From Trueperaceae bacterium (GTDB lineage: Bacteria; Deinococcota; Deinococci; Deinococcales; Trueperaceae), in contig OZ243913.1 of assembly GCA_965213705.1 (NCBI GenBank), positions 3,904,001 to 3,968,000 on the forward strand: a stretch of DNA of 64,000 nucleotides, written 5' to 3'. Made by a program: the position numbers and the translations under genes. Positions 1 through 64,000 of the stretch are shown in pieces. Numbering within the stretch: position 1 is the first letter of the stretch; the number at the start of each line of letters is the position of its first letter. The notes beneath the pieces were generated by a model. The model ran no database searches. It was given only the letters and a program-made list of their open reading frames with translations, and was not told where the DNA came from.

Positions 1-170
1 GGCAAACCGTCACTCCAAGCTTGCCGCGCCGCGAGTTCGCGCTTGCGGTACAGCTCGGACAGGCCGAGTTTCAGGATTTCGGCGTAGTCGAGCGCCGGGT
101 ACTCCCGCTTCAGCGCGTTAAGCAGCCGCTCTACGTCTTCGTTGACGGACACACGTATCGTTTTTACCAT
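1..170 (-). CDS. Small putative ribbon-helix-helix antitoxin/DNA-binding protein (3' end outside window)
   Basis: Manual translation from ATG at 170: MVKTIRVSVNEDVERLLNALKREYPALDYAEILKLGLSELYRKRELAARQAW; beta-alpha-alpha pattern; open to window edge. Confidence 0.5.
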   Translation of the reverse strand, partial: MVKTIRVSVNEDVERLLNALKREYPALDYAEILKLGLSELYRKRELAARQAWSDGL

Positions 171-278
171 AGACGGCTATTATGGGCTGGATTCGCCTGA
201 ATGTCAATTTCAGGTTTCAGCTTTTTCCGGTCGCTGGGCTTCGCCCTAGCGCCGACACCGAGCGGGTAAACTCGGTGG

Positions 279-1535
279 ATGGACACCATCGTTATCGGGG
301 CAGGCTTGGCGGGACTCACAGCGGCGCAGATTTTGCAGCGTGCGGGCGTGGCGGTGCGCGTGCTCGAGGCCGCCCCCGACGTTGGCGGGCGCGTGCAGAC
401 GCGTGACGTCGAGGGTTTCACCCTTGACCGGGGGTTTCAGGTGCTTTTTACCGCTTACCCGGCGGTGAAGCGCAACCTGGACTTAGAAAAGCTGGACCTC
501 GTCACCTTCCCCCCGGCCGCCGCCATCCACCGCGGCGCGACGACGGTGCGCTTAGGCGACCCGCTGCGCGACCCCGGCAGTCTGTTCGGCACGCTGACGG
601 CGAACGTGCTGACGTTCAAAGACCGCCTGCTCGTCGCGCGTTTGACGGTTTACATCAAAAGCCTGCCGCTGGCCGAACTGCTCGCTGGTGAGGATGAGAC
701 CACACTGGCGTTTCTGAAAACATTCGGGTTTTCCGACGGGGCGATTCGAAACTTTTTCGCGCCGTTTTTCGGGGGCATCTTTTTGAACCGCAGTCTTTCG
801 ACGAGCGCGCGGCTGTTTCGCTACTACTTTCGCATGTTGCTGGACGGTGAGACGACGGTCCCGCGGGGCGGCATCGGTGAGGTCACCAAGCAACTTGCCG
901 AGGGCTTGGACGTTTCAACCGGGACGCGAGTAGAGCGCTTGGAGGCTCGAGCCGACCGCGTCACCGTCTACACGAGCGGAGAAACGTTTACAGCCAGCAG
1001 CGTCGTCGTCGCGACCGACCCGCCGGAATTACAGCGTTTGACAGGTGTCGACGCGCCCAGTGAAGCGGTGAGCAGCAGCTACCTCTATTACGCGTCGGAC
1101 ACGCAACTCGACGACGAACAACGCTTGCTGCTGAACGCCGAACCGGGCTACCTCAACAACGCCATGTGGGCCAGCAACCTCAACCCCGACCTAGCGCCGC
1201 CAGGCCGCCACCTTCTCGTCGTCACCGTGCTGGGGCTGCCGCTGGACGACGCGGGTCTCGACGCGGCCGTGCGCGGGGAACTTATGGGCTGGTACGGTGG
1301 AGCCGTCAAAAACCTCAGACTGCTCCACGTCGACCGCTTAAAGTTCGCCCAGTTCGCGCAGCCGCCGGGTTTCGTCCGGAACCTCGTCGGGCACGCTACG
1401 CCTTTGGAAAATGTGCTCGTCGCTTCGGAGGCGACGAGCAGCAGTTCTATTCAGGGAGCGCTTGCGAGTGGCGAAAAGGCGGCGGCGATTTTGCTGAACG
1501 ACACCGCCGCGCTGGCGCGGCCGCTGGGAACTTAA
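279..1535 (+). CDS. FAD-dependent oxidoreductase (amine oxidase/phytoene desaturase-like)
   Basis: IGAGLAGL dinucleotide motif, GGRVQT, LDRGFQV, C-terminal SIQGALASG. Confidence 0.85.
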   Translation: MDTIVIGAGLAGLTAAQILQRAGVAVRVLEAAPDVGGRVQTRDVEGFTLDRGFQVLFTAYPAVKRNLDLEKLDLVTFPPAAAIHRGATTVRLGDPLRDPGSLFGTLTANVLTFKDRLLVARLTVYIKSLPLAELLAGEDETTLAFLKTFGFSDGAIRNFFAPFFGGIFLNRSLSTSARLFRYYFRMLLDGETTVPRGGIGEVTKQLAEGLDVSTGTRVERLEARADRVTVYTSGETFTASSVVVATDPPELQRLTGVDAPSEAVSSSYLYYASDTQLDDEQRLLLNAEPGYLNNAMWASNLNPDLAPPGRHLLVVTVLGLPLDDAGLDAAVRGELMGWYGGAVKNLRLLHVDRLKFAQFAQPPGFVRNLVGHATPLENVLVASEATSSSSIQGALASGEKAAAILLNDTAALARPLGT

Positions 1536-1570
1536 AAACAGGGAACTTAAAAACGGGGGGCTTGAGCCGT

Positions 1571-2068
1571 TTAGGTTTGCACCCTCGAGTGGACCCACTG
1601 CCCCAACAGCGCCCCGACGATGCTCAGGCCGGCGGCGAGCAACATGAGTTGCAAGTTGGGCACCAGAAGAAGTGTGGGAAAGGCGAGCGGCACGAACTGT
1701 AAAACCACGGCCACAACAGCGCCGACCCCCGCCGCGACGTATTGAGCGTTCTTTTGCCCACGCTTAAAAAGCCACAACGACAAGCCGTAACCGAAAATGA
1801 AGTAGTAAGCGACCTGCACGACCAGTTCGATGGTGTTTTCAACCGGGCGCAGCGCCTGCAGCACGATAAACACGGTCGTGAAAATCGTTATCGGTCCGGC
1901 GAAACGGTAGAACAGGTCGGGCCTGCGTTTGACCGGGGCGGCTTTGGGCTCGCTCCGCTTGGTGCGGCGCACTTGCTTTTTGGTTTGCCGGGACTTTTTC
2001 GCTCTCAGTTTTTCCTTGGCTTTTTTTTCGTCCGCCTTTTCCTGGGCGCGGCGCAGTTGTCTGTTCAT
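1571..2068 (-). CDS. Hypothetical membrane protein with Lys/Arg-rich N-terminus
   Basis: MNRQLRRAQEK start chosen; basic N-terminus then about 4 hydrophobic segments. Confidence 0.7.
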   Translation of the reverse strand: MNRQLRRAQEKADEKKAKEKLRAKKSRQTKKQVRRTKRSEPKAAPVKRRPDLFYRFAGPITIFTTVFIVLQALRPVENTIELVVQVAYYFIFGYGLSLWLFKRGQKNAQYVAAGVGAVVAVVLQFVPLAFPTLLLVPNLQLMLLAAGLSIVGALLGQWVHSRVQT

Positions 2069-2162
2069 GAACAAAAGGATACCGCACTTTGCCGCACCCC
2101 CGTGCTCGAAAGTCCCTGAAAGGATTGCGACCGACGGGAGCTGAGGTTTAAGCTGGGTCTCG

Positions 2163-3389
2163 ATGACCATTTCTCGTGCTCTTGACAGCGCACCTCGCGA
2201 CAGTGCGCCTCACGACAGTGCATCTCACGACAGTACCTCGCTCGAGGATGCACTTCTCAACCGGGCTGCCGAAACCTACGGCACGCCCCTCTACCTCTAC
2301 GACCTCGACAAGGTGAGCGCGCAGGTCGGCGCGTTGCGGGAAGTTTTACCCCAGGCCACGCTCCTCTACGCAGTCAAGGCCAACCCGAACCACGCGGTGC
2401 TCAAAACGCTCGCGGGTTTGGGTTTGGGAGCCGAGGTGATTACCCTGGGCGAACTGGAGCGCGCTGTGCGCGCCGGGATTTCCTTAAAGCAGGTTCTCCT
2501 CGGCGGGCCGCGGCAAGACCGGGACCTCGTTGCACGCGCCGCCGAACTGGGCGTCGGTCGGGTGAGCTTGGACAGTGTTTCACAGTGGCGGATTTGGCGG
2601 GAGGTGGACGCGCCCGAGGTGTGCTTTTTGCCCCGCGTCAACCCCGGTCTCGACCCCAGGACGCACGAGCACTTAGCAACCGGCGCGGCCGAGTCCAAGT
2701 TCGGCATGACGGTGGGGGAAGCTGCGGAAGTAGCCGAAGCGTTGGCGGCGCGGGAGCAACTCGGCGGTTTTCACGTCCACGCGGGTTCGCAAATCAGCGA
2801 GCTGGACGTGTACGACGAGATTTTTTCGGTGCTGGGGCCGTTGTACGAACACTTTGGGGGAGAAGAACTCGACATCGGCGGCGGCTTCGCGGTGCCGGGC
2901 TTCGACCTGAAAGGGTTTGCGGAAAAAGTTTCTAGGTTCGCCGAGCGCCACAGCCTGAAAGTCACCGTGGAGCCGGGCCGCTTTTTGGTCGCCGAGGCCG
3001 GGGTGTTGCTGAGCCGGGTACTGCACGTCAAGAGCGGCGCGCTGAACCACGTCGTCGCCGACGCGGGCATGGCCGACCTGCTGCGGCCCGGGCTCTACGG
3101 CGCGGCGCACCCGATTCGGGTGGTCGGCAAGACGGGTACGGGCTTCAGCGCCGACGTCGACGGCCCGCTGTGCGAAAACGCCGACCGTTTGGGTCGCGGC
3201 CGCGACCTGCCCAAAGTCGCGCCGGGCGACCTTTTGGTGGTCGAACAGGCCGGCGCTTACGGCTTTGCGATGGCCTCGAACTACGCGTCCTCCCTCCGCC
3301 CCGCCGAGGCGGTCTTGCAAGGAGGCAAGCTCAGACTCGTCAAAAAGAGGGAAACGGTGGACGACCTGCTGAGGTTGGAACTTGACTGA
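2163..3389 (+). CDS. lysA: Diaminopimelate decarboxylase (fold III PLP decarboxylase)
   Basis: YAVKAN, SKFG, HVHAGSQI, DIGGG, EPGR, GPLCE, GAYG motifs. Confidence 0.85.
   Translation: MTISRALDSAPRDSAPHDSASHDSTSLEDALLNRAAETYGTPLYLYDLDKVSAQVGALREVLPQATLLYAVKANPNHAVLKTLAGLGLGAEVITLGELERAVRAGISLKQVLLGGPRQDRDLVARAAELGVGRVSLDSVSQWRIWREVDAPEVCFLPRVNPGLDPRTHEHLATGAAESKFGMTVGEAAEVAEALAAREQLGGFHVHAGSQISELDVYDEIFSVLGPLYEHFGGEELDIGGGFAVPGFDLKGFAEKVSRFAERHSLKVTVEPGRFLVAEAGVLLSRVLHVKSGALNHVVADAGMADLLRPGLYGAAHPIRVVGKTGTGFSADVDGPLCENADRLGRGRDLPKVAPGDLLVVEQAGAYGFAMASNYASSLRPAEAVLQGGKLRLVKKRETVDDLLRLELD
2184..2243 (+). repeat. Four imperfect 15-nt tandem repeats in lysA N-terminus (DSAPR/DSAPH/DSASH/DSTSL)
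   Basis: gacagcgcacctcgc gacagtgcgcctcac gacagtgcatctcac gacagtacctcgctc. Confidence 0.85.
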
Positions 3390-4224
3390 GGCGCTCGAGG
3401 CGGCCCTGTTACCGCTCGTCGAACCGTTTTCCGGGCGCGTCAGCGTTGCCTTGCAAAGTTTTCAGACCCCGGAGAGCTATACCCTCGACGCGACCCGGAC
3501 GATGGGCGCGGCGAGCCTTATCAAACTGCCCCTCCTCGTTCACGCGCTTTTCGAGGTAGCGCGGGGGCGGTTGGATCTTGGAAAACGCTACTCGTTACAA
3601 AACGAAGACCGGGTCGGCGGAGCGGGCGTTTTGCACGTTCTCGAGCCCGGCCTGACCCTCACGCTGCACGACCTGCTCACCCTGATGATCGTCGTCAGCG
3701 ACAACACCGCGACGAACCTCGTGTTAGATATTTTGGGGCTGGACGCGGCCAACGCGTTCGTCCACAACCTCGGCATGGCGCAAACAAAACTCGTCGGGAA
3801 ACTGCAACTTTCTGAAGAGCGGCAGAACGAGGCCCAACGCCGGGGAATGCGCAACGCGACCTGTGCGGCGGACGTGTTGGGATTGCTGGTGCGGCTCGTG
3901 CGGCGCGAACTGCTGCCCGACGCGCTCACTGACACCGCCCTCGCCATTCTCAAAAAGCAGCAGTTCACCGAAGCCCTGGCCCGCTACTTGCCGACCGACG
4001 TGGAGCTGAATCCGGAGCACGTAACCGTGGCGAGTAAGAGCGGCTGTTTGCGGGGCTTGTGGCACGACGCGGGGATAGTCTACAGCGCCGCCGGGACGCC
4101 TCTTTACAGCCTCGTCGTAATGACCGAAGGCTCTGCCGACCGCTCGTACAGTTTCGAGCAAGAAGGCGTGATGCTGATCGCGCGGCTCTCTGAGCGCGTG
4201 TACAACCTAGTAAAAGCTGTTTGA
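3382..4224 (+). CDS. Serine hydrolase, class A beta-lactamase-like family, no signal peptide
   Basis: SxxK (ASLIK), SDN and KSG motifs; overlaps lysA stop. Confidence 0.85.
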   Translation: MTEALEAALLPLVEPFSGRVSVALQSFQTPESYTLDATRTMGAASLIKLPLLVHALFEVARGRLDLGKRYSLQNEDRVGGAGVLHVLEPGLTLTLHDLLTLMIVVSDNTATNLVLDILGLDAANAFVHNLGMAQTKLVGKLQLSEERQNEAQRRGMRNATCAADVLGLLVRLVRRELLPDALTDTALAILKKQQFTEALARYLPTDVELNPEHVTVASKSGCLRGLWHDAGIVYSAAGTPLYSLVVMTEGSADRSYSFEQEGVMLIARLSERVYNLVKAV

Positions 4225-4380
4225 GTTCGTCCCAGACGCAAACATCGGCCAAAGGTCGGCGTGGCTAACATTACTTTTCGGTTCGGCGCTTATCATGGGT
4301 TGACCGGAGGTTATGGACCGGCGCATTTCTTCGTTGTAGGTTCGGCACCTCTAAAAACTTAAACACGTCTGGGGGACAGC

Positions 4381-6849
4381 ATGAAACATTCGAAGTTTCG
4401 TCTCGCGACGCTCGGCAACTACGCACCGCGGCGTTGCGGCATCGCGACCTTTACGACCGACCTCACCAGTGCCCTGGCGCTGCAAGCCGGGGTCGAGGTG
4501 TTTGCGGTCGCCATGAACGACGACGCGCGTTACGAGTATCCGGAGCGCGTCCGTTTCAGCTTGAACCAAGAAGACTTGGAGGATTACCGCCGGGCGGCCG
4601 ATTTTTTGAACTCGAGCCTTCTCGACGCCGTGCTGTTGCAGCATGAATACGGCATCTTCGGCGGGGCGTCGGGCGCGCACGTGTTGGAGTTGTTGGACCG
4701 CTTGCGCGCGCCGGTCGTGACCACGTTCCACACGATTTTGGAACATCCTTCGGCCGAGCAGTTGGAGGTGCTGACGCAGGTGGCGGCAGCCTCCGCCCGC
4801 GTCGTCACCATGAGCGCGCAGGGCCACGAGTTTTTGCAAACCGTATACGGCGTCCCGGCACGTAAAATCGACTTTATTCACCACGGCGTTCCGGATGTTC
4901 CCTTCAGCGAGCCGCGCGGCAAGGCGGCGTTCGGCCTGGCCGGGCGGCGGGTCGTGCTCACCTTCGGGCTGCTGTCGCCGAACAAGGGCGTCGAGACGGC
5001 AATTTGCGCACTGCCGGAGGTCGCTCGTGCCCACCCGGACGTGATGTACCTCGTCCTCGGCACGACACATCCGCACGTGGTCAAGCACAGCGGCGAAGCG
5101 TACCGGGAAAGTTTGCGGGTGCTGGCCCACGGTTTGGGCGTCGCCGAAAACGTGCGCTTCGACGCCGAGTTCGTCGAGCTGAGCGAGTTGGTCCGCTACA
5201 TCGACATGGCCGACGTGTACGTGACGCCGTACCTGAACCGCGAGCAAATCACCTCGGGCACGCTCGCCTACGCGCTCGGCCTGGGCAAGGCCGTCGTCTC
5301 GACACCGTACTGGTACGCAGAAGAACTGCTGGGCGGCGGGCGCGGCGTGATTGTGCCTTTTAAGGACAGCGCGGCGCTGGCGGAAACCCTGACCTCGCTA
5401 CTCGGCGACGACGCGCGGCGCGACGCGTTGCGGCGGCGCGCTTATGCCTACGGCCGGACGATGGTTTGGAGCGAGGGCGCACGCCACTACCTGCAAAGCG
5501 CCGCGCGCGCGGCAGAGGCAGAGGTTGCGGCGGCTGCGCCGACCGGGCTTGCCACACGCTCCTCTTTGGGCGGTGGCCCGGCGGCGAAGGGGCCGTTAAG
5601 AAGTATTTCGGTGCCGAGTGTTGCGGTATCCAAAGGGTTTGCGTCTCGGCAGCCCCGAGTGCGCTCTTACCCCGTTGGAGCTTCTACCTCGCCCGCTTTC
5701 GACCTGCCTGCTTTCGACCTGCCCGCTTTCGACCTGCGCCACGTCGCAACCCTCACCGACACGACCGGCATCGTGCAGCACGCGACCTACACGGTACCCA
5801 ACTTGCACGAGGGCTACACCACCGACGACAACGCTCGAGCCCTCATGGTGAGCGTGCAAGCGCAGGCGCTGGGTTTGGCCGGTACAGAAACGCTGAACGG
5901 TCTGAGCCACCGCTACCTCGCCTTTTTGAACTACGCCTTCGACCCCGCGACGAAACGCTACCGCAACTTTATGAGCTTCGAGCGCCGCTGGTTGGAACGT
6001 GTCGGGGCCGAGAACGCCCACGCCCGCGCCCTGCGCGCCCTGGCGACGGTGCGGCGGCGCAGCGCCGAACCCGGCCTCGTCGGGACGGCCGAGCGCTTGT
6101 TTGGGGAAAGCGTCGGCCCGGCACTCGACTTTACGAGCCCGCGCGCCTGGGCCCTGACCCTGCTCGCCCTGGCCGAGTTGCCGCCGGAAGCCTTGAACCC
6201 CGACCTCACCGCCTTGGGTGAGGCCTTGCTGGCCCGGCTGCTGCGCCTCTATGACAAAAACACCTCTGCTGACTGGCCCTGGTTCGAGGACCACCTTTGT
6301 TACAGCAACGCCAAACTGCCGCACGGCGTCATCGCTTTCGGAACGGTTCTGGGCGACGAGGCGGCGGTGACGGTGGGTATAAGGGCCTTGAAGTGGCTCG
6401 CCGAGGTGCAAACTGCGCCCGAGGGACACTTCGCGCCAGTCGGCTCCGACCGGGTGTACCGGCCGGGCGACGCCAAACCGCACTTCGACCAGCAACCGGT
6501 CGAGGCCTACGCCAGCGTCGCGGCTTACCTAGCGGCCTACCAGGGCGCACGCGACGAGCGGTGGCTAACCGAGGCCCAGCGGGCGCTGGCCTGGTTTTTC
6601 GGCCGCAACGTTTCAGGCCTGACGCTGCACGACGCCGCCACGGGCGGCTGCCGCGACGGGCTGCACCACGACCGCTTGAACCAAAACGAGGGGGCGGAGT
6701 CCACGCTGTCGCTGTGGTTGGCGGTGCTCGAGTACCACCAGGTCACTGCAGACCTCACCTCACAGAAGGTCGCCGCCGAAAACCCCACCGCTGAGACTGT
6801 CGTTTCTAAAACCGGCGCTTCCAAAACCGGCGCGCTCGAGCCCCGCTAA
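4381..6849 (+). CDS. GT4 glycosyltransferase fused to C-terminal alpha/alpha-barrel glycosidase-like domain
   Basis: PRRCGIATFT, QHEYGIFGG, TSGTLAYA; C-terminal YTTDDNARAL, FDQQPVEA, NEGAESTL. Confidence 0.85.
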   Translation: MKHSKFRLATLGNYAPRRCGIATFTTDLTSALALQAGVEVFAVAMNDDARYEYPERVRFSLNQEDLEDYRRAADFLNSSLLDAVLLQHEYGIFGGASGAHVLELLDRLRAPVVTTFHTILEHPSAEQLEVLTQVAAASARVVTMSAQGHEFLQTVYGVPARKIDFIHHGVPDVPFSEPRGKAAFGLAGRRVVLTFGLLSPNKGVETAICALPEVARAHPDVMYLVLGTTHPHVVKHSGEAYRESLRVLAHGLGVAENVRFDAEFVELSELVRYIDMADVYVTPYLNREQITSGTLAYALGLGKAVVSTPYWYAEELLGGGRGVIVPFKDSAALAETLTSLLGDDARRDALRRRAYAYGRTMVWSEGARHYLQSAARAAEAEVAAAAPTGLATRSSLGGGPAAKGPLRSISVPSVAVSKGFASRQPRVRSYPVGASTSPAFDLPAFDLPAFDLRHVATLTDTTGIVQHATYTVPNLHEGYTTDDNARALMVSVQAQALGLAGTETLNGLSHRYLAFLNYAFDPATKRYRNFMSFERRWLERVGAENAHARALRALATVRRRSAEPGLVGTAERLFGESVGPALDFTSPRAWALTLLALAELPPEALNPDLTALGEALLARLLRLYDKNTSADWPWFEDHLCYSNAKLPHGVIAFGTVLGDEAAVTVGIRALKWLAEVQTAPEGHFAPVGSDRVYRPGDAKPHFDQQPVEAYASVAAYLAAYQGARDERWLTEAQRALAWFFGRNVSGLTLHDAATGGCRDGLHHDRLNQNEGAESTLSLWLAVLEYHQVTADLTSQKVAAENPTAETVVSKTGASKTGALEPR
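5692..5736 (+). repeat. Three 15-nt tandem repeats (PAFDL)3 in the interdomain linker
   Basis: cccgctttcgacctg cctgctttcgacctg cccgctttcgacctg. Confidence 0.9.
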
Positions 6850-6851
6850 CC

Positions 6852-7859
6852 GTGCGCGTCGCCATGCTCGCGCCCATCGCCTGGCGCACCCCGCCGCGCC
6901 ACTACGGGCCGTGGGAGCGCGTGGTGTCGCTCTTGACCGAAGAGTTGGTGCGGCTGGGCGTCGACGTGACCCTGTTCGCCACCTTGGACTCGCAGACCGC
7001 GGCCAAGTTGGACGGCGTCTGCCCGCGCCCCTACGAAGAGGACAAAACGCTCGACGCCAAGGTTTGGGAATGCTTACACATCGCCCACGCGTTCGAACGT
7101 GCGGCCGAGTTCGAAATCATCCACAACCACTTCGACTTTTTGCCGCTGTCTTACAGCGGCCTCGTCAACACACCCGTACTGACGACCATTCACGGTTTTT
7201 CGTCGGAGCGCATCCTGCCGGTTTACAAGCGTTACGACGAGGGCGCGCACTACGTCGCCATCAGCGACGCCGACCGCCACCCCGGCCTGAGTTACGAGGC
7301 GACCGTGTACCACGGCATCGACTTTGGCGAATTCACGCTGCGGGAGACGCCCGGCGACTACCTCCTCTTTTTCGGACGCATCCATAGGGACAAGGGCGCG
7401 GCGGAGGCTATAGAAGTGGCGCGGCGGAGCGGCCGTCCGCTCAAACTCGCAGGCATTGTTCAAGACAAAACGTATTTCAAGCAGGAGGTCGAGCCGCACC
7501 TCGGGCTGGACGTAGAGTACCTGGGTTCGGTCGGGCCGAGGGAGCGGAACGCGCTGTTGGGTGGGGCCTACGCGCTACTGCACCTCATCAACTTCGACGA
7601 GCCCTTCGGCTTGTCGATGGTCGAGGCGATGGCCTGCGGCACGCCGGTCGTGGCGACCGCGCGGGGCTCGGTGCGTGAAGTCGTGGACGACGGCGTGACG
7701 GGTTTTGCGGTCAGGAACCCGGTCGAGGCCGCGGCGGCGCTCGAGCGCGTATCCGGTTTGGACCGCGCCCAGGTGCGCGCCCACGCCCAGACACGTTTCG
7801 ACGTGTGTCAAATGGCTCACAGTTATTTGAACGTCTACAAGGGCATTCTAGGAGCATGA
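6852..7859 (+). CDS. GT4 family glycosyltransferase
   Basis: PPRHYGPWE; EPFGLSMVEAMACGTPV (EX7E). Confidence 0.9.
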   Translation: MRVAMLAPIAWRTPPRHYGPWERVVSLLTEELVRLGVDVTLFATLDSQTAAKLDGVCPRPYEEDKTLDAKVWECLHIAHAFERAAEFEIIHNHFDFLPLSYSGLVNTPVLTTIHGFSSERILPVYKRYDEGAHYVAISDADRHPGLSYEATVYHGIDFGEFTLRETPGDYLLFFGRIHRDKGAAEAIEVARRSGRPLKLAGIVQDKTYFKQEVEPHLGLDVEYLGSVGPRERNALLGGAYALLHLINFDEPFGLSMVEAMACGTPVVATARGSVREVVDDGVTGFAVRNPVEAAAALERVSGLDRAQVRAHAQTRFDVCQMAHSYLNVYKGILGA

Positions 7860-8839
7860 TTCAGTCCTCCAAACGACCGACCGAGCTGTTCGAACGCGTT
7901 CCGGAAAACCCCGTCCTTACCGCCAACATGTGGCCGTACCCGGCCAACACGGTGTTCAACCCCGGCGCCACCCGGCTCAAAGACGGCAGCACGCTGCTCT
8001 TGGTGCGCGTCGAGGACATGCGCGGTTTGTCCCACCTGTGCGCCGCCAGGAGCCAAAACGGCGTGGACGGCTGGAGCATCGACCCCAAGCCGACTTTCGC
8101 CCCGCACCCGCATCACCCTGAAGAAGAGTGGGGCGTCGAAGACCCGCGCGTCACCTATCTGCCCGACAAAGACGCTTACGGCGTGCTCTACACCGCTTAC
8201 TCCCACCGCGGGCCGGGCGTCGCGCTGGCCCTGACCGAGGATTTTCGCAGTTTCGAACGCTACGGCCTCATTTTTCCGCCCGAAGACAAGGACGCCGCGC
8301 TGTTCCCGCGGCAAATCGACGGGCGCTGGTGGGCGATTCACCGTCCGGTCACGTCGATGGGGGCGCACATGTTTTTGTCGAGTTCGCCCGACCTGAGAAA
8401 CTGGGGCCAAAGCCGCTGCATTTTAGAAGCGCGCCGCGGCCCCTGGTGGGACGGCGTCAAGGTGGGTTTGTCCGCGCCGCCTATCGAAACCGAAAAAGGC
8501 TGGCTGCTCGTCTACCACGGCGTCAAGCTGACCGGCGGCGGGGTGCTGTACCGCAACGGGCTAGCTTTGTTCGACCTGGACGACCCAGGGCTTTTGCTGC
8601 TGCGCTCCGCGCCGTGGGTGTTCGGCCCCCGCGACGTGTTTGAGCGCGTCGGTGACGTCGACCACGTCGTTTTTCCGTGCGGCTACACGGTTTCGGACGA
8701 CGGCGACACCCTGAACCTCTACTACGGCGCGGCGGACTCCTCGGTCGGGCTGGTCAGGGCAAGCCTGAACGAACTGTTGGCGTGGCTGGAAGAAAACGGC
8801 CAACCCCACCCCCTGCGCCGGCGCGGAGACGCGGGTTAG
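7856..8839 (+). CDS. GH130-like glycosidase/mannoside phosphorylase
   Basis: NTVFNPGA, GVEDPRV, DKDAALFP, VVFPCG, YYGAAD; ATGA overlap with upstream stop. Confidence 0.85.
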   Translation: MIQSSKRPTELFERVPENPVLTANMWPYPANTVFNPGATRLKDGSTLLLVRVEDMRGLSHLCAARSQNGVDGWSIDPKPTFAPHPHHPEEEWGVEDPRVTYLPDKDAYGVLYTAYSHRGPGVALALTEDFRSFERYGLIFPPEDKDAALFPRQIDGRWWAIHRPVTSMGAHMFLSSSPDLRNWGQSRCILEARRGPWWDGVKVGLSAPPIETEKGWLLVYHGVKLTGGGVLYRNGLALFDLDDPGLLLLRSAPWVFGPRDVFERVGDVDHVVFPCGYTVSDDGDTLNLYYGAADSSVGLVRASLNELLAWLEENGQPHPLRRRGDAG

Positions 8840-9076
8840 GTGCCGTTGAATTTTTGACCGGCCGTTACGGTTTTTACCGTGCTGTAGAAGGAAGTTGTAG
8901 GAAGAAGGTTGCGGAGTGGGGGCTCGTTACGTCTGTCACGAGGTTGGGCCTCTCAAAAGACAAACCTCGTTGACAGCCTGGGGCGAGCCCCCGCTCGAGC
9001 CCGACTTTTTCAGGGGCCCGTGCGCTAAACTAGGGTTTCTTCGGGCGATTCGTCACCGGACGGAAGGGAGGGCGTC

Positions 9077-9325
9077 GTGGAAACGGTCCAAAACACGCTT
9101 CAGGTCCACCGGGCTGACCTGTTGCAGTTGCCCAACGTGGTCGGCGTGGGCGTGGGCGAGCGGGCGGGACAAACGGTCATCAAGGTGTTGGTGACGCACA
9201 AGGTCTCGAGCGCGGAACTGCAACCCCACGAGCGCGTGCCCGCCACGCTCGGCGCGTTCCGCTGCGACGTCGAAGAGGTCGGCGTGCTGCAGGCCGGCGC
9301 GGTGCAAACCGAGGTGCCCCGGTGA
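9077..9325 (+). CDS. Small protein resembling the N-terminal domain of the adjacent protease
   Basis: PNVVGVGVG...VLVTHK...VPATLG...DV matches PNVVGLGVG...VLVTQK...VPTKLG...DV in the next ORF; purine-rich RBS. Confidence 0.7.
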   Translation: METVQNTLQVHRADLLQLPNVVGVGVGERAGQTVIKVLVTHKVSSAELQPHERVPATLGAFRCDVEEVGVLQAGAVQTEVPR

Positions 9326-10365
9326 ACCCAGAGCCAAAAATGGTTTTGTCGGCGACGGCGCAGGCCGAGATGGCCGGAGCCGTAGTCGAACTGCAGCCTC
9401 AGGTTTTGAGCCCGGCCGTTTACCCGAACGTCGTCGGGCTAGGCGTCGGGGTGAAGTGGACGAAAGGCCAGCCGACCGGCAAGGCGGCCCTGATTGTGCT
9501 CGTCACGCAAAAGTTGCCCAAGACCCTGCTCGCCAAAACCGCCTTCGTGCCCACCAAGCTGGGCGACGTGCCGACCGACGTCCTCGCCGTCGGCTACCCG
9601 TTTGCGGGGGCGCGCAACCCTTTGGGCGTCGGGGTCCAGACCCTCGCCACGCGCCAGCGCCCGGTCAAGGGCGGCTACAGCGTCGGGCACTTCGCCGTTA
9701 CCGCGGGTACGGCGGCAACGTGCGTGTACGACCTGTTGCCGGGAAGCTCCTCGAGCCCGCCCCAACACGGCGTCGGGGTGCCGGTTAGGTACTACATCCT
9801 GTCGAACAACCACGTGCTCGCCAACACCAACGCGGCCACCCTCGGCGACCCAGTCTTGCAACCCGGCCCCTTCGACGGCGGCAGCGACCCCGCCGACATC
9901 GTCGCGCGACTCAGCCGCTACGTGCCCATCGACCTCACCCCCGCCAAACCCTTGGAAGAGCACCGCAACTTAGTAGACGCCGCCGTCGCCGAGGGTGACT
10001 TTGCCGACCTGAGCCGCGAGGTGTACTGGAGCGGACACGTGCGCGGCTGGCAGCCGCGGGACCGGGTCACGGTCGGCGCGGTGCTCAAAAAGACCGGCCG
10101 CACCACGCACTTCACCACCGGCCGCGTCACCGTCGTGGACGCCACTATAGACGTGAACTACGGCGAGGGTCGGGTAGGACGCTTTACAGACCAGGTCGTC
10201 ACCACGCCCATGTCCGCCGGGGGCGATTCGGGCTCGCTGGTGATGTCGCTCGAGAACGCCGCCGTGGGGCTGCTGTTCGCAGGCTCGCCCCAGTCGACGA
10301 TTTTCAGCCACATCGAGCACGTCCGCTCGCTGCTCAGGGTCGAGGTGGCGGAACAGGTGCTTTAG
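9322..10365 (+). CDS. Trypsin-like serine protease (Nal1-like)
   Basis: ILSNNHVLA (His), VDAA (Asp), GDSGS (Ser), GRTT. Confidence 0.8.
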   Translation: MNPEPKMVLSATAQAEMAGAVVELQPQVLSPAVYPNVVGLGVGVKWTKGQPTGKAALIVLVTQKLPKTLLAKTAFVPTKLGDVPTDVLAVGYPFAGARNPLGVGVQTLATRQRPVKGGYSVGHFAVTAGTAATCVYDLLPGSSSSPPQHGVGVPVRYYILSNNHVLANTNAATLGDPVLQPGPFDGGSDPADIVARLSRYVPIDLTPAKPLEEHRNLVDAAVAEGDFADLSREVYWSGHVRGWQPRDRVTVGAVLKKTGRTTHFTTGRVTVVDATIDVNYGEGRVGRFTDQVVTTPMSAGGDSGSLVMSLENAAVGLLFAGSPQSTIFSHIEHVRSLLRVEVAEQVL

Positions 10366-10712
10366 GTCGGGTTGATACGGCTTCCGATATTACAGCTTCC
10401 TTTGGAGGAGTTCGCTTTATCGCTAGTCCGTATTTCTTCTCGCTCTGCCCGCATTTGATTCCGAGAGAATCAAATGGAAAGGGTGTGAGGTTCCGGGTCG
10501 CGCATAGGGCTTGCCGTACGGCTGGAAGTAACAAGCCTCTGAAACGTTGTCAGGGGCGGCACTCGCTATGAGCTTGGGAGAGTTTCTCGAGCCCGAGCAG
10601 CGTGAGTTCGCGCTTGACCCGGATTTAGAGGCGTTCGAAGGGCGGCTTGGACGTGCGTTTGTAAACCACGGCGCGGAAGCGTTCGTCCTCAAACTCCGCC
10701 CGCACCCGCGCC

Positions 10713-11834
10713 TCAGCAACAGTGCGCCGTGAGCATCTTCGTGTAGACAACCTGCGCGCGCTCCAACTGGGCGACTTCGACAAACTCGCCCACGGTGTGC
10801 GCCTGCTGAATACTGCCCGGCCCGAGCATGACGAGCGGCAGGTGCTTGTGCAGCACGAGCGCGTCGGTGCCGTAGGGGACGGTGACGGCCCGGTTCGCGC
10901 CGGTCGCCTCGAGGGTGAGTTTGACGACCTCGGCATCTTGCGGCGTGTAAAACGCCTCGTAGCCGCTGTGCTCGACTTCGAACCCGTAAGCCTGAGCTTT
11001 TTTCGTGACGATGTCGACAACCTCCGCCGCGTTACCCTGCGGCGTCGAACGGAAGGTGAGGGTGGCGACCGTCTTGGCGGCGGTCACGTTCGTGGCGCAG
11101 TCGCCGTCGTTCAGGGTCAGGTTGAAGCCGTTGGTCGGCGGGTCGAACTCATCGTCTTGAAAACGCGGGTCGGTCATAAAGGTTTGTCTCAACTCGGCCA
11201 TGTCGGCCAAAAACGGTGCGATTAAGAAGTTCGCCGACACGCCCTGGTCGGTGCTGGTGTGGGCCGCCGCGCCGTGCGCGGTCACGACGACGTGGTAGCC
11301 GCCCTTGTGCGCGTGAACGGGCTGCAACTCGGTCGGCTCGGCGACGACGCCCAAACTGGGCCAGCCGTGCTCGGCGAACGTTTTCGACTCGGCAAGCTGT
11401 TTCGCACCGCCGAAGCCGCTTTCTTCGTCGGCGGTCACGACGATGTAGACGGGTTTTTTGAGGGTGGCCGCGTCCACACTCGCCGCGGCGAGCAGCGTCG
11501 CGGCGAGCGGGCCTTTCATGTCGCAGCTGCCGCGCCCGTAGAGCTTGCCGTCCTTGACCTCGGGAGTGAACGGTCGCCACAGCTTTTCGTCCGCCGGCAC
11601 CACGTCCGAGTGCGAAAAAAAGCCGAGCCCGCCCCGACCCACACCCCGCCTGGCGACGAGGCTGACTTTGAGGACACCGTTCTCGTCGCGGTAGGAGAGC
11701 CGTTCCACCTCGAAACCGTAACCCGTCAAAACCTCTTCCAGAACCTCGCTGACGGCCACGTTGCCGTCGCGGCTCACCGAGGGGATTTCGACAAGGCGGC
11801 TCGCCAATGCGACGACTTCAGAAGGTGTGTTCAT
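10713..11834 (-). CDS. argE: M20 metallopeptidase, acetylornithine deacetylase-like
   Basis: SHSDVVP, GRGSCDMKG, DEE, EPT, QAHT motifs. Confidence 0.75.
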   Translation of the reverse strand: MNTPSEVVALASRLVEIPSVSRDGNVAVSEVLEEVLTGYGFEVERLSYRDENGVLKVSLVARRGVGRGGLGFFSHSDVVPADEKLWRPFTPEVKDGKLYGRGSCDMKGPLAATLLAAASVDAATLKKPVYIVVTADEESGFGGAKQLAESKTFAEHGWPSLGVVAEPTELQPVHAHKGGYHVVVTAHGAAAHTSTDQGVSANFLIAPFLADMAELRQTFMTDPRFQDDEFDPPTNGFNLTLNDGDCATNVTAAKTVATLTFRSTPQGNAAEVVDIVTKKAQAYGFEVEHSGYEAFYTPQDAEVVKLTLEATGANRAVTVPYGTDALVLHKHLPLVMLGPGSIQQAHTVGEFVEVAQLERAQVVYTKMLTAHCC

Positions 11835-12001
11835 ACCCGCATCGTACCCCGGCGGTGAGCCGGACGCGCTTTTTACTCACTTTACGCAGGCCGTTTCCGG
11901 CAGGGACGAGCACAAAGAGTAAGGAGTTCAGAAAGGAAAATACACCGGGTGTTCTGCATTCGCCACACTGCATTTCCAACTTTCTCAGCCCGGGCGCGGG
12001 C

Positions 12002-12433
12002 TCACGCTAGGTGCGGGCGCAGTTTTTGCAGCAGCGGCCCTTTGGGCGTCGCGCCGACAAAAGTATCGACCGCCGCGCCGTTTTTGAACACCATCAACAT
12101 GGGAATGCTCTGCGCCCGGTAACGGCTCGAGGTCGCCGGGTTCTCGTCCACGTTGAGTTTGACGACTTTGAGTTGTCCGGCTAAGTCTCGAGACAACTCT
12201 TCCAACACCGGCGCTATGGTTCGGCACGGCCCGCACCAGGGTGCCCAAAAGTCCACCAGCACCGGCACGGCCGCGTCCAGTTCGCTCGCAAAAGAAGCGT
12301 CGGTCGCGCTGACCAACCAGGGCAAGGTGTGAGCGCACTTGCCGCAGACCGGGAGTTGGCCGGGGGGCGGAGTTTTCAAACGGTTTTTCGCGCCGCAGTT
12401 GGGGCACGCTACGATGTGTGCAGGGGTATCCAT
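12002..12433 (-). CDS. trxC: Thioredoxin with N-terminal zinc finger (TrxC type)
   Basis: CPNC...CGKC plus WCGPC. Confidence 0.85.
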   Translation of the reverse strand: MDTPAHIVACPNCGAKNRLKTPPPGQLPVCGKCAHTLPWLVSATDASFASELDAAVPVLVDFWAPWCGPCRTIAPVLEELSRDLAGQLKVVKLNVDENPATSSRYRAQSIPMLMVFKNGAAVDTFVGATPKGPLLQKLRPHLA

Positions 12434-12767
12434 AAACGCCAGTTTACAAAGTCCTGGGTCTCGACCCAAAGACGCTCGCTACGTCCAAGCCGGGCTCGAG
12501 CGAACTGCAACAACGCCGGGCGAAAAAGGAAGTTGGCTGCGAGCAAATCCTCAACGCCGTTGACGGTTCGACGCTCAAAAACCCGTACGGCGCAACTGGT
12601 TGTCAGCCTGTCTCGCCACACGCGCCCGTTGCCAAAAAACACCGCGAAGCCCCCAAACCCCTCGCCCCGAACCCCGCGAATGTCGGCGGCGCTCGAGTTC
12701 GTCGGCTCCGGCGTTTGCTAGACTTTCGGCAAGTCGGGTCGAAAGAACCCGGAGATTGGGGCAAACG

Positions 12768-14288
12768 ATGAACGACGATCAAAAGAAGAACTCGGCTGAC
12801 GATGCCAAGTTGACGAACCGCCAGGGTCACTCGGTCTACAACAACCAGAGCCAGCGGACCGTCGGCGACCGCGGCCCGGCGACCCTCGAGAACTACCAGT
12901 TTTTGGAAAAAATCAGCCACTTCGACCGCGAACGCATTCCCGAGCGGGTGGTTCACGCGCGGGGCTTTGTCGCCCACGGCGTGTTCGAGGCTTACGGAAC
13001 CATCGGCGACGAGCCGGCGTCTAAGTACACGCGGGCCAAGCTGTTCCAAGAAAAAGGCAAAGAGACGCCCGTCGTCATTCGTTTCTCGACCGTCATTGGC
13101 GGGCGCGACTCGGCCGAGACCGCTCGAGACCCGCGCGGTTTTGCGGTGAAGTTCAAGACCGAGGACGGCAACTGGGACTTGGTCGGCAACAACCTCCCCG
13201 TTTTTTTCATCCGCGACGCGATTAAATTCCCCGACGTGATTCACGCCCTCAAACCCGACCCGGTGACGTTTCGGCAAGAGCCGAACCGAATCTTCGACTT
13301 TATGAGCCTGACGCCCGAGTCGATGCACATGCTGACTTTCCTGTTCAGCCCGCGCGGCATCCCCAAAAACTACCGCACCCAAGAGGGCTTCGGCGTGAAC
13401 ACTTACAAGATGGTTGCCGCCGACGGTACGGGCGTGCTGGTGAAGTACCATTGGAAAACGCAGCAGGGCATCGAATCGCTGACCCAAGAGCAGGCCAACG
13501 CGATTCAGGCGACCGACTTAGGCCACGCCTCGAAAGACCTGTACGAAGCCATCGAGTCGGGCGACTACCCGCAGTGGGAACTCTGCGTGCAAGTCATGAG
13601 CGACGACGAGCACATTGAACTCGACTACGACCCGCTCGACGACACCAAAACCTGGGACGAGGAGCAGTTCCCCCTCCTCCCGGTCGGCATGATGACCTTG
13701 AACCGCAACGTCGACGACTTTTTTGCCGAGGCCGAGCAGGTCGCCTTTGGGACCGGCGTGTTGGTCGACGGGCTGGACTTCTCCGACGACAAGATGCTCG
13801 TCGGACGTACCTTTTCCTACTCGGACACGCAGCGCTACCGGGTGGGGCCGAACTACCTGCAACTGCCCATCAACCAGCCCACGGGCGCGGTCCACACCAA
13901 CCAGCGCGACGGGCAGATGGCCTACTACGTCGACCGCGGCGCTGAAAACCCGCACGTGAATTACGAGCCCTCGAGCCTAGGCGGTCTCCATGAAGCCACC
14001 CCGAACGGCCCCGAGCACCAACCCTATGTAGAGGGCAAAGTCGGCCGTCAAGTCCTGGAGCGCACCAACGACTATGTCCAAGCGGGCGAGCGCTACCGCA
14101 CCATGCCCGACTGGGAGCGCGAAGACCTTGTCAAAAACATGATTGATAACCTCATGCAGTGCGAGGAGCATATTCAAGAGCGGATGGTTGAGCACTTTAC
14201 GCAGTGCGACGAGGATTTCGGCACGCGCGTTGCTGAAGGTTTGAAGAAGATGGATATGATGGAAGACGAGGCGGTGTCGGCGGACTGA
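12768..14288 (+). CDS. Monofunctional heme catalase (small-subunit, KatX/KatA-like)
   Basis: [37 protein letters not shown]. Confidence 0.95.
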
Positions 14289-14298
14289 CGGCAGGAGG

Positions 14299-14349
14299 AC
14301 GGAGGAGCAGGGGAGCGGAGGAGAAAAAAGAGTTTAGCTTCCCTGCTTT
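14299..14349 (+). repeat. Dispersed purine-rich intergenic repeat, copy 1
   Basis: cggaggagcaggggagcggaggagaaaaaagagtttagcttccct; inverted near-copy at 27326-27368. Confidence 0.75.
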
Positions 14350-14393
14350 TTCTCGAGTCCAGCCTGTCTTTTATTCAAAAATCAAAGGGCATT

Positions 14394-14936
14394 GTGATTC
14401 CGGTCGGTTACATGGCTAAAAAAATAGTGGCGAGACCCGAGTGGTTGAGCAGTGAAAATATCGCCGACATCTACTCGGTGAGTAACTGCGCCTCCGACGC
14501 CTTTGCGGATTACATCAAGTTTTGGAGGCACAACGGGTACTGGTTTTTCGACTCACCTTCGGTTGTTGAAGAAATAGCCGGGTCGGAGTCGCTAGATTTG
14601 ACCGGAACCACGATGTTTTACTACGAAATGTACGAACAACAGTTCGATAGGTTCGAGCGCGAGTGGAGCGACGTCGTACCCGAACCGTCCTTCGCAACTC
14701 ACGTCCTCGTCCCCAGTGAAAAGCGGCTCGAGGGCTTCGACGTGGTGACTTATTCCGGGGGTACGTCGCCCCAATGCTCACCGCTCTCGTGCAATTCTTT
14801 AGCCGATGAAGTCGAAGTAAACCGCCACTGTTTACTCAGTTCTTTTGAAACGGCAAAGCATCTTATCGAAAGTGGCCTGCTCGAAGGTTGTTCACCTGGT
14901 CCTGCAGGGATGGTGGCAGTTTATACCCTGCCATAG
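14394..14936 (+). CDS. Hypothetical protein, lower GC
   Basis: 180-aa ORF with globular composition (YSVSNC, NGYWFFDS, CSPLSCN). Confidence 0.65.
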   Translation: MIPVGYMAKKIVARPEWLSSENIADIYSVSNCASDAFADYIKFWRHNGYWFFDSPSVVEEIAGSESLDLTGTTMFYYEMYEQQFDRFEREWSDVVPEPSFATHVLVPSEKRLEGFDVVTYSGGTSPQCSPLSCNSLADEVEVNRHCLLSSFETAKHLIESGLLEGCSPGPAGMVAVYTLP

Positions 14937-14989
14937 GTTTTGACTTTTCGGTGCGCCTCGAGCCCCCACCTTTTTGCTAAACTCACACC

Positions 14990-16228
14990 TTGAAAATGCA
15001 GCTTTTTCGCGTACTTCTGTTATGTTCACTACTCGTCGCGCTTGGTTTCGGCTCAGCGCAAATCGAGTTGCAGTTCTGGACGATTTCCCTCTCCCCTTTT
15101 TTCAACGATTATATTAACGAGACCGTTTCACTTTACGAGGCGCAACACCTCGGCGTCAGCGTTACCTGGCTAGACTTTTCGGGCGAGGCGCTGGGCTTTG
15201 AGTTGCTGGGGGCGATTCAGTCCGGCAACGCGCCCGACGTGGTCAACCTCAACGTGCCGACGCTGCTCGAGCAAACCGAACGGGGCAACCTGTCCAGGCT
15301 CGACGGAAGTTTCGATAAAGACCTTTACTTCGACGGCTTACTGCAGTCTCTCAGCGTTGACGGCAAAGTCTACGCGCTGCCCTGGTACGTCACCCCGGCT
15401 ATTTTGATGGTTAACCGGGCGCTGTTCGAGGAAGCAGGTTTGGACGCCGATACCTTCGTCAGCACGCCTGACACGCTTTTCGAGGCTGCCAAGACAATCA
15501 AAGACCGCACCGGCACCTACGGCTTTATGCCGAACCTCATCTCACAAAACCTGCTCTACCGCTTTCAGGAGTCGGGGCTGCCGGTGCTGAGCGAGGACGG
15601 CACGCGGGCTGTTTTCAACTCGCCCGCGCACGTGGCGTTTTTGCAAGAGTACATCAGCCTTTTTGAAAAGGACTATTTTCCCGCGGACGCACTTTTAAAA
15701 GGTTACGGCGGCGCGCTCGAGCACTACCAAAGCGGCCAACTCGGGATGCTCCTAACCGGCGCACAGTTTCTGACGCGCATCCGCTCGAGCGCGCCCGAGG
15801 TCTACACCGAGACCGCGCCTCTCCCCTACCCGCTCGGCGCAGGCCGAACCGTCCACGCCCCGCTCATGGCGCTCGGGGTTCCGGCGGCCTCAAAGCATCA
15901 ACGAGAAGCGCTCGACTTCGCCCTGTTCGTCACCGGGCGGGAGCGGGAACTCGCGTTCTCAAAACTCGTCGCCATTTTTCCGTCAAATGTAGCGGCCGCC
16001 GCCGACCCGTTTTTTACAAACTTGCCGCCCAATCCAACACCCGAGGAGCGGGCTCGAGCCGTCACCGCCGGACAGCTCGAGTACGCCCACGACCTCACCC
16101 TGCACGTCCCCAACGCCTCGGACTTGTTCAAAAACTTTCAGAAAAACGTCGAAGAAGCCTTTTTCGGTTACAAGTCCCCACAAGACGCTCTCGACGACGC
16201 CGTGAGGTATTGGAATGCGAAGCTGTAA
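14990..16228 (+). CDS. Sugar ABC transporter substrate-binding protein
   Basis: Signal peptide; GNAPDVV; DGKVYALPWY. Confidence 0.85.
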   Translation: MKMQLFRVLLLCSLLVALGFGSAQIELQFWTISLSPFFNDYINETVSLYEAQHLGVSVTWLDFSGEALGFELLGAIQSGNAPDVVNLNVPTLLEQTERGNLSRLDGSFDKDLYFDGLLQSLSVDGKVYALPWYVTPAILMVNRALFEEAGLDADTFVSTPDTLFEAAKTIKDRTGTYGFMPNLISQNLLYRFQESGLPVLSEDGTRAVFNSPAHVAFLQEYISLFEKDYFPADALLKGYGGALEHYQSGQLGMLLTGAQFLTRIRSSAPEVYTETAPLPYPLGAGRTVHAPLMALGVPAASKHQREALDFALFVTGRERELAFSKLVAIFPSNVAAAADPFFTNLPPNPTPEERARAVTAGQLEYAHDLTLHVPNASDLFKNFQKNVEEAFFGYKSPQDALDDAVRYWNAKL

Positions 16229-18266
16229 CGCCAAAAAATCACAAGAAACTAAAGCCCCCCTTTCAGGGGGGTTGGGGGGTCTCCTCCTCACCCTGACCCT
16301 TATCCTCAGCACCGCCACCGCCCAAACCCACGTGCCCGACGCTTACCTGCCCCTCGCCACCGACACGGCCATCGTGCCCACACCGCAAGAAGAGGTGGCA
16401 CTACCCGAGGGCTACACCCTAACGCCGGAAACGGTAATTTACCTCCTCGAGCCCACGCCCGCGCTGCAACGAGCGGCGGCAGAACTGCAGAGCGACGTTC
16501 AAGCGCGCTACGGCTTCCGGCCGCCTCTGGCAGTCGGCCAGGCACCGCAAGGGGGCATCGTCATTGGTACGTTGGAGAGCGGCCTGTCACCCGCGGGCGG
16601 GCCGGTCGCGCACGACGAGGGGTACGTGCTCGAGGTCGTCCACACCGGCGTCGCAATCGTCGGGACGGACGAGCGCGGCGCGTTTTACGGGGTGCAGAGT
16701 CTGCGGCAACTGCTGGGTGAGACGCCCACGCTGCGCGGCCTGCGGGTGCGCGACTGGCCCGACCACGGTTTGCGCGTCGCCATGATTTACCTCAACAGCG
16801 ACACTGTTAAGGATGATTCGGCCGCGCTGAACGACCGGCTCGTTCCGTTGCTGGCGCGCTACAAGTTCAACGCGCTGCTCGTGATGAGCGACTACCTCGC
16901 CTGGGACAGCGCGCCCGAACTACGTGTGCCGGGGAGTGCGAGCAAAGAGGAAGCGCGGCGCTTGGTAGAGAAAGCTAGAGAATACCTGCTCGAGCCCATC
17001 CCCCTTTTAGAAACCCTGGGCCACGCGCAGTGGCTGTTCGCCAACGGCCAAAACCGCGATTTATTACAGGACCCGAACGTGAGCACGCCGTTCGCCTATG
17101 ACCCACTGAACCCGCGGGTCTACGAGGTGCTTTTTTCCATACTGGACGAGCTTATCGACGTCTTCAACCCGCGCTGGCTCCACATCGGCCACGACGAGGT
17201 GCGCAGCGGCCATGATTTCCCGGCGAGCGAGGCGGGGCTTATCGTCGGTTTCGGGCGGCTCTTTTTGCAGGACACGCTTCGACTGCACGACTTCCTGGCG
17301 TCGCGCGGCGTAAAAACGATGCTGTGGCAGGACGAACTCCTCTCACCCGAGGTGCGGCCCCTTTTGGGGCAGTTCCCCAAAGACCTCGTCGTGACGAGCT
17401 GGAACTACATCCCCGCCGGAACTTACCCCGACTTGACAGCGGTGCAGCAGGCAGGCTTCGAGGTTTTGGGCACGTCCTGGCAAGACCCGGACAACATCGC
17501 GGCCTATGCACGTTTCGCCCACGACGCGGGCGCGGCCGGGATGGTACAGGCGCGCTGGACAGGGTACTTCGCCGGTTCCGAGGTGCTGCACGGGAGTTTT
17601 GAGCAGCTTTACGCTTACCTGAGCGCTGCGAACGTTTTTTGGAATGTTGATGCGCCTACGCTCGAGGACGCCCCCGAACGTTTCCGCACTTTTTGGCTCG
17701 GCACGGAGAACACGCGACAGCGGGCGGGAACGCTGGTGGATTTAGCGCTTTATGGCAATGTGAGCCTGAGCGACGGGTTTTTGGGGCTCAAGCCTGGTTA
17801 CGCGCTCGCTGATATGCTCGAGACTGAACGCTTCGCTGGAGCCCGGTTTTCACTCGGTACGGCCGTCGCTCTACGCAGTACGCACCGCCGCGCACAGACT
17901 TATCCACAGGCTGTGGATATTGAGTTGGACATCAGGGCAGGCTCGCTCGCTTTTTTGCACACGACGGGCTGGAGCGCGCCGACGGGCAGTCAGGTCGGGC
18001 GTTACCTCGTCCACTACGCAGACGGCGGCACCGACACCATCCCGCTCGTTTACGGCGAGAACATCGCCGCCTGGACGGAAACCTCCGTGTCCTCCATCAA
18101 CTTGCTGCAGGGTTGGTCGGGGCGCACGCCGAACGGGCTACCCGTCGCCGTCAACGCCTTTTTCTGGACGAACCCGCAACCGGGTAAGGTTATTGAAAGT
18201 GTCGAATTTATCAGTAACGGTCTGCTCGCCAACCCGGTTTTGTTGGGATTGACGGTGCTCGAGTAG
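16215..18266 (+). CDS. Secreted GH20 beta-N-acetylhexosaminidase
   Basis: GH20b-like EGYVL...GAFYGVQSLRQ, DWPD, catalytic HIGHDE; start uncertain. Confidence 0.85.
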   Translation: MRSCNAKKSQETKAPLSGGLGGLLLTLTLILSTATAQTHVPDAYLPLATDTAIVPTPQEEVALPEGYTLTPETVIYLLEPTPALQRAAAELQSDVQARYGFRPPLAVGQAPQGGIVIGTLESGLSPAGGPVAHDEGYVLEVVHTGVAIVGTDERGAFYGVQSLRQLLGETPTLRGLRVRDWPDHGLRVAMIYLNSDTVKDDSAALNDRLVPLLARYKFNALLVMSDYLAWDSAPELRVPGSASKEEARRLVEKAREYLLEPIPLLETLGHAQWLFANGQNRDLLQDPNVSTPFAYDPLNPRVYEVLFSILDELIDVFNPRWLHIGHDEVRSGHDFPASEAGLIVGFGRLFLQDTLRLHDFLASRGVKTMLWQDELLSPEVRPLLGQFPKDLVVTSWNYIPAGTYPDLTAVQQAGFEVLGTSWQDPDNIAAYARFAHDAGAAGMVQARWTGYFAGSEVLHGSFEQLYAYLSAANVFWNVDAPTLEDAPERFRTFWLGTENTRQRAGTLVDLALYGNVSLSDGFLGLKPGYALADMLETERFAGARFSLGTAVALRSTHRRAQTYPQAVDIELDIRAGSLAFLHTTGWSAPTGSQVGRYLVHYADGGTDTIPLVYGENIAAWTETSVSSINLLQGWSGRTPNGLPVAVNAFFWTNPQPGKVIESVEFISNGLLANPVLLGLTVLE

Positions 18267-18313
18267 ACCTCTAAACAAGCCACCCAAAAACCTCAACCTC
18301 GAAAAATGCGTTC

Positions 18314-18342
18314 TTGACAGGACTTTTACCGCTCAGTAGACT
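18314..18342 (+). promoter_or_regulatory. Sigma70-type promoter for the PIG-L operon
   Basis: TTGACA-17 bp-TAGACT; palindrome-like gaaaatttttcc just downstream at about 18365-18376. Confidence 0.6.
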
Positions 18343-18440
18343 GTGACTCCTACGTGATGGTCGTGAAAATTTTTCCGTAAAGGGGGTTTGATTTCTAAAC
18401 TGGGGTGGGACGCCGTCCGTTTCTACTAGAGAGGGGAATC

Positions 18441-21083
18441 ATGACACCGATAACGAAACGCCTGCTGGGTTGGGTACTCGTAGGTCTACTCGTCGCGCCG
18501 TTCGCGCAAGCTCAAGACGCCCGCATCGCTCAGCAAGAACGCCAGCGCGGCGTCGTCGAGCTTTACGAAAGCCTCGTGCCGCTTAAGTCGGTCGCCAGCT
18601 TCATGACCGTCGGCGCGCACCCCGACGACGAGCGCTCGTCGCTGTTGTCGCTGCTGTCGCAGGGCTACGGCGTGCGCACCATCACCGTGACCGCCAACCG
18701 GGGCGAGGGCGGGCAAAATGCCATCGGCACCGAATACCGCCAAGCCCTGGGCGTGCTGCGCAGCCGCGAGATGGAAGAGGCCAGCCGCGCTTACGACGTC
18801 GAGCTGTACTTCTTGTCCGAGAGTTTCGACGACCCCATCTACGACGAGTCATTTTCTAAGTCGGCGGTGGAAACGCTTGAACTGTGGGGCGAAGACGTGA
18901 TGATGGAGAAGCTCGTGCGCGCCATCCGCGAGAGCCGCCCCGACATCCTCTTCACCAACTTTCAAAACGTGTTCGGCCAGCACGGCCACCACCGCGCGAT
19001 GGCCGCCGCCGCTGAGGAAGCTTTCCGACTGGCCGCCGACCCCGAAGCGTTCCCCGAGCACATGGCGCTGGGCTTAGAGCCGTGGCAAGCCAAAAAGTTC
19101 TACCTGCCCGCCGGGGAAGGCGGCAGCCGCGAGGCCGAGCCGCAAGAGCTGCCCGCTACGCTGAGCCTGCCGGTCGGCGACTACGATCCCGTCTTCGGCG
19201 CGTCGTACGTGCAGCTCTCCGAGCAGTCGCGGGCTTACCACCGCAGTCAAGGCATGGGCCGCTTTGTCGAGGAAGGCCCCGACACGGTGGACCTGTACTT
19301 AGTCGAGAGCATGGTCGAGGTGCCCGAAACCGAAGACACGATTTTCAGCGGCATCGCGCGCACGGTTGGAGACTTGGCCAAGGGTTTGGAAGACGAGGCC
19401 CTGGCAACGCAGCTCGGCGACCTCGACGCGGCACTTACAACGGTTGTGGAGGCGTTTCCAGACTTCGAAACAGTAGCGACGCGCGCCGCCGAAGCGCTCA
19501 AGCTGACCCGCACCACCCGCGAGGCCGTGGCGGCGTCCAGTTTGGCTGAGGACGCGCAGCGCGACCTGGACTTCCGCCTCAGCATCAAAGAAAAAGAACT
19601 TCAGTACGCCGCCCAGCGCGCCCTGTCGCTGGTCACGCGGCTCACCCTGGCCGACCCCGAACTCGTCGCGGGCGGCAGCACCGAGGCGACGCTGACGGCG
19701 TTCGTCGGCGGGCAGACCGGTCTTGAGAACGTGGCGCTCGAGCTGGTCGCCCCCGAAGGCTGGACCGTCGAACGCCTACCGGACGAAGGTGAGGGCGACA
19801 GCAGCGAAACGGGTGGATCTGCGTCGGACGAAACTGCAGTGGACAGTGGCACGCCTTTGGCCTACAACGAGTCCGTCTCAGAAATTTTCCGCGTGACCGC
19901 GCCCGCGGACGCCGCGTCGTACAATCCCTACCGCCGTCACCTGAAGTCCGTGGGAGCCAACGGCCTCGTGTACGGCGTCGTGAACTTTACCGCGGATGGC
20001 GTGCCCATGTCGGTCGAAATAGACGACGACCGCCTTGTCGCGGTGTTGCCCGACCTGTCCATCACCACCCCGCCGGACTTGGTCTATAACCTGCTCGCGC
20101 CCGACACGCCCATCACCCTGGAGGTTGTGCTTACGAGCTACGCCGGTCCCGGCAGCACCACGGTGAGTCTGGAACTGCCCGAGGGTTGGAGCAGCGAGCC
20201 TGAAAACGCCGAGGTGAGTTTCACCGCGAAGGGCGACACGCAGGGCGTGAGCTTTACGCTTGCGCCGCCGGAAGGTGTCTCGAGCGGCTCCTACGACATC
20301 GGGGTGGTCACCCAGGGCGAGTTGTCGTCCGACGAAAGTGTCCGGGTTGTCGAATACGAACACGTGGGACGCACCTACCTCGTCACGCCCGCCGCCGTGA
20401 ACCTGCAAGCCTTCGAGGTCGCCTTCGACCCGAACCTGCGCGTCGGCTACGTCACGACCGGCTCGGACACAGTTTACGAAGGCTTGCAGCGCATCGGCAT
20501 CAATGTCGAACTGCTCGACGCGGCTACCCTGGCGACCGGCGACCTGAGCCCGTACGACACCATCATGGTGGGGATTTACGGCTACGGGGTGCGCCCCGAC
20601 CTGGCCGCGGCCAACACACGCTTGCAGCAGTGGGTCGAAGACGGCGGCAACTTGGTCGTCCAGTACCACCGCCCGCGCGACAACTGGGACCCCGAGACGA
20701 CCGCGCCCTATGCCTTGACGCTCGGCTCGGTGTCGATTCTGGCCCGCGTGACCGACCAGACCGCGCCGGTCGAAATTCTCGAGCCCGACCACCCGCTCAT
20801 GACCACGCCCAACCGGATTACCGAAGCCGACTTTGAAGGCTGGATCAAAGAGCGCGGCCTCTACTTCGCCGAAGCCTGGGACGACGCCTTTACATCTATG
20901 GTGTCGATTACCGACCGGCAGTGGCCCGACACGGCCACGGAGACGCCCTTCACCGGCCCGATGCTCACCGCCGAGGTGGGCGAAGGCCGCTACACCTACA
21001 CGAGCCTGAGCCTGCACACGCAAATCGACGCCAACGTGCCCGGAGCGTACCGTTTGTACGTCAACCTCGTCACGCCGCGCTGA
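18441..21083 (+). CDS. Secreted PIG-L/LmbE family deacetylase with NEW3-like and GATase-like C-terminal domains
   Basis: Signal peptide; GAHPDDE, RGEGGQN, HGHH. Confidence 0.85.
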   Translation: MTPITKRLLGWVLVGLLVAPFAQAQDARIAQQERQRGVVELYESLVPLKSVASFMTVGAHPDDERSSLLSLLSQGYGVRTITVTANRGEGGQNAIGTEYRQALGVLRSREMEEASRAYDVELYFLSESFDDPIYDESFSKSAVETLELWGEDVMMEKLVRAIRESRPDILFTNFQNVFGQHGHHRAMAAAAEEAFRLAADPEAFPEHMALGLEPWQAKKFYLPAGEGGSREAEPQELPATLSLPVGDYDPVFGASYVQLSEQSRAYHRSQGMGRFVEEGPDTVDLYLVESMVEVPETEDTIFSGIARTVGDLAKGLEDEALATQLGDLDAALTTVVEAFPDFETVATRAAEALKLTRTTREAVAASSLAEDAQRDLDFRLSIKEKELQYAAQRALSLVTRLTLADPELVAGGSTEATLTAFVGGQTGLENVALELVAPEGWTVERLPDEGEGDSSETGGSASDETAVDSGTPLAYNESVSEIFRVTAPADAASYNPYRRHLKSVGANGLVYGVVNFTADGVPMSVEIDDDRLVAVLPDLSITTPPDLVYNLLAPDTPITLEVVLTSYAGPGSTTVSLELPEGWSSEPENAEVSFTAKGDTQGVSFTLAPPEGVSSGSYDIGVVTQGELSSDESVRVVEYEHVGRTYLVTPAAVNLQAFEVAFDPNLRVGYVTTGSDTVYEGLQRIGINVELLDAATLATGDLSPYDTIMVGIYGYGVRPDLAAANTRLQQWVEDGGNLVVQYHRPRDNWDPETTAPYALTLGSVSILARVTDQTAPVEILEPDHPLMTTPNRITEADFEGWIKERGLYFAEAWDDAFTSMVSITDRQWPDTATETPFTGPMLTAEVGEGRYTYTSLSLHTQIDANVPGAYRLYVNLVTPR

Positions 21084-21109
21084 GTGCTCGAGCCGCGACG
21101 ACAAACCAC

Positions 21110-21135
21110 AGAGGGGCGGCACCCGCCGCCCCTCT
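21110..21135. terminator. GC-rich hairpin (terminator or mRNA stabiliser)
   Basis: agaggggcggc-accc-gccgcccctct. Confidence 0.6.
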
Positions 21136-21157
21136 TCCCTCATGCCGGAGACCCGCC

Positions 21158-22099
21158 ATGACCCCCGACCCGAGTTACACCCACCTGAACGTCATAGACA
21201 TACACGCCCATTTTCCGATTGAGAACACGCTCGGGCTCGAGCCCAGTGACAAAGAGCGCCACAAACTTCTCGTCGACTACGGCCAAAGCCGCAGCGCCCG
21301 AATGCAAAGCGAGTGGAGTATGGCCGTCCCCGAACCCGTCGCCAAGACCGACGCGGAGGTCGAGGCGTTTGCGAAGCGCTGGACCGCCGAGGTCGAGCGC
21401 TACGGCTTGCGAAGCGTGAACTTTGTGACCGGCGGCGGCAACGACAAGCTCGCGAAGATTGTCGCAGGACGCCCTGAGTTCAGCGGCTTCGCGCACCATC
21501 CACTGCAACCGGGCGCTTGCGAAAAACTTAAACACGCCGTCGACGACCTCGGTTTGAAGGGTTACAAACTCATCGGCCCCCTGACCGAATACGATTTCGA
21601 GCACCCCGAACTGCGGAGCACCTGGGAGTTTTGCGCCGAGCGTGGTTTGCCCGTGCTGATTCACTTCGGTTGGCTGGGGCGGGGCGGCGGCGTGGTGCAG
21701 CACCCGCGCATCAACCCGCTGTCGCTGTTCGAGACCGCTCGAGACTTTCCCGAAATCCCCTTCGTCATCCCGCACTTCGGGGTGAATCACTGGGGGGACG
21801 TGCTGGCGCTGGCCTGGAGCTTGCCGAACATCCTGGTTGACACCTCGGGCTCGAACCAGTGGATGAAGTGGATGCCCTACCCGCTGACGCTGGAAGACCT
21901 GTTCCGCAAGGCGTACGAGAACCTGGGGCCGGAGCGGATTCTGTTCGGCACCGACTCGTCGTACTTTCCGCGCGGGTTCTCGGTGCGCTACCTGCAAGAC
22001 CAACTGCGCGCCTGCTACTCGCTGAACTTCAAAGAGGCCGACATCCGCGCGATTTTCGGCAACAACGCGGCGCGGCTGTTGGGACTCGAGCCGGCATGA
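21158..22099 (+). CDS. Amidohydrolase_2 family protein
   Basis: DIHAH, LIHFG, IPHFG, DTSG, FGTDS. Confidence 0.85.
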   Translation: MTPDPSYTHLNVIDIHAHFPIENTLGLEPSDKERHKLLVDYGQSRSARMQSEWSMAVPEPVAKTDAEVEAFAKRWTAEVERYGLRSVNFVTGGGNDKLAKIVAGRPEFSGFAHHPLQPGACEKLKHAVDDLGLKGYKLIGPLTEYDFEHPELRSTWEFCAERGLPVLIHFGWLGRGGGVVQHPRINPLSLFETARDFPEIPFVIPHFGVNHWGDVLALAWSLPNILVDTSGSNQWMKWMPYPLTLEDLFRKAYENLGPERILFGTDSSYFPRGFSVRYLQDQLRACYSLNFKEADIRAIFGNNAARLLGLEPA

Positions 22100-22605
22100 A
22101 GCACCTGGAAACCGACCGGCTTTTGTTGAGGCCCGCGCGGGAGGCCGACAAAGCTTTCTTGTACACGCTGCTCGGTCACCCCAAGGTGATGCGCTACTGG
22201 CTTGTCGGGCGCGCCATGACGCCGGAGGAAGTTGATGAACTCATGACTCAGTTTTCCGACGACTACGGAAGTCTGCTAGTAACTGAAAAAGCCACAGGAG
22301 AGGCTGTCGGTTTGGCCGGCATCGTCCCTTGCACTTATCTCGGCGTTGCCGACTACGAATTCGGCTGGGGCCTGTTGCCGGAAACCTGGGGCAAGGGCTA
22401 CGCCACGGAAATGACCCGCGCGCTCATCGAGGCCGGTTTCAGAGAGCTGCCCGTAAAACGCCTTCTCGCGCTGGCCCATCCTGCGAACACGGCGTCGTGG
22501 CGGGTGCTCGAGAAAGCCGGGATGACCTTCGTTACGGAAGTTGAAACGACCGACCGTGGCCCCAGGCGCGTTTACAGCCTCCAAAGACCGGACGAGTTAC
22601 CATGA
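22096..22605 (+). CDS. GNAT N-acetyltransferase (RimJ/RimL-like)
   Basis: LETDRLLLRP, WGKGYATE, NTASWRVLEKAGM. Confidence 0.85.
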   Translation: MKHLETDRLLLRPAREADKAFLYTLLGHPKVMRYWLVGRAMTPEEVDELMTQFSDDYGSLLVTEKATGEAVGLAGIVPCTYLGVADYEFGWGLLPETWGKGYATEMTRALIEAGFRELPVKRLLALAHPANTASWRVLEKAGMTFVTEVETTDRGPRRVYSLQRPDELP

Positions 22606-24053
22606 GCACTCGCTTCCACGAGGTTTACCGCGACAACGTCCTCATGCCCGACTACCGCTTTGCGGTGCAGCACCTGGCGGGGCACTTTTTGGACGCGATG
22701 ACGGCGCACGTGCGCACCGTGAAACGTTTGAACGACCCGGCGGTGCGAGGCCATCAAGAAGACATCACTCGGCTCGAGGCCGCCCTCAACAACCTGCGCA
22801 GCGAATCCCTGCCCGACTATCAAGCCGACATACCCGACCTCTACTTCGCCTTCAACCGCCGTCTGGAAGCGCAACTCGGACAAGAAATCGTAAGCTTTTT
22901 GCGCCTCGGCCTCAGCCGCAACGACCTCGACATGACGGTGTACAAGATGCGCGCGAGGGACCTGTTATTGACCCTTATCCAACACGTGTGCCGTCTCAGG
23001 GCCGCGCTTCTCGAACAAGCCAAAACTCACTTGGGGACGGTGCTCATCGCGCAGACGCACCACCAGCCGGGGCAGCCGACGACCGTGGCGCACTACCTTT
23101 CCGCCATCGACAACGCGCTGGCTCGAGACGTGGAGCGGCTGTTCGCGGCGTATGGCCGCTTAAACACTTGCCCCCTGGGGGCCGCAGCCCTGGCCGGGAG
23201 CAGCCACGCGCTCGACCGGCACTTTACCGCGCGGCAACTCGGCTTCGACGCGCCGGTCTCGAACACCTACGACGCAGTCGCCTCGTCGGACTGGCAAGTG
23301 GAGTTCGTCGCCGGGGCGCAGAGCGTGGCGCTCACCTTGTCACGCTTTGTCAGCGACTTGCTGAACTGGGCCGCGACGGGCTTGTACGTGCTCAGCGACA
23401 GCCTCGTGCAGGGCTCGTCCATCATGCCGCAGAAGCGGAATCCGGTGGCCTTGGAGCACGCACGGACGCGGTTCTCGAGAACCCTCGGCAGCGCGCAGAT
23501 GGTCCTGTACTCCTCGCACAACATCCCCTACGCCGACCTGAACGACTTCGGGCCGGACATCCAGGGGGCGCTGGTGAGCCTCTTCATCCAACTTGACGGC
23601 GGTCTGGCGCTGCTGACGGCCTGTTTGGAAGAGGGCCGCTTCGACACCGCCAAGCTCGCCTCCCAGGCCCGTTGCACCGACACCACCGCGACCGAACTCG
23701 CCGACGAACTGACGCGGGGGTACGGAATAAGTTTTCAAGAGGCGCACCGGCTGGCCGGAACGTTGGTCACTAAACTTTGTCGGGAAGGCCGGACGCTGCA
23801 AGATGCGACCAGCGCCGACCTCGTCGCGCTGGGTGGGCCGGTTTTAGAAGAGGAGGTTTTGCGCGCGGCGCTCGAGCCGGCGGCTTTCGTGCGCCGCCGC
23901 GACGGCTTCGGCGGGCCGGCCCCGGCGCGCGTGTTGGAGCACGTGACGCGCGCCGCACAGGGCTTGGGCGAAAACCTTGATAGATTGGCTCAACTTCAGG
24001 ATAACCTGACTGAGGTTCGGCACAATTTGAGAGAACGAAGGGAGAACGCATGA
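22602..24053 (+). CDS. Argininosuccinate lyase-like fumarate lyase
   Basis: SRND, THHQ, GSSIMPQKRNP signature. Confidence 0.85.
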   Translation: MSTRFHEVYRDNVLMPDYRFAVQHLAGHFLDAMTAHVRTVKRLNDPAVRGHQEDITRLEAALNNLRSESLPDYQADIPDLYFAFNRRLEAQLGQEIVSFLRLGLSRNDLDMTVYKMRARDLLLTLIQHVCRLRAALLEQAKTHLGTVLIAQTHHQPGQPTTVAHYLSAIDNALARDVERLFAAYGRLNTCPLGAAALAGSSHALDRHFTARQLGFDAPVSNTYDAVASSDWQVEFVAGAQSVALTLSRFVSDLLNWAATGLYVLSDSLVQGSSIMPQKRNPVALEHARTRFSRTLGSAQMVLYSSHNIPYADLNDFGPDIQGALVSLFIQLDGGLALLTACLEEGRFDTAKLASQARCTDTTATELADELTRGYGISFQEAHRLAGTLVTKLCREGRTLQDATSADLVALGGPVLEEEVLRAALEPAAFVRRRDGFGGPAPARVLEHVTRAAQGLGENLDRLAQLQDNLTEVRHNLRERRENA

Positions 24054-25306
24054 AGCACGTCGTGAAATTGTTCCTGGGGGGGCTGTTGTTGGCAGGCTTG
24101 GCCTTCGCGCAGGACGTGACCATCACCTACTGGCAGTACGATTTCGAGTCCCGCATCGACGCCATGAATCAACTGATTGAACAGTTCGAGGCGGAAAATC
24201 CCGGCATCACCGTTCAGCAAGAAACCTTTCCTTACGACAACTACCAGGAGCAAGTCGCCGCTTCGCTGCCCGCCGGCACCGGGCCGGACGTGGTGCAACT
24301 GTTCTACGGCTGGCTCCCGACCTGGGCGCGCGGCGGTTACGTGGAGCCCCTGCCCGAGCAGTATTTCGACGCCGCCACCCTCGACAGCGAGTTCGTGCCG
24401 ATGGCGCAAGCCGCCAAGTACCAGGGTGAATACTACGGCCTGCCGACCGCCGTGCGGAGTTTGGCCCTGTTCTACAACAAGGACAAACTCGCCGCCGCCG
24501 GTTACGACGCGCCGCCCCAAACCTGGACCGAGTTCACCGAAATAGCCAAGGCTTTAACCGAGAAACGCGGGCCGCGCTTTACGCAGGTGGGCTACGGCAT
24601 CGCGCCGAACGGCCAAGACCACCACCTGGTCCGTGAAATCCTGACCCGGCAGTTCGGCACGCAGCCCTACAGCGACGACGGCACACAAGTGCTTTACGAC
24701 GACGAGGCCGGGCTTAACGCCTTCGAACTGTACACCGGTTGGGTCACCGACGACGAAATCGGCGTGCCCGAGTTCGTGCCCGGGGCCAACGGCTACCGCG
24801 ACGGCTTTCGCATTCAAGAAAACATCGCCATGATTGTCGACGGCTCGTTCGCCGTCGGCGCGACCCAAGAAGCCGCCCAGTTCGACTGGGGCGTCGCCGA
24901 AATTCCGACGCTGGACAACGGCGTCAAGGCCAACTTCGGCTCGTTCTGGATGAACGGGCTGACCCCCAACGCCTTTGAGGACGACGCGAAGCTGGAAGCC
25001 AGCGCCAAGTTCTTAGAGTTCATCACCCGGCCCGAGGCGATGCAACTGTGGTTAGAAACCGTCGGCGAGTTGCCCGCCCGGCAAGCCTTGATTGAAAATC
25101 CCGAACTCGCCAACGACCCCGTTTACGGCCCCTTTATCGCCTCGCTCGCTTACGCGACGGCGACCGAGTTCGTCGACGAGTCGGCGCAGCGCGAGGTCGT
25201 CGTCAACGCCATCAACCGCGTCGTCTTGGAAAACCAGGACCCGGCCGCGTCCTGGGAGCAAGCCGCGCAAGAAGACCAGGCCCTGCTGGACGAGTTCGCC
25301 CAGTAG
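24050..25306 (+). CDS. Sugar-type ABC substrate-binding protein
   Basis: Signal peptide; GTGPDVVQ; YYGLP. Confidence 0.88.
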   Translation: MKHVVKLFLGGLLLAGLAFAQDVTITYWQYDFESRIDAMNQLIEQFEAENPGITVQQETFPYDNYQEQVAASLPAGTGPDVVQLFYGWLPTWARGGYVEPLPEQYFDAATLDSEFVPMAQAAKYQGEYYGLPTAVRSLALFYNKDKLAAAGYDAPPQTWTEFTEIAKALTEKRGPRFTQVGYGIAPNGQDHHLVREILTRQFGTQPYSDDGTQVLYDDEAGLNAFELYTGWVTDDEIGVPEFVPGANGYRDGFRIQENIAMIVDGSFAVGATQEAAQFDWGVAEIPTLDNGVKANFGSFWMNGLTPNAFEDDAKLEASAKFLEFITRPEAMQLWLETVGELPARQALIENPELANDPVYGPFIASLAYATATEFVDESAQREVVVNAINRVVLENQDPAASWEQAAQEDQALLDEFAQ

Positions 25307-25315
25307 AACGCATCA

Positions 25316-25345
25316 GGGGCGGCGTCAAGCGCCGCCCCTATTTTT
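25316..25345 (+). terminator. Hairpin with T tract after the substrate-binding gene
   Basis: aggggcggcg-tcaag-cgccgcccct-attttt. Confidence 0.65.
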
Positions 25346-25432
25346 GATTTAGAGAAACACGCTCGAGGACGACCCAAGGGATGGCACCCCTTTCAAGAAA
25401 ATGAGTTCCTCGGCAACACCTCAGCTTTCCAC

Positions 25433-26422
25433 TTGTTTCAAACGGAGACACCGATGCAGACAGGGCTCGAGCGACCCCACTCCACACGCCGCAGGCCGCG
25501 CTTCAGCCTCGCGCGGCGTGAGGCGGTTTGGGCGTATATTTTTTTGGCCGTCCCGCTTATCTTTTTTTTGGGCTTTCGCATCTGGCCCGCGTTTCAGTCG
25601 TTTTACCTGTCGCTGTTCAGTTGGCACGTGGACGCCGTGCAGCGCGAATTTTTGGGCGTGGCGCAGTACCGGCAAATGCTGGCCGACCCCAAGCTGCACC
25701 GCGCGCTCCTCAACACGCTGCTCTACACCGCCATCATCGTGCCTGCACAGCTCGCCCTGGGCCTCGGCATCGCCTCGCTGCTGAATTCGGTCGACAAGTT
25801 TCAGCCGCTCTTTCGGGCGATTTATTTTGCGCCCTACGTCACGCCCGCGGCGGCGGTCGCCTGGGTCTGGGGCTGGATGTACTCGGTGAACTTCGGCGTC
25901 ATCAATAACGGCCTTATCGAGTGGAGCTTGTTTTGGGAGCGCTTGGGGATGGGTTGGCTGTCAATCGACCCACAGCCCTTTTTGACCTCGCCCCGGCAAG
26001 CCCTGGCGGCGGTGGCGGCGGTCGTGGTGTGGCAGAACCTGGGCTTTCAAGTCGTCATCTTTTTGGCCGGGCTCAAGGGGATTCCGAGGATGTTTTACGA
26101 GGCGGCAGAAATCGACGGGGCGGGCCGCTGGGCGCTGTTTAGAAACATCACCTGGCCGCTGCTGAACCCGGTCATCGTGTTCTCGCTCATCATCTCGACG
26201 ATCGCCTCGCTGCAACTGTTCGACCAGGTCGTGAACATCAACTTTACCGACCAGGGCGGGCCGCTCAACAGCACGCTCACCATTGCGCTGTACATGTACC
26301 AGGAAGCGTTCTCTCGTTTCCGCCTGGGCTACGCCGCCGCGGTGACGGTGCTGCTGTTCGCGCTGATTCTCGTCGTGACGCTGCTCCAGTTCAGGTTTGC
26401 CAGCAAGCGGGTCGAGTACTGA
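25433..26422 (+). CDS. Carbohydrate ABC permease (MalF-like)
   Basis: EAAEIDGA loop; multiple TM helices; start may be 25454. Confidence 0.88.
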   Translation: MFQTETPMQTGLERPHSTRRRPRFSLARREAVWAYIFLAVPLIFFLGFRIWPAFQSFYLSLFSWHVDAVQREFLGVAQYRQMLADPKLHRALLNTLLYTAIIVPAQLALGLGIASLLNSVDKFQPLFRAIYFAPYVTPAAAVAWVWGWMYSVNFGVINNGLIEWSLFWERLGMGWLSIDPQPFLTSPRQALAAVAAVVVWQNLGFQVVIFLAGLKGIPRMFYEAAEIDGAGRWALFRNITWPLLNPVIVFSLIISTIASLQLFDQVVNINFTDQGGPLNSTLTIALYMYQEAFSRFRLGYAAAVTVLLFALILVVTLLQFRFASKRVEY

Positions 26423-26435
26423 TGGGGGTGTCAAG

Positions 26436-27308
26436 ATGGCGGTGAGAGCGCAGGTCGGGCGGCGCAGTGAAACGCAGCGGCCCCGGTCCAAGCGCAGGCT
26501 CGAGGGCGGCACGGTTCTCGCCTACACTCTCCTGATTTTGGGCAGCGTGGTGATGTTCTTTCCTTTTCTGTGGATGCTCCTGAGTTCGTTCAAGGACATC
26601 CGCGAGATTTTGGGCTTTCACATTCTCCCGAAAGTCTGGACGCTGCAAAACTACCGTGAGGTTCTGTTCGACACGCGCTTTCCGCGCTGGTTTCTGAACA
26701 GCTTTATCGTGGCGGGGGCGAGCACGCTGTCGGTACTGTTTTTCTGCTCGCTCGTCGGCTACACCCTGACCCGGCTGCGCTTTCCGGGGCGCGAATTTGT
26801 CTTCATCCTGATTTTAAGTACTTTAATGGTCCCGACCGAGATGCTGGTGATTCCGTGGTTCGTGACCTCCTCGCAGTACGGCTGGGTCAATACCTTTTGG
26901 GGCATCGCCTTTCCGGGCTTGATTCCCGCTTTCGGCGTTTTTTTGATGCGGCAGTTTTTCCTGACCCTGCCTCGAGACCTGTTCGACGCGGCCAGGGTCG
27001 ACGGCGTGAACGAATTTGGGCTGTTCTGGCGCATTGGCTTGCCGCTGGTACGGCCGGCGCTGGCGGCCTTAGGTATTTTTGCGTTCATCGGCAACTGGAA
27101 CGCCTTTTTGTGGCCGCTCATCGTCGCCAAAAGCCCCGACATGCGCACCGTCCCGGTCGGCATCGCCCTGTTTTCAGGTGAGGCCGGAACCGCCTGGAAC
27201 CTCATCATGGCCGCCAACGCGCTGGCGATTCTGCCGGTGCTGCTGGTGTTCTTTATTTTTCAAAAACAGATTATCGAGGGCGTGGTGCTGACGGGGACGA
27301 AGGGGTGA
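26436..27308 (+). CDS. Carbohydrate ABC permease (MalG-like)
   Basis: DAARVDG loop; WNAFLWP; FQKQIIEG. Confidence 0.88.
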   Translation: MAVRAQVGRRSETQRPRSKRRLEGGTVLAYTLLILGSVVMFFPFLWMLLSSFKDIREILGFHILPKVWTLQNYREVLFDTRFPRWFLNSFIVAGASTLSVLFFCSLVGYTLTRLRFPGREFVFILILSTLMVPTEMLVIPWFVTSSQYGWVNTFWGIAFPGLIPAFGVFLMRQFFLTLPRDLFDAARVDGVNEFGLFWRIGLPLVRPALAALGIFAFIGNWNAFLWPLIVAKSPDMRTVPVGIALFSGEAGTAWNLIMAANALAILPVLLVFFIFQKQIIEGVVLTGTKG

Positions 27309-27325
27309 GGAGAGCTTAGAGAGAT

Positions 27326-27368
27326 AGGGAGCTAAAATCTTTTTCTCCTCCGCTCCTCTGCTCCTCCG
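27326..27368 (-). repeat. Dispersed purine-rich intergenic repeat, copy 2 (inverted)
   Basis: Reverse complement cggaggagcagaggagcggaggagaaaaagattttagctccct. Confidence 0.75.
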
Positions 27369-27423
27369 CGCCCCTTCTCTCAAACCCCGAGGTGCTACGC
27401 TCTACCCAGAGGGGGAACCCGCT

Positions 27424-28644
27424 ATGCCTTCGACGGAACGCAAATACGACCTGTACTCGCACACCTTCAAGGTGAACGCTTACCAGACCTTCAAAGCGCT
27501 GCGCACCCAGAACCCCATCCTGCGCCAGTTGAGTTTGGACGGCACGACGATGATTTGGTTCGTCAGCCGCTACGACGATGTCGAAGCGGTGCTGCGCGAC
27601 CCGCGTTTTGTGCGTGACGAGCGCAGCGCCAAACCGCCCGAGCAAGCGTGGCAGCGCTCGCTGTTGGAAGACCTCATCAGCAACCACATGCTGAACAAGG
27701 ACGGCGACGACCACCACCGTTTGCGCGCACTCGTCAGCCAAGCCTTCACGCCGAAACGGGTGCGCGAGTTGCGCCCGCGCGTTCAGGCCGTCGCCGACGA
27801 ACTTCTGGACGGTTTGCAGGCGCAAGGCCAGATGGACCTCATCGGCGACTTCGCTTTTCACCTGCCCACCATCGTGATTTTGGAAATGCTCGGCGTGCCA
27901 GTTCAAGACCGCGAACGGTTCAAAGCTTGGTCGAACGCGGCGGTGAGTCCGGTGCTGAACGAGAGCGATTTGACTGAGTTTTATAATCACATGCAGGCGT
28001 TCATGGCTTACCTGCGCGAGCTGTTCGCCGCGCGGCGTGCCGAGCCCCAAGACGACCTCATCAGCGGGCTCATCCAGGCCGAACAAGAGGGCGACTCTCT
28101 GAGTGAGAACGAGCTGTTCAGCACGGTATTTTTGCTCATCGTCGCGGGGCACGAGACGACCGTGAACCTCATCGGCAACAGCGTTTTGGCGCTGCTGCTG
28201 AATCCCGACCAACTCGCCGAACTGAAAAACGACCCCGCGCTCATGCCGAACGCGGTCGAGGAATTCTTGCGCTTCGACGGCTCGGTCGAGCGGGCGCTCA
28301 ACCGCTGGGCCGCCGAGGATGTCGAGTTGCACGGACAGACCATCCGCCGCGGCGACCCGGTGATTTTGATTTTGGGCGCGGCCAACCACGACCTGGAAAA
28401 GTTCGACCAGCCGGACGACCTTCACGTCACCCGGCAACCAAACCCCCACCTCGGCTTCGGCAAGGGCATCCACTACTGCCTCGGCGCACCGCTGGCGCGT
28501 TTGGAAACCGAAATTGCGCTGAACACGCTGCTCCACCGGTTGCCAAACCTCAGCTTGAACACCGCCGAGAGCAACCTGCGCTGGCGCAACACGCCGGGGT
28601 TCAAGGGGTTGGAAGCATTGCCGGTGGCGTGGGAGAAGGCGTGA
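27424..28644 (+). CDS. Cytochrome P450 (CYP107-like)
   Basis: AGHETT, EEFLR, FGKGIHYCLG. Confidence 0.95.
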   Translation: MPSTERKYDLYSHTFKVNAYQTFKALRTQNPILRQLSLDGTTMIWFVSRYDDVEAVLRDPRFVRDERSAKPPEQAWQRSLLEDLISNHMLNKDGDDHHRLRALVSQAFTPKRVRELRPRVQAVADELLDGLQAQGQMDLIGDFAFHLPTIVILEMLGVPVQDRERFKAWSNAAVSPVLNESDLTEFYNHMQAFMAYLRELFAARRAEPQDDLISGLIQAEQEGDSLSENELFSTVFLLIVAGHETTVNLIGNSVLALLLNPDQLAELKNDPALMPNAVEEFLRFDGSVERALNRWAAEDVELHGQTIRRGDPVILILGAANHDLEKFDQPDDLHVTRQPNPHLGFGKGIHYCLGAPLARLETEIALNTLLHRLPNLSLNTAESNLRWRNTPGFKGLEALPVAWEKA

Positions 28645-28793
28645 GTCAGTAGTTGGTCGGTAGTCAGAATTCAGTAGTCCTCAGTTTTTCGACTAGACGC
28701 CTGCAAGACACACAACTTACTTTTCTTTCTACTTTCCACTCGGTACCTTCTAACAAAGGAAGTTTGCCAAAAGCCCTCGTACCCGCACCGAAG

Positions 28794-29618
28794 TCAACTG
28801 TAGTCTCGAGGGTCGAGGACGTCGCGTAACCCGTCGCCCAACAGGTTGAAGGCCATAACGGTGACGAGAATCGCCAGGGCGGGGAACGTCGAGGCCCACG
28901 GCGCTTCTTTGATGAAGTTGCGGGTGTCCGACACCATCGCGCCCCACTCCGGCGTGGGCGGTTGCGCGCCGAAGCCGATGAAACTGAGGCCGGCGGCGGT
29001 CAAAATGGCCCCGCCGATGTCGAAGCTGGCTTGGATGAGCGCAGGGCTGAGGCTGTTGGGCAACAGGTGTCGCCAAGCGACCCTGGGCATACCCGCGCCC
29101 AAAGCCCTGGCCGCCTCGACGAACTCTAAGTTTCTCAGGCCCAAAACTTGTGCGCGCATCAGGCGGGCGTAAATAGGCCAGGACACGGCGGCCACGGCAA
29201 TCATCACGTTGGTCAAGCTGCGTCCCAGCGCCGCCGCAATCGCCATCGCCAAGATGAGCGCGGGAAACGCCAAAAATATGTCGGTGACGCGCATCAGAAT
29301 GTCGTCCCAGATGCCCCCCAACAGGGCGGCGAACAGCCCGACGGCGGAGCCGACCGTGATGGCGAGCACCACGACGAAAAAGCCTAAGCGCAGCGAAATC
29401 CTCGTGCCGTGGATGACGCGGCTGTACACGTCCCGCCCGAGCGAATCGGTACCGAACCAGTGCTCAAAACTGGGCGGCTCGAGCCGCACGGACAAGTTTT
29501 GGGCGTTGGGGTCTCCCGCCAAAAAAGGCCCCAACACGGCGACCAAGAAAAGCAGCACGACCAACACGAAGCCTAGAACTGTGCCGGGGTTTCTGAAAAA
29601 CCGCCTGAAGGTTTTCAC
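28794..29618 (-). CDS. Peptide/nickel ABC permease DppC-like
   Basis: FGTDSLGRD, EAARALG, PPTPEWG, GDGLRD. Confidence 0.9.
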   Translation of the reverse strand: MKTFRRFFRNPGTVLGFVLVVLLFLVAVLGPFLAGDPNAQNLSVRLEPPSFEHWFGTDSLGRDVYSRVIHGTRISLRLGFFVVVLAITVGSAVGLFAALLGGIWDDILMRVTDIFLAFPALILAMAIAAALGRSLTNVMIAVAAVSWPIYARLMRAQVLGLRNLEFVEAARALGAGMPRVAWRHLLPNSLSPALIQASFDIGGAILTAAGLSFIGFGAQPPTPEWGAMVSDTRNFIKEAPWASTFPALAILVTVMAFNLLGDGLRDVLDPRDYS

Positions 29619-30622
29619 GCGTAACTAATTCTCGGGTCGAAGACGGCGTAAAAAAGGTCGACCAACAAGTTGATGAACGAGTAGCTGATACCGGCGACCA
29701 GGGTCACCGCCATGACCGCGGGAAAGTCCAAACCGATGACGCTCGAGGTCGCGTAACTGCCCAGTCCCGGCCAGGAAAAAATCGTTTCGGTCAGCACCGC
29801 GCCCGCCAACAGTCCGCCCAGAACGTTGCCCGCCACCGTCAAAATAGGCAGCGCCGCGTTGCGCAGCGCGTGCTTCCAGATGACTTTCAAATTATGAACG
29901 CCTTTCGAGCGCGCGGTGCGGACATAATCTTGCTTGAGAACTTCCAACATGGCGCTGCGCGTCATGCGGGTAATCAGCGCCGTCGAAAAACTCCCCAAGA
30001 CCAGCGCGGGCAAAATCAGCCGACTTAAAGAATCCCGAAACGCTTCAAAGTCTCCGGCGATAAGGGTGTCGATGGACATAAAACCCGTCACGGTTTCGGG
30101 CGGAAAGATAAAAGCGCTGAGCCGACCCGGACCCGGCAGCCAACCCAGCCTCGCGTGCAACAGGTCGAGCAAGATGAGCGCCAACCAGTAAATAGGCACA
30201 GCGCCCCCTACGAGCGCCAAGCTGCGCACCAAAACGTCGATGGTCCCGTCTTGGTACAGGGCGGCAATCATGCCGAGAGGAATCCCCAAGACCAGTGCGA
30301 CCAGCAAAGCCGCCAGCGTAAGTTCCAGGGTGGCCGGGAAAAACTCTTTCAAGTCGCTCGAGATACTTCGCTTGGTCCGTAGCGACTGCCCCAAGTCACC
30401 TCTCAGCAGCTTCGCCATGTACACCCTATATTGCACCAGGAGGGGGTCGTTGAGGCCGTAGGTCTCGCGGAAAGCGTCGACTTGTTCCTGCCGCGCGTTG
30501 CTGCCCAGCGCCGCCGCCGCGGGGTCGGTCGGCACGACGTTGGCTAAAAAAAAGGTCGCCGTACACACCCCCCAAAGCACGAACACCATGTGCCAAAGAC
30601 GTTTGAGCAGGTAGCTGAACAT
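29615..30622 (-). CDS. Peptide/nickel ABC permease DppB-like
   Basis: GDLGQS, DYVRTARSKG, ETIFSWPGLG, DPRI. Confidence 0.9.
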   Translation of the reverse strand: MFSYLLKRLWHMVFVLWGVCTATFFLANVVPTDPAAAALGSNARQEQVDAFRETYGLNDPLLVQYRVYMAKLLRGDLGQSLRTKRSISSDLKEFFPATLELTLAALLVALVLGIPLGMIAALYQDGTIDVLVRSLALVGGAVPIYWLALILLDLLHARLGWLPGPGRLSAFIFPPETVTGFMSIDTLIAGDFEAFRDSLSRLILPALVLGSFSTALITRMTRSAMLEVLKQDYVRTARSKGVHNLKVIWKHALRNAALPILTVAGNVLGGLLAGAVLTETIFSWPGLGSYATSSVIGLDFPAVMAVTLVAGISYSFINLLVDLFYAVFDPRISYA

Positions 30623-30687
30623 AGGTTCGTCACGACCTCGCTGGAATCGGTACAGTTTCCCAACCGTAGAGCCGCCGACAGGACGAG

Positions 30688-30718
30688 CCGCCCCTCTCGA
30701 GTTTGACAGAGGGGCGGC
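30688..30718. terminator. Hairpin downstream of the DppA-like gene
   Basis: gccgcccctct...agaggggcggc. Confidence 0.55.
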
Positions 30719-30730
30719 GTTCTGCAGGCG

Positions 30731-32293
30731 TCAGTTTTTGCTGATGGCCGTAAAGTCTACATTTCCTTGGGCATTGCGGACAAAGCCGTCCACGTTCGAG
30801 CGCGTGACGATGGCTTTGACGGGTTGGTAGAGGATGGCGTAAGGCCCGTTCATAGCCACGTATTCGGTCAGCTCGGCGTAGGTGTCTTGGCGTACGGCCG
30901 TGTCCGACTCGGCCGCGCCGCGACTTGCCAACTCGCTCGCCGTCGCGTCGTCCCAGACGTTGCGCCAGGCGAGCGACTGGGCGGCGAAATTAGCCAAAGG
31001 CGTGACGTTGCCGTCGGGGTCGGGATAGTCGGGGCTCCAGTCGGCGAGAATCATCTGCGCTTCTTGGGCGCGGTACAGGGTGTACATTTCACCCGAAACC
31101 ATCTGGCGGATGTTGGCGGTGATGCCCACCGCGGCTAAATCACTCTGAATTTTCGCGGCTAAGTCACTGCACGGCACGCCGCCGTTGCACGAGCCCGTCG
31201 CGGTCAGGAACTCTACTTCCAAATTTTCTACGCCCGCCTCTGCCAAAAGCGCCCTGGCTTTTTCGGGGTCGTAGTCGTAGAGCGTGTCGGTGTTGGCCCC
31301 CAACAGACCTCTGGGGATGATGGTCTGCATTTTGCTGCCCAAACCGCTCAGCAGTTCGTTGATGATGCCCTCCTGGTCGATGGCGTGGCGCACCGCTTGG
31401 CGCACCCGGTTGTCTTCGAACGGGGCACCGGGGCCGGAATTCATGCCCAGGTAAGCCATCTGAAAGTTGTCGGTGCGTAAAGCGTTGAAGTCATTGTTGT
31501 TTTCGGCGTTGAGAAAAGCGTCCGGCGTCAGGTCGTAGGCGATGTCGACCTCACCGCTTTGCAGCGCGGCTTCCTGAGACGAGGATTCTTGCATGTTGCG
31601 CAACACGACGCGCGTGATAGCGCCGGACTTCGAGGCGTTGGGGTTCGCTTCTAGCAGCACTTGCGAGCCTTTGTCCCAGCGGCTGAGCCCGTAAGGCCCC
31701 GAGCCCGCCGAGGTGTCGGCCAACCAGCCGCTGCCCCAGTCGCCGTCCACCTCGTGTTCCTTGACCACTGCCGAGTCCACGACGCCGCCCGTGACAAAGG
31801 TCAAAACGTTCAAAGCGATGCTGGGGTTGGTCGCTTCGGGCAAATGTAGCACCACGGTTTTTTCGTCCAGCGCCTCGGTGTCCCCGGCGGCCAGGCCGAG
31901 CACGTCGGTGACCAAAAAGGACGACGGCCCGGCAATCCCGATGACCCGCTCGAGCGAGTAAACGACGTCGTCCGCCGTGACCGGGTTGCCACTTTGAAAC
32001 ACGGCGTCACGCAGGTTAAAAATCAGGTCCGTGCCCGCTTCGGTTTCGACAAATTCCCAACTCTCGGCCAAGCCCGACTTGACCTCGGCGAGGTCGGTGC
32101 CTTCGAACTGCACCAGGGTCTCGTAAAGGTTGCTGGCGATGAGGTTGCAGGCAAATTCGTAGCACACGCCGGGGTCTAAAGTGATGAGGTCGCCCGAATC
32201 TAGGCCGAACACGAGGGTCGACTGCCGCGAGGACTGAGCGAACCCCAGCGAGAACAACGTTACTCCGACGAGCCAAACAGCGAGCTTACGCAT
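30731..32293 (-). CDS. Peptide ABC substrate-binding protein DppA-like
   Basis: Signal peptide; TLDP, LAESW, GSGPY, WSPDYPDPD; GGAGG RBS. Confidence 0.9.
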   Translation of the reverse strand: MRKLAVWLVGVTLFSLGFAQSSRQSTLVFGLDSGDLITLDPGVCYEFACNLIASNLYETLVQFEGTDLAEVKSGLAESWEFVETEAGTDLIFNLRDAVFQSGNPVTADDVVYSLERVIGIAGPSSFLVTDVLGLAAGDTEALDEKTVVLHLPEATNPSIALNVLTFVTGGVVDSAVVKEHEVDGDWGSGWLADTSAGSGPYGLSRWDKGSQVLLEANPNASKSGAITRVVLRNMQESSSQEAALQSGEVDIAYDLTPDAFLNAENNNDFNALRTDNFQMAYLGMNSGPGAPFEDNRVRQAVRHAIDQEGIINELLSGLGSKMQTIIPRGLLGANTDTLYDYDPEKARALLAEAGVENLEVEFLTATGSCNGGVPCSDLAAKIQSDLAAVGITANIRQMVSGEMYTLYRAQEAQMILADWSPDYPDPDGNVTPLANFAAQSLAWRNVWDDATASELASRGAAESDTAVRQDTYAELTEYVAMNGPYAILYQPVKAIVTRSNVDGFVRNAQGNVDFTAISKN

Positions 32294-32628
32294 GTGACCT
32301 CCTAAAGTACCTTCTCCCACCTACGGAAATTTGTAAGCGAGAAAGACTCAAAGTTTCTTGAAATCAAGTGCAAGTGTAACCTAGTTTATGGGTTAAAACA
32401 ACCAATCCCGAAGGTTGAGGGTACTGGCGGTTCCGCTTTATCCCCTTCGACCTCTCTATTCGCCGTGTCCACCGAAAGCTGGATGAAGTTCCTGCTCGAG
32501 AATCTTTCGAGCCTCCAGTTCGAACGAACTATACAAGAGTTACACTCAGAGAGATTTTCGGTACAGTTAGAATTTATGAGCGGATTTCGAAAATTCGGAT
32601 TTAACAACGCCATGTCGGAGGAAACATT

Positions 32629-34164
32629 TTGACAACAGTCGCCGTTATCGGGGCGGGCACGATGGGCCGGGGCGTCGCGCAAGTCGCGGCGCAGGCGGGG
32701 TACGACGTTGTTCTTTATGATGCGTTTCCCGAGGTTTTAGAAAAAGCCGCCGCCGAGTTGGAAACCATTTTCGAGATGCTTGCTGCCAAGGAGCGGCTCG
32801 AGTACCCCGCCGAAGTCCTGGCGCACATCGCGTTCAGCTCGAGTTTGGGTGATGTTCGAAATGCAGATTGGATAGTCGAGGCCGTCCCCGAAGACTTGAG
32901 CCTCAAGCGCGACCTATTCAGCGAGCTAGGTGATTTGGGCGAACATACCGTGCTGGCGACGAACACCTCTACCCTGTCGGTCTCGGGCATCGCCGCGGCG
33001 GCGTCACGGCCCGAGCGCGTCGTCGGGCTGCACTTTTTCAACCCCGCGCCGCTCATGAACCTCGTCGAGGTGGTTCCGGGCGTGGCGACCGACCTGAGCG
33101 TCGTGGAGCAGGCGCGTTTTTTCGTGCAGGGACTGGGCAAGACGCCCGTGGTCGCGCGGGACGCGCCCGGCTTTATCGTCAACCGCGTGGCGCGGCCCTT
33201 TTACGGCGAAGCGCTGAAGCTGCACGGCGAGGGCCTGCCGGTAGAAACCATCGACCGAGTTATGCGCGGCCTGGGTTTTCGCATAGGGCCGTTCGAACTG
33301 ATGGACTTAATCGGCATCGACGTGAACTACGCCGCGGCGAAGAGCGTCTACGAGCAGTTTTTTCACGAGCCGCGTTACCGCCCGCACCCCCTGCAGCGCA
33401 GCATGGTCGAAGCGGGCTGGCTGGGCCGCAAGACCGGGCGCGGTTTTTACACCTACCCACGCGAAACGCCTCAAGAAAAGCAAAACGGGCGCGGTATGTC
33501 TTCACTGCGGCCTTATTTGATAGGGCCGGAGGACTTGCTCGAGCTGTACGCGGACTTTCCCCAGGTGGACAACCCCGCCGAGGCCGACTTCGTTTTGGAC
33601 CTGTACAGTGACCCGATAGGTCTGAGTCTGGACGAAGCGCACCACGAGACATTGCTGAACAGCGATTTGCCGGTGGTTCGACTCATGTGGGGCGGCTCGA
33701 GCAGCGTTTTGGCCGGCGACGTCGCGCCGAACGAGTTGGCCGGCTTCAGCCTCGTGCCGCCTTTTGAAAAAGGTTGCACGGTCGAACTGTGCGTCCCACT
33801 CGGCCAGGGCGACACCGACGCGCTGCGGCTCGCCGGGGCTTACTTCAAGGCGCAGGGCCTCGAGACGGTTCGAATCCCCGACACCCCCGGCGGCGTGGGC
33901 TTTCGAATTCTCGCCATGATTATCAACGAGGCGGTGAGCGCCGTGGCGGAAAAGCTTGCCCCGCCCGCCGCCATCGACACTGCTATGAAACTCGGCACGA
34001 ACTACCCGCTGGGACCTTTGGAGTGGAGCGAAACGCTGGGGCTCGAGAACTTGCTGGTCGGCTTGCAAGGCTTGTTCGAGGAGCTGGGCGAAGACCGCTA
34101 CCGCCCCCACCCCCTCCTCAAACGCATGGTCGCCGCGGGTGTGCAGCGCTGGGACGAGCTGTGA
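32629..34164 (+). CDS. 3-hydroxyacyl-CoA dehydrogenase (PaaH-like, two C-terminal domains)
   Basis: IGAGTMG, EAVPE, TNTS, GLHFFNP, PGFIVNR, NYPLGP. Confidence 0.9.
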   Translation: MTTVAVIGAGTMGRGVAQVAAQAGYDVVLYDAFPEVLEKAAAELETIFEMLAAKERLEYPAEVLAHIAFSSSLGDVRNADWIVEAVPEDLSLKRDLFSELGDLGEHTVLATNTSTLSVSGIAAAASRPERVVGLHFFNPAPLMNLVEVVPGVATDLSVVEQARFFVQGLGKTPVVARDAPGFIVNRVARPFYGEALKLHGEGLPVETIDRVMRGLGFRIGPFELMDLIGIDVNYAAAKSVYEQFFHEPRYRPHPLQRSMVEAGWLGRKTGRGFYTYPRETPQEKQNGRGMSSLRPYLIGPEDLLELYADFPQVDNPAEADFVLDLYSDPIGLSLDEAHHETLLNSDLPVVRLMWGGSSSVLAGDVAPNELAGFSLVPPFEKGCTVELCVPLGQGDTDALRLAGAYFKAQGLETVRIPDTPGGVGFRILAMIINEAVSAVAEKLAPPAAIDTAMKLGTNYPLGPLEWSETLGLENLLVGLQGLFEELGEDRYRPHPLLKRMVAAGVQRWDEL

Positions 34165-34589
34165 AACCGATTCCCGAAGGTCACACGGCAACCCATGAAA
34201 TTGTCGTCACAGAAGAGATGACCGTCGATTTTGAACAGGACGACCCCCGCCTCGGCAAGCTTCACCCCGTTTACGCGACCTACTGGTTGGTCAAGCACAT
34301 GGAAATGGTCAGCCGCAAAGTCATCCTCCCCTTTTTAGATGCGGACGAAGAGGGCGTCGGCTTCGAGGTGAGCGTGACGCACCTCGCCTCGGCGCTCCCC
34401 GGCATGACGGTGCGAATAAGCGCCGAGCACCTGAAAACCGAAGGGAACCGCATCTACGCCCGCTGCGAAGCGGTGAGCGAACTGGGCGACCTCGTCGGGA
34501 CAGGCACGACCACACAAGTTTGGATGAAACGGGAACGGCTCAACGGCGGCTTCGCCAAACTGAGAGAACGTTGGGACGACCGCGGCTAA
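34161..34589 (+). CDS. Hotdog-fold thioesterase (FlK-like)
   Basis: VYAT...ME...VTHLA Thr/Glu/His pattern; GTG overlaps upstream stop. Confidence 0.8.
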   Translation: MKPIPEGHTATHEIVVTEEMTVDFEQDDPRLGKLHPVYATYWLVKHMEMVSRKVILPFLDADEEGVGFEVSVTHLASALPGMTVRISAEHLKTEGNRIYARCEAVSELGDLVGTGTTTQVWMKRERLNGGFAKLRERWDDRG

Positions 34590-35524
34590 CCCAACACGGT
34601 TCGCAAGTCCGCCAAACCGATGTTCGCGCCGCAAATGACGAGTACGACGTTTTTGCCCTCAAGCCGCTCCTGCAGTTTCTGGTACGCCGCCACCACGACG
34701 CCCGCCGCACCTTCCAACAACATGTGATGCAGCTCGATGAAGCGCCGCACCGCGACTTTAATTTCGTCCTCGGACACCGTCACGTAGTCGTCCACGAGGT
34801 TTTTGACCATCTCAAAGGTCACCGCGCCCGCCTCCACGCCGCCCGCCGTGCCGTCAGAAAGCGTCGGGAGCGACGGTATATCCACAATCTTTCCCGCCCG
34901 TACCGACGCCATCATCACCGCCGAGTTTGCGGGCGAGCAGGCGATGATTTCGACGTTCGGCCGCACCGTTTTCAAGTACGCGGCTATACCTGAGACGAGC
35001 CCGCCACCGCCGAGCGCGACGAGGACGACATCTATCTTGTCCAACTGCCGCACCAACTCCACCCCGACCGTACCTTGCCCCGCCACGACCTCTAGGTCGT
35101 TATAAGGCGAAACGTAGGTCAACTTGTTCTCGGCGGCGTAGGCTCGAGCCTGCTTCTCAGCCACCACGCCGTCGTCACCATAAACGCGCACCTCGCCGCC
35201 GAGCCGCTTTATCGCCTCAACTTTCGTCGGCGCGGCGTTTTCGGGGACGAAGATGAGGCCGGAAAGCTCGAGCTTGTTCAGCGCGTAAGCGACCGCCGCC
35301 CCGTGGTTGCCGGTCGAGGCGGTGACGACGCCGCGCGCTTTTTCCTCCGCGCTGAGCGACAAGAGCTTGTTCAGCGCCCCGCGCACCTTGAACGAGCCCG
35401 TGGGTTGGAGGGTCTCGAGCTTGACGAACACGTTTTCACCGAGTGGCGAGGGCAGCAGCGGCGTCTCGGGCAGGTAAGGGCGCAGTCGGGTTTCAGCTTT
35501 GAGGACGTCCTCGGACAAGGTCAC
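34586..35524 (-). CDS. PLP-dependent threonine/serine dehydratase
   Basis: TGSFKVRGA, STGNHG, GQGT, GGGGL. Confidence 0.9.
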   Translation of the reverse strand: MTLSEDVLKAETRLRPYLPETPLLPSPLGENVFVKLETLQPTGSFKVRGALNKLLSLSAEEKARGVVTASTGNHGAAVAYALNKLELSGLIFVPENAAPTKVEAIKRLGGEVRVYGDDGVVAEKQARAYAAENKLTYVSPYNDLEVVAGQGTVGVELVRQLDKIDVVLVALGGGGLVSGIAAYLKTVRPNVEIIACSPANSAVMMASVRAGKIVDIPSLPTLSDGTAGGVEAGAVTFEMVKNLVDDYVTVSEDEIKVAVRRFIELHHMLLEGAAGVVVAAYQKLQERLEGKNVVLVICGANIGLADLRTVLG

Positions 35525-35584
35525 AGCCTCCTATTCTATCTCGCGAGAGCGGAGCCGAACCCGGCCCTGTGTTTTAATTAAAGA

Positions 35585-37105
35585 ATGAAACCTGCCAACA
35601 CCCGCCCCCTACTTCTCGCCGGGGCCGTTTTTCCCACTTACCCTCACCCCGCCGACGCCCTCTTAGTCGTCGACGGCAAAATCCGCGCGGTCGGCCGACG
35701 CCAAGACGTAGACCTACCGCCGCACACGGTCATCAAAGACCTGAACGGGTTGACCGTGCTGCCCGGACTCGGCGACGCGCACGTCCACTTCGCGGCGACC
35801 GGCTTTTTGCAGAGCGCCGTCGACTGCCGCGGCATCAAGACCATCGCCGCTTTGTTGGAGCGTTTAGCGAGTGAGGCACGCAAAAAAGCGCCGGGCGAAC
35901 TTGTTTTGGGGTTGCGGCTCGAGCACCTGGAATTTTCCAGCAAACGCGTCCCGACCCTGCAGGAATTAGAGGCGGCCGCGCCCGACAACCCGGTTTACCT
36001 GCGCCACATCACCGGCCACAGCTCGGTGGCGAGTGCGAGCGCGCTTGAACTTCTGAATTTTCAGAGCGGCCAGCCCGGTGTACAGGTCGACGCCGAGAGC
36101 CTTCCCACCGGCTACCTCATCGCCCAGGCGACCCAGGCCGCGACGCAAAAGATGTACGCGCTGAACGCGCAACAAGTGGGCTACGAGACCGCGTTTCGGG
36201 CGGCGGCGCGGGTGGCGGCGGAACAGGGTTGCACCGCCGTTCACGCCTTGGACGACCTCGGCGCGGTCGAAGCGTTGCTGAGGCTCGAGCCCCAGCTTGA
36301 CGTGCGCGTCTTGCCCTACACGCAAAGTTTCGACATAGACGCCGTCCAGGCCTTGGGCCTGCCGCGAATAGGCGGTTGCCACGGTTGCGCGCTCGACGGC
36401 GACTTCGACATGCACACCGCCGCGCTCACCACGTCTTACAAAGGCTGCCCCGAAGATTTCGGCCTCCTCTACCACAACGACCTTTCGCTGCAGGGCTTCG
36501 TGCTGGACGCGCACCGCCGCGGGCTGCAACTCGCCTTTCACGCGGTCGGCGACCGGGCCGTGGAGCAGGCGCTGCGAGCGTTCGAACGCGCCCAGCTTGA
36601 ACACCCACGCCCCGACCCGCGCCACCGCATCGAACACGCGCAACTCATGAGCCCCGAGCAGATGGCGCGCGCAAAAGCCGCGGGCGTCATGCTGTCGGTC
36701 CAACCGGCGTTCAACCACGTTTGGGACCACCACACCTACGACGAGTGGGTGGGCGAACGTTCGAACGAGGTCGACCCGCTCGCCACGATGCTGCGTGCAG
36801 GATTGATACTCGCCGGGGGTTCGGACAGCACCGTGACCGATTTGCAACCCGTGTTGGGCGTCCACGCGGCCGTGAACCACTCGCGCGAGGAGGAGCGCGT
36901 CAGCGTGGCCGACGCCATGCGCATGTTTTCTTACGGGGTCGCTTACAGCACCTTTGACGAAGGCGCGCGCGGCACGGTTGCGCCCGGTCTCGACGCCGAC
37001 TTAACCATGCTGGCCCAAAACCCGTTCGACGTTGACCCCGCCGCCATCAAAGACATTCCCGTCGCCATGACGTTCGTGCAGGGGCGGGCGGTGTTCGAGG
37101 CTTGA
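35585..37105 (+). CDS. Amidohydrolase_3 (YtcJ-like)
   Basis: PGLGDAHVH, HAVGDRA, RIEHAQ, GSD. Confidence 0.88.
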   Translation: MKPANTRPLLLAGAVFPTYPHPADALLVVDGKIRAVGRRQDVDLPPHTVIKDLNGLTVLPGLGDAHVHFAATGFLQSAVDCRGIKTIAALLERLASEARKKAPGELVLGLRLEHLEFSSKRVPTLQELEAAAPDNPVYLRHITGHSSVASASALELLNFQSGQPGVQVDAESLPTGYLIAQATQAATQKMYALNAQQVGYETAFRAAARVAAEQGCTAVHALDDLGAVEALLRLEPQLDVRVLPYTQSFDIDAVQALGLPRIGGCHGCALDGDFDMHTAALTTSYKGCPEDFGLLYHNDLSLQGFVLDAHRRGLQLAFHAVGDRAVEQALRAFERAQLEHPRPDPRHRIEHAQLMSPEQMARAKAAGVMLSVQPAFNHVWDHHTYDEWVGERSNEVDPLATMLRAGLILAGGSDSTVTDLQPVLGVHAAVNHSREEERVSVADAMRMFSYGVAYSTFDEGARGTVAPGLDADLTMLAQNPFDVDPAAIKDIPVAMTFVQGRAVFEA

Positions 37106-38991
37106 AAGGGTTGGGCTCGAGGGGAAACTCGACAAACTGCTTTAACAGACATGCGTAGTGACGGTTGTCGGGTCGTTTTTGTGCGTTTTTTGACCGTGGT
37201 AACCTCGGGGTAAAGTACGCTTGGGAACATCTTCGACTGAGAGGGCGAGCGTGACGACACAACCGCATACCGACCTGAAGTTCTTTACCAACGAACCCGA
37301 CGCCACCCTCTACCACCGCTTCGTTAAAACCCTCGAGTACGCTTCACACTTCGATGTTCTTGTAGGCTACTTCCGCACCAGCGGCTTCCACCGGCTTTAC
37401 CGGGCTTTGGAGCGCACCGAGAAGGTCAGGATTTTGGTCGGCTTGAGCGTAGACCGCAAAGCGTTCGAGATAATTGAACAGGTGCGCGACTCAAGCAGAA
37501 TCGACTTCGAGTCGCATGAACGCACCCGGCAAGTGTTTGTCCGCAACCTCACCACCGAGATGAGCGAGTCGGAGGACACGCCGGAGGTCGAAATCTCCGC
37601 CCGTAAGTTTATCGAGTATTTAGAGTCCGGCAAGCTCGAGCTGCGCGCCTACCCGAGCCGGAACCTGCACGCCAAGGTCTACATTTCGCGCTTTCCCGAG
37701 AATTTCATGGAGTTCGGTAAAGTTATCACCGGCTCGAGCAACTTCTCGGAATCCGGTCTGGTGGCACAGCGCGAGTTCAACGTCGAACTCAAAGACCGCC
37801 CCGACGTGGAGTTTGCCCTTGCAAAGTTCGAAGAACTGTGGGCCGAAGGGGTGGACATTTCTCAGGAGTACGTGGACACGCTGCTCACAAAGACCTGGCT
37901 CTCGGACCAAATCACGCCCTATCAGCTTTACCTCAAGTTTTTGTACGAGTATTTCAAAGAGGACATAAATATAGACGAGGATGTGGACCTCTTTTTGCCT
38001 GAGGGTTATATGGATTTGGCGTACCAGAAGCAGGCGGTGTTAGCAGCTAAGAAAATAATCGAGGCTTATGGTGGCGTGTTCATCGCGGACGTGGTTGGTC
38101 TCGGCAAGACGTTTATCGCGGCGCTGCTTCTGCAGCAACTGCCGGGCCGCAAGCTCGTCATTTGCCCGCCGGTTTTGGCCGACTATTGGAAAGAAACCAT
38201 GCACCAGTTTTACGTGCCGGGTGTCGAGGTGGAGTCTTTGGGCAAGCTCGAGCAAATCTTGGAGCGGGGCGTTGAAAAGTACAGCACGGTCGTCATCGAC
38301 GAGGCGCACCGTTTCCGCAACGAACTCACCCAGGGCTACGAGACGCTTCACAAGATTTGTCGGGGCAAAAAGGTCGTGCTGGTCTCGGCGACGCCCCTGA
38401 ACAACAAGCTCGGCGACATCTTGAGCCAGCTCAAACTGTTCCAACCCGGCAAACAGAGCGCCATCCCCGGCGTGCGCAACTTAGAAGCGTTTTTCAAAAC
38501 GTTGCAGAAAAAGCTCGACAGCGTGGACAAGGACGACCCTTCGTACTTAGAACTGGTCGAAGAAACCTCCAAAGAAGTGCGGGATAAAGTCTTGAAACAC
38601 GTCATGGTACGGCGGACGCGCACCGAAATCAAAAAGTATTTCAGCGACGACTTAGAAAAGCAGGGGCTGCGCTTTCCCGAGCTAGCCAGTCCAGAGCGCA
38701 TCATTTACGAGTTCGACGGCAACATCGAAGAGGTGTTCAACACGACCATCGGTCTATTAAAAAGCTTCACTTACGCCCGCTACACCCCCCTCCTCTACCT
38801 GAAAAAAGGGCTGGGCGAGTTCGAGTTGCAGTCCCAGCGCAACATCGGCGGTTTTATGAAGGGCTTATTGGTGAAGCGTTTGGAGAGCAGCTTTTACGCC
38901 TTCAAGCAAACCGTAGACCGCTTCATCACCTCCTACCAGAACTTTCTTCACATGCTGGAGGGAGGAACCGTCTACATCAGCAAAAAGGTCG

Positions 38992-39770
38992 GGTAGTGGC
39001 CCACCATCAACTGACAGCAGCACGCTCAAGATTGTAGCGGACCAAGAACAGATGCAAGCAAATGAGGTGCATGTGTTCGGACTTGGAGAAGGATAAGGTC
39101 TTTCTGACAAAGCGCGCTAGGCGTTGGCGGATAGTATTGTTAAAGCGCTCGACGTGTGCTGTAAGCCCTGAGTCTTTACCAACAGCTTGATGCTGTTCAT
39201 CGGGAACGACGGCCTGATAAGCTTCCCAGAAGTCACTAAACACCGTGCCTTGTTTATAAGCATCTGGGATGTTACGCCAAAGTTTTTGACAAGTAGCAAT
39301 GCCACGTCCACCTACAACACAAGCGACCACCTGGCGTGTCTGCTTACAAAGCGCTATCCAGGCCCACCGTTTGTTACGTCTACATCGAACAAATGACCAC
39401 ATCTCGTCGAGTTCGAGTTGCACCGCTTCAGGGTTCTCGGGCGTAACCAGTGTGGCGCTAAGCGGCGGTGTCGTCGCGGCTTTTTTTGAGCCATTTCGCT
39501 ATTGTGGTGCGGGACACGCCGAATGTTCTGGTCAGCCCACGCATACTAGAGCGCTCCTGATACGACTTCAGTATCTCATCTTTCTTCGCTTCGCTGTACC
39601 CTTTAGTGCTCGCGTTCTCGCGACTGGACTTGCCGCACGCTCGACACAGGTACTTTTGCTTGCCGTTTGGTGCATGACCGTTCTTGACAAGCTCTTCGCT
39701 CTCGCAGTGGCAGCAACGTACAACTTTGGTGACCATTCCTTAGCTTATCAGTCTTTGCTAAACCACTACC
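38992..39770 (-). mobile_element. IS1-family insertion sequence, 779 bp
   Basis: Imperfect 23-bp TIRs starting GGTAGTGG; 8-bp TSD AAAGGTCG at 38984-38991 and 39771-39778. Confidence 0.95.
39007..39736 (-). CDS. insAB: IS1 transposase InsA-InsB joined by -1 frameshift
   Basis: InsA zinc ribbon (CCHC...CRAC) and HTH at 39458-39736; A7 slip site at 39481-39487; InsB ELDEMWSFV, SDFW, VERFN. Confidence 0.9.
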
Positions 39771-42700
39771 AAAGGTCGATGTCTACGACCTGCTGGACGG
39801 GGACGACGAAGAGAGGCTGTTGAGTTTGGTCGAGCAGGACAAGGTACAAAAGTACGCCGCTACCGAGTTCAAGTCCGACTTTGCGACGAAGTTGCGCAGC
39901 GACCTCGCGCTGCTTCAAACCGTGCAAAAGATGTGGCGGCGCATAGAAGACGACCCCAAGTTGGGGGCCTTCGAGCGGGAGCTTACGAAAAACCCGCTGC
40001 TCGAGGACAACAAGGTCATCGTGTTCAGCGAGTCGAAGGAAACGGCTCGCTATCTCTACGAACAGCTTGAAGACCGCTTTCCGAACCAGGTCTGCTTTTA
40101 TGCCAGCGGGGGCGGCGTCTACGGCGGGCAAACTTACAGCGTCGGCGCGGCCAGAGAGCTTATCCAGGCGAACTACAACCCGAACCACAGCAACCCGCGA
40201 GACGATGTCCGCATTCTGATTACCACCGACGTGCTGGCCGAAGGCATCAACCTCCACCGCTCGAACACCGTCGTCAACTACGACCTGCCCTGGAACCCGA
40301 CCCGCGTGCTGCAACGTGTCGGGCGCGTGAACCGCGTCGGCACCGAGCACAAAACCGTCTACGTGTTCAACTTTTTCCCGACCTCGCAGAGTGACGAGCA
40401 CTTAGGGTTAGAGGGCAACATCAAAGCCAAGCTGCAAGCGTTTCACGACACGTTGGGCGAGGACGCCAAGTACCTCTCCAGCGACGAAGAGGTCTCCACC
40501 CACGAGCTTTTCGGCGAGAAGTACGCCGACACGCTTTACCGCAAGCTCACCGACAAGGACGCGCTCGAGGCCGAGGAAGACGAGGCGACCGAACTCAAGT
40601 ACCTCAAACTCATCCGCGAGGTCCGGGACGAACAGCCGGACCTGTTCGAAACCGTCAAACGCCTGCCCAAAAAGGCGCGGAGCGGCAAGACGTGGCCGCA
40701 GGCGGAAAACGGGCAAGACCACCTGCTGACCTTTTTTCGCAAGGGCAAGCTCAAAAAGTTCGTGCTCGGGCGCGGCCAAGGCGAGCCGGTTGAACTCACC
40801 TTTTTGGACGCCGCCAGAATCGTCGCTTGCCGCCCCGAGACCGAGCGGTGCCAGGTGCCGAGTCCCTACTACAGTCTGCTCACGCGCAACAAAGAAGCGT
40901 TCAAACACGTCACCAGCGACGACCCGGTAGACCTGAGCGGCGGGGGCGGCGTGACCAACGAAAAACACATCTTGCAAGTGCTCAAATCCAGGGAGTTTCG
41001 GCACTTCAAGGGCTTTACCGACGAAGACGAACATTTTCTCAAGGCGGTACGCGAGGCGCTCGAGGCCGGATTGGTCGCCAAAAACACCGCCAAGCGCGTC
41101 AAGACCGACCTCAAAAACAGCTTGCAACCGCTCAAAGTCCTGGCCGTGTTGCGCAGAAACTTAGACGTTGCCCAGTTTCGGCAAACGGATGCAGAAGAGC
41201 ACCTGGACCCGCGTGAAGTGATTTTGTCCGAATACCTGGTTAGCAGTGAACCCGTAGGGAGTGAACCAGCATGAGACCCCAAGAAGCCGGCACCTTAGTC
41301 GAGGCCACCTTCAACCACAGCTATGACGAAGGGCGCTTCCGGCTGTTCGCCCGCAACTTGTTCGGCGACTTGGAGGAGAAAAGCGACCGCTGGGCCGGGA
41401 GCTATGTGCCCGAAGCTTTCCGGGGCTTTGTCAGCCAGTACGGGCGCCTGGGCAAGTTCGAGGACGCCGAGGGCTACAGCGTGGACGTGCTGGCCGTGAA
41501 GCTCAAAAGCGCCGCGCAGTTGGAACGCGCCCGTAGCGCCCAGCGCAACTTCATTGCCCGGTACTTAAACGGCGGGCGCGGCGACGTGCTCAGGGACGCC
41601 GCCCTGGTCGCGTTTTACGCCGACGACGACCCCGACTGGCGCTTCTCGCTCGTGCGGATGGACTACAGCCTCGACTTAGAGCACAACAAGCTGCGCAGAG
41701 ACCTCACCCCGGCGCGGCGCTACTCGTTTCTGGTCGGCCCGAGCGAGCGCACCCACACCGCCCAAAAGCAACTTTCCAAAGTCCTGACGGGCGACGCCCT
41801 CCCAACCCTGACCGCCCTCGAGCAAGCCTTCAACATCGAAACCGTCACCAAAGAGTTTTTCGAGAAGTACAAGGAGTTGTTCTTAAACCTCAAAGAGGCG
41901 CTGGACGCGCTGGTAGACGAGAACACGCGCGTCGCGCAAGAGTTCACGGCCAAGGACATCGACACCGCCAACTTCTCAAAACGCCTGCTCGGACAAATCG
42001 TGTTCCTGTACTTTTTGCAGAAAAAGGGCTGGCTGGGCGTGCAGCGTGGTGCGGCCTGGGTCGGCGGTCCCAAAGACTTTTTGCAGCGCCTCTTCGCCGG
42101 TGACTACGTCCGGTACGGCAACTTTTTCAACGACATTTTAGAACCCCTCTTTTACGAAGCCCTGGCCGTGGAGCGCAGCGAGCACTACTATTCCCGCTTC
42201 GACTGCGCCATCCCCTTTTTGAACGGCGGTCTGTTCGAACCCATTGGCGGCTACGACTGGGTGAACGTGGACATCCCGCTAAAGAACGAATTATTTGAGG
42301 ACATCTTCGGCGTGTTCGACCTCTACAACTTCACCGTGCGCGAGGACGAACCGCTCGACAAAGAGGTCGCGGTAGACCCCGAGATGCTGGGCAAGGTGTT
42401 CGAGAACCTGCTGGAAGTCACCGACCGCAAGAGCAGGGGAGCCTTTTACACGCCCCGCGAAATCGTCCACTACATGTGCCGGGAGAGTTTAATCAACTAC
42501 CTGGACACCGCGCTCAACACCGTCAAGCGCCCCTTGGCAAAGCAAGCCGCCAGCCAAGACGCCCTGTTCGGCAAGCCCCAGGCCCGACAAGAACCGTTGT
42601 ATGAAGAGGTCTACGAGGCGCGTGTGCCCAGAGAGGACATAGAAGCGTTCATCCGCTTAGGCGACGTGGCCCAGGAGCACGACGCCACCACGGTTCAAAA

Positions 42701-42890
42701 GGGCAAAGAGACCGAAGCCTACAGCTTCAAAACGCCCGAGAGCATCCGCGGGAGTGCCGGGGCCATCGACGACGCGCTTGCCAGCATTAAAATCTGCGAC
42801 CCGGCCATCGGTTCGGGCGCGTTCCCGGTCGGGATGATGAACGAAATCGTGCGGACACGTTCGGCGCTGACGCCGTACTTAGCTGCGGCC

Positions 42891-42985
42891 CCCCTTAACA
42901 AGGGGGGTTGGGGAGATTTAGCCCAGGCCACTCGAGAAGCAGCCGACAGAAGCAAATCCCCCCTTAGTCCCCCCTTGTTAAGGGG
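42891..42985. repeat. Palindromic REP/MITE-like element inserted in frame in the methyltransferase
   Basis: 17-bp IR ccccttaacaagggggg / ccccccttgttaagggg; encodes PLNKGGWGD...SPLSPPLLRG. Confidence 0.8.
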
Positions 42986-44070
42986 CGAAGGGAACGGACG
43001 AACCCCCTACGACTTCAAGCGCCACGCGATTCAAGAAAGCATTTACGGCGTGGACATAGACGCGAGCGCGGTGGACATCGCCAAGCTGAGGCTGTGGTTG
43101 TCGCTGGTGGTGGACGAGGACGACTTCGGGACGATTAAGCCGCTGCCGAACTTAGGTTACAAAATCGTCGAAGGCAACTCGGTGTTGAGTTTGGAAGGAG
43201 CCATCACCGACGGGCGTGAAATGCGTGACCTCGAGACCCTCAAACGCGCCTACTTCGGCGAGACCCGCGCCGGCAAAAAGCAAGAACTGAACCGGCGCAT
43301 CGACCAGACCCTCACCAACATCTTCCGGTCGGCGCAAGACTTCGGCTCGAGGGCGAACTTCGACTTTCGCATCCACTTCAGCGAGGTGTTTCACCAGCAG
43401 GGCGGCTTCGACGTGGTGATAGGCAACCCCCCCTACGTGCGCCAAGAAGCGCTGGGCGACTTGAAAGACCTGCTCAAAAAGTACGAGGCGTACCACGGCA
43501 GCGCCGACCTGTTCGTGTACTTTATCGAACTGGGCGTCAAGCTGCTCAAAAAGGGCGGCACGTTTGCCTACATCGTGGCGAACAAGTGGATGCGGGCGAA
43601 CTACGGCAAACCTCTTAGAGCGTGGCTCAAAAAGCAGCAACTTTTAACCATCATCGACTACGGCGACCTGCCCGTGTTCGAGACCGCCACCACCTACCCG
43701 TGCATTTTGTTCGTCGGCAAAGACAAGCCGAACGAAGAGGTGCAAGTGGTCAAGATGGAAGAACTCGCCTTCGAGCACTTGAGTCGCTATGTTGACGAAC
43801 GCAGCTACGCACAGACGCAGAAAGACCTCGAGGACGGCGGTTGGTCACTGGCAAACAGAGACGCGCAGAAGGTACTCGACAAAATAAGCAAGGTCGGCGT
43901 GCCCTTAGAGCAGTATATAGACGGAAAAATCTACCGTGGCGTTCTAACCGGACTCAACGAAGCCTTTGTGATTGACGAAGCAACCAAAAATAAGCTGATA
44001 GCCGAAGACCCCAAAAGCGCCGAAGTCATTAAACCGTTTTTAGCGGGGCGAGACATCAAAAAATTTTCAC

Positions 44071-44110
44071 CGCCGAAAAGCAAAAATTAGATAATTTTTG
44101 CTTTTCGGCG
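44071..44110. repeat. Perfect 19-bp inverted repeat with 2-nt spacer
   Basis: cgccgaaaagcaaaaatta-ga-taatttttgcttttcggcg. Confidence 0.95.
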
Positions 44111-44743
44111 AAATTTTGACATTGAGGAGTATCCTGCAATTAAAAAACACTTGAGCCAGTTTAAGGACAGACTCACACCCAAACCGAAAGGTTGGACGGG
44201 TGCAGACTGGCAGGGGCGGAAGCCAGGGTCTTATAAGTGGTATGAAATTCAAGACGCAGTTGATTACTATGAAGAGTTTGAAAAGCCTAAAATTATGTAT
44301 CTTGTATTTCAGGTAAGACCCACCTTTACCTTTGACTCGAGCGGAACTTACGGAAATAATGCTATCTGGATTATTCCAAAGGACGATAAATTTTTGCTGG
44401 GAGTTCTCAATTCAAAAATAGGTTGGTTCCTTATTTCTAATTACTGTACTCAAATCCAGAACGGGTATCAGCTTATCTTCAAATACCTCGGTCGAATCCC
44501 CATCCGCACCATCGACCCCTCCAACCCCTCGGACAAGCAAAAACACGATTCTATGGTGGAACGTGTCGAAACCATGCTCGCGCTGCACGAACAAAAGGGG
44601 GCGGCGACGGAGCAGGGCGAGCGCGCCCGCTTGGAGCGGGAGATTGCGGCGACGGATGAACAAATCGACACGCTTGTCTACGAGCTTTACGACCTGACGG
44701 ATGAGGAGATTGCTATGGTCGAAGAAGCGGTGGCGGGGTAGCG

Positions 44744-44992
44744 GTGAACTACGACATCGGCTTTAAACCTCGAGCGGTCAAAGACTTAAAAGCGCTAGAC
44801 CAGCGCGAAAGCGCGCGCATATCTGAAAAAATAGAGGCTATGCGGGATAACCTGACGGGAGACGTAAAAAAACTTACCGACTTTACGCCGGAGTACCGCC
44901 TACGTGTCGGCAACTACCGCGTCCTCTTTACCCTCGAAGATAATAAGGTTGTCGTTTACCGCGTTCGTCACCGCAAAGACGTGTATAGATAA
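44744..44992 (+). CDS. RelE/ParE family toxin
   Basis: RAVKDLKAL, KKL, YRLRVGNYRVLF, RHRKDVY. Confidence 0.9.
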   Translation: MNYDIGFKPRAVKDLKALDQRESARISEKIEAMRDNLTGDVKKLTDFTPEYRLRVGNYRVLFTLEDNKVVVYRVRHRKDVYR

Positions 44993-45006
44993 GAAGGGAT
45001 TGTTCC

Positions 45007-45210
45007 GTGGCCGATTTAGCTTTGCATCCAGAGTTCTTAGTCAAAAATGGCAAGAGAGAATTTGTCGTACTGCCTTACGAAGAGTTTGAGGCTTTGCAAG
45101 AAGTTCTTGCCGACGCGCAAGACCTCATCGACTTGCGAGCAGCCAAAGAAGAGGAAGGTGACGCCCCTACGCTGTCGCTGGAGGAAGTCAAGCGGCAGTT
45201 GGGCTTCTAG
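45007..45210 (+). CDS. Phd/YefM-like antitoxin
   Basis: KNGKREFVVLPYEEFEALQE; acidic tail ending SLEEVKRQLG. Confidence 0.8.
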   Translation: MADLALHPEFLVKNGKREFVVLPYEEFEALQEVLADAQDLIDLRAAKEEEGDAPTLSLEEVKRQLGF

Positions 45211-45257
45211 TTTGAAGGAGCAACCTGTGGGATTTGGACCGTCAAAGGGAGTATCGC

Positions 45258-45509
45258 ATGAGCGTTGAAGAAGCTGTTGTGGAAAAACTGCGAATGTTGC
45301 CCCCTGAGCGGCGGCGGGAGGTGCTCGAGTTTGCGGAATTTTTGGAGAGCAAGTCACATTTGCCGATAGACGAGTTCGAGCGGCTGCAAACTTTTATCGA
45401 GGACGCTCAGGACTTGTTCTTGCTTAGACAAGCAAAGGCCGAGGACGACGGCGAAAGAATTTCTCTGGCTGAGGTAGAGGCGCGTTTGGGCTTGACTGAA
45501 CAGCCGTAA
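45258..45509 (+). CDS. DUF2281-like domain fused to antitoxin-like C-terminus
   Basis: LPPERRREVLEFAEFL; C-terminal half parallels the upstream antitoxin. Confidence 0.7.
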   Translation: MSVEEAVVEKLRMLPPERRREVLEFAEFLESKSHLPIDEFERLQTFIEDAQDLFLLRQAKAEDDGERISLAEVEARLGLTEQP

Positions 45510-45519
45510 GCTATGACGC

Positions 45520-45579
45520 GAACTTTACGACCTGACGGACGAGGAAATTGAGATTCTGGAAGAATCTATCTCTAAATAG
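45520..45579 (+). repeat. Second copy of the methyltransferase 3' end (ELYDLTDEEIEILEESISK*)
   Basis: ctttacgacctgacgga identical to 44685-44701. Confidence 0.85.
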
Positions 45580-45582
45580 GGA

Positions 45583-47478
45583 CTATTCTGCTTCCGGCGC
45601 TGTGTAAGCCTGAGCCTGGTGAGATGGACTTTCAGGATAACGCATGAGCAAACGACCGTCAGTCACCAACCTACTGATGTACTGCCGAATGGTTTGCGGC
45701 TTACGGTTTAGCAGCTTTGCGATTTCACGAATGCTGAGGTGTTTGCCTCGGGCGGCTTCGATAATTGCTAGTTCCAACTGTTCCTTCGGCATCCTTTTGT
45801 ATTCACGCGCCCTCTGAATCAGCGGGTGGGCCTGTTGATTTTGAGGATTAGCCTGTTGACCTGCCTGTTGATTTTGAGGGCTAGCCTGTTGATTTTGAAG
45901 ATTAGCCTGTTGACCTCGCGTGAAGAGATTGGGTCTGTTGTCCAGCACATCGACTAGCTGATAAGTTGTGCCGCTGGCTACACCGCTGGAAACCACGAAA
46001 CCGTTTTCCTTTAGCCCACGCAGCATTTTGGTGATGTCGGCAGGGTGCTGGTCGCTCATTTCTTGCAAGCGTTTGTTACTCACCGAGCCTTCGCGCAAGG
46101 CGGTAATCAATGCCAACCTTTGGTGTTGGTCCAAAGCGGTGTAACGGTTACCGAATTTTGCCGCCAATATTTCGGTGAACTCTTCGGGTACGAGGCTTTG
46201 CATGGTCAGCTCGAGGGTGACTTGTTCGGGCTGGGTGTTTTCGCTCAAAACGGGGTCTCGCCAATCCTGAGAACGCCAGGCCCGCAGAATCTTGGGGATA
46301 CCCGTGCCCGCACGGTCAGCAGCACCAATCAGGTAAAAAATTTGGAAGAGCGCGGGATTGCGCTGATCGCTTTGTCCCCCTTGCTCGTTCAAAATCACAC
46401 TTTTGGGCAGCCGCAAGCGACCGGGGTTGACAAAGACGAACTTGTGCGCGTACTTGTGAATAAGAATACCTGTAGTAGAGCTGTGGTCGGCATGAACGAG
46501 GGCATTCACCAGGGCCTCGCGCAAGGCGCTGTGAATAGGTGTGTTGTCCACCCTACGAGCGCCTTCTAGCTGAAAAGGAACTTTTAGGTCGGCCGTCAAC
46601 TTGGCATAAACACGCCGAAAGAAGTCGTACAAGTTGCCCGACCATGCGCCGTCGTTGATAACCCGGTCGGTCCAGCGTTGCTCGGGGTCTAGGTTACGCT
46701 CTTGATAGTCGAGCTGAAAGTGGGGCAACTTCTCCTTGAGCGCCAAATGATTCCCAAAGGTGAGGAGGCCTGCCAGTGTCAGCCCCTCTCGTCCAGTCTG
46801 CCGGTCGCGCCGCCACGCCCCTATAGACGTAAGAAAGTCCAAATCATCCTGGGTAGCCCTGTTACCGCCAGAACGTTCTAAACGGAACTCTTGACGGTAG
46901 GCGTCTAAGGATTCCCTACTCAGGTCACTCAGCGTGTAGTGCTCGAGGATGTCGTTGTCTTTGGTATCGTCACTCGCCTCGGCAAACATCCGGCGTACTG
47001 TCGCCTCACTGCAAAGGTGGTCGCCGTCGTTGAAGCGCTGGTAAGTACCACGCATAGGATTGTCGTTGATGTAGACAGGGCGGTCTTTGCGGGTAGCAGG
47101 TGGCACGTGAAGGATGAGCAGGTGGGCATCCTCACAAACGAGATGTTGGACATGCTGATTAGTTAGGATATTTTTGTTGACCTTGCTCTTATTGTTGACT
47201 GTGTTCCAGAAGTCTTTTTCTAGGTTTGTCACGCTCTGAAGACCTATGGGCTGCAACGTGCCGTCGTCAAGTTCCTTAGCACCGAGCACTATCTTACCGC
47301 CTTGGGTGTTGGAGAACGAACTGTAACTTTCCCAAATACTCTTGGGAAGTTTGCCCTCACCCTCTCTACCTCGCGCATCTTTTACTTCACACTGATACGA
47401 CTCCGTCAGGGTGTTCAGCTCATCACAATCTATCTGTTCCGGGTTGTTTCGTCTTTGAAATGTAGGTGCTGCACCCAT
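45583..47478 (-). CDS. AlbA_2/Schlafen-like domain + HATPase_c_4 + winged HTH protein
   Basis: EVK...YSSFSNTQGGKIVLG; REALVNALVHAD; RNP; DRAGTGIPKI; C-terminal HTH. Confidence 0.8.
   Translation of the reverse strand: MGAAPTFQRRNNPEQIDCDELNTLTESYQCEVKDARGREGEGKLPKSIWESYSSFSNTQGGKIVLGAKELDDGTLQPIGLQSVTNLEKDFWNTVNNKSKVNKNILTNQHVQHLVCEDAHLLILHVPPATRKDRPVYINDNPMRGTYQRFNDGDHLCSEATVRRMFAEASDDTKDNDILEHYTLSDLSRESLDAYRQEFRLERSGGNRATQDDLDFLTSIGAWRRDRQTGREGLTLAGLLTFGNHLALKEKLPHFQLDYQERNLDPEQRWTDRVINDGAWSGNLYDFFRRVYAKLTADLKVPFQLEGARRVDNTPIHSALREALVNALVHADHSSTTGILIHKYAHKFVFVNPGRLRLPKSVILNEQGGQSDQRNPALFQIFYLIGAADRAGTGIPKILRAWRSQDWRDPVLSENTQPEQVTLELTMQSLVPEEFTEILAAKFGNRYTALDQHQRLALITALREGSVSNKRLQEMSDQHPADITKMLRGLKENGFVVSSGVASGTTYQLVDVLDNRPNLFTRGQQANLQNQQASPQNQQAGQQANPQNQQAHPLIQRAREYKRMPKEQLELAIIEAARGKHLSIREIAKLLNRKPQTIRQYISRLVTDGRLLMRYPESPSHQAQAYTAPEAE
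45830..45916 (-). repeat. Gln-rich tandem repeats (QQANLQN-type, mostly 21 nt) in linker
   Basis: Repeated gcctgttgattttga/gcctgttgacct units. Confidence 0.85.
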
Positions 47479-47765
47479 CAGAAAATTTTAGCATCTCCCG
47501 ATCCAGGGCATTTACCTGAAACGTAGCAACGCTCGAGCGGATGAAAACGGCTTGAGTGTTGTTACGGGCGTTGAAAAAACCCTGTCGAGGGCGCAACGAG
47601 AGGAGCGCGCTGGTATCCCGGTGACTCTAAGGGAATTGAATCTTAGTTCTAAAATGTAATCGGATGCAATCCAGATGCAATTAAATTGAAAAATTAAGTC
47701 CAGCACGGCAAAAGATACAAATCCACCGAAGCTCAAACATGCAATAAATAGCCAGTAACAGAGCA

Positions 47766-47996
47766 TCTGTCCCTTACACATTGAGCCAACCCTGGCGACC
47801 GAGCCACCTATGGGATGGTTAGAATGGTTAACACATGCTGGACCCACAACGACAAAAAGCTACAGAGCAGGGCGAGCGCGCTCGCTTAGAGCGCGAGATT
47901 GCGGCGACGGACGCTGCTATCGACGCGCTTGTTTATGAGCTTTACGACCTGACGGACGAGGAGATTGCTATTGTCGAAAATTCTACAGCGCGGTAA
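47766..47996 (+). pseudogene. Third, longer copy of the methyltransferase 3' end with decayed 5' side
   Basis: ATEQGERARLEREIAATDAAIDALVYELYDLTDEEIAIVE* vs ATEQGERARLEREIAATDEQIDTLVYELYDLTDEEIAMVE; frameshifted NPGDRA..MV..V..ML upstream. Confidence 0.9.
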
Positions 47997-48031
47997 GGTA
48001 AGGGCAACATGAAGCATTTTTGTGATATAGC

Positions 48032-48060
48032 TTGCCAAAATATTCTATATATGTTATATT
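48032..48060 (+). promoter_or_regulatory. Promoter with overlapping imperfect palindrome for the TAC operon
   Basis: TTGCCA-17 bp-TATATT with TGn extension; aatattctatatatgttatatt. Confidence 0.55.
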
Positions 48061-48076
48061 ATGGTTGGTACGATTA

Positions 48077-48463
48077 GTGAAGGAGTCTTGGCGTGTTGCT
48101 TACTTCAAAGATGAGAAAGGTAGTGTTCCCGTCAAGGAATTTTTCGAGCTACCGAGCGTTATAGGTATTACTGAAGGTGAGAAGAAAGTGTTTAAACAGC
48201 GTTTAAAGTGGGTACGGCAAAGAGGGTTAGGACTTGCTGAAAGGCGGGGTGATGTTTTGGAACATCTCAAGAACGAAGGAAACCTTTATTCGCTTCGCAT
48301 TCCCAGCAAACCGAACAACCCTCGCGTTCTACTCTGCTCTATTCCAGGCAGTAATCAATTCGCTTTGCTGCACGCCTTTAAAGAGAAAAACTCGCGCGAT
48401 TACAAGAGAGCAATCAGTGTAGCCAAAGGACGACGAGACCGACTTCTCGCAACTGTAAAGTGA
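48077..48463 (+). CDS. HigB/RelE (Gp49-like) toxin
   Basis: WRVAYFKDEKGSVPVKEF, LYSLR, LLHAFKEK, IxxAxxR; GTG start chosen. Confidence 0.8.
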   Translation: MKESWRVAYFKDEKGSVPVKEFFELPSVIGITEGEKKVFKQRLKWVRQRGLGLAERRGDVLEHLKNEGNLYSLRIPSKPNNPRVLLCSIPGSNQFALLHAFKEKNSRDYKRAISVAKGRRDRLLATVK

Positions 48464-48480
48464 AGACTGGAGCTGTACTC

Positions 48481-49014
48481 ATGGCAAAAGATGAAACTAC
48501 AAACAATACCTACTTGGACTCTGAAACGGACGTGTTGGAGCATTTGGGCAGCCTGATTCCTGATACGCCCGAAATGCGCCGCGTGGGTAAGCAGGAGTGG
48601 TTCCGCTTGCTGTTGACGGACGCCATGATAGAAGCGCGCAAGCGTGCCGGTTTGACGCAGAAAGAAGTCGCTAAAGAACTCGGCGCAACCCAGAGCTGGG
48701 TGTCCAAGCTCGAGAGCGCCAACCACGACCACGGGGTCGAGTCGGTGGTGTCTCACCTGGACGCAGTCGGGGCTGAACTGCTGATGGCGGTCAAGGTCGG
48801 CGATGATTTGATTCAGGTCGAAACCAGTGAAGAAGATGTCCTGGTGAACATTCCTGTCTGCTACCAGGATGAGGCTTTAGAAGCCGGTATGACCTTGCGA
48901 GATTTCATCTGCTCACGGCTCGAGGAATACCGTTGGAGAGATGGTGTGAGCGTTTTCGACGTGCCGGAGGGCTTCGCTCGGTTTGATACTGAAGAGGGCT
49001 ATACCCTCCGCTGA
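48481..49014 (+). CDS. HigA-like Xre HTH antitoxin with C-terminal extension
   Basis: ARKRAGLTQKEVAKELGATQSWVSKLE; about 70 extra residues after the HTH domain. Confidence 0.8.
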   Translation: MAKDETTNNTYLDSETDVLEHLGSLIPDTPEMRRVGKQEWFRLLLTDAMIEARKRAGLTQKEVAKELGATQSWVSKLESANHDHGVESVVSHLDAVGAELLMAVKVGDDLIQVETSEEDVLVNIPVCYQDEALEAGMTLRDFICSRLEEYRWRDGVSVFDVPEGFARFDTEEGYTLR

Positions 49015-49517
49015 TGCCCACAGCAAAACCGAAACCTAAAACAGTACAAGTCACGCCCGAAGCCTACAACACCTTTTTGCAAGGGCTCGAGCTGAAACGG
49101 GTGCGACTGGCTTCCGCCAAGGTGAAGACCGAAGTAGACCATCCTGCACCCTCCGAAACTGAAATTCGCGCCGAGTACGAACGGGATTTTGAAAATGATG
49201 AGGGTGGTTTTGAAGCTTTTGCCAGCTATAGGCTCGAGTTTGTGAAAATAGAAACCGGTGAGGTTCAAGGTGTTGTCGAAGCGACCTTCGGGTTACAATT
49301 CGACAGTCCCGAGCCAATGCGTGAAGATATTTTTGAAATCTTCGGTGAGTTGAACTTGAAAGTCAACTCCTGGCCTTATGCCAGAGAGTACGTGCAAACC
49401 AACATGGGGCGGATGGATTGGCCGGGCTTCACGCTACCGCTTATGAAACCCTCGCTACCCAAACCTGAGCCTGCAGCAGTCGCCAAGCCAAAACGAAAGA
49501 GCAAGAAGAAAGTTTGA
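49014..49517 (+). CDS. SecB-like chaperone
   Basis: Beta-rich core followed by WPYAREYVQTNMGRMDWPGFTLP, like SecB PYxRE...P.l.LP; TGATG coupling. Confidence 0.75.
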   Translation: MPTAKPKPKTVQVTPEAYNTFLQGLELKRVRLASAKVKTEVDHPAPSETEIRAEYERDFENDEGGFEAFASYRLEFVKIETGEVQGVVEATFGLQFDSPEPMREDIFEIFGELNLKVNSWPYAREYVQTNMGRMDWPGFTLPLMKPSLPKPEPAAVAKPKRKSKKKV

Positions 49518-49809
49518 GCACGCCATAAGTAAGGTTGTTCTGTGTACAAGCGACTCGGCCTCTGCCGCTTTCTTGAAGGCTTGACTCGAGCACCGTTTTA
49601 GCCGGACAGTATCAACACAACGTCAACCCCACTTGTGTCTGGAAAAATAGCGCCGTCCTTGGGGCTGAAGCTGTTGTAATGGCTGCCTTGACAAAGCCGT
49701 AACCGAACTTGCCTTAGTCGTGCTTGTAGTAAACAGGGCGTGCCTCCACCTCGCTCTCAGCGCAGATGGTGATGTTCCTTATGACCACAGGCAACCTGTC
49801 ACCTGCAGC

Positions 49810-49873
49810 TTGACAAGCTACACGGCGCAGCTTAAAGTAAACCCATCCCAAGCGTAGTTAGGAACCTAGCTAC
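49810..49873 (+). promoter_or_regulatory. Promoter and palindromic operator upstream of TrmB regulator
   Basis: TTGACA-17 bp-TAAAGT; gtagttaggaacctagctac at 49854-49873. Confidence 0.65.
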
Positions 49874-49874
49874 T

Positions 49875-50747
49875 ATGCAAACCTTTGTCCGCAGCACTGT
49901 CGTCGGCAGCGTCGCTCGGAGCGCCGACGCGCTACGACCACTCGGTTTTACGACCTACGAGGCGAAAGCCTACGTCGCCCTGCTCAGTCGGGGCGCACTC
50001 AACGGCTACGAACTCGCCAAGGCGTCGGGCGTGCCACGCTCGATGGTTTACGAAACCCTGACCAAGCTGCTCGACAAGGGCGCGGTGAGCGCGCTGGCCG
50101 AAGACCAGGGCCGTTACGCGGCTGTACCTTCAGAAGAGTTGTTGCCCCGTTTGCGCGCCCAGACAGAAACCGAGTACCGCCACGCCGAAGAAGCGTTGGC
50201 CGCGCTCGAGACCCCGCCCACGGCAGACCTCATCCACCGCCTGGAAGGCGGCGCCCGCGCGCTGGCGGCCGCAGCGGACATGATTGACGGGGCGCGTGTT
50301 TCTTTGAAAGTTTCGGTGTGGGCGTCCGACTTAGAGACCCTGACGCCCGCCCTGCAGCGGGCGCACGCGCGCGGGGTAAACCTCGTCACGGTGCTGTTCG
50401 GCAGCACGCTTCCCGACAACATCGGCCGGGTCTACAAACACGCGGGCGCAGAAAGCGAATACCGCATCGTCGCGGCGCGGTTGCAGGCCGAACTACTCGT
50501 CATCGTCGCCGACCACCGCGAGGTGTTGCTGGCTAGTTTGAGCCCCGGTCCGGGTTGGGCGGTGCGCACCCGCGACCGCGCCCTCGTGCTGGTCTGCGAA
50601 GAGTACATAGGCCACGACATCGTGCTCTCGGCCCTCACCGAGCACTTCGGGGAAGAGGCGGTCAACCGGGTGTGGCAGGAGAACGCCGAGTTGCGCCGGC
50701 TGGTGTCGGGCGCGGACAAGCGTGAACAAGTACAGGAGGCGAGATGA
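49875..50747 (+). CDS. TrmB family transcriptional regulator
   Basis: LGFTTYEAKAYVALL, GYELAKASGVPRSMVYE. Confidence 0.9.
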   Translation: MQTFVRSTVVGSVARSADALRPLGFTTYEAKAYVALLSRGALNGYELAKASGVPRSMVYETLTKLLDKGAVSALAEDQGRYAAVPSEELLPRLRAQTETEYRHAEEALAALETPPTADLIHRLEGGARALAAAADMIDGARVSLKVSVWASDLETLTPALQRAHARGVNLVTVLFGSTLPDNIGRVYKHAGAESEYRIVAARLQAELLVIVADHREVLLASLSPGPGWAVRTRDRALVLVCEEYIGHDIVLSALTEHFGEEAVNRVWQENAELRRLVSGADKREQVQEAR

Positions 50748-51685
50748 ATCACGACTACCGCTTGATGGTGCGCATCCGCCGTTTTGAAGAAAGGGCTGAG
50801 GCGCTGTTTCTGGGCGGCAAGTTGCCCGGCTTCGTCCACCTGTCTACAGGCCAGGAGGCGGTGGCGGTGGGGGTGTGTTCGGGGCTGCGCAAAACCGACC
50901 TCATCACCTCCACCCACCGCGGCCACGGCCACGCCATCGCCAAGGGCATGAGCGTCGAAGCGATGTTTTTAGAGCTGTTCGGCAGCCGTGACGGGGCTTG
51001 CAAGGGCAAGGGCGGCTCGATGCACATTTTCGACTACCGCGTGGGGATGTTGGGCGCCAACGGCGTGGTGGCGGCGGGCCTCGCCATCGCCACGGGCGCA
51101 TGCCTTGCCGCGCAACTTGCCGACGACGGGCGCGTCGCCGTACCCTTTTTCGGCGACGGGGCGCTGGGCCGCGGAACCCTGCACGAGAGCTTGAACCTTG
51201 CAGCGGTCTGGAAGCTGCCCGTGGTTTTTGTGCTGGAACAAAACGGCTACGCCTCGACGACGCCTTACAACGACACCCACGCCTACCCCTCGGCCGCCGC
51301 TTTCGCGGAAGGGTACGGCCTGAAGGCTCACAAAGTCGACGGCAACGACCTGCGCGCCGTGGCTCGAGCGGCGCACGACCTCGTCGAGCGGGCGCGGCGC
51401 GGCGACGGCCCCGGCTTTCTGGAGGCCCTGACCACCCGCGTCAAGGGCCACTACGTGGGCGACCCCGAAACCTACCGCAACCGGATGGACGCGGCCGACA
51501 CGCGCGCGCTCGACCCGCTGGTGCGCTACCGAGCGTTTCTACTCGAGGAGGGTGTCGGAGAGGACGCCCTGCTCGACATCGAACAAGAAGAAGCGGAGCG
51601 CGTCGAAGCGGCGGCGGTCAAAGCGGCCGCCGCACCCCGTCCCGAGGCGGCCGAAGCCCTTACCGACCTGTTCGTGGAGGCCTGA
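50744..51685 (+). CDS. ThDP-dependent dehydrogenase E1 alpha (acetoin/pyruvate type)
   Basis: GQEA, THRGHGH, GGSMH, GDG...QN. Confidence 0.9.
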   Translation: MNHDYRLMVRIRRFEERAEALFLGGKLPGFVHLSTGQEAVAVGVCSGLRKTDLITSTHRGHGHAIAKGMSVEAMFLELFGSRDGACKGKGGSMHIFDYRVGMLGANGVVAAGLAIATGACLAAQLADDGRVAVPFFGDGALGRGTLHESLNLAAVWKLPVVFVLEQNGYASTTPYNDTHAYPSAAAFAEGYGLKAHKVDGNDLRAVARAAHDLVERARRGDGPGFLEALTTRVKGHYVGDPETYRNRMDAADTRALDPLVRYRAFLLEEGVGEDALLDIEQEEAERVEAAAVKAAAAPRPEAAEALTDLFVEA

Positions 51686-52713
51686 TGAGCACGTCTACGA
51701 GTACGGCTGCGAACACGACAACCGCGAGTACGACGGCCGCGCGCCGCATCAACTTAGCCCAAGCCACTTTGGAGGCGATGGACGAGGAGATGGCCCGCGA
51801 CCCGCGCGTTTTTCTGATGGGCGAGGACATCGCCCGGCAGGGCGGCGTGTTTGGGCAGTTCAAGGGCCTGAGCGAGCGCTACGGCTTGAGCCGGGTCCGC
51901 GACACGCCCATCTCCGAAGCCGCCCTGGTGGGCACCGCGCTGGGCGCGGCGCTGGCGGGGGCGCGCCCCGTTTTCGACATGCACTTCGCCGACTTTTCAC
52001 TCGTCGCGATGGACGAAATCGTCTCGCAGATTGCCAAGATTCGCTACATGTCGGGCGGGCAGGTCGAGGTGCCGCTCGTCATTCGGATGCCCGACGGCGC
52101 GATTCGTTCGGCGGCGGCGCAGCACTCGCAGTCTTTGGAGGCCCTGTTTTTGCACGTTCCGGGGCTGAAGGTGGTGACGCCGTCGAACCCCGCCGACGCC
52201 AAGGGCCTGCTCAAGGCCGCCATCCGCTCGCCCGACCCGGTGCTCTACCTAGAGCACAAGGCGCTCTACACCGTAAAGGGTGAGGTGCCCGAAGGCGACG
52301 TGGTGGTGCCGCTGGGCGCGGCGACGGTCGCGCGGGAAGGTCGGGACGTGACGCTCATTTCCTACTCGCTCACCCTGCGAAAAGCGCTGCAGAGCGCCGA
52401 ACACTTAGAGCAGCAAGGTGTGAGCACCGAGGTCGTCGACCTGCGCAGCCTCAACCCGCTCGACTGGGCCACGGTCTATGCGTCGGTGCGCAAGACGAAG
52501 CGGGCGGTGGTCGCGCACGAGGCTTGGCGCGCCTACGGGGTCGGCGCGGAAATCGCCGCGCGTTTGCACGAGACGCTCCACCGCGAGCTGGCCGCACCGG
52601 TCGAGCGCGTGGGCGCGGCGCACGTGCCGATTCCCTTTTCGCCGCCGCTCGAGCAAGCCGTCATCCCGCAAGTTGAGGACATCACCGCCGCCGCGCTTAG
52701 GGCGCTCGCGTGA
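51685..52713 (+). CDS. Dehydrogenase E1 beta
   Basis: GEDI, DTPISE, AQHSQ, EHK, DLRSLNPLD. Confidence 0.9.
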   Translation: MSTSTSTAANTTTASTTAARRINLAQATLEAMDEEMARDPRVFLMGEDIARQGGVFGQFKGLSERYGLSRVRDTPISEAALVGTALGAALAGARPVFDMHFADFSLVAMDEIVSQIAKIRYMSGGQVEVPLVIRMPDGAIRSAAAQHSQSLEALFLHVPGLKVVTPSNPADAKGLLKAAIRSPDPVLYLEHKALYTVKGEVPEGDVVVPLGAATVAREGRDVTLISYSLTLRKALQSAEHLEQQGVSTEVVDLRSLNPLDWATVYASVRKTKRAVVAHEAWRAYGVGAEIAARLHETLHRELAAPVERVGAAHVPIPFSPPLEQAVIPQVEDITAAALRALA

Positions 52714-52973
52714 CCCGGACGGTTCCTATGCCCCAGCTCGGCCTCACGATGGAAGAGGGGACGCTGCTGCGCTTTTTGGTCCAGGTCGGCGAGTTCGTCG
52801 AGGCGGGGCAGGACCTGCTGGAGGTCGAGACGGACAAGGCGGTCAACACCGTGCCTTCGAGCGACCGCGGCTACTTGCGCGAGGTCTGCGCCGCGCCGAA
52901 CACCGAGTACCCCGTCGGCGCGGTGTTAGCCTACCTCACCGACACGGCGGACGAGGCGTTGGAGCGCTCGTGA
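52710..52973 (+). CDS. Stand-alone lipoyl domain protein
   Basis: MPQLGLTMEEG...EVETDKA. Confidence 0.85.
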   Translation: MTRTVPMPQLGLTMEEGTLLRFLVQVGEFVEAGQDLLEVETDKAVNTVPSSDRGYLREVCAAPNTEYPVGAVLAYLTDTADEALERS

Positions 52974-53833
52974 CGGGCGCGACCCTGGCCCGCTGGCGCG
53001 ACCGGGCGCAGCCCACCGTCGACCTGTACGTCGACGGTCGCTTGCCCGGCTACGGGCGCACCTTGTTCGTCCTCATGGGCGCCACCCTGACCGACCGCGC
53101 CGCGGCCCTGGGCGTCAAGCCAGGTTTCAACATCGCCATGCTCGAGTCGCCCCCCGGCAAGGGCGCAGCGCCCCACATCCACGAAACCCTCGAGGTCCTC
53201 ATGCCGGTGACGGGCAGGTGGCGCTTCGAAGCGGGTGGGCACGCCGTAGAGCTGGGACCCCTCGACGTGCTCGTCATTCCCACCCACCTCTACCGGAGTT
53301 TTCGCAACGTGAGCGGCGAGACGGCCAAGCTGTTCGCGCTCGTCGCCGGCCGCGACATGGTCAACACCATCGCCATGCACCCGGACGTCGTGGCGGCCGC
53401 CCGCGGGGCTGGCTTAGACGTCGACGACGTCGGCCGGCAGCGCTTGCCGGGGTTCGAGCCACAGGCCGTTCACATCACCGAGCGACGCGCGAGCGCCGAG
53501 GAGGTCGCACGCGGGGCTGTGCTTTACGAGACCTTCGCCGACTCGAGCGGCTACCTGCACGTGCTGGGACCCCGCGACAGCGACGCGCGCGTCGAAGAGG
53601 ACGTTTCGTTCTCGCTCGGCTTCGTGCGGGGCGGGAGGTACGAGCCGGACCGCGCGAGCAGCTTGGAAGTGCTCGTGCCTTTAAGTGAGGCCTGGCGGCT
53701 CGAGGAGCCCGGCGGGGCGACGCCCCTAGAGCCCTTCGACACGGTGCTGGCCTCCAACGGAACGTTTCTCAACCCCGACCCCCACGCGCTGCTGCTCACC
53801 TTACGGGAACACCATCCAAAGGAGGATGTATGA
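52970..53833 (+). CDS. Cupin domain protein
   Basis: PPGKGAAPHIHETLE, IPTHLYRSFRN; GTG overlaps upstream stop. Confidence 0.75.
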   Translation: MTGATLARWRDRAQPTVDLYVDGRLPGYGRTLFVLMGATLTDRAAALGVKPGFNIAMLESPPGKGAAPHIHETLEVLMPVTGRWRFEAGGHAVELGPLDVLVIPTHLYRSFRNVSGETAKLFALVAGRDMVNTIAMHPDVVAAARGAGLDVDDVGRQRLPGFEPQAVHITERRASAEEVARGAVLYETFADSSGYLHVLGPRDSDARVEEDVSFSLGFVRGGRYEPDRASSLEVLVPLSEAWRLEEPGGATPLEPFDTVLASNGTFLNPDPHALLLTLREHHPKEDV

Positions 53834-54846
53834 AAAAATGGCTGCTGACCATGCTCGTACTCGGAACGTTTTTGGCGCTCGGCGTCACCACGGCGCAGCG
53901 CACGCTGCGCCTGTCTTACATCGCGCCCGAAGGCGACAAATGGGACTTGGGCGCTAAGCGCTTCGCCGAACTCGTCGAAGAGCGTTCCGGCGGCGCGCTG
54001 CGCGTCGAGACCTTCCCCGGCTCCATCCTGGCAAACCGTTCACAACAGGCCGAGGTGCAGGCCGTCCAGTCCGGCACCATCGACATGGCGATGGTCAGCC
54101 CCATCCTGCTGGCCCTGTTCGTCGACTCGCGCTTCGACATGTACAGCTTGCCGTTTCTGTTCCCCGACCAGGAAGTCGCCCTGGCGACCGTCGACGAGCT
54201 GCGCCCGCAGACCGACGCCTGGCTCAGCGAGCGCGGCCTGCAGGCCCTCGCCTACGGCGTCAACGGCTTCCGGCAGGTCACCAACTCGGAGCGCGTCATC
54301 ACGAGTCCCGAGGACATGGCCGGGCTCAAGTTCCGCGCGGCGGGAACGCAGATTTTTCTCAAGACCTTTGAAGAGCTGGGCGCGTCGGCCATCACCATGA
54401 ACTTCGGCGAGGTGTTCACCTCGCTGCAGCAAGGCGTCATCGACGGCCAAGAAAACCCGCTCGGCGTCATTCTTTCGACGAAACTCTACGAGGTGCAGCC
54501 CTACGCGACGGTGTGGAACTACGCCTTCGACCCGGTCATCCTGACCATGAACGCCCAACTGTTCTCGACCTTTTCGGCAGACGAGCAAAGCCTGCTGCAG
54601 ACGGCGGCGGAAGACGCCATGCAGTACGAGCGCGAGCTGGCGGCCGCGTCGGACACGACCGCGCCGGAAACGCTCACCGCGGAGGGCATGAACGTCTACT
54701 ACCCCAGCGCCGAAGAGTTGGCCGTGTTCAGGGACGCGGTCGGAGCCGTCTACACCGACCCCGCCATCGTGGAGCGAATAGGCGCGGAAAACCTGGACCT
54801 CGTCACCCGTACGGTAGAGCGCATTCGCACCGAGATGGGCCGCTAA
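53830..54846 (+). CDS. dctP: TRAP substrate-binding protein
   Basis: Signal peptide; NGFRQ, GLKFR, EVFTSLQQGVIDGQENP. Confidence 0.9.
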   Translation: MKKWLLTMLVLGTFLALGVTTAQRTLRLSYIAPEGDKWDLGAKRFAELVEERSGGALRVETFPGSILANRSQQAEVQAVQSGTIDMAMVSPILLALFVDSRFDMYSLPFLFPDQEVALATVDELRPQTDAWLSERGLQALAYGVNGFRQVTNSERVITSPEDMAGLKFRAAGTQIFLKTFEELGASAITMNFGEVFTSLQQGVIDGQENPLGVILSTKLYEVQPYATVWNYAFDPVILTMNAQLFSTFSADEQSLLQTAAEDAMQYERELAAASDTTAPETLTAEGMNVYYPSAEELAVFRDAVGAVYTDPAIVERIGAENLDLVTRTVERIRTEMGR

Positions 54847-54852
54847 CCCCGA

Positions 54853-55389
54853 GTGTCGCCCCCCGGACGCCCCACGAAACGCCGCACGGTCTTCAACTTG
54901 CCCGTAGAAGAAAACCTGGCCGCGCTGCTCCTCGTAGCCATGACGACCATCGCTTTCGTGGGCACGGTGAGCCGCTACGTGTTCAACCGGGGCATCCCGT
55001 TTTTGGAGCAGTTCACCCCCGAACTGTTCGTGTGGATGACCTTTTTGGGCGCGGCGGCGGCGGCGCAGCGGCGGGCGCACCTGGGCAGCACTTTTTTGCT
55101 CGAGCAGCTTCCCCCCAAACTCCGCCGCGCGCTGCGGCTCGTGCTGCTCGGCTTGTCGGTGGTTTTTTTCGGCATCCTCGTTTATTACGGCTGGCAGGGG
55201 GTCCAAAACGACCTCCGCTTCGGCATGAAGAACGCGCTGGGGCTGCCCAACTGGGTCATCACGGTGGCGGTGCCGATAGGAGGCTTGCTGCTTATAGCGC
55301 GCTCGGTGCAGGCGTTTCTCACCGAGCCCGCCGCTGAACCCACTGCTGAACCAGTTGCCGAACCCGCTGCTGAGTCTCCAGCAGAATGA
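54853..55389 (+). CDS. dctQ: TRAP small permease
   Basis: 4 TM; SRYVFN, WMTFLGA, H. Confidence 0.85.
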   Translation: MSPPGRPTKRRTVFNLPVEENLAALLLVAMTTIAFVGTVSRYVFNRGIPFLEQFTPELFVWMTFLGAAAAAQRRAHLGSTFLLEQLPPKLRRALRLVLLGLSVVFFGILVYYGWQGVQNDLRFGMKNALGLPNWVITVAVPIGGLLLIARSVQAFLTEPAAEPTAEPVAEPAAESPAE

Positions 55390-56678
55390 ACTTACCCCTC
55401 GCCCTCACCCTTTTCAGCGCTTTTTTCTTCTTGCTGCTGTCCGGACTCCCGGTCGCCCTCAGCCTCGGCTTATCGGCGGTGGCGGCGATCGTAATTTTCG
55501 ACTTGGGCAGCCTGCAACTCGCGCCCCAACTCATGGTGTCGGCGACGAACTCCTGGACGCTGCTCGCCATCCCCTTTTTTATCCTGGCGGGCAACTTGCT
55601 GGGCCACTCCGAGCTTTCCCGGCGACTGGTCGTCCTGGCAGAAACGGTCGTCGGCAACGTGCCGGGCGGGCTCGCTATCGTAACCATTGGGGTGAGCATC
55701 TTTTTTGCGGGCATTTCCGGCTCGGGCGCGGCCGACACGGCGGCGCTCGGCGCGCTGCTCATTCCGGCGATGGTCGCTTCGGGCTACGGCAAGGACTTTG
55801 CCGCCGGCTTGATAGCGGCGGGGGGCGGTATCGGCATTATCGTGCCGCCCAGCATCGCCCTCATTATCTACGGCGTGGTGGCGCAGAACGTTTCGATAGG
55901 CAAACTTTTTATCGCGGGCATCGTGCCGGGCATCATCGTGGGTTTGTCGCTCATGGTCGTGGCCTACCTCATCTCCAGGCGGCGCGGCTACCGGGCGGCG
56001 CGTCCGCGGGGCAACCTTAGAGAAGTCGCCGTCGCCCTGCGCCGCGCCCTGTGGGGTTTGCTCGCGCCCCTGATTATCTTGGGCGGCATCTACGGCGGCA
56101 TCTTCACCCCGACCGAGTCGGCGGCGGTGGCGGTGGTGTACGGCTTGTTGGTGGGCGTTTTTATCTACCGCGACCTGACGCCGAAGGTGATTTGGTCCAT
56201 CCTGCGCGCTTCCGCCGTGACCACCGCGGCGGTCATGTTCATCGTCGCCGCGGCCAGCTTGTTCAGCTACGTCTTGACCGTGGGACAGCTCGCGAGCGGC
56301 ATCGCGAACGCGCTCGTCACGCTGACCACCTCGAAATACGTGCTGCTCTTACTTGTCAACCTCGTCTTGCTCGTGGCGGGCATGTTTATGGACGGCATCA
56401 GCGTGTTCTATATTTTTGTGCCCATATTTTTGCCCGCCCTGGTGCAACTCGGTGTCGACCCCCTGCACTTCGGCGTCGTCGCGACGGTCAACGTCGCCAT
56501 CGGTCAGATTACGCCGCCTGTCGGCGTCAACCTGTTCGTCGCCGCGCCCATCGCCGGCGTCAACCTGCAACAAATCAGTCGGGGCGTGCTCCCCTTCGTG
56601 GCGGCGGAACTTTTGGCGCTGACGGTCATCAGCTTGTTTCCCCAGTTGTCTTTGTGGTTGCCCGGCCTTTTGGGTTAG
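55386..56678 (+). CDS. dctM: TRAP large permease
   Basis: AIPFFILAG, SGSGAAD, IVPPS, FTPTE, TPPVG. Confidence 0.92.
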   Translation: MNLPLALTLFSAFFFLLLSGLPVALSLGLSAVAAIVIFDLGSLQLAPQLMVSATNSWTLLAIPFFILAGNLLGHSELSRRLVVLAETVVGNVPGGLAIVTIGVSIFFAGISGSGAADTAALGALLIPAMVASGYGKDFAAGLIAAGGGIGIIVPPSIALIIYGVVAQNVSIGKLFIAGIVPGIIVGLSLMVVAYLISRRRGYRAARPRGNLREVAVALRRALWGLLAPLIILGGIYGGIFTPTESAAVAVVYGLLVGVFIYRDLTPKVIWSILRASAVTTAAVMFIVAAASLFSYVLTVGQLASGIANALVTLTTSKYVLLLLVNLVLLVAGMFMDGISVFYIFVPIFLPALVQLGVDPLHFGVVATVNVAIGQITPPVGVNLFVAAPIAGVNLQQISRGVLPFVAAELLALTVISLFPQLSLWLPGLLG

Positions 56679-56720
56679 CGCTCGAGCCCTGAACCGTTCG
56701 GTACGGATTCCAACAACACA

Positions 56721-56772
56721 ACTGATTCCTTTCCGGTTAATTCCCTCGGGAACTAACCGGAAAGGGTGTCAG
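56721..56772. terminator. Long hairpin between convergent genes
   Basis: cctttccggttaattccc-tc-gggaactaaccggaaagg. Confidence 0.65.
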
Positions 56773-56900
56773 TGACGTGTGGAAGCGCTAAAGACATGGG
56801 ACCGAAAAGCCTCGTCAGGCGTGGTCGCGCCAGCTACCGCTAAGTTTGGCAGGTGTGTCGTCAAAACTTTCGCTGAGCGTCGGGTCTACCGAAAGGCGTG

Positions 56901-57926
56901 TCAGCCGGGATTTCCGGTTCCGCCCGTCGCACCGAAAACCTGACTGGTCACGTAGGTCGTGGCGTCTCTGGACGCGAGCATCACGTAGATAGGCGCGAGT
57001 TCGGCCGGCTGACCCGGACGGCCCAGCGGCGTCCCGCTGCCGAACGTCACCACGTTTTCAGGCTTTTGCCCACCGGTGACTTGCAGCGGCGTCCAAAAAG
57101 GCCCCGGCGCCACGGCGTTTACGCGTATTCCCTGGTCGACGACCTGTTTGGCAAGCGCGTGTGTAAAGGCCACTATCGCCGCTTTGGTCTGGGCGTAGTC
57201 GAGCAGAATTTTCGAAGGGTCGTAGGCCTCGACCGAGGCGGTGTTGACGACACAAGCACCTTCTGACAAGTGTGGCAGTGCAGCTTTGGTAATCCAGAAC
57301 AGTGCGTAGACGTTCGTCTTCAACGTCTGGTCGAACTGTTCGGTGGTGATGTCGAGAATCGACGGCTGCCACCGCTGAAACGCGGCGTTGTTAACGAGCA
57401 CGTCGAGCCCGCCCAGCTCGCCGACCGCCGTGGTGACCAGTTGCTGGCAAAACGCCTCGTCCCGGATGTCGCCCGGAATGGGCACGGCCTTTCTACCCGC
57501 CGCCTCGACGAGCGCCACGACCTCTTGCGCGTCCGGCTCCTCGGCGGGGAGGTAGTTGATGGCGACGTCGGCCCCCTCGCGCGCGTAGGCGATGGCCGCG
57601 GCCCGGCCTATGCCGGAGTCTCCGCCGGTGATGAGCGCCCTGCGACCCACCAGCTTGCCCGACCCCTGGTAGCTTGTCTCGCCGTGGTCGGGTACGGGTT
57701 CCATGAGCCCGGTCAGACCCGGCCACATTTGCCGCTGGGCCGGGAACGGCGGCTCCGGATACTCGGGGGGTGGCTGACTCACCTGCGCCGCGCCGTTGCC
57801 GGCAGCACCTCCCGTAGCTGCATCCTGTTGGCCGAGCGCCGGCGTCGCCAGCGCCGCGACGAGGCCGGTACCGATGCCGCCGAGGACGCGGCGACGTGAC
57901 AGCTTGACGTCAAATTCCGATTTCAT
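56901..57926 (-). CDS. SDR oxidoreductase (YghA/YdaD-like) with twin-arginine-like leader
   Basis: TGGDSGIG, NNA, YAQTK, PGPFWT; N-terminal SRRRVL plus hydrophobic stretch. Confidence 0.88.
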   Translation of the reverse strand: MKSEFDVKLSRRRVLGGIGTGLVAALATPALGQQDAATGGAAGNGAAQVSQPPPEYPEPPFPAQRQMWPGLTGLMEPVPDHGETSYQGSGKLVGRRALITGGDSGIGRAAAIAYAREGADVAINYLPAEEPDAQEVVALVEAAGRKAVPIPGDIRDEAFCQQLVTTAVGELGGLDVLVNNAAFQRWQPSILDITTEQFDQTLKTNVYALFWITKAALPHLSEGACVVNTASVEAYDPSKILLDYAQTKAAIVAFTHALAKQVVDQGIRVNAVAPGPFWTPLQVTGGQKPENVVTFGSGTPLGRPGQPAELAPIYVMLASRDATTYVTSQVFGATGGTGNPG

Positions 57927-58326
57927 GTTTTCTCCTGACTTTGGTCATCCTTGTGGTTGGTTATTCCCGTGGTTGTTTGTCCTTGTGAGAGGTGAGGGAC
58001 GGCGGGCCTGCTTGACCTGCTACCTGCTTGACCTGCAAGAGGCAAAAGCGCAGTTTGTGTTCCGTAGAAACCGTGCAGGTCGATGTTCGCGGAACGGTTG
58101 CGCGATTCGGCCGGGTTCCGTTCGGGTGCCTTTGGTTGAGGTTTGTGCGGCCGGTACGGTCAACCCCCGGTTACTCGCCTAGTGTTTCTGGGCCGAACAG
58201 AAAAAGTGGGTTGACCGGCGAACGCTCAGCTGACCCGCTGTTCACGTTGGCGGTCTTGAGGTAGCGGGTGTCGTGCGAACGAGGGGGCCTGTAAGGTGGC
58301 GGTCCCCTCGGTTCGCGCGGGCTAGC

Positions 58327-58794
58327 TCATGATTTGGGCGGCGAGTTGCGAGTGCGCTTCGTCCCTTGCTTGGCTTCCTCCAACGACTGACCCATCGCCT
58401 GCTTCACGCGCCCCAGCCCGGCTTGGTCCGCGTAAGCCGCCATCGTGCCGAAGGCGGCAATCCAGTAGTGGAGCGCGAGCTGCCCCGCGGCGATGATGCC
58501 GAGGTCGCGGACCTCGTCGGTGGGGGCGGCTTGGCGAATTTTACGCGACACCTCGTAGTGAGCCTCGAGGACCGGGTTCTCACCCTCTCCGTCCGCGCCG
58601 ACCTCACTCATGGCCTGGTCTATACGCTCGCGCCACTCTTCGGACGTCTCACTGCCCTTTTCCAACAGCGACTTCAGTTCGGGATTGGTAGCCGCCTGTT
58701 CAATCTCGTCCGCGGCGTCGGCGGCGACGCGCCCACCCGCTTTTAAGGCCGGTAGGCCGTCGGCGATGAGCTGTTTAAGGTTGTCTTCGTTCAT
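58327..58794 (-). CDS. Ferritin-like DUF892 (YciE/YciF) protein, possible frameshift near C-terminus
   Basis: RDLGIIAAGQLALHYWIAAFGT; helical acidic composition. Confidence 0.75.
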   Translation of the reverse strand: MNEDNLKQLIADGLPALKAGGRVAADAADEIEQAATNPELKSLLEKGSETSEEWRERIDQAMSEVGADGEGENPVLEAHYEVSRKIRQAAPTDEVRDLGIIAAGQLALHYWIAAFGTMAAYADQAGLGRVKQAMGQSLEEAKQGTKRTRNSPPKS

Positions 58795-58942
58795 GGTTTC
58801 CCCCCTTAGGTTGACTAAAGACCGCAGCCCCTAAGGCTGCAGCCTCTAAAAAAGATACAGAACGAGGCTGCAAAAAACAGCTACTCAGCGCTCATTCGGG
58901 GTGCTCCCCGGTGTTTGTACCCCAGTATTTACACCCCAGTGT

Positions 58943-60802
58943 TTATGCCCTCACTTGATTTTTGCCCCGACGCTTGGCTTCGTAAAGTTTGCGGTCCGCC
59001 AGCGCCACCAGTTTTTCGCAGTCACACACGCTCGTGTCGTCTGAAACCCCGATGCTGAGCGTGACGGCGAGGCCGGGCGCTACCGCGTCCCAGGAATGCG
59101 CCGCGACCTTTTGGCGGAGGTCGTTGCAAACCGCAACGGCTCCCGGCGCGGCGGTTTCCGGGAAGAGCAGCACGAATTCCTCGCCGCCGTAGCGCGCGGC
59201 GGTATCCACTTCGCGCAGCTGGCTTAAGAGCCGCGCCACGGTCCTCAGCACCTCGTCGCCCACGGCGTGCGAAAAGGTGTCGTTGATGTGCTTGAAGTCG
59301 TCGATGTCGCAAAGTGCCACGCTCAGCGCGTGGCCGAAGCGGCGCGCCCGCACAAACTCCTCACCCAGCCGCGCGTCGGCGTAACGGCGGTTGTAGAGGC
59401 CGGTCAGCGCGTCCTCTTTAGCTTGACGCTCGAGCCTCGCCGCAAGCTCCGCCGCTTGCTCGTTGAGCGCTTGCAACGCTAGGTTAGCCTGGGCAAGCTC
59501 CACGTTTTTGAGGCGGTAGATTTCGCGCTCTTTTTCGGCCTGCCCGGTTTCGAACCTTATCCGCAAGCTTCCCAGGGCGCGGCTCGAGGCTTCGTTGAAG
59601 ACGCGTTCTTTCACTTCGCAGTAGCGCTCGTGATGCTCTAGGGCTTGGGCCAACAGCCCGCAGCGTTTGAACGCTGCCGAGAGCGATTTGTGCGCGCCGT
59701 AAACGTTGTCCTGAGACCCGCTCCGCGTGGCGGCCAGAAGCGCTTCTTGCAACAGGGGCAGGGCCTGACGCGGTCGACCCACATACAGCTCTCCCAAAAG
59801 CAGCAGGGTTTCCGCCTCGCCCTTCAGGTCGCAGAGCGCCTTTTTGAGCGCCAGGCTCCGCTCGAGACAAGCCCGCGCCCGGTTCGTTTCTCCAAGTGCC
59901 CTGCGGATAGAGCCCAGGCTGTCAAGCGAGTAAGAGACACCCCGCTTGTCGCAGAGCGCTTCGCGGAGGTCGAGACTTTGCTGCTGATAGGCGAGTGCGC
60001 CGGCAAAGTCCCCGAGCTTCTCGAGAGCGAGCGCCATGTTGTCCAGCACCAGGGCGCGTAGGTTTTCACCGGCCTCGTTTTCACCAGCCTCGTTTTCACC
60101 AGCCTCGTTTTTGCCAGCCTCGTTTCTGCCGGCCGCGCCCAGACTCAACGCCTTGCGGTAGTGCTCGAGCGCCTCTTCAAAGCTACCCAGCCGGTAGTAG
60201 CTGTAGCCGATGTTGTTGAGAAGCTGCGCTTCGCCCTCACGGTTGCCGGAGGCGGTGCACAGCTGCCAGCTCTTGAGGTTGTAAGCGAGCGCGTCCGCGT
60301 GGTCGCCTAAGTAGTCGTGGATGTAGCCCAGGCTTTGGAGCGCTTCGGCCTCGGACGCGTCGCCGCGCCCCTCACAAAGTTGGTAGCGCGCGAGGTAGTA
60401 GTAAAGCGCCCAGTTGAGGTCGCCCAGTTCCGAGCTGATGAGACCGAGCATGTTCAGGGTGTTTTCAACCCTGCGCCCGTCGCCCAGCGCCTCGAAACAA
60501 GGCAGCGCCGCCAACGCATCCTTCAGGGCCTGTTGCGGGTTTGAAAGCCGTAAGAACAAGTTGCACCTGACGTAGAGGCTGAGCGCCACACCCGACGGGT
60601 AGCTAAGTGCCTGAGCCGCCTCGAGAGCCTTTTCGCAGAGCGCGAGCGCCTTTTGAGTGTCACCAAAGCGCACCTCCCAGGCGCGGTCAAGCAGGTCGTT
60701 CACCTCGGCGACCAGGGGCGCGTCGGCGGGTGGTAGGGCTGTGGCGTCGGACAAGGTACTGGCTCCTTGGGTACCACTATAGTCGAGGAGGTCTTTCAAC
60801 AT
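58943..60802 (-). CDS. TPR-containing diguanylate cyclase
   Basis: TPR helices; DALTGLYNRR, DIDDFK, ARYGGEEF. Confidence 0.92.
   Translation of the reverse strand: MLKDLLDYSGTQGASTLSDATALPPADAPLVAEVNDLLDRAWEVRFGDTQKALALCEKALEAAQALSYPSGVALSLYVRCNLFLRLSNPQQALKDALAALPCFEALGDGRRVENTLNMLGLISSELGDLNWALYYYLARYQLCEGRGDASEAEALQSLGYIHDYLGDHADALAYNLKSWQLCTASGNREGEAQLLNNIGYSYYRLGSFEEALEHYRKALSLGAAGRNEAGKNEAGENEAGENEAGENLRALVLDNMALALEKLGDFAGALAYQQQSLDLREALCDKRGVSYSLDSLGSIRRALGETNRARACLERSLALKKALCDLKGEAETLLLLGELYVGRPRQALPLLQEALLAATRSGSQDNVYGAHKSLSAAFKRCGLLAQALEHHERYCEVKERVFNEASSRALGSLRIRFETGQAEKEREIYRLKNVELAQANLALQALNEQAAELAARLERQAKEDALTGLYNRRYADARLGEEFVRARRFGHALSVALCDIDDFKHINDTFSHAVGDEVLRTVARLLSQLREVDTAARYGGEEFVLLFPETAAPGAVAVCNDLRQKVAAHSWDAVAPGLAVTLSIGVSDDTSVCDCEKLVALADRKLYEAKRRGKNQVRA
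60062..60135 (-). repeat. 15-nt tandem repeats (NEAG[E/K]) inside the TPR region
   Basis: GRNEAGKNEAGENEAGENEAGEN. Confidence 0.9.
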
Positions 60803-60959
60803 TCTTACAAGCGTTTGTCAGTCCACTTCTCTCGACCGGTAGCGTCTGAGCGACCACGAGGCCGGTTGGCATCACCCCGGACTTGTTAAGAGGTCTACTT
60901 TGCAGCAGGTCCCGGCAGTAAAAGTCAGCCCTCTTTGAAGGTTCGTCCCGGCTTGGGTG

Positions 60960-61341
60960 AAATGCTACCGACACAGGTCAAGCCCTATGACATTCAAGTG
61001 CTTTACCCACAGATGCTAGAGCGCGGCCTAAACCCTAAGACCGTCCGGCACTGTCAGAACATCATTCACAACGCCTTTGAGCAGGCTGTCCGCCGGCAGC
61101 TTGCCAGCAACCCGGCCCAGCATGTCGACTTGCCAAAACAGCATCACGCCGTTGTCCTGAGACCCGCTCCGCGTGGCCGAATGAGCACGGCCTGACGTTT
61201 GCCAATGAGAACGGTGAAGCGCTTGAAATGAACAACTTTCGCAACCGGAACTTTGGAAACGCCCAAGAACGGGCGGGGCTGTCCGGCTTTGACCTCTACA
61301 GCTTGCGACACACCCACGCGACCCTGCTACTTTTGGCCGCC
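60960..61341 (+). pseudogene. Tyrosine integrase remnant (two fragments, central deletion)
   Basis: GLNPKTVRH...HNAFEQAV...NPA (core-binding domain) and FANENG...RAGL...YSLRHTHATLLL (box II). Confidence 0.8.
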
Positions 61342-61644
61342 CTTTCACGGTTGCGGGTGCGGTCGGTGTGTTTGACACTCAAACTGTCCTCACCAGCGAC
61401 AAGAGCAAAGTACGGGCTCTTCTGTGCGCCATCAACCAAACATGAGCAGCGAGAGGGGACAAACATGTCTGAATCACAGGGTTGTGTTCGGCAAGAAAAC
61501 TGTTCCCGCTCGTTTGGTGCTGTAGCTAACCTCGTTAAACGGCCGTCGATACACCTGGTGTAGTTCATGCCAGCGCTGGAAACGTTGTACTATCGAGCTA
61601 CTTGTACCACGTTTCCACGTTTCACTACGCGTTTCGAGGTTGCC

Positions 61645-62700
61645 GTGAACTCACTTTCCCCAAACTACCTGCAACAGCTTCCCGTTACTATGTCGTTACT
61701 TCAAACTGTCTCCCGGCTCGAGTACGTGCGGGGTCAACAAGACTTGTTCCGCACCCAGGCCCCGGAGCTGCTAGCCCAACTCCAGACGATAGCTACCATC
61801 GAATCTACCGAATCCAGCACGCGGCTCGAGGGGGCAACGGCGCCGAGGCAGCGTATCGAGGCACTGGTGCTCAAGAACCCCGAGCCTCAAAACCGTTCGG
61901 AGAGCGAGATTGCAGGCTACCGGGACGCGCTCAGGATGATTCACAAGAGCGCCCCCCACATGCCCTTCAGCGAGAACATCGTCAAGCAGGTTCACCAAGT
62001 TCTTTACCGCTACCTGCCCCAACCGGGCGGGCAGTACAAGGGCACACAAAACGACATCGTCGAGCGGGACGCAAAAGGCACCGTTCTCCGAGTGCGGTTC
62101 AGGCCGACGAGTCCGGTAGAAACGCCAGGAGCAATGCTCGAGCTGGTCGAGAACTACCGGCAAGCCGTCGCTGGCGGCGCGGTCCAGCCGCTCTTTTTGG
62201 TTGCGCTCGCCGTTTTGGACTTTTTGTGTGTTCATCCCTTTGCCGACGGCAACGGCAGGACCGCCCGGCTGCTTACGCTTCTGTTGCTTTACCAGCACGG
62301 CTTTGAGGTAGGCCGCTACATCAGCTTGGAGCGCGTCGTCGAAGAAAGCCGCGACACCTACTACGAAGCGCTCGAGGCAAGTAGCCAAGACTGGCACGAA
62401 GGCGCACACGACGCCACGCCTTGGTTAAATTATTTTTTAGGCATCATGACCAGGGTCTACAAAGAGTTCGAGGAGCGTGTCAGACTGGTCCGTGGCTCGC
62501 ACGGCACGAAAACAGACATGGTTCGCCTGGCGGTGACGCGCCGCCTTTCCCCTTTCCAAATCAGCGACATTGAACGCGAATTACCTAACGTCAGCAGGGA
62601 CCACATTCGCAACGTCCTAAGTCAGCTCCGTGACGAGGGCGGCGTGCGCTTAGAGGGTGCCGGGCGGGGTTCACGGTACGTGCCTATCAAAAATACGTGA
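61645..62700 (+). CDS. Fic family protein with C-terminal HTH
   Basis: HPFADGNGRTAR; inhibitory-type SSTRLEG; GAGGT RBS before GTG. Confidence 0.9.
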   Translation: MNSLSPNYLQQLPVTMSLLQTVSRLEYVRGQQDLFRTQAPELLAQLQTIATIESTESSTRLEGATAPRQRIEALVLKNPEPQNRSESEIAGYRDALRMIHKSAPHMPFSENIVKQVHQVLYRYLPQPGGQYKGTQNDIVERDAKGTVLRVRFRPTSPVETPGAMLELVENYRQAVAGGAVQPLFLVALAVLDFLCVHPFADGNGRTARLLTLLLLYQHGFEVGRYISLERVVEESRDTYYEALEASSQDWHEGAHDATPWLNYFLGIMTRVYKEFEERVRLVRGSHGTKTDMVRLAVTRRLSPFQISDIERELPNVSRDHIRNVLSQLRDEGGVRLEGAGRGSRYVPIKNT

Positions 62701-62719
62701 CGAGGATGCTGAAAATAAA

Positions 62720-62751
62720 GCAACCCGCTCGCGTTGGGGAGCGGGTTGTTT
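62720..62751. terminator. Bidirectional terminator between fic and the tRNA
   Basis: caacccgctc-gcgttggg-gagcgggttg-ttt. Confidence 0.7.
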
Positions 62752-62774
62752 CGTGTCTTGCCCAGACTTGCTTG

Positions 62775-62851
<77 letters not shown>

Positions 62852-63008
62852 TCGCAGCAAAAGCAAGTCTACCGCCCACGTGAAGATTGTGTCAAGCGGT
62901 GCCGGACATTTGCAGCCGATTTTTGAGTGTTTGGTATAGAGAAGCTTCGGCGGCGCAGGTGCCGCACGTTTCAGTTCCGGCGGCGGTGGGCGCGTATACT
63001 GTACGTTT

Positions 63009-64000
63009 GTGAAGGTTACCGACACCACCCTCGCCAAGCTGGACTTTCCGAAGATTCGTGAGGCTTTAGCCGAGCGGGCCGCCTCGTCGTTCGGGGTGGA
63101 GCGCGCGCTCGAGCTGCAGCCGACGCTGAACAGGGCCGAACTCGGCGCGGCCTGGCAACGCACCCAAGAAGCCCTGGACGGCCCCGCCTTAGCGCTGGGC
63201 GGCGTGGAGGACGTGCGCCCGCTGGTCGCGTCCATCCGTGACGGCCGCTTAGTCGAAGGAGCCGACCTGCTCCGCATCGCCTACACAATGGACGCTTCTG
63301 GCACGCTCAAGCGGGCGATTCTGGCCTCGGAGCGCCCGGCTCTGGGCGAGCTGGCCCTGCGCTTGCGCTCCTTCGACGGGGCGCTCCGCCTAGTGCGTGA
63401 ACAGCTCGACTTGGACGGCAACGTCCGCGACGACGCCACGCCCAAACTGCGCGACATCCGCCGCCGCCTGAACCCCCTGCGCGGGCGCATCCGCGAACGT
63501 TTGCAGGGTCTCCTAGCGACCTATTCGGAATACGTGCAGGACGCCATCGTCACGCTGCGCCGCGACCGCTACGTGATTCCGATTCGGGCCAGCTTTCAGT
63601 CACGGGTGCCGGGCATCGCGCTCGACAGTTCGGACTCGGGCGCGACCGTGTTTATCGAGCCGCAGTCGGTGGTGCCGCTGAACAACGAACTAGCGCTGCT
63701 GGAATTTGAGGAGCGTGACGAGGTGCGGCGCATCCTGGTCGCGCTTGGGCAGCGACTGGCCTATGAAGAAGGGTTGGAAGAAACGTTCGAAACTTTGGCC
63801 CAGCTCGACCTCGTGCTGGCGAGCGCGCGGCTCGCCGAGGACTGGCGCTTGAGTCTGCCCGAGCTGAACGACACGGGCGAGATTCGACTCGTCGAAGCGT
63901 GTCACCCGCTTATCCAAGGCTGCGTGCCGAACTCGCTGTCCCTAACGCGCGAGCACCGGCTGCTCATCATTACCGGGCCGAACGCCGGGGGGAAAACGGT
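63009..64000 (+). CDS. mutS2: Endonuclease MutS2 (partial, runs off window)
   Basis: Manual translation: MKVTDTTLAKLDFPKIRE, RDRYVIP, SGATVFIEP, CHPLI, ITGPNAGGKT. Confidence 0.92.
   Translation, partial: MKVTDTTLAKLDFPKIREALAERAASSFGVERALELQPTLNRAELGAAWQRTQEALDGPALALGGVEDVRPLVASIRDGRLVEGADLLRIAYTMDASGTLKRAILASERPALGELALRLRSFDGALRLVREQLDLDGNVRDDATPKLRDIRRRLNPLRGRIRERLQGLLATYSEYVQDAIVTLRRDRYVIPIRASFQSRVPGIALDSSDSGATVFIEPQSVVPLNNELALLEFEERDEVRRILVALGQRLAYEEGLEETFETLAQLDLVLASARLAEDWRLSLPELNDTGEIRLVEACHPLIQGCVPNSLSLTREHRLLIITGPNAGGKT

What the first reader, a model, noticed from the sequence alone, without database searches (positions are those of the whole stretch)
44061..44120. Stop codon at the centre of a perfect palindrome: inversion restores the methyltransferase
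Seen: arms 44071-44089 and 44092-44110 are exact reverse complements around a 2-nt spacer GA. The present orientation reads aat TAG ata (K-N-stop-I-I-F). Inverting changes only GA to TC, giving aat TAT CTA att ttt (K-N-Y-L-I-F-A-F-R-R) and one 1156-aa ORF including the TRD. YLIF..RR fits my recollection of this segment in TaqI_C-type enzymes. Near-direct repeats aaattttcac/aaattttgac flank the hairpin. Inference: a template-switch micro-inversion, possibly a reversible recombinase-free ON/OFF switch for the RM system, or a one-off mutation or assembly artefact.
Basis: partly seen in the sequence, partly recalled or inferred. Interest (0 to 1): 0.8.

Follow-up and report, generated by a model that had tools for sequence, protein, structure and literature searches.

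The report
Palindrome flip stops a DNA methylase
A bacterial DNA-methylase gene is cut short by a stop codon at the exact centre of a perfect 40-base palindrome; a replication slip likely flipped the two middle bases, the sample likely holds both forms, and the site looks more like a reversible mutation hot spot in a decaying defence locus than a purpose-built switch.

Summary
Observation confirmed: 19-bp perfect arms around GA, with TAG at codon 940 of a 1156-codon adenine methyltransferase. The flipped form (Tyr-Leu) is the family consensus: 156 of 260 homologues, against 8 for all one-base reversions. It is the only one of 1326 palindromes in the genome where a flip removes a stop from a long frame. 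One run's contig reads GA. A deeper run of the same sample breaks exactly as modelled when both forms are present, but fold-back library chimeras give identical words, so true flipped molecules are likely, not proven. Two intact relatives encode a palindrome-compatible peptide here, and a third ends at the same residue (DNA not seen). Against a selected switch: 27 aligned loci from the same phylum lack the palindrome, the partner nuclease-helicase is broken by a young IS1, and no switching rate or methylation is shown. Best reading: reversible template-switch spacer inversion, known from yeast. This scan has reported the same class before in phages and cyanobacteria; a bacterial stop-codon case was not found in print in my searches.

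The parts
44071..44089 (.). left arm of the perfect inverted repeat (covers codons P-P-K-S-K-N and the TA of codon 940)
44090..44091 (.). 2-nt spacer GA; the reverse-complement state TC gives Tyr-Leu at codons 940-941
44092..44110 (.). right arm of the perfect inverted repeat
44088..44090 (+). in-frame TAG, codon 940, in a predicted beta-strand (939-942) early in the TaqI_C-type specificity domain (921-1078)
41271..44090 (+). N6-adenine methyltransferase, truncated 939-aa product; Eco57I-type catalytic domain complete
44091..44741 (+). stranded 3' part of the gene, 216 residues after codon 940: most of the specificity domain and the C-terminal helices; no other stop or frameshift
37221..38991 (+). 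5' part of the partner PLD-nuclease/SNF2-helicase gene
38992..39770 (-). IS1-family element with an 8-bp target duplication AAAGGTCG, splitting the helicase; 9 copies of 99.4-100% identity in the genome
39771..41274 (+). 3' part of the partner helicase gene, overlapping the methyltransferase start by 4 nt

Best explanation
A perfect 19-2-19 palindrome lies in the specificity-domain coding region of an adenine methyltransferase, and its two middle bases likely flipped from TC (Tyr-Leu, intact gene) to GA (stop) by a double template switch at the replication fork, giving a site that would be reversible without any enzyme and that likely exists in both forms in the sampled population. Shown: the palindrome, the stop, the consensus YL, the GA contig, the break pattern in the deeper run, and the IS1 in the partner gene. 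Inferred: (1) TC is ancestral; (2) the nascent strand leaves its template in the first arm, copies the spacer backwards from the sister strand and returns in the second arm; (3) the stop removes most of the DNA-recognition domain, so specific methylation is lost; (4) the stop allele could rise because the partner nuclease-helicase is already broken, so this is a mutation hot spot under relaxed selection rather than an evolved switch. The order of the IS insertion and the flip is unknown.
For: YL in 156 of 260 homologues, Leu at the second position in 232 and Ile in 9; one-base reversions of the stop give YI (6), LI (2), or KI, QI, EI, SI, WI (0 each). No stop in the other 28 of 29 matches from 364 genomes. 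Run X2: contigs 43952-44100 (0 differences) and 44081-45135 (2 differences). A 31-mer model breaks at these places only with both forms present, and 1 of 11 pruning models gives exactly 0 and 2 differences. P0061 and P0028 have 7 and 6 consecutive residue pairs compatible with reverse-complement codons around this centre; the other 258 have at most 3. The pairs co-vary (N-I here, N-V there; P-R here, A-G or S-G there). P0191 ends at the same residue and is sister to intact P0061. IS1 insertion with target duplication; the helicase-methylase pair is intact in G004 and G035. Same geometry, including 2-bp spacers and reversals, in yeast genes (PMC8604942, section 6).
Against: Fold-back chimeras give the same 22 new 31-mers as true flipped molecules, and library artefacts at palindrome centres are described (PMC10908179, passages). 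The places of the 2 differences in X2 were not printed; they are inferred. X1 shows only GA. X1 and X2 are one sample and may be the source of the assembly. No control palindrome was examined in these runs. No DNA was seen for P0028, P0061 or P0191; P0191 may end at a contig end, and it also lacks the SAM-binding segment. No intact sister allele was found at DNA level.
Confidence: 0.52

Rival explanations
1. One flip, now fixed. Every cell carries the stop, the locus is a young pseudogene pair, and the TC words in run X2 come from fold-back molecules made during library preparation or sequencing.
For: Fold-back and flip words are identical. X1 gives one clean GA contig. The partner is IS-broken. 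Artefacts at palindrome centres are documented.
Against: The described artefacts are of low allele frequency, whereas X2's contig kept the TC branch and lost the GA branch. For a coverage-based cleaner that suggests comparable abundance (the paper says Minia3 follows SPAdes heuristics; the rule itself is recalled and the parameters were not seen).
Confidence: 0.24
2. A selected, recombinase-free ON/OFF switch. The hairpin-bearing specificity module is kept because it toggles the restriction-modification system, as simple repeats do in phase-variable methylases.
For: Both forms likely in one sample. The hairpin-type peptide sits on three different catalytic scaffolds, two intact and two cut at the same residue. 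It is the only such site of 1326 in the genome. Phase-variable type IIG enzymes exist (PMC4889913, abstract).
Against: No palindrome in 27 aligned homologous loci, and 258 of 260 proteins lack the signature. Both cut copies carry other damage (IS1 in the partner; missing segment in P0191). Leu as CTA at this codon, which makes the flip a stop, also occurs in 4 of 27 loci without a hairpin, so a stop on flipping needs no design. No rate or methylome data.
Confidence: 0.18
3. The gene is intact in the organism and GA is a sequencing or polishing error at the hairpin.
For: The word-level argument is symmetric: fold-back of a TC genome would create GA words (follows).
Against: The assembly, X1's contig with both flanks and X2's left contig all read GA. 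No other such error among 1326 palindromes.
Confidence: 0.04
4. Two independent point mutations, or amber read-through, or translation of the tail as a separate protein.
For: YI occurs in 6 of 260 homologues. A 196-aa TTG-started ORF follows at 44151.
Against: One flip explains both bases and the X2 pattern. No tRNA with a CUA anticodon among 42. The downstream start skips residues 940-960. The promoter-like hit is at chance level (1 found, 0.5 expected).
Confidence: 0.02

Closest known systems
Inverted-repeat spacer inversion by intermolecular template switching in yeast coding DNA (Abraham and Hazkani-Covo 2021, PMC8604942; passages and section 6 read)
   Same: Perfect arms over 9 bp, 2-5 bp spacer, only the spacer changes, repeated and reversed flips (SPO75, 2-bp spacer; ECM30 ga to tc).
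   Different: There the flips give amino-acid changes, and gene sets with premature stops were excluded. Here one state is a stop, in a bacterial chromosomal methylase, with longer arms (19 against 10-16).
Intragenic invertons (PhaVa; PMC10028968; passages read)
   Same: An inversion between inverted repeats inside a gene makes a premature stop; both orientations in one population.
   Different: Presumed invertase-driven, with longer segments (57 bp in one example). Here the segment is 2 bp and no recombinase lies near.
Phase-variable type IIG enzyme Cj0031 and other phasevarions (PMC4889913; abstract and outline only)
   Same: An on/off change in a methyltransferase gene would change the methylome and phage restriction.
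   Different: Those switch by simple-repeat slippage or recombinases (recalled) at measured rates in working systems. Here no rate is known and the partner is broken.
Eco57I/TaqI-type (gamma-class) N6-adenine methyltransferases: CamA 7LNI, M.BseCI, MmeI 5HR4, BrxX; PADLOC REase_MTase_IIG PDLC03596
   Same: Catalytic plus specificity fold.
   Different: No nuclease domain detected in the N-terminus; it is paired with a PLD-SNF2 helicase that scores below all curated DISARM, Dpd and anti-phage PLD cut-offs.
Earlier findings of this scan (e1-5847237, e1-6423837, e1-8289150, e1-5947598, e1-8193358; listings only)
   Same: A stop codon at the centre of a perfect coding palindrome, two of them in phage methylases.
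   Different: This one is chromosomal, has a two-form signal within one sample, and has protein-level signs that the hairpin module moved between enzymes.

Membership tests
Template-switch spacer inversion | perfect arms longer than 9 bp with a short asymmetric spacer | tested here: met
   19-2-19; criteria from PMC8604942
Template-switch spacer inversion | the other allele is the reverse complement of the spacer with arms unchanged | tested here: inconclusive
   X2 contig with 2 differences fits the model exactly, but the places were not printed and fold-back gives the same words; protein consensus agrees
Template-switch spacer inversion | a sister strain carries the parent allele in DNA | tested here: inconclusive
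   none found; close intact relatives known only as proteins
Template-switch spacer inversion | replication-dependent, recombinase-independent event | not testable with these tools
   needs a reporter assay
Recombinase-driven inverton | a linked or cognate invertase | tested here: not met
   nearest tyrosine recombinase about 220 kb away, nearest serine recombinase about 500 kb away; an unlinked enzyme is not excluded
Recombinase-driven inverton | segment long enough for the two sites to pair | tested here: not met
   2 bp between arms; the length need is recalled, not from a call
Phase-variable restriction-modification (phasevarion) | reversible high-frequency switching in a population | tested here: inconclusive
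   two-form signal in 1 of 2 covering runs; no rate
Phase-variable restriction-modification (phasevarion) | methylation pattern differs between states | not testable with these tools
   no methylome data
Phase-variable restriction-modification (phasevarion) | otherwise intact system | tested here: not met
   partner helicase-nuclease split by IS1 in the assembly; whether the IS is fixed was not tested
Type IIG enzyme | methyltransferase and specificity domain in one chain | tested here: met
   PF07669 590-803 and PF12950 921-1078 on read-through
Type IIG enzyme | N-terminal PD-(D/E)XK nuclease in the same chain | tested here: inconclusive
   best PADLOC hit is a IIG model, but no Pfam nuclease hit and no conserved acidic motif by eye in 21 N-terminal homologues
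DISARM / BREX | DrmD/DrmMI or PglX above curated cut-off | tested here: not met
   all hits far below cut-off, also for the intact G004 helicase

The most novel reading that the evidence does not exclude
The hairpin-bearing specificity segment is a portable, enzyme-free ON/OFF cassette. It travels between methyltransferases by domain exchange, is re-perfected by template switching, and flips between Tyr/Phe-Leu and a stop often enough that a population carries both methylation states: a third route to phase-variable restriction-modification besides simple repeats and invertases.
Probability: 0.2. Interest if true: 0.8.

Novelty: new variant of a known kind. Interest (0 to 1): 0.5.

Why it matters
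If both forms are real, this is a complete bacterial chromosome in which a palindrome-centre flip toggles a stop codon within one natural population, which is directly countable in existing raw reads. That tests whether template-switch flips are frequent enough to act as phase variation. It is also a practical warning: such genes get annotated as pseudogenes, and 31-mer assemblies cannot tell a flip from a fold-back artefact. If the stop is fixed, it is an ordinary young pseudogene with a neat mutational cause.

Tried and rejected
Exact arm scan of metagenome contigs: 29 hits, 0 homologous. Degenerate peptide-pattern scan of genomes: 53 hits, 0 homologous; of viral contigs: 0 hits. Three viral-contig homologues have no hairpin-type peptide. 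Plasmids: no match. DNA search of 61 relatives and 128 family genomes: the closest (G004, 80-83%) stops matching at about 44059, just left of the hairpin, and none covers the hairpin at high identity. The full-length form is not in the cluster of the 939-aa protein (2 members); the other member, P0152, ends before this region. No RNA holder listed; runs X3 and X4 do not cover the site. No Rfam match and no terminator. An allele fraction from contig depth was considered and dropped: 11 words in a 119-word contig lie within local noise. PMC2853133 has no mention of helicase, SNF2 or phospholipase. The control on other palindromes in the same runs and a search of 50%-cluster representatives were not obtained, so run-wide artefact and further truncated relatives stay unchecked.

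Full report
Observation. The arms 44071-44089 and 44092-44110 are exact reverse complements around GA. The stop TAG (44088-44090) ends a 939-aa ORF; read through, the frame gives 1156 aa with no other break. Flipping the palindrome changes only 44090-44091. None of 200 synonymous-codon shuffles of the gene gave an arm over 13. The genome is one contig of 4.25 Mb and 61% GC. It holds 24 perfect repeats with arms of 19 or more among 155 listed, many terminator-like by eye. Among 1326 perfect repeats with arms of 8 or more, this is the only one where a flip removes a stop inside a long frame; 22 would gain one. The organism is probably of the Deinococcus-Thermus group; this rests on an earlier scan note on the same genome and was not tested.

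The gene. It is an Eco57I/TaqI-type N6-adenine methyltransferase (PF07669 at 590-803, PF12950 at 921-1078), with best PADLOC match to a type IIG model. The model from a 60-row alignment (pLDDT 82) matches CamA, M.BseCI, MmeI and BrxX and puts residues 939-942 in a strand. The stop removes 217 residues, including most of the specificity domain, so loss of sequence-specific methylation is inferred. An N-terminal nuclease was not demonstrated. The upstream partner is a PLD-nuclease/SNF2 helicase, split by an IS1 element at 38992-39770 with an 8-bp target duplication; without it the frame is 1088 aa. The IS has 9 copies of 99.4-100% identity, so it is young. G004 and G035 carry the pair intact.

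Which state is ancestral. Of 261 homologous proteins from three searches, 260 aligned at this place. The pair is YL in 156 and FL in 62; the second residue is Leu in 232 and Ile in 9. One-base reversions of the stop would give YI (6), LI (2) or pairs never seen. A flip gives YL in one step. Among 364 genomes of the phylum, 26 match, and only this genome's match of 29 has a stop.

Is the palindrome shared? Not in DNA that I could see. Of 28 other loci, 27 aligned (two show the same segment); their longest perfect arm within 25 nt is 7 or less. At protein level, two intact relatives stand out. P0061 (SPKSKN-FL-VFAFRGF) and P0028 (APKSKN-FL-VFAFRG) have 7 and 6 consecutive residue pairs that reverse-complement codons can encode; the other 258 have at most 3. 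The pairs differ from this gene's in step (N-I against N-V; P-R against A-G or S-G), which suggests an old palindrome that is re-perfected. This is inferred from peptides alone. A third protein, P0191, ends at exactly PPKSKN, 1 of 261. It is 90% identical to P0061 over its last 238 residues and 64-66% to this protein. In a 36-row tree of the catalytic body (30 best hits, the hairpin-type rows and 5 loci) the four hairpin-type proteins need 3 changes, and P0191 groups with P0061 at 100/99; shuffles were as low in 58 of 500. The segment therefore likely moves between enzymes, which fits the drop to 40-42% GC after 44021 and the end of DNA similarity to G004 at 44059. P0191 may be a second stop allele, the same allele moved, or a contig end; it also lacks the N-terminus and the SAM-binding segment.

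Reads. Two runs of one sample hold the stretch, both kept as contigs. X1 (depth about 100) has one contig 43652-45135 with no difference, so GA is real in the data. X2 (depth about 500) has 43952-44100 with 0 differences and 44081-45135 with 2 (22 pieces shown, 91 not). A 31-mer graph has no break with either form alone and breaks at 44100 and 44081 with both. Of 11 pruning models, only removal of the left TC branch and the right GA branch gives 0 and 2 differences at those ends. The bin depth, 619, is explained by these two contigs (617). So TC words exist in X2. That a cleaner kept them over GA suggests they are common; the Logan paper says only that Minia3 follows SPAdes heuristics (one passage), and the rest is recalled. 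The limit is firm: fold-back molecules give the same 22 new words, and such artefacts occur at palindrome centres, at low frequency (PMC10908179, passages). No control palindrome was examined in these runs, and the runs may be the assembly's source.

Mechanism. A 2-bp segment is too short for an invertase (recalled), and the nearest recombinase genes are about 220 and 500 kb away. Intermolecular template switching inverts short spacers between perfect arms, repeatedly and reversibly, in yeast genes (PMC8604942, section 6). I take this as the cause, at about 0.9 for the origin of the stop. Coexistence of both forms I put at about 0.6-0.7. A selected switch is the weaker reading (0.18): the palindrome is rare in the family, both cut copies show other damage, and CTA leucine at this codon occurs in 4 of 27 hairpin-free loci. 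No amber suppressor was found among 42 tRNAs.

Novelty. The mechanism is known. A stop-toggling spacer flip in a bacterial methylase was not found in seven literature searches (listings only), in a library that lacks most subscription papers; no supplements were opened. Intragenic invertons with premature stops (PMC10028968, passages) and a phase-variable type IIG enzyme (PMC4889913, abstract) are the functional neighbours. This scan has noted the class at least seven times in other DNA (unchecked notes). What this case adds is a two-form signal within one sample and signs of a mobile hairpin module. Verdict: real, a new variant of a known kind, interest 0.5.

Noticed in passing
window 42888-42990: In-frame hairpin insert (17-nt perfect arms, 61-nt spacer) in the methyltransferase, residues about 540-575, low pLDDT; related sequences at about 7 other places in the genome; also present in P0152.
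   Followed up: partly
window 47838-47995 and 45520-45568: Remnants of the methyltransferase 3' end (76% protein identity over 51 aa; 82% DNA over 137 nt) downstream of the gene, suggesting earlier replacements of the 3' end.
   Followed up: partly
P0061; L135 (G035) about 4051-4637: Homologues carry long in-frame inserts just before the NPPY motif: a Y1-transposase-like domain (PF01797) in P0061 and about 200 aa in G035.
   Followed up: no
L052/L072 (G080:C3:158906-163360): Two tandem specificity-domain regions about 940 nt apart beside one methyltransferase, a possible silent-cassette arrangement.
   Followed up: no
window 44744-49517: Small island after the methylase: ParE toxin, DUF2281 protein, Schlafen/RecG-like protein on the minus strand, Gp49-like toxin with HTH partner, and a 167-aa protein without Pfam match.
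   Followed up: no
G000:C1:1301023-1301067: Another 19-nt perfect repeat (7-nt spacer) inside a long open frame, where a flip would create a stop.
   Followed up: no
G000:C1 ends (4246458-4246949 and 1-291): One IS1 copy is split across the contig ends, so the assembly is circular.
   Followed up: yes

Follow-up and report, generated by a model that had tools for sequence, protein, structure and literature searches.

The window analysed here, a 64,000-nucleotide stretch of a Trueperaceae bacterium genome, carries a restriction-modification (RM) locus whose first gene encodes a PLD-SNF2 helicase (37221..41274, + strand; Pfam PLDc_2, SNF2 and Helicase_C). This gene is interrupted by an IS1 element (38992..39770; InsA and DDE_Tnp_IS1) with an 8-bp target duplication at both ends; in genomes G004 and G275, the helicase is a single intact ORF of 1069 and 1090 aa, respectively. 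The next gene (41271..44741, + strand; 1156 codons; Eco57I and TaqI_C) is type IIG-like: it joins a gamma-class adenine methyltransferase (MTase) and a target-recognition domain (TRD) in a single chain and matches the PADLOC model REase_MTase_IIG (E 7.7e-255). A Pfam scan of this chain, which lies downstream of the PLD-SNF2 gene, matched no nuclease family. Codon 940 is an in-frame TAG, to which the 2-nt loop of a perfect 19-bp inverted repeat (44071..44110) contributes. The X1 contig matches the window exactly through this repeat; in the deeper of two sequencing runs, the assembly is interrupted at the hairpin, where one contig differs by 2 letters near its end, as would fit either a flipped allele or an artefact of fold-back. 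A conserved hairpin switch was considered and rejected, since a comparable inverted repeat occurs at the stop position in 0 of 80 homologues. One of these 80 has a different 11-bp hairpin near that position. Given the IS1 insertion in the helicase gene and the stop in the hairpin loop, the locus appears to be inactivated.

The TRD (44060..44500, + strand) differs from those of the G004 and G275 orthologues, with 34-36% amino acid identity compared to 73-87% in the MTase part, and its fold resembles M.BseCI and CamA in a structure match. Its GC3 is 0.36-0.48, whereas that of the gene body and tail is approximately 0.8, which points to replacement of the TRD with the tail kept in place.

Tail copies and the modules behind them

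The 17-mer CTTTACGACCTGACGGA occurs at 44685, 45523 and 47940, always on the + strand, and has just these three matches in both strands of the 4,246,949-base genome. The first-pass annotation had described three directly oriented copies of the methyltransferase 3' end, and its description holds in detail: all three encode ELYDLTDEEI, the differences in the motif are synonymous only, and each copy has its own ending (AMVEEAVAG*, EILEESISK* and AIVENSTAR*). The copies are 78-87% identical to one another. The LYDL form is common to all three and absent from relatives, so a single crossover per copy does not account for their order.

Copy 1 (44500..44741, + strand) is the live gene end and is predicted to form a helical hairpin plus a terminal helix; in the AlphaFold model of a 216-aa piece (mean pLDDT 89.7), the helices span residues 146-171, 175-199 and 204-215. 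Among solved structures, only designed coiled coils resemble the tail. Copy 2 (45510..45579, + strand) is a short orphan of about 50-70 nt. Copy 3 (47770..47996, + strand) is a long orphan that begins near the TRD/tail junction and has a frameshifted 5' side; it had been described as about 230 bp with 5' decay, in agreement with a DNA profile alignment that starts at 47784, covers about 213 nt (envelope about 227 nt) and contains 1-nt gaps on the 5' side. Copies 3 and 1 are 82-87% identical over 120-137 nt. A TRD remnant upstream of copy 3 is visible by eye but received no profile support. A dispersed repeat was likewise rejected for this genome, where the DNA profile gave five hits: two IIG genes, two orphans and one weak match at C1:2578061. 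Neither here nor in the 153 homologous loci surveyed below is the tail a genome-wide repeat unlinked to RM loci, or a single tail followed by invariant genes.

As proposed earlier, a different module follows each copy. A relE/parE toxin gene with a Phd/RelB antitoxin gene (44744..45210, + strand) starts 3 nt past the stop codon of copy 1. The same relBE unit lies behind the tail of this genome's second IIG gene, although the two IIG genes are only 25-28% identical, and in G004, where it sits behind a 39-nt tail stub; in relatives, the same relBE modules occur at tail joints in permuted order. The next antitoxin (45258..45509, + strand) is a chimera of a DUF2281 N-terminus and a second RelB-like C-terminus, fused by a deletion of about 525 nt relative to G004. 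The earlier reading of RelE plus antitoxins was therefore right about the toxin and its antitoxin, while the second antitoxin is a fusion of two antitoxin halves. An AlbA_2-ATPase-HTH gene (45583..47478, - strand; 631 aa) converges on copy 2, with 3 nt between the gene end and the copy 2 stop on the opposite strand. Behind copy 3 lie genes for a HigB-like toxin, an HTH antitoxin and a SecB-like chaperone (48059..49517, + strand; Gp49 and HTH in Pfam), the last a profile match to Rv1957 (5mtw; E 3.5e-6). A RelE-fold toxin, an extended HTH antitoxin and a SecB-like protein in one apparent operon correspond to the three-gene layout given for HigBA-SecB toxin-antitoxin-chaperone systems in parts of a recent preprint (bioRxiv 10.1101/2024.02.24.581848), and an anti-phage role is putative. 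A sigma-70-like site upstream of the toxin gene (TTGCCA-17-TATATT; 48032..48060, + strand) is a consensus match only, 4 such sites being found compared to 3.4 expected in shuffles. At 10 loci with a close AlbA homologue and 19 with a close SecB homologue, no tail was detected within 1.5 kb, which implies that these are general accessory modules rather than dedicated cassettes.

Distribution of displaced tails

The survey comprised 153 homologous loci in two sets of 80 and 73, after 7 of 80 metagenome loci had been omitted for lack of a long ORF. In the profile search, 55 extra tails were found in 35 of the 153 loci (12/80 and 23/73), all of them downstream and in direct orientation, and the same profile found no tail in 500 kb of upstream sequence. 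DNA self-comparison gave one upstream tail as an exception. A downstream 3' copy was present for 24 of 102 RM genes, compared to 5 of 375 other long ORFs; among homologues sampled with sufficient flanking sequence, a displaced end is thus present in about one in four. When other parts of the RM gene served as the query, only REP-like hits were obtained. Several metagenome loci are repeat samples, so the counts are not independent. Many bacteria and archaea show this pattern behind related genes, and the gene end is thus likely a reusable joint.

On the other hand, tails also occur in five loci of relatives that lack an upstream intact RM gene. No orphan was detected in 118 of the 153 homologues, many on short contigs, and neighbours diverge right after the stop codon in loci without orphans as well, which implies that plain replacement is commoner than accretion. 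No empty allele of the window's exact locus was found, and the congener G001 lacks the entire region. The contigs from two runs of one sample, which drop rare variants, list no joint between tail copies. X3 contains next to nothing of the window's stretch. The tail was also considered as an attachment site of mobile elements and rejected: matches come from 34 plasmid records and 1 phage record, nearly all once, mostly under annotated methyltransferase genes and some under none.

Between-tail genes without annotation are frequent (in L188, for instance, none of the 8 ORFs matches a Pfam family). Such genes would be candidate defence genes, and the tails may serve as a handle for their discovery.

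Probable recombination at the tail and alternative origins

Seven of 50 orphans match, together with the DNA that follows them, a live gene end and its following DNA elsewhere (83-98.5%), which identifies orphans as displaced former gene ends. Two pairs, L220/L225 and L233/L248, show what a crossover inside the tail should leave, with 5' divergence of the orphan giving way to identity at its 3' side. Alleles lose homology at two points, the TRD/tail junction (at -236 to -251 nt for most of the close alleles) and the stop codon, and the terminal residues of the tail travel together with the cargo in close alleles. These breaks, along with the orphan matches, support the proposal that the conserved tail behind the TRD acts as a recombination anchor. 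The same proposal held that specificity swap and cargo gain occur together, and this does not stand as a rule. Among 22 close alleles (24 minus L210 and L211, which have aberrant ends), 14 pairs share the TRD with a different first cargo and 12 pairs share the cargo with a different TRD; two further pairs share both and resemble repeat samples of one locus. As judged from these alignments, TRD and cargo are shown to reassort freely across the tail, with L220/L225 as the single pair fitting a coupled event.

Based on these results, we consider it probable that the conserved last 40-240 bases of this RM gene family serve as a homologous-recombination joint for adding or swapping defence genes. 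DNA from a related allele would enter and cross over within the tail; the gene would thereby acquire a different end together with the genes that follow it, and its former end would move downstream as an orphan. The enzyme would be of the RecA type, without a dedicated recombinase, and the donor could be linear tail-cargo-tail DNA or an excised tail-cargo circle, both fitting equally. One tail would thus have two roles, serving TRD replacement as the right-hand anchor and cargo gain as the left-hand one; with one crossover in the methyltransferase body and another in an orphan tail, both would change at once. A cassette with a tail on each side could propagate itself; its first flanking tail might, at a guess, stem from a homology-facilitated illegitimate join. 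A ComEC-family gene in the genome was counted in favour of this joint, whereas the 78-87% identity among the window's copies, which is low for efficient RecA exchange, counts against the crossover model. The cargo is mostly of the toxin-antitoxin or defence type, and the array would accordingly act as an accreting defence locus, the tail being a specific, countable joint for its integrase-free, gene-by-gene growth and the order of orphans a record of insertion history.

A broader reading, which we regard as tentative and somewhat doubtful, is that bacteria and archaea share the IIG tail as a cassette platform that is under selection and needs no recombinase. Genes flanked by two tails would self-propagate and dock at related RM genes, even those 25% identical, the eroded stub supplying the next gene with a ribosome binding site and a coupled start. 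If this is true, populations would shuffle methylation specificity and back-up toxin-antitoxin defence via a single joint.

The tails could also be one-off scars, left by homology-facilitated illegitimate recombination (HFIR) or by tandem gene duplication and later deletion and never reused; this appears unlikely. Decay of orphans by frameshift and insertion would be expected of such scars, HFIR has been proposed for T6SS immunity arrays (in passages of PMC5361080), and in L072 a tail is joined to a 2-kb MTase-TRD-tail fragment, a long duplicate. However, apart from this possible exception, none of the 55 orphans reaches into the TRD by profile, although a held-out TRD was detected at 20% simulated decay (sensitivity being weaker for distant TRDs). 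Orphans compared with their own gene gave a pN/pS of 0.20 (19 orphans), below the value of about 0.5 that we estimate for a neutrally decaying exact duplicate; the own gene was the best match in 15 of 19. In addition, G004 has an orphan at the left junction of copy 2, but with another end and other cargo. Exchange at an existing orphan is indicated by G274, in which two 222-nt tails, 99.5% identical, flank a PIN module, and the second tail, along with the cargo behind it, matches the live end of the G275 gene (93% over 985 nt).

The first-pass annotation had called the array integron-like, with no recombinase nearby. Integrons string together small accessory cassettes, often of the toxin-antitoxin or defence type; every joint bears a repeat, and the newest cassette lies by a fixed site. 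Their hallmarks are the IntI tyrosine recombinase and palindromic attC sites. Only the array shape is shared. In contrast, the window has no tyrosine integrase or resolvase (PF00589 has 7 matches in the genome and 0 in the window, the nearest about 200 kb away), and its joints are direct coding remnants of variable length without inverted repeats. It is also improbable that the tail is the target of an integrase, lost since or encoded at another site, that would rebuild the gene end, as in islands at tRNA 3' ends. Every orphan does retain the extreme 3' end and direct orientation, and the locus opens a region of about 230 kb, absent here in G001, that ends at a tRNA-Met beside a tyrosine integrase (C1:4171003). 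However, the distance of about 200 kb to the nearest tyrosine integrase counts against it; orphan 5' starts range from -44 to -231, bounded by the TRD junction without a fixed point, the DNA core is free to vary at synonymous sites between taxa, and the cargo ORFs scanned (72, 59 and 49 proteins) contain no integrase or resolvase family besides IS and Y1 transposases. Least probable is capture by Y1 (RAYT-like) transposases that make illegitimate joints on REP hairpins, with the tail merely guiding pairing: hairpin elements lie in or beside orphans of L047, L081 and L094, and Y1 genes within the L077 and L081 arrays, but most arrays lack them, the copy 2 and copy 3 junctions have no such hairpin, and the genome has three Y1 matches, all short or broken, with none closer than 190 kb.

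Relation to known arrays

The literature searched, mostly open-access articles without supplements and including passages of a 2025 RM review (PMC12707154), yielded no description of arrays with a repeated RM gene tail at their joints, and passages of PMC2884548 contributed nothing further. The closest system is C-terminal displacement in Rhs arrays, in which, as set out in sections of Jackson et al. (2009, PMC2935791), direct gene-end fragments of variable length lie downstream of an intact gene and derive from closely related alleles only, homologous excision and reinsertion being invoked without a dedicated recombinase. The RM orphans are likewise direct downstream fragments of the same gene clade and of variable length. 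In Rhs, however, as far as those sections go, a variable tip follows the conserved core and the orphans are a store of alternative tips, whereas the RM anchor is the extreme end after the variable domain, the orphans carry no specificity domain (L072 again aside), and the payload consists of separate toxin-antitoxin or defence genes.

Replacement of TRDs by recombination at conserved flanks is reported by Furuta et al. (2011, PMC3077401), in the parts available for two-TRD S subunits and without cargo capture or downstream orphan tails. According to excerpts of PMC6265443, the pneumococcal tvr locus (SpnIV) is an RM locus that combines direct repeats and toxin-antitoxin genes with excision-reintegration; it encodes a tyrosine recombinase of its own and shuffles type I TRDs from a stored set. 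The window's locus has neither such a recombinase nor stored TRDs. In the Vibrio cholerae T6SS effector-immunity arrays, as portrayed in portions of PMC5361080, sequential insertion at one anchor displaces older genes downstream, with homologous replacement and HFIR offered as explanations and no integrase known. The joints in those arrays have no repeated gene tail and the cargo consists of cognate immunity genes, whereas in the RM arrays the tail itself marks the joints.

Tail copies and condition of the gene

The 3' end of the type IIG-like methyltransferase gene occurs three times in the window. As the first-pass annotation had claimed, ELYDLTDEEI is encoded in all three copies with only synonymous nucleotide changes, and each copy has its own ending; the local LYDL form is common to all. 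The dispersed repeat considered there was not found in this genome. Across its 4.25 Mb, the shared 17-mer is confined to 44685, 45523 and 47940. Copy 1 forms the end of a gene of 1156 codons, which matches Eco57I and TaqI_C in Pfam and type IIG models in PADLOC, while copies 2 (approximately 50-70 nt) and 3 (approximately 47770-47784 to 47996) are orphans. In an AlphaFold model of the last 216 residues of this gene (mean pLDDT 89.7), a target-recognition domain (TRD) fold resembling M.BseCI and CamA precedes a pair of long helices and a short one at the terminus; the tail is this predicted helical part.

The methyltransferase gene carries an in-frame TAG at codon 940, where homologues have an aromatic residue and leucine, and part of this stop is formed by the loop (2 nt) of an inverted repeat with perfect 19-bp arms (44071-44110). 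The hairpin borders the swapped TRD on its left side, the hairpin's right arm is one codon longer than in homologues, which suggests a template-switch mutation, and contigs of the deeper run end at it. In addition, the upstream PLD-SNF2 helicase is broken by an IS1 (38992-39770) with an 8-bp target duplication, which leaves neither gene of the system whole; both are intact in the relatives G004 and G275. Judged from these lesions, the restriction-modification (RM) system is probably inactive at present. A REP-like inverted pair (42891-42985) forms an in-frame insertion in the methyltransferase; similar elements are scattered through the genome and also occur within homologous genes.

Recurrence in homologous loci

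In loci from bacterial and archaeal species genomes, 17 extra tails were found in 12 of 80, every one downstream and direct; the metagenome loci gave 41 in 23 of 73 usable loci (7 of 80 were set aside, and several are repeat samples). When both sets were pooled under one DNA profile, orphan tails downstream of homologous methyltransferases numbered 55 across 35 of 153 loci. All were in direct orientation, and 500 kb of upstream sequence contained none. As a control, a downstream copy of the gene's own end was present in 24 of 102 RM genes versus 5 of 375 other ORFs with 300 codons or more. The tail-array observation is real and general, and no description of RM-tail arrays was found in the literature searched.

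DNA self-comparison gave one upstream case, L072 (1-2099), in which a 2-kb methyltransferase-TRD-tail fragment, truncated by the contig end, is directly fused to a tail; it is possibly a stored alternative specificity module. One array (L188:6700-12400) holds five orphan tails, with Pfam matches in 0 of 8 scanned ORFs and PADLOC matches in 0 of 7. Beside alaS in the window's own genome (L140:9060-9175; C1:2578061) lies a weak, diverged tail-like remnant without an RM gene.

Probable exchange of tails, specificity domains and cargo

Orphans start 44 to 231 nt upstream of the gene end; they therefore halt at the TRD junction, with no fixed border. The own gene was the closest match for 15 of 19 orphans (two aligned poorly), with a pN/pS of 0.20, which indicates that orphans diverged mostly as coding alleles. 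Stubs of 20-40 nt containing a purine-rich, Shine-Dalgarno-like stretch stand directly ahead of the next gene's start codon in L021 (+992 after the gene end), L074 (+222) and L130 (10015-10053). Palindromic REP-like elements occur within or beside orphans of L047, L081 and L094, and both L077 and L081 encode Y1 transposases.

For 7 of 50 orphans, the orphan and its following DNA have a counterpart at another locus, made up of a live gene end and what adjoins it. The second orphan of L220 and the 1.6 kb behind it share 97.8% identity with the live gene end in L225, and the mismatches fall in the tail's 5' half; L233 and L248 form the same mosaic, a pattern that would be expected of crossover within the tail. 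The array pattern and the mosaics are observed directly, and homologous crossover within the tail, with tail-flanked donor DNA, is probably their best explanation. RecA would carry out the exchange, the donor may be linear or circular, and a cassette would have to be captured a first time. That the orphans are instead one-off scars seems unlikely. An integrase acting in trans is improbable; as the first-pass annotation had noted for the vicinity, integrase/resolvase families were found neither in the window nor among the scanned cargo ORFs. REP/HUH assistance is very improbable.

In its working the array resembles Rhs C-terminal displacement as described in PMC2935791, but it is not a member, since its orphans contain no stored variable domain. 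The integron-like nature first proposed is borne out in the shape of the array alone: tested as an integron or as tvr, it qualified as neither.

Between the G000 (window) and G004 orthologues, identity is 87% for the methyltransferase part, 36% for the TRD and 55% for the tail. Over codons 901-1050 of the window gene GC3 drops to 0.36-0.48, before recovering to 0.78 in the tail. Specificity swap and cargo gain had been proposed as a joint event. Among 22 close Methanoculleus-like alleles, however, 14 pairs share the TRD and differ in first cargo, 12 share cargo and differ in TRD, and 2 share both, so that the two swaps are usually separate; the last residues of the gene go with the cargo. In L220/L225, both the TRD and 2.4 kb of cargo differ between flanks 94-98% identical, which would fit either a single double crossover or a pair of events.

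Cargo and surrounding region

Most of the cargo that could be identified belongs to toxin-antitoxin families (RelE/ParE, HicAB, PIN, BrnT, MNT-HepT, HEPN) or to defence-type families (Mrr, GmrSD-HNH, SIR2, TIR, YhcG, AlbA_2), and many cargo ORFs are without any match. No tails lie within 1.5 kb of AlbA-gene homologues (10 loci) or SecB-gene homologues (19 loci, one from the unpublished G330). In G157, HigBA-SecB is flanked by a IIG gene and the helicase that belongs to it, with no orphan.

The relE-relB unit after copy 1 recurs behind a 39-nt tail stub in G004 and behind the tail of a second type IIG gene of the window's genome (protein 25-28% identical; L139:8950-10950, C1 approximately 2,745-2,747 kb), whose own toxin-antitoxin stack and tail stub end at tRNA-Arg. 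Module order is permuted between the two arrays: relBE1, hicBA-like, stub, relBE2 behind the second gene, and hicBA-like, stub, relBE1, DUF2281/PIN, relB2, tail, BrnT in G004. The hicBA-like module is presumed from a motif, the Pfam search giving no match. The G004 orphan has the left junction of copy 2, yet its end and cargo differ. In run X2, a contig at depth 132 over window 45449-45496 runs on into G004-array junction sequence, and thus an organism with that array type is present in the same sample.

Tails without an intact RM gene occur in G265, G274, G343 and G008 (two loci); for G274, loss of the gene body is shown by synteny. Its two 222-nt tails, 99.5% identical, flank a PIN module, and the second tail with its cargo corresponds to the live end of the G275 gene (93% over 985 nt).

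In the congener G001 this region is absent, and the flank continues directly to a tRNA-Met that in the window's genome lies approximately 230 kb further on, adjoining an integrase. This segment (C1:3941124-4171760), which contains a 3' fragment of tRNA-Met at 4072036 as well as the integrase at 4171003, probably consists of stacked islands.
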